Source: Zygnema circumcarinatum SAG 698-1b
Taxonomy: Eukaryota > Plantae > Zygnematophyceae
DNA: 64,000 nt
Assembly (NCBI GenBank): GCA_037447605.1
Contig: CM074805.1
Location: forward strand, 2,265,361-2,329,360
Direction: 5' to 3'
Shown: one piece after another, positions 1 through 64,000 of the stretch
How the letters are laid out: each line of letters starts with the position of its first letter
How positions within the stretch are numbered: the first letter of the stretch is position 1
Position numbers and translations under genes: made by a program
The notes under the pieces: generated by a model
What the model was told of the DNA's origin: nothing
Seen by the model: only the letters and a program-made list of their open reading frames with translations
Database searches by the model: none

Positions 1-3000
1 CTCCCGCGGGAGATGCTTCTCGACCGGCCCCTCCCGGACCTCATGGAGCCTGCATGTACGGCCGCCTTCCAGGTTGGCCCGAACTAAACCATAGACTTTG
101 GGAGACTCACATTTTGGCATAGTGGTGAGGTGTGCGTATGGGATACATAGCCATCTCGAGCAATGCTGCCTCAAGGTCAGGGCTCATTCTTGAGGGGAGG
201 GAGATGGGGCAGAGGGAGATGGAGAAGTGCGCAACGTCTGAAAGTGGGAGCCACGGCTGCGAAGTGCAGATGAGACAGGAGGGCGGGTCTTGCATATCCG
301 TGTCCTTGAAATTCGTCCGCACGCCCTCACAAGGCAGCGACTCTGCCGCCTTTGTGACATGTCTGTTGACTGACATCACTGTGCAGAAGGAGCTGGAGGT
401 ATGGCTCTCCTTCTTCACTTCCCTTTTGTGTTACATATTGGTTTTTGGTTTTCGTACTTGGGGCCTGTGGAAACTGGTGTGTTTGGCATTTTGGGTAGTC
501 AACTATGGACAGCCGTAGCTCTTTCTGAAATAAGCGATGGAACACTATGAGACCGTTCACTGTAAGAATCGGTATGTCTAGCTTCTGTCTGTATGGCGGA
601 TTGGCTTGAGCATGGCTGATAGTAGAGGAAGTTTTGGACGGCGAGCGCAGGCTGGAACGGAAGAAGCCTTAAGTCTGTGCAGCAAAATGATAGAACCTTC
701 AAGAGCGAGTAGTTCGGAAGGTTTCATGGTGGAGGACGGTCTCAAGGCGGCGTTGAACAATGTGGGAATTTTGCTCGAGAGGTATCGCCAGCTTTTTGAG
801 CTGTACATGGTGAGGAAGAGGGGCCCTGCTCTCTTAAAAAAGAAATCCCTGTTTCTAGTTAAAGATCATGATCATTTTTTGTAGAATTCGCTTTGTTTGT
901 TTCAAGGTAGTCTATTCCAGGAGAGGAGTAGGCTATCAAGGTAGCTGTAACTATGTCATTCCATGCATTTCCCATTGCCTGAACGTCCTGCTGATGGCTT
1001 CACAACCCTTATACCTAACACGTCCATACGGTCAGAGTTATATGCTTCCCATAAAAGGCAAGCTGCGGATGTACATATGTAGGTGTTCAAGCCCTATGTA
1101 CACCGTTCCGTTAGATTCTGCCCAACTTATTCCATGCTCGTTCCCCAGGACACAGCTTAGGGGTTGGATTCTCCACGTTTTGTTGCTTTCGAGTCTCGTC
1201 ACGACCTACAAAGGGTGGGATCAAACCCACTAGGACATTGCGGATATTTCGAAATGGACTGCTGCGTGATGATGGGTTTAGCTTTGATACCAGTGTAACG
1301 AATCCTTCTCGCTGCAGCGGTCAAACCCAGATAGAGAAGCGTTTTGTGCTTGCAAGTGAGTCGCCTTGCGCTTGCTCTGATAGGGCCCCTTGTTCAGGCC
1401 CCCGTGCTTTTGTACGACGACAAGCGGCGCGTGTTGGACTGCAACAAGGCGGCGCTGCGCATCCTCCATTTGGAGAGCAAACGCGACATTGTGGGCGCGC
1501 CCAGCAGCAGCCTCTTCCCCCTCCGGCAGCCGGACGGGACCCTGTCAGTGGAAAAGTCCCGCAGCGTGCGCGACGCATACATGCAGCCTGGCAACCACTG
1601 CCAAATCGAGTGGACGTATCAGCTGAAGGATGGCACGCTCGTGCCAACCATTACGCAGGCTATGGTGGGTCGGGGTCCTTTCCTTATGAAGGCAATTCTT
1701 GGATGAAAAAGGTATTGCAGCAAGTCGTGCTTGTTTCCTAAGCGTCTCGATCAGCAAGAGGGGTGTCTCAGTTCGTGCTTCGGGATTTTTCTCTAACTTT
1801 TGACATGGTGCGAAACGTGTACAGTTTCTGCGGCTTCAAGGTAAGGAGGTGTACTTCTGCATTTGGCACGATCAACGACAGGCTCGCCGCGCGGAGGAGG
1901 AGCTGCGCGCCTCAAAGGAGCAGGCGGAGGCAGCGAGCCGCGCAAAGAGCGAGTTTCTGGCCAACATGAGCCATGAGATTCGCACTCCCATGAATGGTGG
2001 GCCTTTCGCCCTCACCTGCTCCTCTCCTTCTCGCCCTCCCACTCCTTTCCAATGCCGATTCCCCTCGACCCACCTCTTGTGCCCTATGCCAATGTCAGCA
2101 AGCAAGCCATCTATGGAGTGGGCTCAAATGCTCGGATGGGTTGAAACTTCGTCACTTGCACTGCTGAAAAGATCAGGCTTTTGTGAACTTTCGGTTTTTG
2201 CCTCTCACAGGCGTCTCTTTCGGTTGCTGCCTGTCGTCCTTTTCCTGAAGTTCCCCTTTGGAATCATTTGAGTGCATGTGGAAACTGTTGCGATTTTGGA
2301 TGCGTTCAAATCCGACATGCTTTCAAATCAGACTTCATAGTCGTCAAATCTGCGTTTGTCTCTCGAAAGCAAGCCCCGGACTATCCACCCTAGAACGGAC
2401 CCAACAAAGTGCCTCCACGTCTCCTCCTCCTCCTCCTCCGTCCTCCTCCCCCCCTCACCGCTCTTCTCTTCTTCTCTTCTCTTCTTCTCTTCTCTTCTTC
2501 TCTTCTCTTCTTCTCTTCTTCTCTTCTTCTCTTCTCTCCTTCTTCTTCTCTTTTCTTCTTTTCTTTTTTCTTTTGTGTCCGGGTGCGCGCAGGCGTGATC
2601 GGCGTGGCGGACCTGCTGATGAAGACAACATTGACTGCGGAGCAGTGTGCTTATGTTGACATAATCCGGTCCTCGGGGGACAGCCTTCTGCGCATCATCA
2701 GCGACGTGCTTGACCTGAGCAAGATCGAGTCGCACAACCTCGCGCTGGAGAGTCTGCCCTTCGCCTTCCGCGCGTTGCTGAGGGAGGCAGTGGCGCTGCT
2801 GGAGGTCGTCGCGAGAGAGAAGGGGCTGCAGGTAGAGAGAGAGAGGCTGGGCACAACAGCATTCTAGGGACAAGATGAGGAGAAACATAAAAAAATAAAG
2901 TACTTCAGAACAAGAAGAATGGGAAGAATGGAAATCTGTCCTGACGAATGTTTTTCTGGATGGGGTTCTCACCCTGCTTGGTGTGGCTTGGCGATGTGCT

Positions 3001-4806
3001 GCTGCAGTTGATAAGCGAGTGCGACCGGGCTGTTCCGGAGTGGGTGTTGGGGGATCCTGCTCGCATTCGGCAAGTGCTGCTCAACCTCATCTCCAATGCC
3101 ATCAAGTTCACGCACAGGTGAGCAGGCATGCCCTCTTCTCGAAACCATGCCAAGCTGAGACCACCTTTCTGTCGTGCCTCAGAGTCGGAGTTCACCTGAA
3201 ATTACAATGTTAGACCGCTGGAACAATTCGCAGCCCCTTCTCTCTAACTTAACAGTGCCCTGTTGGACTTCCTTCTCCCTAGGTAGTAGTGAGTATTGAA
3301 TGAGAGTATATAGCACGTGCTAGGAATGATGCACTACCACTACCACTACCACTACCACTACCACTACCACTACCACTACCACTACCACTACCACTACCAC
3401 TACCACTACCACTACCACTACCACTACCACTACCACTACCACTACCACTACCACTACCACTGCCACTACCACATCCGACAGAGGAAGCGTGTGTTTCCAT
3501 GGCGTGGCGGGCGGCAGGGGGCGCGTGGAAGTGAAGGTGCGGCTGGCCAGCGCGGAGGAGCGCGCGAGCACCCTCGCGGAGGGGGAGGGGGCGGGAGGGG
3601 GAGGGGGCCTCGCGCTGCACGTGGCGGTCAAGGACACGGGGGTCGGCATCTCCGAGGAGGCCAAGAAACGCCTCTTCCAGGCCTTCATGCAGGTGCGGAT
3701 GGGAGGAGAGAGGGAGGGCAGAGGCGCTGCTTTAGGGCTGCCACTGTGAGGGAGACTTGTGCAGCTGCGGAGAAGCAGGGCAGCTTTGGCTGGAAACTGG
3801 GCTCAGATTATCCGGAAGTTGCATGTGTTTGAGGCCCTTCTTCCTTACTGAAAGTGTGACTCTGTAATTCTCCTCCATACAGATTGGCTGACTCATCTAT
3901 ACCTCATTCTTGTATTTTCTCCTCCTTCCTTTCTTCTTCTCGCCTGAGGATGTGCAGGAAGACAGCTCCACCTCTCGCCGCTATGGGGGCACAGGCAAGT
4001 CGCTCGCATGTCGCACTCGATGCGTTCCTGTTATAGTGGTAAGTCCCGCTACCTATTTCTTTCGTAAGCGTTTCTGACGAATCTTCATAGGTAGTATGAT
4101 ATGCAGGGCTTGGTTTGGTCATCTCCAAGTCGCTGGTGACGCTTATGGGCGGCCAGATCGGCGTTTTAAGTGAAATTGGCTCAGGCTCCACCTTCTTCTT
4201 CACGCTGAGGCTGGAAGAGGCGTTAGAGCCCAACAAAAGCAGCAGAGAAGTGCTGAGTGAAGTGCCAACTCAAGCCATGAAGGAGAAATTGAGCCGAATG
4301 AAGATACTGCTGGCAGAGGATAACAAAGTGAACCAACTAGTAGCTGTCAGGATGCTACGGGAAATGGGTGGGACCTGCGATGTGGTGGATAATGGCCTTC
4401 AGGCCTTGCATGCGTGCAAAAGGCAGGAGTACGATTTGGTTCTCATGGTAAGTTTGAAGCCAACGTCCCCTTAAGGAATTTTGCATTCTCTTCAACAGAA
4501 GTTTGCTCTCTTCTCCCATCGGGAAAGGTTTGGAGATGCGCAGGGCCTTCTGACTGCATGCTGTATTTGCATCGGCAGGATTGCCACATGCCTGAAATGG
4601 ACGGCTTCCAGGCAACACAAGAGATCCGCACCCTTGAGTTGGCACTGAAGCGCAAACGCAGGCCTTTGATTGTAGCCCTCACGGCGAGCGCCCTTAGCCA
4701 CGAGAGAGAACGATGTGAAAATGTGGGCATGGACTACTTCTTAACGAAGCCTATTAGACCTAAAGATTTGGAGGCGTTTTTGTGCAGCTATCTGGCCGGT
4801 TCGTGA
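1..4806 (+). CDS. Multi-PAS hybrid histidine kinase (PAS/PAC repeats-HisKA-HATPase_c-REC), spliced, 5' end outside window
   Basis: Exons joined in frame: 1-72, ~200-398 (PAC-like [13 protein letters not shown]), ~651-809, 1398-1664 ([22 protein letters not shown]), 1825-1996 (YFCIWHD; H-box [16 protein letters not shown]), 2593-2831 (VLDLSKIES), 3008-3117 (N-box [12 protein letters not shown]), 3518-3692 (G1 VKDTGVGI, F-box LFQAF), 3958-3994, 4107-4447 (G2 GGTGLGL; receiver [12 protein letters not shown]), 4579-4806 ([13 protein letters not shown], stop). The acceptors of exons 2-3 are uncertain. Confidence 0.93.
2414..2572 (+). repeat. Low-complexity polypyrimidine (CTC/CTCTT-type) tract in a histidine kinase intron
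   Basis: Run of ctcctcc/ctcttctctt units just upstream of the acceptor at 2592. Confidence 0.85.
3332..3471 (+). repeat. (CACTAC)n hexanucleotide microsatellite, intronic
   Basis: More than 20 near-perfect cactac units in the intron 3118-3517. Confidence 0.97.
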
Positions 4807-6250
4807 CTAAGTGCACGAAAGGCTTCTTTCTATGCCAGCTTTAGTTGATAGATGCAGGAGCGAGTAGTAGCGAGCGAGTGAGATTACGTTACCTGGAAGG
4901 AGGTTTAAAGTCACCAGAAAAGGGTGAACGCGCTTAAGCTGAGCGCGGTCAGTTTGTTGCAGCGACCTCAGTCCGTTTCGTAACCTCACGCCTCCATAGG
5001 CTAGGAGATGCGTCTTATCTTTCATTCGCCATCAAGGACCAGTGTGAACACACAGTTGTTTCAATTCGGCGGCCCCAGGAAGGTAAATTAGAGACTTAGA
5101 AAGTACTGTGAAATGGTTTCCCCTGCGGCATAGGCCCTCTGTCATAGTCTCACAGGGATGATACAGGCTGTACCTGTGGAGTGCACATATTGTCCGAGGT
5201 GCCCTGAACTGCAAACGAGGTCTTGTTGAGATGGGTTAGAGCTATAGTGGTCCAATCATAGAATAAGGAAGTAGGTGCCTATAACTGTAATTGTGAATAG
5301 TTCCTTCAGATTTTTTTCATCATCTATACTCTATCCTTTATTTAGAAGTCAGAACGTGTCGTAGGTCCTACGGTGTAATTTACATGTTCTGGTAGTTCTG
5401 ATTGGATCCTTTGGCCCGCTTATTGGCCAGAAGTCGTAGTTTTGTCTCATTATTTGGTGTCAATGAGTTGGCCTCCAATGTACGAATATTTCCATGTTCA
5501 CAGCCCATTGGAATGTGGGAGTGTTTCATATGTTGACGCGTGTATGCTACTCAGAGCTATCACAGAAATGAACTCGAATGCACCACAACACAGCAAGCCG
5601 TTAACATGAAGCGAATGCACCTTGTGAACATTCTCAGAAGGAAAATCTTGCAACATCTTTTCTTTTCTTCAGGATTTTTTTTGAAGTATTCGCACACACT
5701 TGAACATGGAATTATAGCACTTAGTCTTAGTTTATTCCTTTTCTTTTGAATGAACATCTGGGAATCACACATAGAATGTTTGTTGTCTTCTTCAATTTTG
5801 CAATATTCGAGGGACTTGTTTATTCAACTTTCATTAGATTCAGCTTATATGTACTGACACTGCACACTTCAGTTCAGAAGGCTTTACATAAAGAGTAAGG
5901 TCAGCAGGAAACGAGAGGTTGCCAAATCCAGAGGGCTAATGGCTGGCTAAGGATAGAGCCGTTCATATAATCTCAGTACTGCTTTTACAAAACCGACGTA
6001 AGCTCGGCAAAATTATATTGCAAGAAGAATCTGTACAAGTCTTTGCGATCGGCCTTAAATCAGATAATGTGGCCAAGAAGATGCGATCGTAGATGGGACT
6101 AGTAAAGGATCAATAATTACAGTGACGCTTGGAAACCAACTCAGCGTCCTAATTTACAGGAACGTAAAATACACGATACCAGAGAGAAATTGATCTGCAG
6201 ACGGAGATAATAGTGTTTGATCCTTGGGCTAAGGAAGAGAGTATAAAGCT

Positions 6251-7918
6251 CTAAAACGTCGCGTTATCACAATCCATGGTTTGAGGCCGCTGGTTTGTCA
6301 CCAGACGAGGTAGGGAAGCATCTGAGCGACCAGAAAAATCATTTGAAAGCCCCAAACCGTCCAGTCTGGCTTCACATGAAGATCGCCATTCATCAACCAA
6401 ATGCTTTGCCTGCCTCCGTCCCAAAAAAGTCAGATTAGTCCAAAATCAAAAAGTTCACTCTGTCATGTGCCATGAGAACCATTATTGGACAGAACTAGCA
6501 ACTGAAGGCCACATCACATTGAAGCTCAGACTCCCCCGAGCCACTGTAGGCAGAAATGACAATGCAAAGACAACCCGTGAAAGACTTTCTGTTCTGTAGA
6601 AACAAACATGGACTGCTCCTTGCTAATTATAGTCTGAGCATAGTTTCCCCATGTTCAAGAATTACTGTCACGTTCAACCCCAACTGTCCCATCAAGAGGC
6701 AGGTAGAACCGCTTCCCAAAAGTGTCAGGAGACGACACTTTTTGACAAGTGGAAGGGTAACACAAACTTACCAGTATGGAACATATACCCATAGGCGAGC
6801 ATATAAACCCTTTGTAAGAAATGAAGCATACCAAATTTCTAGTGTTTAACAGACTTGAAGCTCATCAATAATTGCAATGATTAGACACATTGAAAAGCTC
6901 CTCAGGATGCCCAAATTAACGGGTCCCACTACCTCCCAAGCATGGGTACAAATGAATGGTGCATGGGTGAAATGAATTGAGCAAACAAGCCCACCTTCTG
7001 TTGTCCTCGAGAAGAAAGCTTGCTCGATTTAGAAAGAGAAATGATCGACGGAATCAGGCCTTCTGAGATGAGTTGGGCGAAAAAGTCCTCGTTCTCTTCA
7101 CATATTGAGAACATAGTCGAAACTGCATCTTCTAAAGACCGTGAGGATCCACATTCCAAAACATCACCAAGCACATCAAAGCCCCCGCTCTTAACAATAG
7201 CCGCCGCACCCTCCGGGCATTTCGCCAAGTTCGAAATGACTGCCAGAACTTTCTCGTCCAGCCCTTCATGCCCTTCAGCCAGCAAACTCAAGAGAACTTC
7301 CGCAGCTCCAGCATTCACTCCTTCAACACTGCCCTTCGGAGTGCTTGTGAGGCAAAACAAAGCATATGCAGCGTCCTTCTTGCCTCGCAGAGGAGCTTCC
7401 TTCAACAACCTTACTAGAGGAGCATAAATGCCTTCAAAATTGGCAATCTTAACGACCCTGTCTGCGTGCCTCGAAAGGTTGAAAATAGCGGCAGCAGCGT
7501 TAGACTTCGCAACATCGCTGCCATTTTTCAAGACATAGATTAGCCCGTCAATAACCTTATCCCCGTCTGTCAGTCGGTCGTAAAGTCCGTAAGAAAGCGC
7601 GATATTGTGAACGATTGTGACAGCATGTTCCATGAACTCCAGCTCCGGTGAATGCATTCCGCTGATAAGCAAGTCCAGACCGTTCTCCGCCGCCAAGATA
7701 GCCTCCCGCATTTCCGGAGACCTCGAAGTCTGCGTGCGCAGCACTGCCGCCGCCCCGAACCGCTCCTCCGCAGAGGCGCTTGCGAGGCCCTCCAGCAGCT
7801 TCTTTGCAGGATCTGCCGCCACGCCATCCAGAAGGCCCTGCACAGTCAGCGGCATCGCCTTCTTCCTACAAGCAGCATATTGTTGCTCCCCCCCCTCCGG
7901 CATGTTCTCGCCCGCCAT
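6251..7918 (-). CDS. Armadillo-repeat protein resembling the ARM region of plant U-box (PUB) proteins; no U-box seen
   Basis: Exon 1 7918-6995 has ARM repeats (LKNGSDVAKSNAAAAIFNLS, PLVRLLKEAPLRGKKDAAYALFCL, VLECGSSRSLEDAVSTMFSIC) and donor AAG|GTGGGC. A predicted exon 2, 6409-6251, joins in phase 0 (QQK|AKHLVDEWRS...ATF*). Confidence 0.85.
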
Positions 7919-8277
7919 GAATGCAGCCAGTGAAAGTCGCCTCTCTCTCTTTGACAGGGCCGAGGCCCCTCCCTCGCCGGCCGGCGGTTACAGATTGCCG
8001 ACCGGGGGTTGCCGACTGCCGACCGGCGGCTGCCGGCACGGCTGCTTCCGGCGTGAATCCGTTTACCGTTTACCGTTTGACGTTTCTATGTGCACTCCGC
8101 AGTTCAACGACAGTCTAACGGGACTAGAGCCGACGGAACGGAGCCGCATGGCGGGCTAGGGCGCAGCGCCTCGCGGCTCGGGGAGAAAAAGGCGGCTGTC
8201 CATCGCTTCTTCCTTCCCTCTTCCCCTCCTCCCCCATCTCCCTACCTCCCTCCCTCCTGCGTGGCTGAGTGAGTGGA
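7919..8277. promoter_or_regulatory. Short divergent (bidirectional) promoter region between the ARM gene and GAR1
   Basis: Start codons at 7918 (-) and 8278 (+) face away from each other about 360 bp apart; three GCCGAC cores lie at 7997-8023. Confidence 0.6.
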
Positions 8278-10547
8278 ATGGCGCCGCCGCCCCGAGGAGG
8301 CGGAGGAGGCTTTCGAGGCGGAGGAGGGTTCCGCGGGCGTGGAGGAGGGGGAGGAGGGGGCTTCCGTGGGCGGGGAGGGGGAGGGGGAGGGGGGCGATTC
8401 GGATACCGTGACGAGGGCCCGCCTGCTTCCGTTATCGGTTGGCATCTGCTCCCTCTTGCCCTGCTGCACGAGCATTAAGGATCTTTTCTCGCGCTTGTGC
8501 CTAGGAGGAGAAGCTAGTGCATCTCAATTGCTGCAACAATGTGCTGGTGTGCGCACCCTGCTGTTCTGGTTGCGGTCGCAAACTGCGGCATGTTGTCGAG
8601 TGAATGATGGTGCTGAAGAAAATTTGCTGCTCCTCATGTACAGGCGCTCTTTGTGCAAGCCGCTGTAGTCACTTCTTTCAGTCGAGAGCTCGATTTTCAG
8701 ATGCTTGTTTTCTAAGATATCTTTTTGTCCCCTTTCGCTGTTATGTTCGGGCAGAGGTGTCTACCTTTTTGCATGCTTGTGAAGGAGAGGCCGTGACCAA
8801 GCTTACGAATGAAAAAATTCCTTACTTCAATGCGCCTATCTTCACTGAAGATAAGACTCAAATTGGCAAAGTGGAGGAGATTTTTGGGCCTATCAATGAC
8901 TCGGTATGTTTATCTGCAAGACCGCGTAATTTGTGAATATGACACGGACTTTGCAATTTCACTTCAATGTCACAGAGTTCAGGCCCAATGAACCTCAATT
9001 TTCCTTAAGATGGTTGATGCGGAAACATTTCACTGATTTTGATCTGAGCACGACAGCTTTATTAATGAGTTTTGCTGGTTGCGGTAGAACCTCGTAATCC
9101 ATTCATTCATTTACGTCGTCCTCAGCATTCTTGCAATTTGCGATGTGTTGAATGTTGTGATTCATACAAAGTTTATCCCCTTGCTGAAGAACTGCATGCT
9201 GAAACTTTCCTTGTGTTTTTTGGGTTTTTCGAGTACAGTACTTCTCTGTTAAGATGCAGGAGGGCATCGTCGCATCATCTTACAAAGTCGGAGACAAGTT
9301 CTTCATAGATCCCATGAAGTTGTTGCCTCTGCAAAGATTTCTTCCACAACCCAAGTATTGCCGGCTTCCCTTGTCTCCTTGTCTCTTGTCAATGGCGTTG
9401 TATCGTCTCAATAAATCACCTTCCGTCTCACTGATATTATTGGTCCAAAGAGTAAATGACAACAATGATCTTTTAGGTCCGCTTTATCTGCTCAGCTGGC
9501 AAATGTGACAGATGATTCACTGTTTCAGGGGCGGGTTTCATCTTTAGTTCCTCGTATATTTGCTCAATCTTTTGAGTACAGTGTGTTGATTCATGTTTTT
9601 CGTTTGCTTCTTCTTTGCAGAGGCGAGGGAGGAGCGGGTCGGGGAGGTGGTGGTCGTGGTGGCGGTCGGGGAGGTGGTAAGCCCTTCGACTCACCCAATG
9701 CCTTCCACTCTCTTGTTATTTTTTTGGTATCAGGGTTGTTTGCTCTTTGTTGACAAGGAACCAGCAAGGGTGCTGAAATCTGGACATGGCCAACAGGTCC
9801 TCTTTGCTTTTTTAATGTCGCTTGAATTCCAAGCCCATGTCAGTCACTCTCGCAGGCTTAGACTTAAACTCAATTGTCCGTAGCTCTCTATCCTTACATG
9901 TGAAACTGCTTTTCAATTCGGCCTGTTAATGGTCTGCCTCATTGTTTTAGTGAGCTTCTTCACATGAGGTCCTACATCCCTAGTACTGGTGCCCCCCTCA
10001 TCCAAATATGAAAGCATTTTTCACAAGGCTTGTCGTAAGCCTTAGCACATTGGCACTTGGACGTTTGTTAGATTTTTTTTAATTAGGGTAAATAGGGTAG
10101 CTGCGGATCCCAGGGTATGAGGTGCAGGTACCGTCTGTGTTAACTGTCGCCTCTTCTTTTAGTCTGAAACCCCTGAAGTCTGTCTTCACAAATCCCATTT
10201 TTTTCCTGATGTGTTCAGTCTGAACATTGGAGCAGGGGATATTTTAGCCGAAAGCACTAATCTTGCTCTAGTTCCTTTTTGCTATTCTCGTGCACTTATC
10301 TCACCCACTGTCAGGCACCTTCTGTTGTGCATTATTGATGAGTTGCTTCAGAGTTTCAAAACTTAATCCTTGGTGTTGTGTGGCTAATCTGTCAATAGGT
10401 CGTGGCTTTGGAGGGAGAGGCGCTCCTCGTGGGGGAGGCTTTGGAAGAGGGAGAGGCCCCCCCAGAGGTGGCTTTGGCTTTCGGGGACGAGGAGGGGGCG
10501 GAGGGGGGTTCAGAGGCGGAGGATCTCGCGGAAGGGGAAGGGGCTGA
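8278..10547 (+). CDS. GAR1: H/ACA snoRNP subunit GAR1
   Basis: RGG-rich N- and C-termini flank the conserved core ([12 protein letters not shown]...[10 protein letters not shown]...[12 protein letters not shown]...[36 protein letters not shown]). Exons 8278-8437, 8755-8903, 9239-9354, 9621-9676, 10399-10547, all GT-AG and in phase. Confidence 0.97.
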
Positions 10548-11779
10548 GGGTCCGCTTTCGAGTGCTCTCTTGCCTGCAGCCAATTGTACTTCCCTTTTGT
10601 TGTCCAAAGATCTGTTTGTTTTTCCTTGTCACTCAGAAGTTAGCGTGTTTCCTGGGCCTACTCATGTGCTAGTGACGAACATGAGGTGGGGGGGATGCGC
10701 GTCTGTTAGCTGGGTCGCTGTGTCTGCTCGGCCGGCAAGGGCGGGTTGGAAGCGAAGCCTGCAAGGGGGGGGGGGGGGGGNNNNNNNNNNGGGGGGAGGT
10801 GGCAGCCTGTTTGCTCACAGCTGCCTGCGCAGGCGCCGGCCTTCTGTGTGTGCGCTTGAAAGGGTTGAATAACCGAATAGGGCACGGCACGTCAATCGTT
10901 GACATTTCCCGATACCCCCACTACCAATAGGTTTGAAGTTCGTAGTCGGTGTTCCAAGAAAAAACTGTTTTTGCTTTAGGTTTTCGCTTTTTTTTTTTGA
11001 ACAACGGTCCTTGTTCAAATGTGAATCCAATACGAAACCAATTGAACATTGAACAATTAACTATTGGTCGGGTTAACTTCAGTTTAGTTTGCATCCAATG
11101 ATCACCAATGAGATTTTGGCAGATCACGAGTATGTGGACCCAGGTTAACGTGAGCTCAAATTTAGCCCGTTTTTATTACCGTATGGTAGTAGAGGCATTT
11201 TGTATCGTGTGAAAATCGTTCATTTGGCGGGAAGAGTTGTTCGGGCGAAAATTGGGCCGACTTTAGGCAAATCCTTCAGATTGCTTGAATCGCACGTGGC
11301 AAAATTGTAATCCACACGTACAATCGAACATATCGACCTTTTGCACTAAGTTGCATATGGCCATCTCTAGCCAGTAACCACCAGGCGCCGACTCCTGCTG
11401 ACCGCTCGAATGGGCTTTTGTCACGCGGCGTGACCGGACAGACCCATGCCCGGCCATGCCATGCCATGCCATGCGGCGGCGCCTGTGACAAGCCGTGACG
11501 GAGGCGAGGCCGGTCGGTTGGTCGGTCGGTCGGTCGCCGGTCGGTCCTCGGCGCGCCGTGGACGTGCGCAGCCAGGCAGGACTGGAGCGGAGCCGGAGCA
11601 GGCGACATTGCAGACAGAGGGAGAGAGAGAGAGAGAGAGAGCTGCAGAAAGCCTGCGCCTGCGGCATCTCCTTCTCTCTGTTGCCTGCCCTCGCGCGGGG
11701 AGGGAGTCAAGCACGCCAATGCTGTGCCGCCTGCAGTTGCGGGCCGCTCGCTGCCTCGCGCTCGCCCGCCGCAGTCGCC

Positions 11780-14700
11780 ATGGGGCGGCGGGCTCTGCTG
11801 TCGGCGCTCTGCGTAGTCGGGCTGCTCCTTCTGCGCGCAGGGGCGCAGTCGCAGCTGTACAGCGCTCCGACGTTCTGCGTTAATGCGCCGTGCGAGGGGG
11901 GAACCACGCCGTCTTTTTTCGATTATGTGCTTTACAACGGCACTTGCAACTGCAGCGCACCAATTTTGCTGGAACTTCTTCTCGTCAATCCCCAATTTAC
12001 GAGGTTTACGAGTGAAACCAGCGTTGGACTGAGAACTTCACTCGGCAATGCTCTTGACATCCGTCCGGCACAGGTAGGAACCTTTTCCTTTCCGGGGTAT
12101 ATGTTGCTCACGAGACGAAAAAAACAGTAGCGACATTAATGGACTTCTCACTCAAGAGTAGGTAAAGTATGTGAAGGCTACATGGAAAACCTAACCCATT
12201 GTATTGAGGTGAATGTTTCCTTCTGGACATTTACATTGCAAAGGCTGGAGCTAGTTGAGGGACGCTCTTAACGACACATATAGAGCAATGATTAGACTCT
12301 GGCGATGGAGAAATGCATGAGGTCTTTAATCCGTATGATTGAACTTATGGATTAAGTACTGGCCCAGCAGCCATTGATCTAAGGAACATTATGCAGGACG
12401 ACTTCTAGTCCAGTTCTTTCCTATCTATATAAAGGACGGACGTTTCTGCATAGAATGCACAAGGTCCTTGGTCAGATTTGTTGCGGCTGGATCTGAAGCT
12501 GAAGCTGAAGCTGTCACAACGTTTTTGTAAGAGGTTCACAAACACAGCCGTATTTGCTATTGCCGTTTACTGGCCAAAGTAGACAAATACCTGACCGTAT
12601 CAGGGACTCGGAAAACTTTGAATAGCAGAGTTGTGCTGTCCACACTGGAGAAAGAAATAGAGTTGCTTACGAGTTTGTTTTCTCAATATCATTTACGCAA
12701 ATAAGGCCCTTGATGTAGAATGTTTTTCATTTTTAGACTAATGTAGAAATTACGAATAATGCATAACGTATCAAGATGCATATGCATATTGGTATCACTA
12801 AAGCACAGGTTACGACAAACAGTTTCAGTCAATATTAAACATTGAGAGACGTTGCTTAATTTTTAGTTTCGAATAGTGATTTTTTCAAGAAGTTTAAAGG
12901 AAGATTTTTTAACCATAGCATTGCTGGAACATAGGTTGGTGACCTAGACCTTTGTGCAATAAAGAGATTTGATTACCTTCAAAATGCGCGTCTGGTACAC
13001 TTTTGCTGACCAGTTGATGAACTCCATCTGCAAAGTGAGAATTGCACAGCCGCGCATAGAGAGTGAATGCTGTGTATGTGAGCTTTCAGAGCCAAAGTGT
13101 CCTGTAGTTAGCTTCGGGTAAAATCAAACCACCGCGGAGGGCCTGATTTCAAGGACTGTTTTTATGTTTTGCTTCATTACTGTTGGGCTCAGCTGGAAGG
13201 AGTTCAGCCATCCTCTTAGTGACCTCATGAAGATTAATCTATGTGGGTAGCAGTGCAGTCAGATCTAAGTATGTTTTGGAGTCATATGCCCTCTGTTGAA
13301 CGGAGATTGCTGTATGAAGATTCAATTTATAATTTACTTTAAACTTCTATCTTGCAATGTTTTCTGGCCCCATGAGTAAAGAGCCCATGGACTACAGTCA
13401 CTCTCAACCGTTCCCTTTCCACTTCCTATTTGCAGTTATATTCTTGTTTGTTGCCTTCATCCTTTACTTTCAATATATATTTTCTGGCAGTGAAGACAAT
13501 TGATTGTTTCAAGGTGACGAGTGCGCCCTGATCAAACCACTTCCAATTTTTCTGATGACTTTTTCGCTGATTACCGGTTTCCAACTTTGACTGGTCTCAG
13601 GTCTGGGTCCAGTCAGCGAACAGCACTTTGGTCAATCGCACAGTCGTCGATGTCGAGCTGTTTCCTGCAAACGATAATTCGTGGACTTTGGAGCGAACGC
13701 TGTCCGTCCTCGTGATTCTGCTCAACAATGGCACCATTTTAGGGCCAAATTTTGGCACGTTTTCTATTCTGAACGTGAGCGTTGCAGCGGTTGCTGATGG
13801 GGCTTCCCCGCCTTCGTTCGACAGTCAGAGTAGGCACTCTGCCTTGCCATGTGAAACCCTTTAATCCCTTTAAGTTGGCCCCTCGATGGTCCTGGTGAGG
13901 CTGTACAGGATTCATGCCTTTCCCAACCAAAATGAATAGTACTTTTTAAAGAATTATCGCATTGCTTTATTATCTATTGCCATCGAATAAGCTTGACTGC
14001 CTCCATGAAGCGCCGGTTTAAAAATTATGATTTAATTGACCGTTTTTTCGATGTATGATCCTTGGGAACAGGTTTACCCCCTCTAACCCCGCCCAGCATT
14101 GTTGGTTCGGCAAAACAAAGTAATTGCCTGGCTTCGACTACTACTCTGCAGGATTCACCCTCCTCGACAGCTTCAAAATTTGTGTGCATGCCGGCATAGA
14201 GAGGTTTCATCCAGGAACTTGTAACTTACAAGATATGGAGCCAAAGTTGGTTTGATGGCCGTTGGCGATGTAGGTCTGTTTCGTGTAGTTGATGGGCTAC
14301 AAACAGCACACTCTACTGCCTAAATATGGGATATGCTATGCTGTCACCGCCTCTACCGCTGATGTCGATCTTGTTTCATCACTGGGTGTGACATGTCATG
14401 TCATTGTCTGGTCTTGAAATCGATCTTTTTTTTAGTGGTAATAAACCTCCATGGCGGAGGCCCCTTACGTTGGTCGAGTGTGTGTCAGCATTGTCGGTCC
14501 AAAACTTTCATTCTAATTCAGTCGCTTCTGCTATAGAAGTGCTCATCCTTTCAATCACTGCAGCCAGTGGAAGGCATAAAAATCCTAGGTTTGACTAGGT
14601 ATCTTTATGGGATCTCCTTGTGGGGGATGATACATGTCCATGCATGCCCCTCTCCTCAATCAGAGAGTAATCTCATTCTAGTAACTAGCCCGTTCTCTTC

Positions 14701-17700
14701 TCATGGATCTCTAATGCTCATTCTCTGCTTGTGGCGGCTGATGATATCAGGCTCAAGTCTTGCTGGATGGGCCATTGGCTACATTTGTCTGGGAGCTATC
14801 TTCTCGCTCTTGCTATTTGCACTATTGGTATGGTGGCTGCTCTCTTTGAGAAGCCATCGAAGTCCGCGATGGTATCGGAAGCCGATCTCGACGTACACAT
14901 CGGGTCCACTCAACACAAGTAAGGGATCTGCATATAAGTTCAGTGATCTGTATAACCTTTTTTTTTTTTTTTTTTCTGCCGTTCGAGGCTTGGCTGCAAT
15001 GGTGTGGAAATGTCAAACTAGTTGGTATACTAGAAATAGAAGTACAGCTACGAAAAATGAATTATGCATCCAGCAGAATGATCTGCTTATAGTTATTCAG
15101 CGTTTAACTGTTATATGTTTAATGAAACACACGCTTCATTATAGTCTGACCATGGATGCGAGGGGAAAATGCAGGGGGTGCAGTCCGATCAACGTCAACC
15201 TTTGGGCAAAAGGTTCAAGAATACTTTGTGCGTGAGATTCCCCTTGATCAAATAATGAGTGCAACCGACAATTTCTCCGATGAATGTGTTCTGGGCGTTG
15301 GCGGTTATGGCACGGTGTATAAGGGCCGGAGCCATGATGACGTGGACTGGGCTGTGAAGCGAGCCAAAAGGAAAGCGGATACGGGCGTGGAAGACTTTCA
15401 GAATGAGGTGAGCCGCTGTTGCTGAGGGTATTCAAGATGGCTCTATAACAGACATCTATTGATAACCAAAAAGGCTTCAGCGATCAAGCTTTGAAGAGAG
15501 TGCAGTAAGTGATTGTTGGGCTCAGAGAGAGTTGTGTTGCCGATGTAGGTGGACGTAATATCGAAAATGAGCCATAGAAATCTGGTCCGGCTGCTCGGCT
15601 ATTGCGACGAGAAAAACGAACAGATTCTCGTGTACGAGTATGTGGCCAGAGGCACACTCCGTCAGCACCTCAAGGTCTCTGACGGTCAGTTCTTGTCTCT
15701 ATATCTGTCTCCCTTCCCCTTTTTTTTTTTTTTTAATGTAGACTCCTTTTGAAAGAACACCTCTAGGGAAAGTTCCCATCTTCTAGTGTTCAACCCTCTA
15801 GAAAGTTTGAGATGCCCAGATCCTCAGCCAACTCATGCGTCTTTGTGAAGCTAAAATGAGGAAATACTCTGCCACTCCCTGGCATTGTTGTCTGAGATCC
15901 ACAAGGGTCTCCTCTCCCATCGACATCAGTACCTTTTGTGGATGCCATGTTGCATTTTACTAGAGTCCACTTGACCCCACAGTGAGAAAACTTGGGACCC
16001 ACATCGCCCAATTTATGGGGCAAGGCGCCTGTCTGTGGGCTGGCTAACTCGTCAGGTCTGAAGCCTCTCAACTTCCAGCAGCGCTTAGAGATCGCTATCG
16101 GAGCTGCGGAGGGGCTGCGCTACCTCCACAGCTTTGCCAAGCCGCCCATCATCCATCGTGACGTCAAGTCCGACAACATCCTCTTAGACAACGAGCTTCA
16201 GGTACCTTACTCGCTCTCAGACATTCCGATGTTCAGGAATGGTCACCCGGCCCTCCATGGACACCCAAACTGAATGAATGAAACTCGCAAACACTGTCAT
16301 GGTTTTCCGATAAGTGCCACAAAAATGTTCCTTGGAGCAGTTGGCTTTTGGTTTTGCTTATTCTTTCTCATTTATTTGGAGACTCTTAACCTCATCAGTT
16401 CGGCCATGTCCTTGGTATGGCTGCTGATTTTTTTTGCAATCCATCAAACATGTACGAGATGTTCAGCCTACATCAGTATTGTAGAACCTCTAGAAGCCAC
16501 GCAAAAGCTTGCCAGCGAGCAGGATGTTGGCAGCTAAGCCCTGATTTGAGTGTGTGGGGACATGGCAGGCAAAGGTCGCCGATTTTGGAGTATTCAAACA
16601 CCTTCAGACCCCAGGTGTGGCTGCGGCTGGAGGCTCGCTGAACACAAAAGTGGTTGGAACGCCCGGATATCTCGATCCTGAGTACTACCAGACATACAAA
16701 GTGACTGCAAAGAGTGATGTGTACAGGTACGGCTTTGCGCATGCATGTGCTTCAGCAGGTATATGAAGGCTTGTACTGACAGTCGTTGCGTTCCAAAATT
16801 TAGTCAAGGAAACTTGGTAGCACTCTAGAGCTTGTAGTAACAGTAGTAGTAATGCTCCCGGGAGCAGAGTTTTCCATCCTCGCATGACGGAACAAGGTGT
16901 AGAACTTGATGGATTTTCAAACATTGTGGCTTTCTGCAGTTTTGGAGTGGTCCTCCTCGAACTCATCACCGGGCAGCCCTCGATCATGGCGGATCCGACG
17001 GCTGCCAATGAGAATGTGATGGTCACATTGGCAAGATGGGTAAGTGCACGCCTTGCACCGCTGTGTCTCCGGGCCAAGAAGGTCTCGCGCAATAGGTCCC
17101 TATTTCATTGTATGATTCGCAACTGGGTGTGATTTGCTCTGACTTGTTGCTGAATTGACGAGGATCCAGCAGTGCAATCTACCCTAAATATGGATGGTTC
17201 AAAATACAAAAAGAGTAATGAATCTGTTCGGCAATCAATGGGGAGGATCAATTGACTCCAGTGGCGTAGATGCGCATGATGAATGTCTACGAGTCCACTG
17301 ATGTTGACCTTTAAAAGTTGCCGGGTTTTGGTTTGCGGATTTCCATACCTCTCGAACTGGGTAATGTCGGAGGACAGTTATTCTAGGGGTCGCATTCAAA
17401 ACGGCCCTCGCTAATTCAACTCCTTGTTCTGCCTTTGCAGGCAATCCCGAAGATTGCGGCGGGAAGAGTGGATTCTATCGTAGATCCAAGTCTTTCAGGA
17501 TACCCCCGGCAAGCCCTGCAGATGTTGGGGTCGGTGGCAGCAATGTGTGTGCGGAGGCAGGGACGAGAGAGGCCAGAAATGGCGGAGGTTGCGACGCGGC
17601 TCAATGAGATTAAATACTTTTTGCAGCCTTCATCGGGTATCCTTTCAGAGGTTCCTCTTGACGAGCCGGACGGTCTGGGGGCGATTCCGGAATTCATGCC

Positions 17701-17782
17701 TGAGAGCGCTCTGGGAGAAAGTGCCAATCTGTCAACCGAAAACACGACAGCCCCTGTCTCCATGGTGTTCAGTGACAGATAG
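11780..17782 (+). CDS. Receptor-like Ser/Thr kinase (RLK/Pelle) with signal peptide, small ALE2-like ectodomain, one TM helix and a kinase domain
   Basis: Signal peptide [22 protein letters not shown]; ectodomain exons 11780-12073 and 13601-13829; TM exon from 14751 ([25 protein letters not shown]). Kinase exons 15184-15407 ([16 protein letters not shown]), 15549-15684, 16056-16201 ([11 protein letters not shown]), 16569-16726 ([13 protein letters not shown]), 16940-17039, 17441-17782. Confidence 0.93.
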
Positions 17783-18427
17783 CCCCGGAGGGCAGCTGGG
17801 GGCGCTGGCGCCTTCCCGACCTTTCTCTACGTCGCGCTTCCGCCTGCCTCTGCTGTCATACAGGACTTCATCTCTTCCAGAGGTAAACATGTGGACCAAT
17901 TGTACATTGTGAAGGTAATGAGGCTTTGAGGTCAGAGTCCATCTCAGACTCTCAAGATATGAAGGGACACGTGCTCTCACTGGGAAATTGTAGGCTTCTG
18001 CAAGGGCAAAGCATAAACCGCACACTGACTCATGCCGTCGGGTGCGAGGCCGTCTTATTATTTATGCTTGAAATCAGAATAAAAGCAACGCGCTTTCGTT
18101 GGTGGATGCGCGTACAGTCTTGCCGGTAGCTCTGAGATCACTGCAGAGATCTGTGGGTTTTTTCTTCTTGCTTTCCGTCTGTATCAAAGTTTGGAATCAA
18201 CTTAAATAAGCTTAATTATGATCCATTGAAATGTATTCTTGCCCGTACGGTGCCCCGCTCTCCCGAGCTTCCCCTGCCTGCATCGCTCTCCCCCTCCCTC
18301 ACTGTCCGACAACGACGTGCGACGGGATGTGTTAGGATGCGTGTTCCCCGTAGTGAAAGCCAAGGCGACACGTGACCTCCTGCAGGGCCCCCGTCCAGTA
18401 CGATTTCTCAAAACACATCGGTAAAAT

Positions 18428-18683
18428 GGAACTGTCAACTCGAACGGTCAACTCAAATGGTCAACTGAAACTGGAAAGGTCAGCTAGAACGGTCAACTGG
18501 AATGGTCAACTAAATTGGTCGAACGGAATGGTAACTGGAACGGTTGACTATACTGTAATGGTAAAATCAAACGGTAAACTCCAGCGATCAACTGGAACGG
18601 CCAAGGAGAACGGTTACCCGTACCGTTACCGGTGACCTGTTTGGTGAACTGGAACGGTACACTCGAACGGTAAACTGGAACAG
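18428..18683 (+). repeat. Degenerate tandem array of a ~12-bp unit (consensus about AACTGGAACGGT)
   Basis: Recurrent variants: aactcgaacggtc, aactggaatggtc, aactggaacggtt, aactggaacggcc, aactggaacggta, aactggaacagt. Confidence 0.8.
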
Positions 18684-19110
18684 TGAAGCCCTCAGTTGAA
18701 ATGTCGGCACGGGTCCATAGATATGAGACCGGGCCGTACAGGGCCGCAACCTGCGCCGACCTATGGGGCCCTACTCGACAGAAGTCGTCGGTAGGGGCGA
18801 CACGTGGCGTGCAGCGGTCGGACCATCGGATCGACCTTGCAGCAATAACCAATGGTTCACACAACCATTGGTTCCCGGCCTAGCCAACCATTGGATTAAA
18901 ACAGAAGAAGGGCACAGAAGGGAGGGACGCCTGAGGGCGCGTGAGAGCTCCGGTGGGCAGGCAGCTCCGGGCGGGCAGGGGGGCTGACGTGGCTTCTCCT
19001 CCCTAGGGGCCGCCAGCAGAGCTGGGTGGGCGGGCCGCAGTCCATCATGGCATGGCCACAAAATGAGCAGTTTACAAATGGTGACCATAGAAGACATTGG
19101 ACAATCCGTG

Positions 19111-22100
19111 TTACAAAGGACAGTTGCACGTTTCTGAGGTGCTATCCATCTCTAATCCTCTACCTAGAGCAACCGCTGCCTTCTCACACTCCTCAAAAAA
19201 CTGCGCAAGTTCTCTCGCAATAAGCAGCCTCCACTCCCTAACAGCAGCCGCTTCCTCCACCGTCCCACCTTCCCCCGCTGAGGTTGCTGCAGCATCGTCA
19301 GTCTCCCAGCCGTGGCCATGGCTTCCTGAACGCAACCCCACACCCTGCACACACTCTCACACAGCAGTGAAACCAACCGGTCTTCTGGCCGTTACAGGAC
19401 GAGGAAAACATGAATTGCGGCAAACTGCTCATTGCAAGCGCAGGCGAGCAGAGGCACTCAACTGCGGCAAGGGAGCAATGGCTGCAGCGAGGCGGCAAGG
19501 CCGACATGGGCAGGTTGCAGGGCAGCAGGCCCTGCAGGCGCTGAAGCAGCTCTCTGCGGGAGGAGTTCAACGCTTGCGCAATATGGGGCCGCATCCGACT
19601 GATCTCCTGCTGCTCAGTTCCTGCTGTCGACAAGCAAAATGCGAGAATGTCAGTTTTAAGTGAAACAAGGTCGGAAAGGAACAAAAATGAAAAGGATTGC
19701 CTCTATGAGAGGTATCGTTCCAAACCCAACGGATGTCGTATTTTCAACGATGGCAAATGGTGTACAATCGCAGGAGACTATGACCCTCTAGCCCTAGATA
19801 TTCTACCAAACCCACCTGGTCTGATCGATGCCATAGTTTGGGAGAGGAGAGCTCGAGTCCGCTTGTCGATGGCGTGCATCACGCTCTTCTCGCCGGCCTC
19901 CCTCGCTGCTGTCCTCTGACCACCTCCAGCATCCGACAAGATCAGCAGTGTTGGAGCTTGAACTCCGGCCCCACACAGATAAAATGCTCGAATCATCAGA
20001 GCCCATTTTCACAAGCGGCGAAACGCGAGTGACAGACTATGAGCAGCACAACATACGTCCATCCAGAGGAGCATCAGTTCTGAACAGCCTTAAAATTGCA
20101 CAGCAAATTAATGCATCCAAATCAGGTCAGCTGAGCCCCTTGCAACTTTGCCAATTCAAGAGGTTCAGTGCCGCACCATTGCCTCCAGCTGCTGGGACGA
20201 CAGCTGCCGCGCTACCGGCGGTCCCCACATAGCGTCCACTTCTGCCAAGAGCTGCGCACTGTTCACCGTAACCACGATGTGCTTGTGATGGAAGCGGAGG
20301 GAAGGGATAGTGGGAGCCTCCCCATAGGAAAGGGATGTTGCTTCAACGAAGCCAAAAGTGCGCAAAGCAAGGGAGGCTGCGGCTGTGAGGGAGGACCCTC
20401 GCCCCCGTACCCGCACGCATCGAGGGAGACTCGAAGAGTGTTCGCCTCCCAGGAGCACACCGCGGGCTGGGGCGCCTCCCACGCCGCGGCCACTCGCGCC
20501 CAGACACGTGGCGGCACTTGCTCGCCTTCCGGCCGCCGGCGATTCCTCTCCCGAGCTTCTGCTGGTGGCACAGCCACGTGGACGATTACGAATGCTGCTC
20601 CGTCTGCAGAGAAGGAGAGCAGTCTCCATTCACCCACATGGTCGGTAACGGCATTGCACAACGACTGAGCTGAGGCTGTGAATGGGGCCAACATTCAGTT
20701 TACTGAATTTGGATTCTAAGCACTGAGGAGTACAGATAGGCTGCATGTATCCTCACATTGGCGAGCCAATTGGAAGACTTGCCGTCGCATGCTCCGCAGA
20801 TGCATTGTGTCGTCAACCAGCAGCAGCAGCCTTTGCTCTTCACCCACGTTGGGGCAGGAGGAGGAGTTCAGCGCGCAAGCTCACACACACAACTAGAAGC
20901 GGTCTTATCCTCTATTTGCCACCCTCCTAGTAGCCCATGCTCAGATCTTCTTTTTACTAAGTGTCCCCACATTCCAGACGCTGTGGTTTTTTGGACGCGA
21001 GTCACTTTGTGGATTTGAACGCATACAGAAAGGGTGTATCAGAGGACATTGAAGCCCGGAGCATGACGTCGGCTGCAATGCCAGTATAAGCTCATAACTC
21101 AGTGCCGAGACTGCTGCGACAACTGCAGGCAGTACCGTGGCCAGGAACATCCTTCAATAGGCACGAAAGAGCAGGAAAACCAGCCATTGGGGGCTCACCA
21201 CGTGGCCCATTTTCACCGGCTAACCACCTCTCCACCTCCGCCAAGGCTTCTATCCGCCCAGCCTGCACTCTCATGCCACCCTCTGAGTTGCATATTGACA
21301 GTCGGATATCGGCCAGCAATATCTTCTAGGCAAACAAACCCTTGCTTGACAGAGACCTGGTTAGCCAAACTTAGAGACCAAACTTCAAATACCTTCCAGT
21401 CGGATGGACTGAAAGATGATTGTGCCGGCATAAGAGGCCCCTCTCCTTGCATGCAAATACTTGCATCATCTCCAAAGGAAGGAGAATGTTTCCGATTCAA
21501 GACAGTAAAATCGTCAAAACGTATGTGGACAGCGTTAATAGCTAAGAGACCTGCTATGCACAACACAGAAACCGGGCAAAGAGCGTGAGAGCTTAATTGG
21601 GTTTGTGCAAATAGGGAACGTGCTTTGCCAGTCCCAGACAGGTGGATGCAGATTTAATTCATTGTTCTCAATGAGCAGGCGCGAGGTTCAACAGCAACGG
21701 GGAACGATCCGTTTGGGTTAGAGGAGCATTGCCTTCGAAAGACACCAGCCAGAGTTTGCGCGCACCATAATTCGGCAGCGTTACTTCACAACGTATTATC
21801 AAACTATTCTGGCAAAATATAAGAACTGTGCACTGTAGTGGCCGGTAAGCCAGTTCTAGAAATGACATGAAGCCAGTTCAAAGACAGTCACCAGAGACTA
21901 CTTAGAATGTAATTTAGTAGACGAGCCATACGTTGAAATGAGCACTTTCTTCGGTGGCACTAGAGAGCTTGTGCATGAAGTTAGAGACTCCTGGGCTTTG
22001 TAACCACCTTCAGATGAATAATTTCCAATAAATTAATCTCTTCCATTCAATATGTAACCAAGCACAAGCCAAACAAGCGCTTTAAGCAAAGCGAGCCACC

Positions 22101-22238
22101 TCTCCCTCACTCACCGTCGGCCTGCAGCGAAGCCACATGGCTGCACACGCTGCGAGCAAGCGTCGTCTTTCCCGCCCCGGGCAGCCCCGCCAGCAGCGCT
22201 ACGCACACCACCGCCCGCCCGCCTGCAGGCCCCGCCAT
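19111..22238 (-). CDS. PSTK: O-phosphoseryl-tRNA(Sec) kinase (L-seryl-tRNA(Sec) kinase), multi-exon
   Basis: P-loop VALLAGLPGAGKTTLARS (exon 22238-22115); AVHIRFDDF (21550-21393); GRIEALAEVERWL (21262-21136); LLLVDDTMHLRSMRRQVFQLARQ (~20890-20757); FVIVHVAVPPAEARERNRRRP...AWEAPQP..CSWEANTL (~20600-20411); SVMHAIDKRTRALLSQTM (19915-19816); ALNSSRRELLQRL (from 19620). These match eukaryotic PSTK motifs in order. The last exon boundaries are less certain. Confidence 0.88.
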
Positions 22239-22482
22239 GGCTCCCTCCTCCCTCATAAAAGCACTGTCCAGACTGCCACTTCCCTCCTTGTCCACCCTCT
22301 GCGAGCTGTTACAGTGACTGAGTATTGTCCAATGGCGGCTCGCCACGTCTTCAACTATTGACACGTGGAAAATCCCCATTGGACGTGCTCGAGTAGCAGG
22401 TATTTTCGCCAATGCGGGAAGACGAGAGCGGTTGGGCGCACAATTGGGCCCCCCCTCCGCTGCGGAGGGTGGGGAGGTCGCC

Positions 22483-25263
22483 ATGGCGGAGGCCCTCCCG
22501 GGGGGGGCTTGTCGAGGAATGGGGAAGAGGATCATGCTGCTGCAGCTGCTGGTGCTCTCCGCCATGACCAGCGTGCTGGCAGAGGGGCTGAACAGGCGAC
22601 CCTATTGGATGCCGGATGGGAGCGACCGCGGGCTGGCGCATGCAGTGGCGCAGGAAGATGAAGCTCTGGAGAAGGCTTTGCAGAAGAGGATGCGGGAGAG
22701 GGACCTGCAGACGAGGTGCAGTCCGTACAAGATTGAAAACCCCTGGTGCTGCGGCCAGGAGCTTCTCATTTGCGAGAACCTCTGCTTCGACGGGAGGAGC
22801 CTCGTGGGGGTGGGGAATGGCGATGTGCCTCCCTGCGAGCTGGGAGGGGAGGCGGTCCATGGTGGCCCTTTGGAGGCGCAGAGCTGCGACAATGCTGAGC
22901 GCTATAAGGAGTGGGTGGATATGACTTTCAGGGAAGCGGAGTTCGGCCCTTTAGTCATGCGCGAAAGCATAGGAAAGAAGGCGAGGTGGCTGCCAGGCAG
23001 CACTTTTTTGCAGCACTTGGACCAGTCGACTACCAACATTGCGCACTGGATAGGTTCGGTCCCTTCACCGTGACGCCAATTTGTCACTAGAAAATGGGTT
23101 TCTTAATGGGAATGTTAGCTGGTTATTCATCAAGACAGCAAAAAATAGTGAACTCACTATTTTTTGCCTAATGAGCCTTCCTCTCCCTGACACGTGGCTC
23201 CACGATGCAGGCAAGGTGATGCTTCTGCTTATGGTAAACAATGCCACTGTTCCCGCGCTCACTTGCCGCGTAGACCGCTTCGTTCTCGCCCGCGACTATG
23301 ACACGCTGGACAGGTGCGATGGCCGAATGCACAAAGGACTAATGAACAACGCTGGTAATATGCAGAGGACGGCTGATTGCTGAACCTCATGTTAATCTTA
23401 TCAATTCATACTTGTGTGGGTGGGCGTTAGACAAATTGTGAATGTAAGTTTAAGGCGAGGAGACCCTTTTCAAGAATTTGAAAGGAAGTCCTATACTTAG
23501 CTTATCTCGCATTGGTACCGCACATGCTGAAGCATTCTAGTCCTGGTCATGGCAGTGAACCCTCCCATGATTTCGGAATCACAGTAAGGAGAGACGTCGA
23601 GAAATTTGTGAGCATTGAGACAAAAGACAGCGTTTTTGTTGCAAGTGACTGCGACTGAAACAATTACACCAATTTTGGGAATTCTTTTTGGTATGATAGA
23701 GATGAAGTAATGATTACCCTTGGCATTCATCCAATGCTGTTTAGGAAAACAAGGTAGGTGACAGTCTCATATTCTTGGCACGGAACAGTGTGGAAAACTG
23801 GCTTTCGGATTGCGCATCAAAAGTACAACCTAAACCACTTCCATCAAAATGTAGCTCTCAATACCTGTCAAATGCCATATAGGCCACTGCTCTTGCAGCC
23901 TGACAGTTGCATCGCAATCTTACCACTGTTTCCACTCTTTCGAGTGCTTCCAGGATGCGATTCTTTGGCTCCGAAGGGTTCCATGCGCAGACTCTTCATC
24001 TTCTACTGTTTGCAGCCCTCCAGCCACTCTTGGGCTCCAGTCTGAAGTATTCCCAAACGTTCGCCGCTCACAAAGTGTTGGGAGAAGCTCCTATGGCGTT
24101 CGGCCGTGTTCTTTTCGAACCTTTTCTCCAAGCAGCCTCGGAAAATCGCCCTGTCTGCATGGAGAGAGCAGTGGTTCCAGGCTCGTTGAAGGTCCGCTCT
24201 CGATCACTCATCTAAATGTTCTTCAAATGGAAGCTTTATGTCGTGTCTGTTTTAATCACATGGAAGGTAGCTGTCTGATATTTAACCACATGTTATTTGC
24301 AGGCAATGTCATTCGTGGGAGGTTCTAAGGCAGCTGAAATTTTTCAGAAAATGGCTTGGAAAATGCTGAAGGTGGAATCTGGAGGCTCTGCCTTCCAGAC
24401 CTCCAAGCTTCGCCTGCTATGGATTGAGCGCAAGGTCAGCAGTCTTGGCCGGAGGCGCCAAATGCTTCCTGAGAGCAAGGAAGCCTTGAGAAAACTCTTG
24501 CATTCACTAAATATGGAGGTTGTAGAAATAGACTTTGAAGGCCTGACGTTTAAACAGCAAGTCCAAATAGTGCACGATGCCGACATCATCATCGCCCTTC
24601 ACGGGGCGGGCCTTATCCCTGCATCGTCATTTGCGGGGCCCACCACTGTAGTGATTGAGATTATGCCCTATCACGTGTTCCACGACTGGTTCTATGTTCA
24701 AAGCGCCAGCGCAGGCGAGAGCTACATGATGCACATGTGCCATCAGGGGAAAGTCGCAGAAGAAGACCGGAAGTTTCAGAACCTCACTACAGACGAGTGC
24801 GTGTTCTTCAACCAAAGCTGCCAGGAATACTTCACTCAGGTGAGCACTTCTTGCACCAGGCTCCATGCTGCAACGGCGGGTCTTTAAGTAGGCGGAGAGC
24901 GCTCCTTATCTGACAGGCCAGCCCTTATTCGAAGGGTAAAGGAGCAGCAGATGCCTTCCCTAAACCTGAAGTACCCTCTCTTCCCTTGTTTGCCTCCGGC
25001 AGTTCCGTCCTGTGGAACTGACAGACAGAGACATAGAAGACCTCCGAGGCGTGCTGGCCGTGGCCGCCGTAGTCGCAAAGAGCTCAAAGCTGAAGGATGC
25101 GGCGGAGAGGCGGCGCGCATTTGAGGGGCTCTATGTGGACGCGTGCGTCAGCCGTCGGGTGGAACGGAACTGCCGCACGGACCTCCTGCGCTCTTCGTGG
25201 CACGACCCCGCGGCCTCCTGCGTCATAAAGCAGGACTGCAACGGGAACGGGAACGGGAACTGA
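22483..25263 (+). CDS. Glycosyltransferase family 61 (DUF563) protein with N-terminal hydrophobic signal/anchor
   Basis: N-terminal hydrophobic stretch (MLLQLLVLSAMTSVLA); TTNIAHWIG; PVCMERAVVPG; LRLLWIERK...RRQ; DFEGLTFKQQVQIVHDADIIIALHGAGL...VVIEIMPY (24303-24839); last exon 25003-25263. Start is at 22483 or 22519; middle exons are not fully resolved. Confidence 0.85.
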
Positions 25264-25846
25264 TTGTGACGGGAAGATGTAAAGTTAAATTGTAACGGAA
25301 AACTGCTCCCAAGGGCCATGTGCTTATATGCTCCGGCCTACCGTCCAAACGAGGACTCTCCGGCCCCGAGTGGTTCCATCGAGCAGTGTGGGAGAGCTTT
25401 GCCATTTGTTCAATTCCTTGCTGTATTGTGTACAGAAAGGCGTTCACTGTCAGATCTACAAGTAGACCGTTCTTCAGATCCTCAGTTCATAGACGTACCA
25501 AGTTGTTCTTAGCGGGGCAGAGTCAACGCTCTTGTGAATAGAAGTGTAAAAGAGATTTCCCGTCCGTTGAATTCACAGCTTCTGACGATTTTTTGCCGGC
25601 CCTTCTAAAAAAAAACAGGGTAATTTCAAAACATCCGCTGGAGAAATGTGGCCGCTATGGGCCTTACCCATGCACAAATAGGCCATGCTACAGTGGAATG
25701 CCCTATCGTTTCGAATGAATGTACCCGCCGCTGAAGAGCACAAAAGGCTTTAACCGATCCATCCTAACAAACAAATCAGAAGCAAACACACCCTTCAGTC
25801 CAGAAGGGTGCGCCAAAGCCTCTAGAGAAACATGAGATTTCGGCAG

Positions 25847-28463
25847 TCAGGAAGCGACTTTCTCAAATCGCGCCGCTGCTTTTTCTGGGGAAGGGATAGA
25901 AGTTCGCTTTGCGTACGCCTCCTCCAGCGCCTGCAGCATCACAAGCAGTTGAAAGTTTAGGCCTTGGTGCCGAATGGCGAATGCCTGCCTTGCAGTGCCT
26001 TGCAAATGGAGCAAGGACGAAAGGAAAAACGAGAAAAGCAGCAGGAGCAAAATGATAAATTCGCGGAATGGTTCTTCTTTTCATGGATGGCCCCATCTGT
26101 GCGATGCGCTACACCAACTTGAGGTCAACATTTACAAATCCGCACCTCGAGGTCCTCACTAACTGTCTGTAAGACCTCCAAAGTCATCCGGTCGTGGAAC
26201 AAAGTCCCCTGCCACATGGTTCGGAAATTAAAGCTGCGTCAGCAGAAAAAAAGGAGCCATCCACTGGAAAACAAAAAAAAACAAAACAGCAACATGAGGG
26301 TTAGCAAGTGGCTCCTCCAAGACAGGACCAAGTCCGGTAAACTCCATAGACCTCAACATGGCAAGACGATAATTGCTGCCCTCCAACACAAGTTACAAGA
26401 GTCCTGCGGCATCTGTGAATCTGTGAAGGGCGCTAGAATTTAGTAATCCACTCTCGCCTGACAACCGACCCCGCCAATCGCTGTCGTGAGGACCTGACTA
26501 GCTCGCTTCCAAACAAGAAATGGCTCATGTGAGCTTCTCAGCATTTTTAATGTTTCCAACAAGAGCGATAGTACGCCCTCTGCATTCACTCAGCTTTTCT
26601 TTATCCCGAGTGGTACGGTTGCGAAAGCACCATGCAACCACGACTCATTGAGGTTCCAAATGGCAGAAGTCAGTCCAGCAGGTTTTACCTCAAGATGGTC
26701 ATATTCATGCTGAAAGATTCGCGCCTGAAAATCCTTCAGATTGATGCTGAATTTGCGGCCCGTAAGATCTTGAGCTTCCACCTTAACACCTACAGCACGC
26801 TGCCCTCATCCCACTCCAATAGTTTCATCGCGAATGCAGCAGCTTCGGCAGCTGATCGTCACACCACAAAAAAAAAAAAAAATCCTTCACAGGTGAACTC
26901 TGCGCAACTGCACCTGCTGTACAGACAAGCAACCCTCCTAAAGCTGTGAGAGTCTCATTGCATATAACTCACTTCTACAGGAGCCTCAAAAAGGCCTTGG
27001 CCATCCTTGGAAGGGAACGAAAGGCAGCCTTCTATGTCGACCTCCTTGTCCTTGGTGTAGTTTACAATGCGCGGATTCACCAGCACGTACTCTGCGCCCT
27101 TCCCTCGCTCTCCCTTCGGGTTGTACACCATCAGCCGCACGTTCACCCCCACCTGCGGCGCTGACAGGCCCACACCGTCTGTCCTGAATGCATCACCCGC
27201 CCCAATATTTGCGTGCAACGGAGGTTATCGATCATCGAAGAGCTCTCATAAAGGAAGAAGGCGAGGGAAGTAGGCCTTTCCTCACTGCAACTGAGGTGAC
27301 TGCTTGTGCTACCTGCCCAGATTAATACTGGAAAATTCAGCTATTTTATAGGATCTTCACTGCGCTCGAAGCCCTGGACTTGGAAGCACTTGTTTATTAT
27401 CAGGTTGTAGAAAACTCTGAGCATACTCGTTTACATCTCTAACCATAGGTCTCACAAATCAACAAACGATCGTTGAAATAATCTGTGGCGCATCGTCAGG
27501 TACAGAATTCATTTAGTGCTTAACATCCAAAACTCCCCAATACCCTCTTGTATTCACTTAAGTTCATGTCGAGATGATTAAAGAGATGACACTCATCATT
27601 TCCTATCCCGCCTTTGATGCTAAACTTATACTTGCATCAAGTTCTGAAAGTCAATTGATAACCAGCTTGATCTCAAGATATGGCCCAACATCGCCGCCAC
27701 CGGAGCTCTGCAACTGCTGAAAAAAACAATAGGAATTCTGAAAACTGGCCTTGAAGAACAACTCTGTAAACGCAACTCACTTGTACATGACGTCAAACAT
27801 TTCAGCAACAAGCTCCTGCAGCCTTTCATCAAATACAAGTATCTTCTTATTCTTCGCTCGAAGTCGAGGATCAGGATACAGCACAATGCTCAAAGGAGAA
27901 TCAAATTCCACAGGTCCTGCAGCAGGGACGAAAAAAGCGAGGGGGAAGAGAGAGGGCCAAGTTATTCAATGGCTAAGCTGCAGCTATCTTGCCATCATGT
28001 AAGAATTTGGAAACAAGAGTAATCGCACCGCTCTGTTTTCCAATATTCTCAATCAAACGCAAACAAGTTCCACTTCAATAAACACAACCATTTCGGGACA
28101 ATTGCGAACCCTACCTGCACTTTTTTCTTCTCGAATGTTTTTCAACTCGTCGAACAGCCCTCTCCTAGCAGCCCTCACTACAACGCCGCCATTTCTCTCG
28201 CTCGTATGCAGCCTTTTCCTGCAACCGCCTCTCAATACACGAACCCCTTCTCTCTCCCAAAAGGGAGTCCCCGCGCCACACACAGCCTGCCGAATGCCAT
28301 CCCACCGCGCCCCCCCCTTCAACTCCTTTCCTCCCACCCAGCCCCTCACGCCCAAGCTCGGAGCAGCGCTCAGAAAATTCGGCGGGCAGGCGGCAGTAGA
28401 GAGACGGCAGATGGAGGCAGGCAGGGTGGAAGAGCGGAGAGCTGGAAGCAGTTGGCCCTGCAT
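25847..28463 (-). CDS. PDF1B: Plastid peptide deformylase (PDF1B type) with transit peptide
   Basis: Transit-like exon from 28463; PLSIVLYPDPRLRAKNK; motif 1 GVGLSAPQVG; motif 2 EGCLSFP; motif 3 ARIFQHEYDHLE; GTLFHDRM; last exon ALEEAYAKRT...KVAS* ending at 25847. Confidence 0.95.
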
Positions 28464-28765
28464 GGCTCCTCGCCCTGCCAGGCTCAAGAAGAAGCTCTTG
28501 GCACGAGCGAGGGTGCGCTAGGAGAAAGCGCGCTAGAGAGGGGCGGCCAGCGCGGGGTGAAAGGCGGACCCTTTTCTTCCTCGCCAGCTCCCGCGCGAGC
28601 GAACAATTTTCAGGCGCTTGTGCTGAGGACGACGCTTCCTGCCCTCTCCTTCCTGCGACTCTCTTCACAGGAAGAGAAGGTGCCCAGCAGGAGGGGCTTC
28701 TTGTGTTCCGTATCAAGAGGAGGTGTGAGAAGGGGCAGCGGGCACAAGGTGTAAGTGCACCAGAA

Positions 28766-31759
28766 ATGATGGAGCAGTCCCAGCAGCAGCAACAGGTGGG
28801 CTTGCAGTCCATGGGGCATCCGGGCTACATGGCTCCTCCTGGGCATTACCCCATGCAGCCACCGCCGCCATTCGGGCAGGCTCTAGCTTCTCTGCCTACT
28901 CCTGGGCTGGCGTTTTTTAGCCCCTGGGAGCCACCGCCTCACGTCACGCCTCCTCCTTCTGATGCCGACCTCCAGAAGCGCATTGACAAGCTTGTGGAAT
29001 ATGCTGTCAAGAACGGGCCACAGTTTGAAGCTTTAATGAAGGAGAAACAGAAAAGCAATCCTGCCTATGCCTTTCTTTCCGGTGGTGAAGGCCATGAGTA
29101 TTACCGCTATAGGCTCTGGAGTGCTGTGACTCCGATGCCTGCAGCCGGCATGCCGAATGTTCCACCCCCGTTACAGCCGCAGCAGACTTTTGGAGGGGGT
29201 GGGTTAGGGAGTCAGTCTGATCCTGCTTTTGGGTCAGGCCTCCCGTTCTATGACTCGCAGGTGGGAGTTCCCGCTCCTCTCCCTGCTGTGCCATTTCTGG
29301 CACCGTATTCGACCGCCACGGTCGGAGGCGCCGACCAGTTCCGCTATCACTCGGCTCCCCCTCGACCGTTTGGTGTTGATGTTTCTGGCGGAGGGGCCGG
29401 TGCTCCTTTTGGAGGAGCTTTGCCACCCGATGTTTCAGCGGAATTGACGCAGATGCTGGAGTCGCTGACTGGGACCAAGGAGGTAATCAAGAATGCGAAG
29501 GGGTGGTTCATGCAAAGAGCGGTATATTCGCAAGCGCTCGTGGAAGCCTTAAAGAATCGAGTGAAGTTGCTGTCAGGAGATCCAGAAAGACAGTTGCACA
29601 TCATCTATCTTATAAACGACATTCTCTTTAACAGGTATGTATCACTTTTATCAATAGTTTTGTCCCTTGAGTCTGTTCTCAAAGCTTATTCATTTCCCTT
29701 CTTTGGGAGGTACAGAGCTTTTTTGCGAAGCATATCAAATTTAACTAGTGTTATTGAGGTGCCAAATGCCTAATGAACATGATAATTCGACTACTGTAGC
29801 AATGGACAGTTTAAAGGTCCACACCTTAAACCTCTTAATTTCACAAATATTTCACGACGGCTTTGTGATGATGAGCTCAAACCTTGTAAAGCGAGAAAGA
29901 GCAAAAGGATCTCTCTCAATCTGATAAGTTTGCTTACTTTCATCAGAAATAAAGAAAAAACGCTAAAAATTCTAAATCGAAATGGGGCAGCGAACTAGAA
30001 AGACCCAATTAAGCCCATGTGTTCACTTTTCCATTCCATCGTTTGAAGATATGGAGAAATTCACAACTCAATGAACCACCAACCATACACAGCGATAGAA
30101 GCGAGGTGTACTATAGATGCTTGAACTTCCGTTGGCAAAGACATCTTTATCGTGCATGTCCAGAAATTCTCTGTCATATCGTCTCCATCCCCCGATGTTG
30201 TCAACTGTTGCTGGGAGTTTCTTTCTATCAAATCTTCAATGAATATATAGCTATGAGCGCTCAACCCTAGTTTCCTGCTGAGACAACTGGAAATTCCTGA
30301 TGCAAATGGAAACTACATCTAAGTAAAAGTGTTCACTATGAATACTTTATTTTCTTCGAAACTTTGGGTGTAGTCGTTGCAGCGCGGTCATTCACTGGAA
30401 GATATGACTTTTCCTTTGTAGCTTAGCACTTTTGAGGCACTCCTTGTTGCTAGATAAGTTGCAGGGCAAGGCTATTTGGTTTCGTGGTCAGGCAGAAGGA
30501 TGGCACTTGCTATTTTTTAAATGGATTATGCACTACTTTACTTCTTTACTCGAACTATGTTGTGCCAATGCATGACGAGGATGGGGCTGAGGCCGCAGTC
30601 TGCAGCACAGGTCGGCGCCCACAGAGCTCGACCAGGTAGCCCTCGCATTCCGCCCTGCTTTAGGCGTCATCCTGGCTACCATCTACCACGGAGCCAACAA
30701 CTCGGATGCCAATCAGGACCGCCTGCGCAAAATACTCGATTTCTGGGGGGCGAAAGAGGTGTATGACAACGACACCATCAACCAGCTGGAGGGAGAAATG
30801 ATGGCTGGTCCGCCTCCTTCCGAGCTAACAACTTCGATTGGGCCGCCCGCAGCTCCTGGTATGCCCAGCTCTGCAGACTTCAGTCCTGTTTCTCCTTCTG
30901 ATTCGCGTCACGTGAACGACACGAGTTTGTTTTCTGCTTCCTTTATGACAGTCGCCATGAAGATGTGAAACTCAATCAAACAGGAAGTATCTGTCCACTG
31001 CTAGCGATCTCAGTGCTCGGGAGCTAACGCTGTCTATGAGCGCTGAACCTATCGCCTGATGACGCGTGTCCTGCAGGCCTGTTCTTTCCAGCGCGCTGGC
31101 CAGCCCCCGAGCAGCAGGCACTGGCCCAAGTGCCCTTCCTCGCCGCGGGGCCATTTCCTCCTGCTTCTGCTCCGGGGCTCTTCCCCTCTGGGCCGGGGCC
31201 GGCCCAGTTTCAGCCGGCTTCGGTCCAACCGGCCCAGCAAGAGCCCGGCCCGCCCGAGCAACCGCCATATCCTTTGTTTCCGCCAGGTCTCATTCCGGGG
31301 ATGGTCAGGAAGATGCAGATAGGTAGTGGGGTGCCGTATGCGTCGATCAGTCCGGCGGATATACCGACGCAGATCCCTCCTCAAACAGTTTCCGAATCGT
31401 ATATATTGAAGAGAATAAAGAAATACTTTAAGGCTATAGGGGAAGTGGATCCCTTGGAGGGTCAGGTTGATGTGCCGGAGGATGATGATGATAGGGAAGG
31501 CGAGGGGATTGGACTTGGTGGCGCCCGAATACCGCCGCCGGCAGTAATGGAAGTGGACCCCGAGACCGGCACTTTGCCGGATGGCAGCGTTGCCAGCAGA
31601 GGCGGCTTGGGGTCCAGTGGGCGAGCAGGCCTAGGAGCCCACGATCCCGAGGAAGAGAGCCAATATGACGATGTATACAGCTCGTATAGGAAGTCTCGGA
31701 GCTCGAACTATCATACATCGCTGAGTGTAAGAGCTGCCATGAAATATGAACATGCGTAA
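28766..31759 (+). CDS. CHERP-like SURP/SWAP plus CID-domain splicing-associated protein
   Basis: SURP domain ([50 protein letters not shown]); CID domain ([16 protein letters not shown]...[14 protein letters not shown]|SLQHR...[16 protein letters not shown]); Pro-rich linker; C-terminal [16 protein letters not shown]. Exons 28766-29634, from 30599, and ~31077-31759. Confidence 0.87.
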
Positions 31760-32796
31760 AATCACCTCTGCTGCAGACAGAGAATGATGGACGACGCCTT
31801 GTGAAGCCTTGGACATGCAGTTGACAAGCAGCGGTGGGGCTATGCGGGGAGTTGCGGGAATGCTGGTGAGAGCTGGTTGGAAAAATGGCATCTGATTGAA
31901 AACTGCTCGAATCTCTTCGGAAACTCGCCATACTCTGCTTTTTTGCAAACATGATCATATGCAAGCTCAGTTCTCAGCTTTGAAAAAAAAAGAAAAGGGG
32001 GGAGTCAAAGAAAAACCTGTCTGCATGAGACTGAAGTGACCAGAAAACTATTCGCCCCTGTTCCATGAAAGCTCAGTAAACTAAGCAAACTACCTACTTT
32101 GCAACATCCTCTTCTGCTGCAAGAGAACCTTTTAACGGTTTTGTGCCGAAAAAAAAAAAGGTCGTCTGGCTCCTTATAGCACCCGTTTAGACGTAGGAAC
32201 ATAAGCGGCCGAGGTCCGACTGCTTATCTCACGTCCATACACATTTGGACGAGAGAAGACTGGTACTACGAGCTAAAGATCATTATAAGGTCGACAGCGC
32301 TGAACCCATCGAAGGAACGGAGAGAAACAAATACGATAAAGCGAACGGAAACAACTATCTAAAGAGGAGGCCAGGCAGCACTCCGCTTATTTATTAGCAG
32401 GCCAATGAACTCTCTCGCTCTGCTTAGAGGAGAGGAGCCGAGTCGGTCGCAGATTGCAGGCACAGCATGAACCGGTTCTAGGGGCAGGCCCGTAAATCCC
32501 CTGCGTTCAACCTCTGCCTGAGCGGCCTTCACCAGGTTCCAGGACAAAAAGGAATGCAGGCAGCAGCGATTCCCAGCACTGCGCGTGCTCGGACTGAAGG
32601 GATAGCCGGCCGCGGCTCCAGTCCCGGGAAAACCTGCATACGCAACGAAAAGGCTTTGCCTAGTTATGCAATGCACACATGTGCTTCTCCATTAGGCTCA
32701 AATCGGTATGACCTCCGACAGAATCCGAACCAAACAGAAATGTGCGAGTGTGAATGCAAGCAGATCTCCTTCTAGTATGGCGCTCACCCAAATAAC

Positions 32797-33636
32797 CAGG
32801 GTTCGTCAAATAGGGGATTTCGGCTTAAGATAGGGGACTGTCCCCTAAATTGGTTTTGTAAAAACACGTAAATATGGAATGTACGGATGAAACCGTACAT
32901 GTACGGACGAGACAGGAATAAGGAAGACAGGAATTGTTTGGGAGAAAGACGAGTTTCGAAAGAGGTTGACAGACTTTTCATTGGAAGGAATTCTTCACTG
33001 CAAACAGTTTGATAGTTTGACCGCTCTTCGAGGGTCTCTTTGAGTAGTTTGCATCACTTCTATAGCTGTCTTGTTCAGCCTAAAACTCCTAAGGGAGTGG
33101 ACCATTTTTCATTTCATTTCTAATTTTAGTTCCTATTTCAGTTTTTCTTTTGTGACTACACCTAGAATTTCAGAGATTATGATTTGGAATAGAGTTTTTG
33201 TGAGGAAATTTCAAGACTATGATGGATTCTAAAGTGATACTTGGAGTAATTAATGATGGATGGAAAAGGAAATAGAGAGCTTAGGATTGGATCTACAAAG
33301 TTTTCGAGCAATTGGGTTATTGAATAAGCAACTATATGTTGTGATTGCCAAATGCACAGTTGTTCTGATTGATTGGTAAAATTTACCAATCTATAAGAGT
33401 CGAAGAGGTTGCACCAGTTTCTAAAGCCGTGTTGTTATACCAACAAGTAAAGTTCATATACATCATTGCTATCGTGGTTGCAAATGCAATTCATTTCCTT
33501 TTTGTTTTTAACCAAAAAAATGCTTTTTTGGGGCTTGTGTGGTATTTAAGTTGAAATCACGTAAACTAATCTCAAAATCTTACATAAATAAGCTATTTAC
33601 GATATTTAGGGGATCTCCCCTATTTGACGAACCCTG
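32797..33636. mobile_element. Non-autonomous hAT-superfamily DNA transposon (840 bp)
   Basis: Perfect 21-bp terminal inverted repeats CAGGGTTCGTCAAATAGGGGA (32797-32817) / TCCCCTATTTGACGAACCCTG (33616-33636), flanked by an exact 8-bp target-site duplication CAAATAAC (32789-32796, 33637-33644). AT-rich interior with no transposase ORF. Confidence 0.93.
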
Positions 33637-33772
33637 CAAATAACCCTTTCTTTTCTAAAATAATGATTTTACGCCTATCCTGCCGTACCGTACGGCGAGT
33701 GGCCAACAGCGCGGATGGGAGAACTACGCTGCGCCAACCCTAAAAGCTGCGCGGCCGCGGCCATGGCGGGGA

Positions 33773-36700
33773 GGGGCGTCCTGCGCCGCGCCTTCTTCGC
33801 CCTGGGGCAGAGGGCGCCGGGGAGAGGATGGGCCGCGGATGGGAGCTTCGCGGCAGAGTGAGTATGGTGGCGCAGCGCCTGCTCTGCGCTGCTCGCTGGC
33901 GTGCTTCTGGCTGCGTCCTTGCTTTGGCCGGTGAGCTTACTCCCGGCACAGTGGGCTTGGCTGCCTTTTCCGCAGAGCCGGCCTGCCAGGTCCGTCGCTG
34001 GGCGCGCATTCGTCTCAGACTCGGAGGCGCATGTCAAACCTGCCCGAGTCTACGGTGTACGGAGGGCCAAAGTCGCAGTCGCCGTGGAAGCGCGTGACGC
34101 TCTTGCAGCTGGCGCTCAAGTATAAGAGGCAGGAGCCTATCTCCATGGTCACAGCTTACGACTATCCCTCGGCAGTCCATGTGGACATGGTGCGTCTGCC
34201 GCTCATCGGCAACCTCTCCGCCTTGTTTCAGAGTTAGCGGCATTACACGTGCCAGTTGTTCTAATGGTGCAAGAATCTCAAGCTCAAAAGTTGCTTGAAC
34301 TATGGAGCACAGAATCTTGATGCGTTTATACATTGGACGTTCTACAATGCTTCTGCTTTCTCCATGGCCTTAAGTTCGCTATGTTTAATCTTGGGAAACC
34401 TCCTTGGTTGTATATTTACAAAGTCGATCCATTTCAGCGTTTCACAAGTAGGTGAATTTAATGCATTAAATGGATTGGATCTGCAGGCTGGCATTGATAT
34501 CTGCCTTGTGGGCGATTCTGTGGGGATGGTGGTGCACGGTCACGACACAACTTTACCAGTCACCATGGAAGACATGGTTCGCCATTGCCAGTGCGTTATG
34601 CGCCATTGACTAAAATAAATCATAAAAAGATTAAACTGCACCGGACAGCATCTTTATTGGCCTCGCCACCGTGAGATCAATGCCAAATCCATACTCCTTT
34701 TTCTTTTTATTGAAAGAAATAGGTTCATTCAAACCCCGTTGTGCTCGTGTATTTGGTTTGCACAGCCGCCAAGTTTAGCATTTACTTGTAGCTCGATCCT
34801 GTATTAAGTGCGTGAAAGGTGTTCATCCGAGCTGTCGTTTTGTTTTGTCTGAGTTATAACTAGCCTTTAACACATGCGAAGTCTATAGACAATTTAAAGG
34901 CTGCTTGTCAGCATAGAGCTCATTTAGTGCCATTCTTGCTGCCCTGGCATAGCATACTGCCCCGTTGCCCTTAAGCACATGCTGTATAATGTTTTGTTTG
35001 GTGCCCTGCATCAGCTGCTTGAGGAAGTGAACGAATCAAGATAAACATGTTTTAATGATTCTTCAGCATTTGCCGAATTGCGTCAGTGAAGGCCGCGGTT
35101 CAGAGAACTGATATATTAGGATATGCGTATAGGGCTGTTGCGAGGGGTGCACGAAGACCTCTCCTGGTGGGAGATCTGCCTTTCGGAAGTTACGAGCAGA
35201 GCACATCACAGGTGTGAATAGAGCTGCCCGTTCCACTCCTCAAACACAATTATCGCAGTGGATGGGCAATCACTCTATATAGGCCATAATGCAGAATAAT
35301 AGGATGCCTGTGACAAAAACGGAACAGCTGCAAAACGCAAATGGAGATGGAATTGCTAGAACTTTTCGACTTGCCACCTGAATTTTTTTAGAGCCATATG
35401 ACTCTGTAAGCGATGGCGGTTTCAATGAGACATTCATGTATGATTTGTGCCATTCACTATTTGCAGTCAGTAGATTGTCGGCACTATTCGCTGTTATGGA
35501 CCTTTTGCCTGAGAGTTGGCAGCGTTGATGTTGACAGGTGACTTCTATTCTCGGATAATGCAGATTCTTCCTATTCTTTAAGAAGTACCGCTTTTGAGGC
35601 TGGAAATCTGTCCAAGTGACATGTCCAGCGGGGTCGCAGGCGGTGGACAGTGCTGTGCGCCTCCTGAAAGAGGGCATGATGGATGCGGTCAAGATCGAGG
35701 GGGGGGGGGCGGCCCGAGTGGCTGCAGCGAAAGCCGTTGTCGACGCTGGCATTGCTGTCATGGGCCATGTGGGACTCACGCCGCAGGCCATAAGCAGCAT
35801 TGGAGGGTTCAGACCTCAGGGGCGTAGCGCAGCTAATGCTGTCCAGGTCAGAAGCCTTATGAAGCTGAAAGCAGCATCCTATCTCATTGATCTTGTGCGG
35901 AGTCTGACCCATTGACGGTTTTGCACGAAAGCACGGGAGCTCAGTTCATGAGAGGATGTTTGCGTCCTGTAGGTTCTCGAGCATGCACGAGCCTTGCAGG
36001 AGGCAGGCTGCTTTGCTATCGTGCTTGAGTGCATTCCGTCTCCAGTAGCGGCAGCTGTCACAGCGGCTATTTCTATTCCCACCATCGGTATTGGAGCAGG
36101 CTCGCTTTGTAGTGGCCAGGTACCAGTTTGCCCTGCGCCATCCTTCTAATCAAAGTTGACGAGTAATCAATGCAGTCGCACTAGTTTGTCGTGATTGCGT
36201 TCCCGCATGGATTTTTTTATTTTTACCGTCAAGGATGATGGAGACAAGTGTGACTTAGCAGGGGAGCTGGTGGGATGTTTTGCAGGTCTTGGTCTACCAT
36301 GATTTACTGGGGATGATGCAGCATCCACATCATGCAAAAGTGAGTGATGCTCTGTACTGACTATGTCGGGAGAAGGAGCATCTTGATATGGAAAAGTATT
36401 GACAACATGTGGGAGAATGGTCTCTCACTTTTGCGTCGTGATGTATGGAGTTGATGTATACATTAGAGTTGGTGTTGCTAAAGGCATGGATAGGAAAGAA
36501 GAATCACGATCAAAGATAGGACAACTTCTGTTCTATAACAGGTTCTTGCCACAAAGAGTAAGGAGCCATCCCTAAAAATGGCGCAGCCAAGGAAGGGAAA
36601 GCTGCATCGTTTGAGCTTTTAAGGCAGAGCACCCACTGGGACGATCAATCGGTCTTGAATCAGGCGATGGAGAATACCGTGCTTCCTGAATGAAAGGCCG

Positions 36701-37106
36701 GAGTTGCCAAAGCGGGCTGAAGAAGCTCCCTGTCATTGGAGCGGTGAAGGAAGCAGACGTGCCTGCAGATGCGAGCAGAATAATTGCAGACTAGCTGTTG
36801 CCTTACTGTCATCACTGACGTCTAGCTGAGGTTGGGGATGTGCAGGTGGCCCCAAAATTCTGTAAGCAATTTGCACACGTAGGCGAGGTGATCCAGGAGG
36901 CCCTTGGCGCGTACAGGGAGGAAGTATCCACTCGCAACTTTCCGTCTGCCGCCCACTCGCCCTACCGAATTGAGTCCCGCGAGGCCGCTCTGTTTGTGGA
37001 GATGCTCCAAGGTCGCGGATTGGAAGCGGCTGCGCAAGCAGCAGCAGCAGCAGCGAGTGAAGATGACATGGCAGGAGAGCCGGGCATAAAAACACCGCCA
37101 GACTAG
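33773..37106 (+). CDS. panB: 3-methyl-2-oxobutanoate hydroxymethyltransferase (ketopantoate hydroxymethyltransferase) with mitochondrial-type presequence
   Basis: Presequence exon 33773-33857, then from 33976: [14 protein letters not shown]...VTLLQL...[13 protein letters not shown]; [31 protein letters not shown]; DLPFGSYE; AVKIEGG; [10 protein letters not shown]; LECIP; PTIGIGAG; [11 protein letters not shown]; PKFCKQFA...FP...HSPY; stop at 37106. Confidence 0.96.
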
Positions 37107-38047
37107 ACTGTCTTCTGCGGCTTCTGAGGAAATGCACTTTAATAGAGAACAGTGAAGATGATTGTTGAGCGATGGTCTACGTAGAGGTGGAACACGAGTG
37201 ATCATTATTGTTCAGGTTGGTCAAATTAAGGATGTTCAATGTTTGCTGTTTTGCTTCGTTCGTTTGTGGGATTGTACCGACGCGCTTCCGCAAACATGCA
37301 CCGCTTGTTGTGCATTTTCCCCATACCCTCCCCCCATTTTCTTGTGTCGCGCTACGCCAACCGAGTTCCATGTCTCCGCTTTTTAGATTGTATTTCTTTT
37401 GTCCTTTGTAACATCCCATAAATTGGAGCGATTCCATGGCCGGGACGAAGCAAACCGTTCTGCATGCATTTGGGCTCCGTTCCGTTACAACGCCGTTAGT
37501 TTCCAGTTTCAGCACGGAGCCTCCTCTCCACCCCTCGCTCGCTCCCTCGCAGCGCCCCTCCGTACATGCGCTTTCCCCATCGCCCTCAGGCGCACGCACA
37601 GCGGGCGATCCCGTCCGTCCGTCTCCCCCCATCGCACGGCTGCGCGCCCCCCTCCGCCCTCTCCCCCTCTGGCGCTCCCCGCGGCCCAGGCGGCCCCAAC
37701 CCCGCCGCCCCTTTCCGTACGGATTTATCCGTACAGGCCCCCTCCGCCAGCGTTGACCTTCCGCGCGCCGACAGGTTCGACCGACCACTTTTTTCAGCAG
37801 GCGCCACGCGTCAAGTGCTCGCGCCAGGCAGGCGCCACCTGGCGCCCGCCAGCAGGGGCCCCCAGCAGACGGGCAGGAGCGCGCCCCAGCGGGGGCGCAA
37901 TAAAAAGCCGCGGGCCGGGCCGGGCGGTGGCTCGTCTATCCTCGCCTCTCCACTCTCCCCTTGCGCTAGGACGAGGAGGAGGAGGTGGATGAAGGGGAAG
38001 GGGGCGCTCTGAAAGGTGGGTGGGTCGAAGAGGGTGGGGAGAGAGCC

Positions 38048-41000
38048 ATGGCGGACGCGGGGGAAGCGGAGGTTGCGGGGCCGTATGAGTCTTTGGGGGG
38101 GAAGAGGAGCTACAAGAGGACAGGAAGCTTGCCAGGGGGGTATGAGAGAAAAGTAGGGAGGCCCGTTTTGCTGCACACGAACAGCATACCAGGGAAACTG
38201 CTCGGGAGGTTTCTCAATAGGCCGCAGAACCTGGTGCCCATCTCCGAGGAGTTTTGTCAGCAGATTGCTGACAATGGGTATTCTGGAGCGTTCATTAAGA
38301 GCCACCTTGAGGTGAGTGTGTGAGGAGTTTCTTTCTGAAGCTCAGATATATCTAATGCGTCAACCTCCTGGTGGAGCAGGACATAGTGAGCAGCAGCTTG
38401 ACTCCTGGGGGTGGAGGTGGTGCAGTTTGAGAGTCTGGGAGACCTGCTGCCTGGCAGCGTCAGCCACACGGCCTTCATAGCTACCGACAACCGCAAACCC
38501 CTTAGCCATGCGCAACTAGCCTATGTGGCGCGCACAGAGTTTCCGCAGGTAACCAAGCTGCAAAAACGTTTCTGATAACCGGCAGAACAATCACTAAGCC
38601 GGCCTTATAATTAGTGAAATCCACTAATAGGCCTTTGATTCCTAGTATAGTTTTAACGACCTGAGCCTGCTGTCTGTTGGTGCAGGCACTGGATGCCTTA
38701 GAGGTGGAGCAAGGAACCCGCATCGGGCTGGTACTACCCAATGGGCCGGAGTTGGCTGTCGCTTTGGTGGCCTGCGCCGTCAACATCGCCTGTGCTCCCG
38801 TCAACCCGCAGGTGAGGGCTGCCACATGCTTTCAGATTTGAAGCCTCCCACCTCTTCCGAAAGGTGCAGCCATCAGATTGGCATCTGGCCTCACAGAATT
38901 CAATACCCTCCTTGGCTGTGTGCAGAACACGGAGGAGGAGATAGTGAGCGAGCTGAAGAGCGTGGGAGTGAGCACGGTGGTGGTGGGGGGGGGCGACACA
39001 ATGGCGGCGAGCGAGCTGAAGGGCGGGCTGCGGGAGGCCCTGGAGGCGGGCGGGCTGCGCGTGGTGGAGCTGCTGCCCAGCGCGGCGGTCTGCGGGCTGT
39101 TCTCGCTGCGCTGCGCGAGGCGGCCGCGGGCCGTCGTCGTCCACATGCGCGGGACCGGGACCCGCTCCGGCGTGGGGCCCCTCCCGAGGGCGCCCCTCGC
39201 CCGCGCGGAGGTGGCCATGGTCCTGCACACGTCCGGCACGAGCGGCAAGAAGAAGGTGGTCACGTACACGGTGGAGAATCTCGCCATCGGAGCGGCTCTC
39301 GTGGTGAGCTCGTGGGGTCTCCGCGCGGACGACGTCGGGCTGAACATGATGCCGCTGTTCCATGTGGGCGGGATAGTGCGCAACCTGCTCGCCCCCGTCC
39401 TCGCCGGAGGGGCCACAGTGCCCTGCAGGGCCTTCGACGCAGCGCAGTTTTGGGACCTTCTGGAGGCGGCCCGCGTGACGTGGTACTACGCCTCCCCCAC
39501 CATGCACCGCATGATTCTGGGGGAGGCCCGACCCTCAGTCTCTTCAGTCACTTCAGTGCGGCTCATAGGGAACGCGGCCGGCGCGCTGCTCCCCGCGCTG
39601 GCGGAGGAGCTGAGGGAGCGCTTTGGCGGCGCCGCGGTGCTGCCGTCGTACGGAATGACGGAGTGCATGCCCATCGCCTCGCCCCCCCCCGGCTACACGC
39701 TCGACCGCCCGGGCACGTCCGGGAAGGCGGTCGGCCCGGACCTGCAGGTTTGCGACCCCGCCGGCCGCCCGCTGCAGGCGGGGACGGTGGGCCGCATCGC
39801 GGTGCGGGGCCCCCCGCTGTTCGCCGGCTATGAGGGGGACGCGGAGGCCACGGCGGCGGCCTTCTTGCAGGACGGCTGGTTTGACACGGGCGACATGGGC
39901 TACCTCGACAAGGACGGCTGGCTATACATTACCGGGAGGTCCAAGGAGGTCATCAACCGCGGCGGGGAGATCATCTCTCCTTTCGAGGTGGAGCAGGCGG
40001 TCATTGCGCACCCCGCCATCAAAGACACCATCGCCTTCTCAGCTCCGCATGACGTGCTGCAGGTGAGCCCCCTTTTGTGCCTCTTCGATCCAAAGCCCCT
40101 TTGAATTCTCATCTCCGAGGGTGAGAGAGTGTAGAGAGTCAGTCTCGTAGAGCCCTCTTTCCCGCTTGAGCCGTGGTCTGAGCAGAGTGGAAGGGTGGCG
40201 GGTGCAGGAGGTGGTGGGAGTGGTCCTGGTGATACACGCGGGGTATCCCCGAGTGGACCTGCAAGAGCTGCATCGCTTTGTGGGCGAGCGGCTGCATCCC
40301 GCCAAGTGGCCCGTGGTGGCGGTGTACATGGACGCGGTCCCGACCGGCGCCGCCAACAAAGTGCAGCGCGTGAAGCTCGCGGAGCGGCTCGCCATGGCGG
40401 CAGTGGACGACTCGCAGCCGCAAACCGCCCGCCTCTATGAAGCCGCCTGCCCCCCCAAGGGCTCGCCCCTCACAGTGCCCATCCTCATGCTGCCCATCGG
40501 CCTGCAGGACGAACTCCTCGCCGCCGAGGAGAGTCTCTCCAAGGCGGCCGGCAAAGGCCGTCTGCTTGACGCAGGCATTGGCTACATGCGCGGCAATGCA
40601 GTCGCGTGTGTGGTGCCCCAAGACGAGAAGGCGTGGAGCGAGCAGGACGGCAAGGCCCTTCTCGAGATGGTGCGCGGAGAGCTGAACGCGTATGTGCGGC
40701 CGCGGAGTGTGGTGGTGGTGGGCCCCACCACCGCCGCTGCGCTGCCCCGCCTGAAGGACGGGACGGTCGATCTGAGCGCGCTGCCGCAGGAGGCGGTGCG
40801 GCCCAAGGACACGCTGGCCAGTCCCGCGGAGCTCGCGGTGGCCGCCGCGTGGAGTCAGGTCCTGAGCGTGCCGCTGCGGGACATCGGGAGGGACGCCGAC
40901 TTCTTCGAACTCGGCGGCTCCTCTCTCGCGGCGGGCCGCATGGTGGCCCACTTGCGGCGGCAGCTGGGCCTCGCCCTCCCCGCAGGGATCGTTTTCCAGC

Positions 41001-44000
41001 ACCGCACTGTGGGGGAGATGGGAGAGATGATCACAGGCCTGTTGGATGCCAATGCAGCCAAAGATAAGTCCGACGATCCGTCCTATTCTGGAAGGCAGGG
41101 AGACATTGAGTCGGGGTTCGAGAAAGTATTTGATGATGATGAGGCGGAGATCGCAGCCTGCCGACCGAAGAGCTCGACTTCTCCCACAACACTGCTTATC
41201 CAGCTCATTCCTCTCGTTTTACTGTACCCTATATCCCGGGTGTCCCTTTGGCAGCTCTATATCTTCTACCTCCACATTCTACGAGAGACTTGGTCGGTTA
41301 CCACCCATGTGACAAGGAAAGGTGTCGTTAAAGTTCACTATGTTCCATACGTGGGAATTCCTGAACTAATTCTGGCCATAGTAATGATTAAGATTACCGC
41401 AGACATTGTCATGCCACTTATCGGTATCGCCCTTAAATGGATCATAATTGGTCGATTCAAGGCCGGTCGATATCCCCTTTGGGGACAGTACTACTTGCGG
41501 TGGTTTTTGGTTCGGCAGATCTTGCACATCTGCCACCTGGGCATGTTCCGGTACTGGAAGAACGGGCACATCTGGTATTACCGGCTGCTGGGAGCGAAGA
41601 TCGGGCGCAACGTCCTCCTGCACGAGCGCGCGAAACTCGGGGAGTGGGACCTGATCACGATCGGCGACAACGCGTGGGTGGACCACGCCGTGCTGCGGCC
41701 CTTCTGCCTCGACCGCGGCTCCATGGTGCTGCGCGCCGTCGCCGTCGGGCGGGACTGCGTCGTCTGCCAGAAGACGACCCTCGCCCCGGGCACCGCCCTG
41801 CCGGACCGGACCTGCCTGCCGCCGTGCTCCTCCTCCTACGAGAGCCTCGACGCGGACCCCCGCTACCGCGACTACTGCCGAGTGGGCTTCCCCTCGCCGC
41901 ACTGGCCGATGCTGCTCTTCGTCGGCTATCCCATCGTGCTTGTGGGGAAGGTGGTGCGGATAGCGCCCTGGGTCGCGTGCCTCTTTCTATACGTCAGCCT
42001 GCCGCAGTTTCTGCATGCCATCAGCCAGGAGCAGCTTATTCTGTGGTTTGGAACGCCCGAACGTCTCCCGCTCTTTTTGATGCTCAAGGTGGTCCGCGAC
42101 TGCGTCTGCCCTTTCTACTACCTATCTTACGTCATCTGGGTTAAGCGAAATGTGGTGGGAAAAATCAAGCCAGGTCCGCGTGATCGGACACAATGGAGCC
42201 TTATGCAGCTTTGGCTCATGAAGCAACTCTTGCCAGGCCGCGACCTCGGAGGAGTGGCAGGGCTGGTTGGGCCCAATTTCGGTGTCATCAGCTTCATCTA
42301 TCGACTCCTGGGAGCGAAGGTGGGAAATCTATCATGCTTGGGAATTGTAAAGGCGGCTCTTTGGAAGTACTTTTTCGTTTGATTCATTCCACTGCATTTT
42401 AAAGTGGTCGAGCTCACAAATATGCATGCTCTGCAGGTCGGCAAGCACGTGTATTGGCCAGGATCGGGCGTATACGTGGAGGAGTTTGACCTTCTGGAAA
42501 TCGGCGATGATGTGGTTTTTGGCTCTCGGTCAGAAGTCATGTGCTGTGACGCGAAAAGCGCAGCCCCTGTTAAGCTTGAGTCCGGCTGCATGGTGGCCGA
42601 CAGATGCGTTATCCTTCCCGGCGTGACTATTGGACGAAATGCTACACTTGGCTCCGGCACACTTGCAGGTTCGTGCACACTTTTTTTTGGTGAACATAAT
42701 GGAGAGGTGATGCAGCGATGTTTGTGCAGAATGGTTTGCTTTATCTAACCTGTTCTTGCATTGTGTGCATGCAGCGCGAGGCATGAGCTTCCCTGCAGGG
42801 TCCACGTGGGTGGGGTCGTCCAAAGGCAACGCCACGCTGTGGGACGAAGGCCATCCTGCGGCGGAGAGTGCTCCGACCGCCACGCCGTACGCGCGCGCCA
42901 TGTTTGAGCGCAAGGCCAAGAACTACTGGGCGTGGCCCATGGGGATGCACGTGGCGTTCGCCATGGCCATGTCCGTACTCGTCTCGGCCTTCCACGGCAT
43001 CCCCATCGTGATGATTCTCGGCCTCACCGTGCACTGGGGCCAACCGTGGCTCACGGGAAGCAGCGGAGGCAGCGATTGTGAGCACTCCACTTACTAAGCA
43101 TGCGGGGTTGTTTTGCGCAATATTTTTTGTTTGGTTGTTTTCGAACTGCATGGAGTTACAAAATTGGTATAGAACCCACCATGTTTTTTTCAAATCGTGT
43201 TCACTGATGTTTATGTTTTCTGACTGCGTGCAGCTACAAGGTTGGCTACGTTATACGGAATCATGATGGCCATCGGTATCCTAGCAGTGATAACTGTGAC
43301 ATTTTTTGGACTACTCATTGTCATAATAGGTGAGGATGCTACCTTAATCTCGCTGGGGATTATAATGAAGCTTGTATCATGGGAGCAGACATGTGCAACT
43401 CGAAACTCCCAATCCTCACACTTTGGTTGTGCATGACTGGTACAGCGAAATGGCTCATCATCGGGCGACGGATGGAGGGCCGTTACTGCTGGGATGAATC
43501 ATCTTACAATCAGGTGAGTCGGCGGAATCGAGTGCCGTTAAACTGTTCAGGATGATATGTTCGAAGCGATGTAGTGGCCGTGTCCGCTGTTCACTGATCC
43601 ACTGCATTCTGCCTACTTGGACATGCGCTATGAAATCCTCCAGCACATATTGTTGGCCTGTCCGGGCACTAATCATTGCATTCAAGGATGTCTGACGGGT
43701 GCAGAGATGGCAAGTGATGCGGCGCATCGAGGGGCTGCGGTCGACGGGGGTGGGCGGGAAGGGCCCGCTGTCCTTTCTGTTTGGCAGCGCGTACCTTGTG
43801 TGGTACTTCCGCGCGCTCGGCTGCCACATTGGGAAGGACGTCTGCCTTTACCCCAACTCCGGCGACCCCATGATGACCGAGCCGGACCTGGTCACGCTCG
43901 AGGACGAGGTCGCGGTCGACGACGCGAGCCTTGTCGCGCACATCAACAGCAGGGGAGAGGTAAACAGCTCTAAGAGTGAATAATACCTGCCTCAATGCCC

Positions 44001-44402
44001 TTTTGCCCGATCCAAGGAGACTGTCCTCAGAGTGAAACATCTAAACGAATGGCCTAAGCCACCACATGAAACGAGTAAACAAACAAGTCTCAGAATGTGC
44101 ATGGCATTCTGAAGTGTGTATGAAACGTTCAGCAGGGACTGATGAACTTCAATGCTTGTCTGATGCAGTTTTCTTTGAATCGCCTACGAGTAGGAAGGGG
44201 AGCGACCCTTCGTACAAACTCGAGACTTCTTTCTGGAGCAGCCATGGAGGAGTACTCGATGCTGCTCGAGCACACACTGGTGCTGTCGGGAGACCTGGTC
44301 GATGCCCACAGCATCTGGCAGGGCTGGCCCGCCCGCATGGTCCGCGGGCCGCCGCGGCCCCGCCCCGAGGACGGCACCGTCGACCTCCACGCGGGGCACT
44401 GA
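38048..44402 (+). CDS. Membrane-bound single-module NRPS-like protein: adenylation domain, carrier (T) domain and three TM plus left-handed beta-helix repeats (Pls / TIGR02353-like architecture), 11 exons
   Basis: Exons 38048-38311, 38426-38548, 38686-38811, 38926-40062, 40208-42319, 42437-42668, 42775-43077, 43234-43329, 43446-43513, 43705-43959, 44169-44402, all GT-AG and phase-compatible. A-domain motifs LHTSGTSGKKKVV, MMPLFHVGG, PSYGMTE, GWFDTGDMG, ITGRSKEVINRGGEIISPFEVE, PTGAANKVQR. T motif FFELGGSSL. Three repeats begin YRLLGAKIG / YRLLGAKVG / FRALGCHIG, and the protein ends WQGWPA. Confidence 0.92.
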
Positions 44403-45602
44403 TCATATTATAAGGCGGCGGGCGCGCCCGCGAGGGCCTTTTTTTGCAGGAGGGAAGGGAGGGAGGGAGGGAGGGAGGGAGGGAGGGAGGGACGGATTTC
44501 TTGTATAGAAAAAGCTGCAGCTGTAGACACGTAGAAACCAGGATCGGCACGAAGCCATGAAGGCGGCTCCACATGGCGTCGCTGCTGTTTAACATAGTTT
44601 TTGGCATGGGTCACTACTCACTGTTCTTTAGTTTAGGAGTTGCTCAGGCAACCGCGCAGATAGATGGTGGGCATCAAGGATGTTCGCACAAATAAGAGGC
44701 TCTCCTGTAAGGGTCGAGCTTTCAATTTAATTTGTATAATTCTCAAAATTTAATTCCAAAATTTGCACATTACTGCTTCCGGAAATTACTAGTACTCTGG
44801 AAAACAAAGGGGAAATGGTATTGAACTCTGGGCATAGCGATCCCCATTCATAAGGGTTCTCCATACAACCAAAATCCAGTACTGTACTGATTTCAAGACA
44901 AAACATCCGTATGGTACTTTCTGCGCCACGTGACCTTTGCTCAGTTTTCAGTTCGCAGTTTGCAGTTTTTTAAGCTTTTTTTTTGGAGAATGCTACTGGA
45001 CCCCCCTATTTTAGTTATTACACCCCCCTTTTTGAAAAATTTGCCTGCCCATTCTGGTTATCCCACCCCCTGTTTTGGATATTTCACCCCCTACTTTGGA
45101 TATCCCACCGCCCTGTTCTTTCCTTTTCAGTACTGACTTCCAACATTGTGCAACAGAAGAAATGGAGATTTGCATTGATCTCAAGATGTTGGTTTTTGTC
45201 GCTATGCCTGCCGATCGGGTGCAGTAGTATTCTCCTTTTTTTTGTCTCTGGCCGCCGAGTCCGCCGCCCGGCGGCCATCCCGGAGCTGACGTGGCGCGGC
45301 GCCTTCGTCCGCCCCAAGCCTCCCGGCGCGAGTTTCCACGCGGCGCAGAGCACACAGCGCCACGTGGACAGACTGGGCCAATCGACGGCAAATCTCGTTC
45401 CTTCGCGCCACGTGTTCACCATCGGACGGTCGAGGCGGCCCACCGTTCCCCCCGATTCGGACGGCCCCTCGCGCCGCCCTCCCGATTGCGATCGCGGACG
45501 TGNNNNNNNNNNNNNNNNNNNNNNNNNNNNNNNNNNNNNNNNNNNNNNNNNNNNNNNNNNNNNNNNNNNNNNNNNNNNNNNNNNNNNNNNNNNNNNNNNN
45601 NN

Positions 45603-47562
45603 AATGCCAATGACGTTATTACTGACTGTCAGGTGACTATGACCCTGCGGCTTCCACTGTGTTGCTGCTCAATCGGTGATGATGTGGCACTAGTGATGAT
45701 GTGATGGTTCTGCAATCGTCCTATATAGACCTCTGTTAGTTAGGGCTTTTGGGATTGAATGTGGTGTAGGAATTGAATCCGGAAGCAGTGGAGAAGTGCC
45801 GCGTTGCAGGCGGCCTGATCGATCTCAACCACGACGGGAATGAATTCGTTACGAGCGAGCTCCTGGAATGGGTGCAGTGGATCACTCAGGTGATACGCTG
45901 CGGAGGTGTGCGAATTTGCTAGTCATGCATAATGCCATTGTGCTAAATCAAGAATTTCCAGAAGCTTGGACATGACTCCATCCATTTCCGGAGACAGCAT
46001 AACGGTCATCCTTTCAAACATAGCGGATCTTGTCTACGGTGACCAGCGGTTAAACCCAATCGAATCCCCATGCTGTAACGGAAGTGAACTGTCGCCTATG
46101 TTGAAAAAGGAGAGAAGTTACTAGCAGAAGTTGGAGATGAGGCTTCATTATAAGTGTTGCTGTGATTCATCTCTCTTGCATAGAAATAGAAGATGCCTCT
46201 TGAGTGTATACATTTGGCAGTCGGTAACCGTACTCTAGCAATGTTCATTGTATGCACCAGCTAGCAACTTTCTGTTCCAGATGTTGGGACTCCACAATGT
46301 AGCCCATATTGTGCAACCCACGTCTGCTTTTGTGTTACGCAGATCTTTGATTTTGACGGGTTGCGAATCGACTCTGCCAAGAGCATCCCAATCACGTTCC
46401 TGCGCGAATTAAATAGCGCCACGCCATGCTACACTCTTGGGGAGGTTTACCCTGGCGGAGAACTGCAGCAGGCGCTGTGCTTTATCGCACAATACCAATG
46501 GAAGGTTGGGGCAGTCAACGGCGCCCTCCTCATAAGCGCTGCCTTTTCTACAGGGCAGTGCGTGCAAACCAAGAGATTTATGAGTTAGCTCTCAGTTTAA
46601 TGCTGCGAGACTGTGTGCAGGGTGCCATGGATGCGCCACTATCGTACCCATTGGCCTTCACTTTGAGGAATGTATTCGGGCTCGGAACACCCATGACCGA
46701 CCTCAGCCTGACGAGAGAGGCATACAAGAATGCCGGCTTCACAGATCTCGACCTTCTCGCGGGGTTCCTCGACAATCACGACCTCGACCGCTTCCTCAGC
46801 TTGAACAGCGATCCGCAGGCTCTACGGAGTGCCCTTGTGTACCTCATGTTTGGCCAGGGCATCCCGATCCTCTACTATGGCACTGAGCAGGGCTACAGTG
46901 GCGTGTGGGTCAGCCTTCCGCGGGAATTGGGTCTAACTTTAGAATCTAAAAACAACAGCTAGATTGTGTTTATTCGACAGCGTTTCCATGCATTGTTGTG
47001 TTTGACATAAGGATGAAATCAATGCGTTTCGAAAAATTGGTCGAGGACTGACTAAGCAAACTGTGGCTCGTAACAGGCTTGAGAATGACCTGAACAGGAA
47101 ACCTCTTTGGTTCAGCGGCGCCTTTTCAAATCCTGCCGATAGCGATCCGCTACACGAGTTTGTGACTACACTGGTCGCGCTCCGAAAAGAGTTACAGGTA
47201 TGCTTCTTTCCTGAAGGTATAAAACAAGTGTTGACTACATGCTGCTCCTTACGCTCTCCTCCTCCCTCCCTCCCATGGGTAATTCCTCCCTTGACGGCGA
47301 TCAGCAGGTCTGGAACTATCCCCACGAAGAGAGCTACACTTCTGTATCCTTCCACGCGTTCACACGAGGCCCTGCTCTCGTCGCCCTTACCACCGCTCAA
47401 GAGACCGTGGTCGGCAGCATCCCCCCTGAGGGCCATGAGTACAGCGCGGGTCAAACGGTTTGCAACATGCTCTTTACCGCAGAGTGTGTGGTCGTTGGCG
47501 CTGACGGGGTTTTGACAATCACTTTGGAAGCCGGAGAACAAAAGATATTTACTCCTGCTTAG
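45603..47562 (+). CDS. GH13 alpha-amylase of fungal (Taka-amylase-like) type; 5' half lost in the assembly gap
   Basis: Exons 45603-45630, 45770-45889 (VEKCRVAGGLIDLNHD...ELLEWVQWI), 46343-46504 (FDGLRIDSAKSI; GEVY), 46621-46908 (GFLDNHDLDRF; GIPILYYGTEQG), ~47057-47197 (NRKPLW), 47308-47562 (domain C; AFTRG). All three catalytic acids are present. No region-I (DxVxNH) exon is seen before the N run. Confidence 0.85.
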
Positions 47563-48281
47563 TCTCAAGTAGTTGTCAAGTAACTACCAAACGACGCAAC
47601 ATGGTGAGACACATGCGGTGAACTGAGTCTAGCGGTGAAGTTAGATATCTGTATGCGGTGTATCTAGCACTCATATCGACTGAGTGTTTGACGAGGAATA
47701 GTGTGAGGTACACACAAGTTTAGTTCGCTATTTAGTTAGAAAGCGTGCAGGCATTTCGTATGAAGGATGTAAGCATGATATAGTGTGAAGGGGCCTCGAG
47801 TAGGAATTGCCTAAACGTGATGCGAATTACCTATTGCGGGAATAGGGCACCACTCACCAGAATCATTAAGAATCACCCCACCACCGAAGTTACATGTGTA
47901 GGTTCACAATACAAGCAAGACAGATGCCCTTCGAACTGCGCGTGCGCAAAATTTATGTGCAACTTGAATCGTACAATTTCAAATAATGACAACGCAACAA
48001 AAATTGATGCAAAAAATCAAGAGAATGCTGGTGAAACCTAACCTCCGGCCAAGGCTGCTGATTCCTCTGACCAAATCGACACTCTACCGTTATCGCCCCC
48101 CGAACACTTAGGTCTAAACAGGCGAGTCACGTTGGAATTATACCTGCAAAATTTGACAGTCTAACCATGCCAACCAAGACTTAGAAAGAAGACAATCAAA
48201 TAATCCTCTGTGTACGTCTAATTGTTCCAAAGTTTGCTTACCAAGCTTCCGAACAGAATACCCTGAATTCTGAAGAAGGCT

Positions 48282-51200
48282 TCATTCCCGCCTCGCCTCT
48301 TCCCCAGCCGTAGCCTCTTGCATCCTCACAGCCTCCCACTCAGTCGAACTCTTGAAGGGCTTTTTCTCCACTTGAGCATCAGGTTCCAGTCTTGCAAACT
48401 GCCTACCACCTGCTCCTTGTCCACTCCTTTGCCTCGCTGCAATCGCCTCCCACAACTCTTCCTGCTTCCTATGTTCCACCAGAACATTCCTTCTCCAAGT
48501 TCGTCTTCTCAAAGTGACCACCTCGCCATCCGGCCCAACCACTCTTCTCCCGCCGCCCCTCTTTCCCCACTGCGGCTTCAACAGGTCTGTAACGGACGGA
48601 GGAATGGGAGGAGCATCTTGCTCAAAATCCTCCAACTGTTCATACGGAAATGCTTCTTCAGGATGCACACGTGACCGAGTTCCTTGGAAAGGATGCTGCC
48701 TTCTGGGCATGTTCAAGGAGGCCTTGAATAGATGTGAAGCATGTGCCAAAACCTGCAAAAACGGAAGCAATGAATCTCGAGGACGGAGTTCTTCGCGCTT
48801 CCTCGCCTTACCCTGCGCAGAGCCATGCTCCTGAATCTCCGGTTAGCTCATCGCTGCCTGTGGCGGAGTGAAATCTCCACACAAAACTTTTGTTACCACT
48901 GCCATGCCAACGCGAAGGCTTCGTGACTAGTACACAAAACTAAAACAACAGGTTCTTATACGAATGGGGTAAAACGAATCTGAGAACAGCAGCAAACGTG
49001 TTTCCTGTGACCCATCTCAATACCTAAGTTTTGCATGAAAGCCCTTATTGCCGAACTTTCAAAGTTCAGACAACAAATTCCATATAAAAGCACTGTCTCG
49101 TAAAATCTTTCGTCGTCAGAGATGTTCCCTACAAAGGATAAGCTTTAGATGATACCTTTCTGGGTCTCTCGCTAATGGGAGGATTGAAGAGCGCGGAGTA
49201 GCAGAAAACGGCAAAGTGGCCAAAGCGCTGAAGTGCGAGGGCGAGCTGCTGCTGCTGCAGGCGGACATTGGGGTGCAGGAGGGAGGTGCCCATAATCACT
49301 GCCGGCTCGGGCAGGGGAGCCCACTGCTTCTCTGGAGGTGCTACTAACTGCTGGGGGCCGTGCTTTGAAAGGTAATTCTTCCGGAGCCGGACCCTGCCCA
49401 ATTCGGTAAAAAATAAGCAAATTGAATGGCCCTCTACACAAGAAATGATTGGGATGGAGGTTCATGTTGCCACTTTGTTAACTAGATTCTTAGGAAGAAG
49501 ACACTAGAAACACCAGGCATTATCGGTACTGTGTTGGACCACCTCAAACGTTGAGAGATCTAAACGAGGAAGATAAGAATAAGATAAGTCAGGAAGATGT
49601 GCCTCTGAACACTGCTTCATAAAAGAATTGGCAGAAAACGAACCTGTGCGGCTCTAACGGAGCAACTGGACCAATGCTGCTGCGGTCGATGCTCCGCCTC
49701 CACTCCCGCTCCGCACGTGCTCGAAAAGTCTGATGGCATTCCGTGTAGTTCATGGGAACAACGGCATCCACTAACCTCTCCCGCCACCACGTGTCAACAT
49801 CCTGCATCCCCATAGATGCGAATCCTGCAAGGCTACATAAGAGACGTACACTAAGTAACAAACGGCAACTCGGACACAGAGCAGCTAGAAGGGTGCCTAT
49901 CGTTCGACCACCACTTTTCTTTCAAAGATTTGTTCGTTATTGTGCTCCATGAGAAAGCTGCTTCTCAATGTCCACCATTGACACGTGTGGGGCTAGTCAT
50001 CAAGATACTGCAGGTGAGTAGAAACTTCAATGAACCTCAACATTTGTCGAAGGAAGTCATTTGAAATTGTCCCAATACCTTCCTTCGGCAGAATGCCGGG
50101 ACTGTGCTAGGTCGAGATTTGGTTCCATATGTTGGCTTTCGTCAGTACAAGATTCATCACGAATTGACATAATTTTCGTCACCTGACAAATGCATGTCTG
50201 GGAACTCAACTACAGCATTTTCACATCATCCACAACAGATCCTTTTGACATACGAAGAGTCAGAATGCGATGATCATGAATAGGCTTCTTGAGAAGTGGC
50301 TCCTGTGATAACAATCTCTTGTAATTAATGGAGTCGACTCACGAGGCGGATGAGTGATCTCTCTCCCCCCCCTTCGAACATCATTTCCTCCTTCAGACAC
50401 TTTTAACCAGGCTCGGCTATTTTGGTGAAAACCAGACCGCCGCGGCTTCCACAAAATGAACCTTTCTTGCGCCATCATCGACAGGCTTCCCTACAACTTC
50501 CTCATTCTGCCTCTTCTTCCTTGTTAGTTACAAGTCTTTCACCACTGAAATGCCGATTCCCAGCCACCCACCTGAAACTTATTCAGAGCTTCCCGCCGCT
50601 CCACTCCGACCGCCGCCGTGAGCACGAGCTGTGGTCGAAGGGACTTCGCCGCGCGGCGAATGTCACGGAGCAGCGCTGTCACACAGTCGCAGCTGCATGA
50701 AAAGTCACTCTAAATAAGACTCGAGGTGAACTGGCTCTCAATGCCTTTCCTAGCTGATATCAGCTTTACTTTGACAATGAAGTTCATAATTGACACTGCG
50801 AGAGCCACACCAATGTGGGGTCGTCCCGCGTACAACAAGCACTCTCCCACAATACACAAGAAACAAGAATTTTCAACAGCACAAACGTAGGAGATTCCGT
50901 GTTTGCTTTCAGCCTATGTGAACCAGATTATATATTGAAAGCATCATGAAAATGCGACGCACCGCCACTGATCCCATACATCGCGAACGTCTCGAGGATG
51001 GAGGCCGGTATCCTTCCGGAACAGCTCCAAGGTCCTCTGCATTCACAGAGCGACAAATAGCACACGCCTTACATCTGATGCGAGCACCAAAGCACAGGAA
51101 AAGATTTAGGCCACCAGAGGTCTGTCATATATCTGCTTACCTCGAGTGTTGATGAAAAGATTAGCATTCGGGCAATCCTTCTCGAGCGGCATGAAGCTGG

Positions 51201-52494
51201 CCTAACATACATAAATGAGCATCAACGTTGGACCAAAAGGATGAAGAGCAGTACCTGGTCTTGGGGGTAATCGCCCCCATTTTCAACAGGATGCTCGTTA
51301 GGGAACCGAATGTAGTCCAAATGGAGGCCATCAATGGCATAGCGCCGCACAATGTCGCTGCAAACTGCAATCACATGTTTTCTGGGTTCTGGCCAGCATG
51401 GATTAATGCTTACATAAAATCCACTCACCAGAGACTGCACATTCACAATCCACGACATTCTTAGATTAGAGAAGACATCCATACGGATGCACATACATAC
51501 GGATGCACATACATACGGATGCACATACATACGGATGCAGCATAACCGCCAGGTTCGGGGATGAGATCAGGAAGTATCAATGGACGAGCAAACCAATGAC
51601 TTAAGCATCCCTTCACAACGCTGCCGCTGGGTCTTAGTCAGTTTCACGCCAGACCTATTACAGCTAACTGGCAGTCAAATTAGCTAGTACAGGGGCAGCA
51701 TGCAAGCAAACAGGCAACAGTTCATTACTCCACTACGGAGACCGATTCTTCCTATGGACGGGAGGTTCAAATCCTCATAAACTTATTTCAGAAATCTAAC
51801 TCAATGACTGAATGCAGCGCAAGGAGCCCCTCGCACTTGGATGCAATAGCTAGCTGACTTTTGGTCTCGTTAACTAAACTGCCCTATAGGACTCTTGTTG
51901 AATGGAGGGGAGCTGAACGCATTGTCATAGGGGGTAGGACTTCCATGCCTGGCGCTTGCCATGGCGGTCATACCAGCTCCATTCAGGATGCGCATTGTAA
52001 AGCTGCTCCGAGTGGGACGGAGGGGTGGAGCCCCGCCACATAGGCATCACTGGAAAACATGCCGCCCTCAAAGTACGAGTGATGAACAAGGAATTCAGTT
52101 TTTTAGGGGTTTACTCTGCTTGGGAAATGCATATCTTACCATTTATCCACGCATGAAGAGCCATGTTATGCGAATGCGCCTCTGTGATGGCTAACTGAAG
52201 GGGATCAAACCCAGGGCTGCGCCAATCATAAACTTCGGACCAAGGCTCCAGCGCCGACTCATAGTGTGATGTTCCATGTCCTCGAACCTGCAGAAAATAG
52301 AGTCAATTTTTCTCTCTCGACACGTACAACGACACTCCATTTTGCAATTTCCAAACACAAGTTTAACACTATACCTGAAAGAACACAGTGTTGAAACCTG
52401 CATTCTTGGAGCGTTCCATGATTTGCACCACATCATTGTAGCCGTGGAAGTCATAGCGCGTTACCCAAACTGCTCTCACTTGGTCACCGTAACT
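48282..52494 (-). CDS. Glycosyl hydrolase-like 10 (GHL10/DUF187, YddW/DigH family) protein, multi-exon; 5' end unresolved (probably ~53300-53530)
   Basis: VRAVWVTRYD...AGFNTVFFQ (52494-52375); VRGHGTSHYESALEPWS...FDPLQLAITEAHSHNMALHAWIN (from 52287); HPEWSWYD; INPCWPEPRKHV...DIVRRYAIDGLHLDYIRFP (51434-51255); WDQWR|CDCVTALLRDIR; FQ|DVDTWWRERLVDAVVPMNY (from 49801); low-complexity tail to the stop at 48282. Confidence 0.87.
51477..51538 (+). repeat. 16-bp tandem repeat (CATACATACGGATGCA) x ~4, intronic in the GHL10 gene
   Basis: Directly visible perfect repeats. Confidence 0.9.
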
Positions 52495-53532
52495 CTGCCA
52501 CCGCCACAATTCCACGGCCAAATTGGCACGTTACTACGCTTCGTGACTGTAGTTAAGGCTTTGCACACTTCCTACAGTTTTTCATAGGATACACCTGGTG
52601 GAGCAGAATTGCTCATATCTTATAATACATAGAACAGAAAGCCGCCAGTCTCTCTCAGTCGTCTGCTTCCCTCTCGAACCCAAGGATAGGGTAATAAAGT
52701 AGGCTACGTGGCCTAGATAGTCTATGGGGTTACCATTTTTTTAGTTGTAAAAAACCCTGAATGAAAAAAAAAAATGCTCCTTCCATGCTGTTTAAGCCTT
52801 GAAGCTCCTGATGCTGTGACATTGCCTTACGAAAGGTTGCCATCTCCTTGTGAGCTGGTGGGGAGTAATACAAGAACCTAACTTCAAAATGAAAATAATT
52901 GCCTGTTTACTCTGCTCCCACGTCTACTCTCGTTCGGTTTCTCTCACTGTTGCAGTGCTCGAGAAAAGAACTAGAGTGCCCTGAAAGGCAATGCTAACAT
53001 TGGGCCCTCGCTGGCTTTCACATGGCACGAATCCCCTTTGAAACTAGAAGACTCGGGTTCTGACTTGACCATAACGTCACAAACGGGAGGGATGACATTG
53101 AAGAAAACACGATGGTGTTGGCTGTTCACTGCATCAATTGAGCTATCCAGTAAGCCATATGCTGGGTGTGCTCAGGAATTTCTGACAATGCATAGCAATA
53201 AGGTCCTGATACATGAACCGTCCCTCCAGCCAAACCCAGGGGACTATGGCGAAGGACCGTTTCTGAAACATATCTTGTTGTTCTGCATGAATTATGTCAG
53301 AAATTACGATGCAAAGAGCGTTTATCGTCCATGCTCGCCCCTTTTTGGCTTAAGGAAGGGGATGCGACGAATGCAGAGGCAGGGCAGTGCAGGGAGCAGG
53401 GGCGCACGAGGTGCGGCAGGCGGCCGCCGGGGCGGAACGCGGGGTCGTCGTGCGGCAGCGGGCAGAGGAACATCGCGGCTCCCCGCCACCATCGCCGCTG
53501 CTCCGCCGAGTCACTCTGCCGAGCGCCCCGCC

Positions 53533-54188
53533 ATGGCCGCCTCTCCCTCCCTCCCTCCGTCGGTCCACAACAAAGCCGTCCGTTGCGTGCAGAAATTTAA
53601 GCTGCCGTGGTAAATTCCTCGCTCGAACAGAAGTATTTTCAAACTTGGGAACATATTTGCTGCTGCACACGTTTATGGCATTGCATTGGCTCTCTCGCCC
53701 TCGCTTCAAAGTTTTTTCTTTTGTGCTTAGGTCCTTTGCGACCAGTTCCTCGTGGTTCCCCATACTGATTTTTTCCATGTACATTTGATGGCCTCGCCAT
53801 CGTGAAGTGAGATCAATGCCAGTTTCTCTTTTCTCGCTGCGCGCATCACTTGGGCAGGCAGGCAGGCAAGCAGGCAGGCGAGGCTGCTGAACGGGCGTTC
53901 GACGATGTGCTGGCGGGCGGTGAAAAGCTTCAGAGATTTTTCGCGTATGTTTTTCATTAGAGGATGTGGTCGTATGCATGATTGACTCCTCCGTTCACCG
54001 CACTGCATATGTTCGATAGGAGGGATGAGGGTCACTTTTTCCGTACTCCTTCACCTGGGTAGCTCCTTACTTTTCTGTAACGAAGCAACATTTTGCATGG
54101 CATGGTTTGAACTACTTATGCAATTAGTGAAGTTCGCCCAATAACTGTTGGTGGAGGTTTTCATCGAATCTATTGAGTCTCGAAATTT

Positions 54189-54224
<36 letters not shown>

Positions 54225-55181
54225 TGGCCCCTCCCCGCCTTCCCCAACCCGCAGAATGCATATCCCCTCAAAGCACGGATATACCTTTTTAGATCCGGAA
54301 AGGATAACCAAGGCCCTAGTCATGCTATTTGTAAGCGGAAAGTTCGTCAAAATAGGTCTCATTCACTGGCACAGTCAAACGCAATGAGCGCGAGACAGAG
54401 GAGAGAGAAAGCGACAATGGACAAGAAGCCTCTTCTTTTTACTTTTACAAAAAGCCTTTCCAAACAGTAACAACAAAACAGCTACGCACTTCAAAGGGAA
54501 AGCGATGGCCACAAGCTTGACGATACCCGCACCACGCCAGGCATTCGCACACCTCACGAAGCTGTTAGCTTCTCTCCCATGCTTACACTCAACCACACCA
54601 GGTACGTCACATCCCGGAAATTGATCAATTTCTTGATTCTGGTTGAAATAAAAAAAAAGAAAGAAAAATAACTGAAATGGATTCAAAAGTGACAACATCA
54701 TGGCTCAAATCAAGACGAAAAATGCACGAACATTGTCCTATCGCCCAACTCATTGTAAGGAATTCCCGACGCTTAGCCAGCACCGGGGCCGCTTCAGCCG
54801 CATGGCGAGCAGGGCCCCTCCAGGCGGGACAAGCAGCAGAGGCGCGGCCGCGATGGCCTGGAACCACGAGGGCTTCGAGCCGGGCGGGGCGGGAGCGACC
54901 TGTTGCCCATGCAGAGAGCACTTGGTTCCCAGTTCATGCAGGGGATATTTTACATAGTGCGACAAGGGGTTGTCATATCGCGACGCTTTGGGACCGTGCG
55001 ACTACGCGAGGCGACATCGCAGCAAGTGTCGCATGGGATTTTGAAGTGGTACAGACGGTCGTACGAAGTGTACGGACATGAGGAGTACAGTAGGACCCCA
55101 TCATATTTTCCACCTGGTTTTAGCGAATATCCGGCGAAAATATCAGGTTTTTGGAAAATATCAGGTCTGTATTACCAATAG
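53533..55181 (+). CDS. Possible small spliced gene of unknown function
   Basis: ATG in GCCATGG context. Candidate exons 53533-53609, 53731-53778, 53858-53944, 54255-54330, 54541-54601, 54781-55181 have GT-AG sites and join in one frame (MAASPSLPPSVHNKAVRCVQKFKLPWSF...AAERAFDDVLAGGEKLQRFF...HGYTFLDPERITKALVMLF...). No family recognised. Confidence 0.4.
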
Positions 55182-55455
55182 GCGAGCGGAATTATGTTAG
55201 AGTTCATGTATGTCCGTGCGTATCGTATCGTATCGTTTGAAACCATATCGTACCGCATCGTACCGTATCGTTTAAATTCGAGCGCGTAACGGCTACAGTA
55301 GGACCCCGTCATATTTTCCACCATCAAAAGTGCGTCCCCAAGAAATTCGCCCCGATTTTGCCGAAACCACCTTTTTGTGCGGTAACTTGTGTTAGCCGTA
55401 CTATTCGTACTAACCGTACTACAGTGGGGGGTCCTCGTATTTACCACCTGTAGCA
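55086..55455. repeat. Interspersed repeat copy rich in GTATC/CATCG pentamers; same family recurs at 63030-63770
   Basis: aattcgccccgattttg..aaaccaccttttt occurs at 55344-55392, at 63727-63765 and inverted at 63431-63480. gttagagttcatg is shared between ~55196 and ~63048. An internal direct repeat tacagtaggacccc.tcatattttccacc occurs at ~55086 and ~55284. Confidence 0.65.
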
Positions 55456-56299
55456 CAAGATAAGTGGGGTGAAGAGGAGACTGCTGAGCTAGTTGAAGGT
55501 GCTGTACGGCCATTCGCGCGTGCGTGCTGAAACTAATGAAGGGTTGGGTTGGTTCTGTGGGTCTGCCTGCAGCATAGAGCCAGGACCCGGGGGATTCAGA
55601 GGTACGCGCAGCGGAAGACGTAGGGATCCTGAAGATGTTCCCACCGGCGGCTAGACTCGATGCGCAAAGAGNNNNNNNNNNTCCCGTGACTTATTCTGTG
55701 CCTGCTCGTGTTGCTGGGCTGCCCTGCTTGTGTCGCAAGGTAGTGAGTAAGGGGAGAAGTAGCTAGTGAGAGGGGGAGAACTTCATGTGGGTGACATTCT
55801 TATTATAAAGGAGTTTTAGAGCCGTGAGCTTTCTCCTACACTTTCTCGTGTGTGATTTCCGCTGTGCTCATCTCTATTTTCATTCTGTGAGTTGTGGCTG
55901 TAGTGAAGTGAGTAAAGGAGGTGAAGATGTGCAGTCAGTGAGTGGAACTTGACTGCGATGGCACAGGGACACAGCTGCACACACAGAGCAATGCAGCAGC
56001 TCAGAGTGGTGGACTGATGTGCCGACAAAGACACGTGAAGTTCAGCATGGCAACATCGGGCTCCAAGGGGCCGAGGCTGGCGGTATTTTTGCTTGTGGGC
56101 AAGGGTGCTAGGTGCATGACACCACATCAACCGTGCTCGAGAGGAGGCAGCGGCCAGCAAGGCTGGGAACACAAGAGTGGCGCTCGCCAGATGGAGTGCC
56201 AAGGACAACAAAGCGGTCACCTGAGTCCATAATAACTAAGGGGAAGCCTTGGCTCCATGCTGATGCAGAAACTCACATGCTATGTCAACTGCTTGGCAG

Positions 56300-59138
56300 A
56301 ATGCTGTGATGTGATAACATCGCAATGTGATCTTTACACACACAGCTGGAACTGAAGATGATTTTGGATGAGAAACTAAATGATGTTCTCACTAACTCTT
56401 GCTGGGAGAGGTTCGTACACTCTGGGAACCGCTAAGCTGACTTGAGTCAGCCAATTCTAGAGGGGATTTAACCTCCAGATTTGGCGTGGCCAGTGTCGTA
56501 AGCAGTGACGACTGGAAATGACTGAGCAGTGAGGCGAGGGCAAGGCTATCAAGGGTTACAGGAAACTGGCTTGCAGCTCACGACAACTCGAAGGAAGTGC
56601 GGGAGCCGGCACCATGTATGGGGCCGGCCACTACTCAGCGGGCTGCACAGCAAACCCCAGGGTGGGGAGGGCGGCGCATCGGCAGAAGGAGAAGAAAAGC
56701 TCGGCAGGATCTGCTTCAAGTGCAAGAAGCGAGGTCCCTGAGGTGCAAGGTCAGATGAGTCGCCTGATCGCTGGAAGGCCGAGAGGTTAACTTTGTTGGG
56801 AACCCAGTTGCAGTGCTGAAAGACAGCCATGATGGTCGCTTCAGGCGCTTGCTAACAAACCGGCCTCCAGCAAGGTTTGATCTCAGGACCTCCCGGTATT
56901 CACCTAAGTGCTTTACCATTAAAAGGCAACCGCGGATGTAAGTACTAAGTCATACACTCCATGTATACCGTTCGTTACATTCCTCCCCACCTAAACCGTG
57001 CTCGTCCTCGAGCACCATGCTCAAGGGTTTTCGCCTTCGAGCTCCTTTGTCTCTTGACCTTCAGACGGCTCCAGCTCAACCAATCTGTACCATGCTCAGA
57101 GATCACGGTGTTTTTAGGGTGGATTGCAAATACCAGTCCTTAGGCTCTGATACCAATGTAACAAACCGGCCTCCAGCAAGGTTTGATCTCAGGACCTCCC
57201 GGTATTCACCTAAGTGCTTTACCATTAAAAGGCAACCGCGGATGTAAGTACTAAGTCATACACTCCATGTATACCGTTCGTTACACTTCCACACACATGT
57301 GTGGCGACAAGCAGATGTTCTCCACGTTGGACACACTGGAGAAGACTCGATCTGTTCACTCGGCGCCGGAGAGGAGTGGCAAGTCCAGCGAAGGTGAGAT
57401 CATGGGGTGATTCTCGAGAGCGGCTCTGTCATGTGAAGAGAGAGGGAGGAGCATTTGTGTTTCGGTGATGTACTCCACACCCCGAACTGAAGCAGAACTT
57501 AGTGTCTTAGCCAGGTGTGTAGGGGGGGGTGCGAGATCACATTCAAGGAAAGTCTTGCGTAGCTACTCACGTGACGGGGAAGCGATGTAGCCATGGTATG
57601 GCGACAAAGGATGAAGATGTGATGGGTGTTTCTGAAAATGCCAGTGAATCTGTGGCATCCTAGCTTGAACATTGTGAACTGCAGCGCTATCTAAGGCTCA
57701 TACTAGGTGACATGAATGTGAGGTGGAGAGAACAACCTTCAGAGGATGTGTAGAGGGAAGGTCAAAGCCGTTCACGAGATGGAGGGAGCGTCTGCATCAG
57801 AGAAGACTCGAGTGGATCACCAACCTTTGTGGCCCCGTAGACACCGCAACAATGGAGGAGCTCGGTACTTCATCACTTTTCGCGAATTTTCGAGGAAAAT
57901 TTGAGTGAAAATTCTCAAGAACAAGTCTGGGGCCTTCGGAACCTTCAAGACTGACGGCTGGGATGGAGCGGAGAGGCGGACGGACTGAAGAGCTGTGCAC
58001 TCAGACAACGGAGGGGAATTGAAGTCGGAGGAGTTCGGCGAGTACTTAAAGGCTCGCGGGATAAGGCATGAATTTTCTGCTCCTTACTCCCCTCAAAGTA
58101 ATGGAGCTGCTGAAAGGGTAAATAGGACGTTGGGGGACATGGCGCGGACCATGCTGATAGATTCCCCCTTCCCGGCTTCTTTCTAGGGAGAGGCGGTGAT
58201 GACCGCAGCTTACCTTAGGAATAGATGCCCATCTTCTGTGCTCAATGACCAGGTTCCTGAGGAGGTGTGGAGTGGGAGAAGCCACGAGTTTCCTCCTGAA
58301 GGCCTTCAAGCGCGTCTCATCAGCGGTGCGAAGGCGAGACAGAAGGGAAGTTCGAAGCCGCGAACCCGTGAAGGATATGTTCTCAGCTCAGGCATGGGCA
58401 GCGCACCTGCAGGATTGGAATGCCGGAGCGGAAGTGCGAGCTGGACATTGGGGTGGGCGGAAAGGGGTGGTGACACGACTAGGTGAGACCCAGCCCCAAA
58501 AGGCAGGATTGGAGATTGTGTATGAGGACGTGGAGACCAGCGGAGAAGGCGTTGAAGCTTCTCAGGTCCCGGTTTTGGAGGAGATCAGCACGCCGGAGAG
58601 CGGAGGAGCTGACTCGGGAGCAACACCGAACGTCGAGGCGGATGCGGGAGTCGAACCCGAAGTGCCGCAAGCGGGGGAGCCGGAGAAATCGACGGAGACG
58701 GCTCCACTACACACTCACCTGTCGGATGAGGAGGACTCGGTCGAAACTGTACCTTTGCACGGGCAGGAGTCTGAGGACTTGGAGATGGCCGAGAGAGACG
58801 CGATGAGGGCAAGGATGCCTCCGGGATTTGTTCCCGGAATTTTCTTCAACTCGAGGAGTGGGAGAACGCAAGGACCGCGGAGGAGCACCCGTGTGGTGAG
58901 GAGGCCTGACCGATACAGGCCGTCGCAGACTAACCTGATGCAGGAGAGAGTGCCTACGGACTCTGCTGACCTCGCAGGAGTTGCCCACTGCTACATGATT
59001 ACCGAGCCGCAAACCTTTGAGGAGGCTCACGATGGGGTCGATGGAGCGAAGTGGCGAGCAACGATCGATAGCGAGTGGAATAGTCTGATAGAGAACGGGA
59101 CGTGGCGACTGGAGAAGCTGCCGAAGGGAAGGAGAGCC
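56300..59138 (+). mobile_element. Decayed Ty1/Copia LTR retrotransposon internal region (gag-PR-INT-start of RT), interrupted by a TRIM and ending at a gap
   Basis: Zinc knuckle CFKCKKRGP (~56710); protease motif MVASGA[S]THMCGDK split by the TRIM; integrase core HSDNGGE...GIRHEFSAPYSPQSNGAAERVNRTL...F*GEAVMTAAYLRNRCP (57995-58230, in-frame stop); RT start EPQTFEEA...WRATIDSEWNSLIENGTWRLEKLPKGRRA (~59000-59138). Integrase before RT is the Copia order. Confidence 0.9.
56850..57285 (-). mobile_element. TRIM 1 (terminal-repeat retrotransposon in miniature, ~436 bp) with tRNA-like core in its LTRs
   Basis: LTRs at 57157-57285 and ~56850-56979 are identical apart from the damaged outer left terminus. 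PBS TGGTATCAGAGC (tRNA-iMet type, 57155-57144) follows the 5' LTR, and PPT GTGGGGAGGAA (56990-56980) precedes the 3' LTR. The ~177-bp interior is non-coding. Probable TSD CTTCC/CTTGC. Confidence 0.92.
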
Positions 59139-59156
59139 NNNNNNNNNNATACTTTT

Positions 59157-59600
59157 TGTAACGAACCTGCCTCCAACAGGGTTCGAACTCAGGACCTTCC
59201 GGTACCCACACAAGTGCTTTACCATTAAAAGGCAACCACGGATGTAAGTACTCGGCCATACAACCCATGTATAGCGTTTCGCTACATTCCTCCCCACCTA
59301 AACCGGGCTCGTCCTCGAGCGCAGTCAAGGTTTTTCACGAGCAGCGTCCAAGCTCCTTCAACACATGCGAGGATATACGGTTCAGACCCTCTGGCCAACC
59401 GTACCATGCTCGGAGATCACGGTGTTTTTAGGGTGGATTGCAAATACTGGGCCCTTGGCTCTGATACCAATGTAACGAACTTGCCTCCAGCAGGGTTCGA
59501 ACTCAGGACCTCCCGGTACCCACACAAGTGCTTTACCATTAAAAGGCAACCGCGGATGTAAGTACTTGGCCATACAACCCATGTATAGCGTTTCGCTACA
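59157..59600 (-). mobile_element. TRIM 2 (444 bp), related subfamily with tRNA-like core in its LTRs
   Basis: 130-bp TG...CA LTRs at 59157-59286 and 59471-59600 differ by 5 transitions (manual count). PBS TGGTATCAGAGC 59469-59458; PPT 59297-59287; exact 5-bp TSD CTTTT (59152-59156, 59601-59605). Confidence 0.95.
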
Positions 59601-60110
59601 CTTTTGATGAGCGCCTTTTTTCTGTGTGTCATCGTCTTTTGAGTCCGGGTATTTTTGACCGGCCGGAAGGTCCACTTGCTCGTCTGCAGGCCTCACTTCC
59701 TATTTTTGCAGGTGGTTTGGGGCTTGTCCCCACTGCGCGTGTTGCATCCCCTGCTTTTTTGGGTAGCTGGGCTCTTGTTGCTCTAGTTTTAGCTTTGCGT
59801 TTCCTTGTGGATGATCGTCCGTTGCTTCAGTCTGTTGTTGCTCATGTTGATGATGGTCATCTTCCGTTCCAGGTTGCTTTGCGTGCTGCTCATGGTTTGC
59901 TCCCTCCTAGCGCTTAGGCTCGCGTCCCCCCTTTTGCTTCTTTAGCTGTTGAATCAGTTTCACGTGTCCAGCCCACTACGACCGAGGAGGTTGTTGCCGC
60001 TGATTTTTCTACCCTTCTTGCAGCTCTCCCTTCCGATGTTGCATGTGCTCGGTTGCGATCTTGTGTTGGTCCTGGTGCAGGGGCGTTGTGTTGATGTATA
60101 GGTACATCAA
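59601..60110 (+). mobile_element. Non-LTR retrotransposon fragment, RLE-type (CRE/R2-like) post-RT region
   Basis: Translation ...RLQASLPIFAGGLGLVPTARVASPAFLGSW... then ARLRSCVGPGAGA, interrupted by stops. The (Q)AxLPxxxGGLG motif is typical of the thumb region of RLE-clade elements. Confidence 0.6.
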
Positions 60111-60619
60111 GGTGTTGGTACTTAGTTCCTAGCATGGATGTTGTCCAAGAGATCATGTGTTGATGTAGGGGCAATGTCATGTATGAATGGTCATGTTTGG
60201 TATAGGACCAAACATGGGGATACTTAAATGTTGGGGCCTTGATATGCGGCAGGTCACAAGGAAGGTCTAGAATTAAAATAGATTCACAGCTTGAAGCTTA
60301 GACCATTACCAAAGGGAGTCTCTTATTTGAATCTTTGATAGTGGTCTGGAGGCGTGGCTATGCAACGGCGCGCGCAGCTATGCAGACGGCGGAAATATTG
60401 GGGCCAGCGGAGGTCTTTAGTGCGAAGAAGCGGATCTGCACTAGCGGCGTGATTGAGGTGGCGCCAGAGTGCGGGCTCAGCAGCATATCCAGCGAACATA
60501 GCGATGATTAGGTATGTACTTTGAAATACGGACATTGAAATTTAGAGTCTTTGAGCACAGCGGTAGTGGCGTGTGCCCGGCAGCAAATTCAAAAGTGACA
60601 AACTTTTATCAAGGCTCAG

Positions 60620-61700
60620 CCTTGATGAATCCCGAGAGAGTGAGGAGAAGCTGGCTGCGCCAATGATGTCTCATGTGAGAACATTATATATGGCGAGTCG
60701 GAAGCCCGTGTCACGTCCGAGGTAGGCACAGGGCCTAGGTGCAGTGGCGACGAAGTAAAACACGAGGTCCCACATGCAGCTGAGTTAGCGAGGAGTCAGA
60801 TCTTACGGCGCAGGACGCGGATCAAGATGGGGCTGAGTCGGATCCGACGGGCTGAGGAGCTGGATCCGTGTAAGCTGAGGAGGATCCGACGGCGCAAGGT
60901 TAGGATCAGGATAAGGCCCTTGCAAGGCGCTGCATGGGTGGCCGTGACATGACGGCGTCACGTGACAAAGGCCGCCATGGTATATGAGGGAGCAAGCTTG
61001 GCTTCCTACTCACTCACTCACTCACTCGAGACGTTATGCTGCTCAACCTTCGTGTTAGGAAGAGTAGGCAGAGGCGAGGCCTTGAAGGAGTCGGCCTTGT
61101 GTAGGGGTCGTGAAAAGAGCGTCTCTCATCATGGTTAGCTCTAGTGAAAGAGTTAGAGATGTGTCCCTCTCGTGTTGAGGTAGAGAAGTTCAAGCAGCAG
61201 CTACTGCGTGGGGTGTAAGCTGCTCGAGGAGGATAGGGTAGTGCTCATGAGAGGAGGAGAATCGGGCATAAGGTTATATGTAGATTTCCAAAGAGAGCTT
61301 GTATTACACCTATGAATGTTAAGGAGTTTTAGGGCCGAGGGCTTTCTCCTTATACTTGTGTCATTCGTCATGTGAATCCTTGTGTTGGATTGGAGTGATG
61401 AATGAGTGGGCACTGTTTCATTATGGGCGGTGTATCACACGTGGGGAACCATTGGAGGAGCGTGGAGTTGAAGGAGCCGAGACCATGGAGAAGATGAAGA
61501 AGTGTTCTTGTAGGTGGCGCGTTTTGTTTTCCGTTGTGCGCACCTGGTGAGGGGAGGAAGAGAAGGCATACTGTGGCGGATGCGGTATGTGGCCTAAGTG
61601 TTAGTGTATGATAGTTAACATGCTTTTGTTGGAACATTAGTTTTGTGTGTTTGTGTTGTGTGTTTCCTTGGCGTGCCTAGGATTGAAATGTGGCCGGTCG
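60620..61700 (+). mobile_element. Probable LTR-retrotransposon LTR/leader remnant
   Basis: TATA-like tatatgaggg followed by (CTCA)n. The segment aaggagttttagggccgagggctttctcct (~61321) resembles aaggagttttagagccgtgagctttctcct (~55808) upstream of the Copia gag. Termini were not identified. Confidence 0.4.
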
Positions 61701-62044
61701 CAGGACATTTGAGGTGGGTGGAAAGAGGCGCCAGCGGCCCAGTCAGAAAGTGACGGCGATCACGGCTGAGAGAAATCGGAAAAATGGCGATAATGAATGC
61801 CCCGGGGCCTTNNNNNNNNNNNNNNNNNNNNNNNNNNNNNNNNNNNNNNNNNNNNNNNNNNNNNNNNNNNNNNNNNNNNNNNNNNNNNNNNNNNNNNNNN
61901 NNNNNNNNNNNAGGGAGAGGGAGAGGGAGAGGAGAGGGAAAGAAAGGAGAGAGGTAGAGTGGTGAAGAAGTTAGAGAGTGGATATTGCAGGAGAGAACTC
62001 CGGGAGGGAAAGACAGAAAGAGAGAAGAGGGAGAAAAGTGTTAC

Positions 62045-62721
62045 CTCATTTTGAATGGGGACAATTTTTGTTGTGGCTTGCGTGAAAGCAAGCAACGTCG
62101 ATGGGTCCACGTTCTCTTTCTCTAACATCTGGAGTTCATGTGTATGAACTCCAGATGTGAAAACAGTTGTCGGAAAAGCAATGGCATGAGGTACAACAGG
62201 TTGCTGCAGAGGTGAGGTGAGGTGGCATCTCCTCATCTGGAGCAATAGTCAGGACACAATGTGACGGTGAGTAATTAACTGCTCTAAAATTGGCTCAAAC
62301 AAGAGAATTTCCTACCTTTCGCAAACCAAGACAGACGAGAGCGATGCATTCTTCATGGCAAAGGGTAGTAGAGGCAGCGAAGCACACTGAGAAGGAAAGG
62401 ACACCAAGCAGGAGGCAAGGCCACGCGAACATCCTCTCTTATCTTCGTATTGCGTAAGAGTTCTTTCCAACAAAAGTATGAGAAAATAAGGATAAGGTAA
62501 GGATGGGAAGAACAAAAATACGAAAAAATGGGAGGGTTGGGAAATAGAGTGAAAGCGGGAGAGAGGTGGGATACCGCGCCGGTCGGTTTTGGAGGAGCCG
62601 CTGGCTGGCACTGAGCAAGAGGACGCTTCTGCCATGGCTGGGCGCACGCTAGGGAGGAGGGAGGCTGTGAGGTGGCGCAAGCGGGCTGGGAGGGGGATGT
62701 CGTGCCGGGTGTGGACGCCAT
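62045..62721 (-). CDS. Possible 5' exons of an unidentified gene or TE ORF running into the gap
   Basis: ATG at 62721 (MASTPGTTSPSQP...) and an exon-like segment 62203-62045 bounded by CAG and GAG|GTAACA (QPVVPHAIAFPTTVF...PIQNE). No homology recognised. Confidence 0.25.
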
Positions 62722-63029
62722 GGTGACGCCTGCCGCCAATACCATTCTCGCTGAGAATCGGTAAAACCACCGCTTTGGGTGGTGATAAGTCGCAGATAGG
62801 TCAGTATCGACACAAGTCCTAGGGCTTCATGACCAATTTCGACTTGTAATGGTCACCAGCGTTGACTTGCATTTGGTTCGGCACGTTCGCAAAGTAATCA
62901 TTATTACCAATTTCTCTATCCCCGATTACCAATTACCAAGCTGTACGATTACCAAGTTTTGTTTAAGTCTGAGACCCCCTAATATGAGGCAAAAATATGA
63001 ATTTTGCATATATAAGGTTCGTGTTACGA

Positions 63030-63770
63030 ATAGACGGGTGGTATTACGTTAGAGTTCATGCTGGACCGCACGATCGTAATCGCATTTACATCGCATCAGA
63101 TCGTGACATTGCCTCGCTTAATATCGTGATCAGACGCGGCTAAGCGTCGCGGACGCGATGCATCGAAGTTTTCCCGCCTCGTTGTTCGCTCCCAGCTCAG
63201 ACGGCCGCATCTTTAATAATACCATATCGGGCTGCCAGACACGCCTAGTATCGCAGTATCGCACTTCATCGCTTCGCATCGCATCGCATCGGGGCTCTAA
63301 GAAGGGGAGAAGAGCGAGCGCCTTACCGCCAAGCATCGAAATGAGATAGGTGAGTTTTGCGAAGCCCGCACCCGCCAGCGCGCATAGTAACGCTAGTACC
63401 TGCTAGTACCTAACAAGACGGTCAATAAGCAACACAAGTTACCGCATAAAAGGTGGTTTCGCAAAAATCGGGCGAAAAATATTGAGGACGACCAGGGTGG
63501 TAAATAATGGTGACCCCTTAATCGTAGACCGGGTGCGGTTAAACGTGACGACACGGGCGCCAGCGGCACGGTAATCGACCGACCGCGGTAGCATGCATCG
63601 TATACGGATGTACCGCATCAGCATCAGATGTCGTCATTTCTATGTACAAGAGGGCGTAACGCGAAACTTCACGGTAGCTTACGCAGGGGTCTCGTATTTA
63701 CCGCCCCAAGGAGTGCGCCCCTCAAGAAATTCGCCCCGATTTTGCTTTAAAACCACCTTTTTGTACCTGC
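63030..63770. repeat. Copies of the 55.1-55.4 kb repeat family in opposite orientations
   Basis: Segment 63431-63520 (minus) and segment 63685-63770 (plus) are imperfect inverted copies separated by ~165 bp; CATCG pentamer runs flank them. Confidence 0.65.
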
Positions 63771-64000
63771 ACTTGCGCTAGCTGCATCGTTTGCATCGCT
63801 CGCATCGTCCTCTGCATTTAGCCGTATCAGCTGCTACGGGCTTTGTAGCACAACGGAGCCGCGCTCGACGGATCCGGCCCCGCCGTAATCGCACATATTC
63901 ATATTCAACCGCATAATCCGTGAGTTGCCGACTCGAGAATGCGCAAAGGCGGGCGCCATGTGTTGGCGCCTAATTTTAACAAAGACACCATCCAAATTTG

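Follow-up and report, generated by a model that had tools for sequence, protein, structure and literature searches.

Carrier-protein-dependent polymer synthetases are usually regarded as bacterial and fungal. The bacterial enzymes, Pls (epsilon-poly-L-lysine) and PosA (delta-poly-L-ornithine), combine an amino-acid (diamino-acid-activating) adenylation domain with a carrier (T) domain and three repeats, each a transmembrane (TM) hairpin followed by a beta-helix domain, and have neither a C nor a TE domain; the three beta-helix domains of PosA have been modelled as a pseudo-threefold trimer (PMC10522769). The closest described fungal system is the polymalate (PMA) synthetase, PMAS, of Aureobasidium melanogenum (Wang et al., 2020, as described in PMC11286673 and PMC9210645). 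In these accounts a gene of 5049 bp encodes an enzyme that combines an A-like and a T domain with six TM segments and C-like domains; the evidence for its function is genetic, in that deletion of the gene abolishes polymalate production. As far as the two accounts go, a published link between this family and polymalate exists only for Aureobasidium.

Here we compare with these systems a gene contained in a 64,000-nucleotide stretch of DNA (the window) from the streptophyte alga Zygnema circumcarinatum SAG 698-1b (Table 1), which a first-pass annotation made from the sequence alone had described as a resident, Pls-like synthetase gene with ten canonical introns.

Table 1. Features of the synthetase gene and its product, in window coordinates.
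Feature	Position	Strand	Residues (aa)	Remarks
Whole gene	38048..44402	+	1-1649	11 exons; model based on reading frames, splice sites and alignment of homologues
Exons 1-6	38048-38311, 38426-38548, 38686-38811, 38926-40062, 40208-42319, 42437-42668	+		
Exons 7-11	42775-43077, 43234-43329, 43446-43513, 43705-43959, 44169-44402	+		Exon 11 includes the stop
N-terminal extension	38048..38443	+	1-94	Exon 1 and start of exon 2
ANL adenylating enzyme, large N-terminal subdomain	38444..39927	+	95-505	Pfam AMP-binding 1.7e-42
Ligase's own C-terminal subdomain	39928..40393	+	506-612	Contains GRSKEVINRGGE; interrupted by intron 4
Relic second A-subdomain, NRPS type	40610..40852	+	about 685-765	Colinear with bacterial Pls-type P0138
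Carrier (T/PCP) domain	40865..41071	+	770-838	Pfam PP-binding 1.2e-15
Repeat 1	41183..41893	+	TM hairpin 876-963; C1 hexapeptide beta-helix 964-1112	C1 opens with KWIIIGRFKAGRYPLWG
Repeat 2	41903..42905	+	TM hairpin 1116-1200; C2 hexapeptide domain 1201-1375	Spans introns 5 and 6
Repeat 3	42936..44342	+	TM hairpin 1386-1464; C3 domain 1465-1630	Spans introns 7-10

A transcribed and spliced nuclear gene

The reading frame opens with an ATG at 38048, preceded by an in-frame stop 26 codons upstream, and ends with the stop codon at 44400-44402. Each of the ten introns is GT..AG, and each has been spliced out in transcript contigs of public data, which come from four runs (X1, X2, X3 and X6) in three studies. 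Introns 2-10 are seen directly as joints in these contigs, while the evidence for intron 1 is a contig whose loose end at 38424 bears exon-1 sequence; one contig of 4878 nt covers nearly the full CDS. An intron 1 acceptor at 38416 agrees slightly better with the homologues, but the transcripts back 38425. A further in-frame intron in the low-GC part (41.0-41.5 kb) of the 2.1-kb exon 5 was rejected: transcript contigs read through it, and the same stretch is present in a related alga. We conclude that the gene is real, transcribed and productively spliced, contrary to the possibility, raised in the first-pass annotation, of a missing transcript or non-productive splicing.

The GC3 of the synthetase CDS (0.78) lies above that of sampled exons of neighbouring genes (0.55-0.66) and the family has a patchy spread across eukaryotes, as might be expected if the locus were contaminating fungal or bacterial DNA, or the decaying relic of a transfer, with no working algal gene. 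This reading is already contradicted by the data, and we consider it hardly credible. The ten spliceosomal introns are all spliced out, the frame stays open across 1649 codons with every catalytic motif intact, and the gene sits on one contig amid intron-bearing PanB, SWAP/CID and alpha-amylase genes, which are ordinary nuclear genes. In addition, the related alga has a counterpart with 59-70% protein identity and identical exon boundaries, on a contig that also carries a plant-type UPF0426 gene. The synthetase gene is thus a resident, expressed nuclear gene. PanB was not found beside the synthetase gene of the related alga, and its adjacency in the window is therefore probably due to chance.

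Adenylating, carrier and membrane domains

Family searches (Pfam, NCBIfam) gave no recognised domain in the N-terminal extension, and homologue alignments begin at about aa 45-80. The adenylating part that follows carries the ANL motifs TSGTSGKKK (aa 273-281), MPLFH (313-317), YGMTE (413-417) and WFDTGD (489-494). Its top NCBIfam match is a FadD7-type ligase (6.7e-68), and malonyl-CoA synthase matches at 2e-49; exon 5 matches the NCBIfam ligase profiles through to their C-terminal ends, and full-length homologues cover 490-503 of the 505 positions of the FadD7 profile. The closest solved structures are the oxalyl-CoA synthetases 6qjz (2.5e-58), 5ie0 (8e-56) and 8aff (1.6e-46), and a malonyl-CoA synthetase structure matches at 1.4e-38. 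With TIGR01733, the amino-acid adenylation profile, the score was only 121 bits, where the cut-off is 317. Motifs A3, A5, A7 and A8, the A10 lysine (Lys601, 40358-40360, within NKVQR of the ligase C-terminal subdomain) and the carrier serine are all intact. Judged from these matches, the adenylating domain is a complete enzyme of the oxalyl-/malonyl-CoA-ligase type and not an amino-acid A domain, which bears out the earlier suggestion of an oxalate-CoA-ligase-like enzyme with PLFH (aa 314-317) in place of the FDxS motif of amino-acid NRPSs.

The protein is nevertheless distinct from the oxalate-CoA ligases themselves (AAE3/Pcs60 type; Arabidopsis AAE3, 5ie0; 6qjz; 8aff). They have motifs A3, A7 and A8 in common, whereas FHVGG and YGMTEC in the alga replace FHVHG and YAMTEA in the ligases, so that smaller residues occur in the pocket (FHVHG to FHVGG, YAMTE to YGMTE) than in the solved oxalyl-CoA synthetases; this would be compatible with a substrate bigger than oxalate. 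The ligases are free-standing proteins of about 510-545 aa that form oxalyl-CoA, with CoA as acyl acceptor, whereas the domain in the alga continues into a carrier and a membrane polymerase module and its acceptor is presumably phosphopantetheine.

Behind the ligase lies a second, NRPS-type A-subdomain, in which Thr736 (LKDGTVD) stands where the A10 lysine is expected; that lysine is absent in every eukaryotic member of a 12-member alignment. This relic region matches AMP-binding_C of Pfam weakly, and its PDB sequence matches are the A_sub-PCP units of LgrA and PvdL, on which NRPS units the AF2 model (pLDDT 89.8) is also superposed by Foldseek (probability 1.0). From the relic A-subdomain and T domain onward the protein can be aligned with the bacterial Pls-type P0138 (BLASTP, algal aa 682-1346 with 451-1067, E 2e-33; phmmer, 685-839 with 454-608, E 4e-14). 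The predicted phosphopantetheine attachment site is Ser789 in FFELGGSSL (GGSSL, aa 786-790), with its codon at 40922-40924 as first annotated, and this serine is invariant among 67 aligned homologues. The family looks chimeric: what is left of an NRPS adenylation domain follows a complete oxalyl-CoA-ligase-type enzyme.

The C-terminal half had been described as three repeats of hydrophobic helices and a hexapeptide beta-helix, and TIGR02353, Pfam Hexapep, hydropathy and the AF2 model agree with this. In repeat 1, matched by TIGR02353 at 4.7e-30 (profile positions 37-192), there are hydropathy peaks, and the model has long helices (aa 876-912 and 930-963) followed by beta-helix strands; Foldseek gave a weak match to maltose transacetylase 2ic7. 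For the hairpin of repeat 2 the model also has long helices (aa 1116-1146 and 1169-1200), and exon 6 matches Hexapep (9.4e-10) and TIGR02353 (1e-6). Repeat 3, whose TM hairpin is also supported by hydropathy, matches TIGR02353 on exons 10 (8e-6) and 11 (4.9e-8, positions 641-695 of 695) and closes with WQGWPA (44316-44333). BLASTP shows the three repeats to be homologous to one another (E 6e-17, 8e-11 and 2e-7). Their homology extends to P0138, whose C-terminal module they match with phmmer domain E values of 4e-22, 5e-17 and 3e-12 (for C3, aa 1465-1632 with 1158-1318, BLASTP E 5e-12). A PDB sequence search returned no solved structure of the membrane module. Every sequence feature named in the first-pass annotation is where it was placed, and together these features greatly exceed chance expectation.

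Relationship to Pls, PosA and the polymalate-synthetase-like family

The Pls-like order of A domain, T domain and three TM/C-like repeats therefore holds. The alga has in common with Pls and PosA a colinear relic A-subdomain, T domain and three repeats, with TIGR02353 matches at corresponding profile positions, no C or TE domain and, probably, chain growth on a free acceptor. However, its functional A domain is an oxalyl-CoA-ligase-type ANL enzyme preceding the relic, and an ester bond is expected in its product instead of the isopeptide bond of the Pls and PosA polymers. Of the profile matches anticipated earlier, AMP-binding and PP-binding were obtained, whereas the equivalog-domain profile TIGR02353 (Pls/PosA NRPS; curated cut-off 423.1 bits), scored on separate exon pieces, gave 104.6, 27.4, 24.4 and 31.8 bits on four pieces, all below the cut-off. 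Full-length relatives scored alongside (Spizellomyces, Aureobasidium, Physarum and Guillardia) reached 186-220 bits, also below it, and the true Pls-type P0138 589.8 bits. Because its TIGR02353 scores are far under the 423-bit cut-off and it has no amino-acid A domain, we do not regard the algal protein as a strict Pls/PosA member.

Instead, end-to-end alignments at 37-44% identity relate it to a family of proteins of about 1500-1800 aa, spread across eukaryotes, that have the same architecture and occur in Aureobasidium, Physarum, cryptophytes (Guillardia), stramenopiles, chytrids and Mucoromycota. The gene is consequently less of a singular case than the first-pass annotation had implied: gene models of the family already exist in Coccomyxa sp. 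Obi and Mesostigma viride. Members from Spizellomyces, Guillardia, Coccomyxa and Physarum are 40-44% identical to the algal protein, and the homologue of the related alga, with common intron positions, 59%. A search with exon 5 (704 aa; length range 387-1232) returned one close relative (P0001, 58%) and fragments, a result that does not bear on full-length relatives; the window's own protein was absent from the results of the homology database searches.

The Aureobasidium pullulans member P0225 (1690 aa) is 36.6% identical over 1698 columns (aa 45-1647 of the alga with 66-1688) and fits the published PMAS in size (5049 bp) and described architecture. It and the algal protein both have a ligase-type A-like domain, a T domain, three TM hairpins (six segments) and three hexapeptide domains; neither has a thioesterase, and both score similarly under the TIGR02353 cut-off. 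The algal gene differs in its ten introns and its separate, non-fungal branch, and the calcium/Crz1 regulation of PMAS is not applicable to it. In the alignment of 12 members, the alga, Aureobasidium and Physarum have the same pocket motifs A4 and A5, NMMPLFHVGGIVRN and VLPSYGMTECMPI, which are common letter for letter to algae, Physarum, Guillardia and Dikarya; the family motifs are invariant or nearly so among 67 aligned members. A full-length member, P0212, is also present in the other organism classically known to produce polymalate, Physarum polycephalum. A 2022 review called the Physarum polymalate synthetase unidentified.

End-to-end homology, domain order, family A-domain motifs and the relic A-subdomain without its A10 lysine, taken together, assign the algal protein, within the Pls/PosA superfamily, to the polymalate-synthetase-like branch of eukaryotes. 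This family was known before, and the algal gene adds no new kind of system. In trees, the window protein groups with those of Coccomyxa and another alga on a branch apart from the fungal clades. A recent transfer from a fungal or bacterial source is not supported: no fungal clade includes the algal pair, and the Pls type of bacteria is very distant. A single clade of four green-algal sequences was rejected (AU test, p 2e-9), a result that is indicative, the group having been chosen after viewing the tree. Because some fungi have several paralogues per genome and the tree has deep branches, substrates may differ between clades.

Proposed activity and its alternatives

Because the Aureobasidium and Physarum proteins have exactly the same pocket motifs, malate-type activation and polymerization is the likeliest activity; we put at about an even chance that the protein is a single-module, membrane-anchored, carrier-dependent, polymalate-synthetase-like polymer synthetase that polymerizes L-malate or a similar hydroxy-diacid. 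The N-terminal ligase-type enzyme would adenylate L-malate, as the likeliest substrate, or another small hydroxy-dicarboxylic acid, and load the acyl group onto the phosphopantetheine of Ser789 instead of CoA. Three helical hairpins would hold the three beta-helix domains at the membrane, packed as a pseudo-trimer, where they would catalyse attack on the thioester by a hydroxyl of free monomer or growing chain. Repeated cycles would yield beta-poly-L-malate or a closely similar polyester, released without a thioesterase. Substrate, product and host membrane are predicted here by analogy with the family.

The first-pass annotation had left the choice between polymerization or export of a carboxylic or hydroxy acid and acylation of an extracellular glycan. 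In the latter case a carrier-loaded small diacid (oxalate, malonate or malate) would be transferred once to an acceptor such as a polysaccharide of the wall or mucilage. The hexapeptide domains do resemble, weakly, the exopolysaccharide O-acetyltransferases WcaF (E 1.3e-8) and HpsU (5e-8) and, by fold, maltose transacetylase, and the A domain is nearest to ligases of oxalate and malonate, substrates that have no nucleophile for polymerization. However, the characterized proteins with triple TM hairpins and beta-helices, Pls, PosA (PMC10522769) and PMA synthetase, are all homopolymer synthetases, and the pocket motifs are those of Aureobasidium and Physarum, unlike those of oxalyl-CoA synthetases. 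Single acyl transfer is therefore unlikely in our estimate, and polymerization of a hydroxy-diacid is favoured over it because of the end-to-end alignment with the Aureobasidium member and the identical pocket motifs; the parallel with Aureobasidium polymalate, drawn earlier as an analogy, is one of homology. We give a similarly low probability to a polymerase that in this algal clade uses another monomer, a different hydroxy acid or an amino-dicarboxylic acid, to make an undescribed polymer. Such a shift would be in keeping with the long branch of the algal pair, more than two substitutions per site from any characterized member, with the identity of about 37% to the Aureobasidium protein, and with multiple paralogues per genome elsewhere, which suggest divergent function; yet the common A4 and A5 motifs argue for one family-wide substrate. 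Literature searches on polymalate in algae and on NRPSs in streptophyte algae gave nothing useful; that no algal polymalate is on record counts against the malate reading.

Under the preferred reading of a polymalate-type synthetase, a gene for such an enzyme resides and is expressed in an alga closely related to land plants, and the family assigned to polymalate in Aureobasidium extends across eukaryotes, Physarum included. A concrete and testable prediction is that the alga contains polymalate or a polyester like it. We suggest, tentatively and at somewhat less than even chance, that this streptophyte and several green algae make beta-poly(L-malate) or a related polyanionic polyester, or that the algal clade makes an undescribed polymer. 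If so, this would be a polymer class new to the plant lineage, where it has never been reported, and the polyester could serve in mucilage, in metal or calcium binding, or in buffering nuclear proteins, as polymalate does in Physarum.

Transcripts and chromosomal setting of the synthetase gene

Between 38048 and 44402 on the forward strand lie long open stretches, with frame switching between them. These pieces were joined on the basis of GT..AG sites, reading frame and resemblance to full-length homologues, which gave a model of 11 exons and ten introns (106-209 nt), which encodes a 1649-aa product and has an in-frame stop 26 codons 5' of its ATG. Transcript contigs from four public runs, representing three studies, were then aligned on positions 38300-44299. 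Introns 2 to 10 were skipped exactly by contigs from the four runs, and a single 4878-nt contig spans nearly the whole coding sequence. The contigs stop at 38424, where their loose letters correspond to the end of exon 1, thereby placing intron 1 at 38312-38425. Exon 5 (2112 nt) is continuous in the contigs and therefore contains no hidden intron. The first-pass annotation had named a missing transcript or non-productive splicing as evidence against its proposal; spliced contigs were instead present in all four runs.

In run X3, at low depth, one contig crosses intron 4 unspliced (40034-40232) and another begins within intron 1 (38365-38544); either pre-mRNA or a small amount of intron retention may account for them. 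Run X2 contigs show an A>G change at 40730, a 9-nt insertion (GGGCCGCGT) that follows 40740 within the relic A-subdomain (see table) and keeps the frame, and six more substitutions within 41038-41125, whereas runs X1, X3 and X6 agree with the window across 40730-41125. This is an allele or strain difference. Directly past the stop codon, in the presumed 3' UTR, GGGA/GGGAGGGA units are repeated over a short distance (44447-44492).

The description of the locus as a resident nuclear gene was borne out by its intron-bearing eukaryotic neighbours and by a genomic contig of a related alga (L001, from another sample, run SRR9302961), which also carries a plant-type UPF0426 gene. The L001 homologue is 58-59% identical in the exon-5 product and up to 78% identical in the remaining exon segments (tblastx), and its exon boundaries are those of synthetase exons 2 to 9. 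Third-position GC of the coding sequence is 0.78, compared with 0.55-0.66 in sampled neighbouring exons, a somewhat raised value that carries little weight; GC by exon is very uneven, from 0.41 (exon 8) to 0.71 (exon 4). The predicted synthetase would require a phosphopantetheine arm, whose precursor is pantothenate; PanB catalyses the first step of the route to it. No PanB lies beside the homologue on L001, and the adjacency in the window is therefore probably due to chance.

Features of the synthetase, in protein or window positions, and of its neighbours
Feature	Position	Strand	Remarks
SWAP/CID-domain gene, splicing-factor-like	30454-31756 (~30.5-31.8 kb)	+	apparently intron-split
PanB, ketopantoate hydroxymethyltransferase	33935-37106 (33.9-37.1 kb)	+	intron-bearing; Pfam PF02548 on four exon pieces; directly upstream
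ANL adenylating enzyme, complete	aa 95-612	+	profiles, solved-structure matches
Relic second A-subdomain, NRPS type	40610-40852, aa about 685-765	+	between ligase and carrier domain
Carrier domain	aa 770-838	+	Ser789 at codon 40922-40924
C-terminal module, three repeats		+	each of two long membrane helices plus a hexapeptide beta-helix domain
Alpha-amylase family gene	46265-47583 (46.2-47.6 kb)	+	apparently intron-split
GHL10 glycosyl-hydrolase-like gene	51225-51566 (near 51.4 kb)	-	apparently intron-split

Domain anatomy and a relic adenylation subdomain

Pfam searches of the open pieces returned AMP-binding (1.7e-42), PP-binding (1.2e-15) and Hexapep (9.4e-10), and TIGR02353, the NCBIfam model of the Pls/PosA terminal domain, matched four pieces. 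The best NCBIfam profiles for the adenylating enzyme are FadD7-type and malonyl-CoA-synthase-type ligases. Its top solved structures are oxalyl-CoA synthetases (6qjz, 2.5e-58; 5ie0, 8e-56; 8aff, 1.6e-46), with malonyl-CoA synthetases behind them (1.4e-38), in agreement with the oxalate-CoA-ligase type proposed earlier. The Pls-like repeats proposed for the C-terminal module were also borne out, since homology links the three repeats both with each other and with Pls C1-C3. The module terminates in WQGWPA, and the protein has neither a thioesterase nor a classical condensation domain.

The ligase still has a C-terminal subdomain of its own, as well as the catalytic lysine (Lys601, within NKVQR). 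The relic A-subdomain that follows aligns colinearly with the A-subdomain of a bona fide bacterial Pls-type protein (P0138) and matches the A_sub-PCP units of LgrA and PvdL in sequence; an AF2 model of exon 5 (pLDDT 89.8) matched NRPS A_sub-PCP units in Foldseek with probability 1.0. At its A10 position Thr736 stands in place of the lysine, which is absent from all aligned eukaryotic members; this suggests that the family descends from a Pls-type enzyme in which the adenylation core gave way to a whole acid-CoA ligase of the oxalyl-CoA-ligase type. The literature consulted mentions neither the relic nor such an origin.

A eukaryotic sister family of Pls/PosA

When exon 5 served as the query of an exhaustive, profile-free search, many proteins of 1500-1750 aa were recovered that are alignable across the same span. 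Named members come from fungi (chytrids, Mucoromycota, Basidiomycota and Ascomycota, including Aureobasidium pullulans, Fusarium and Trichoderma), cryptophytes (Guillardia and Hanusia), a pelagophyte, a diatom, Physarum polycephalum and two green algae, Coccomyxa sp. Obi and Mesostigma viride. The ESM Atlas also contains a cluster in which Chlorophyta make up most of the members with a known phylum. Between roughly aa 80 and aa 1630, the spliced model shares 37-44% identity with family proteins. All full-length members tested scored 186-220 bits on TIGR02353, below its curated cut-off of 423 bits, whereas P0138, with a true amino-acid adenylation domain, scored 590 bits. By these scores the algal protein belongs to a eukaryotic sister family, outside Pls/PosA proper. 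The architecture and the family are already published, and gene models are known from other green algae.

Two maximum-likelihood trees (quick search, SH-aLRT support) paired the window and L001 proteins with full support and placed them outside every fungal clade; there is no support for a recent transfer from fungi or bacteria. The Coccomyxa protein is sister to this pair (94% support) and the Mesostigma protein is placed apart, near Physarum; deep branches are short and weakly supported. An AU test rejected the placement of all four green-algal sequences, a group chosen after the tree had been seen, in one clade (p 2e-9). The Coccomyxa and Mesostigma proteins are not mutual closest relatives, which points to old paralogy or separate acquisitions.

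A proposed polymalate-type activity

The sole member with experimental evidence is the Aureobasidium polymalate synthetase, described as NRPS-like, in which an A-like and a T domain are combined with six transmembrane regions and C-like domains; deletion of its 5049-bp gene abolishes polymalate, and the proposed route runs from malyl-AMP to malyl-S-enzyme and ester bond formation (PMC11286673; PMC9210645). The A. pullulans member (P0225, 1690 aa) agrees with this account. A full-length member is also present in Physarum, the other classical polymalate producer (P0212, EukProt Phypoly_transcript_00199; 1728 aa, with 41% identity to the algal protein and 220 bits on TIGR02353). A 2022 review states that the Physarum synthetase is not yet identified (PMC9210645), and this transcript is an obvious candidate.

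The alga, Aureobasidium and Physarum share identical acyl-pocket A4 and A5 motifs, which have smaller residues than oxalyl-CoA synthetases (His to Gly after FHV; Ala to Gly in YxMTE), from which we infer a larger acyl pocket. In the AlphaFold model of PosA, three beta-helices with approximate threefold symmetry sit on a six-helix membrane bundle, an arrangement resembling sugar-nucleotide acyltransferase trimers (PMC10522769), and the window protein is likely to pack in the same way. Because of the Aureobasidium and Physarum members, the identical motifs and this PosA-like arrangement, we favour a polymalate-type polyester synthetase, at about an even chance. A single acyl transfer onto a glycan seems unlikely, and polymerization of a different monomer equally so. 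Our literature search found no paper on the polymalate-synthetase-like family, or on polymalate, in algae. The gene yields a clear biochemical prediction, namely that the alga would make a polymalate-type polyester.
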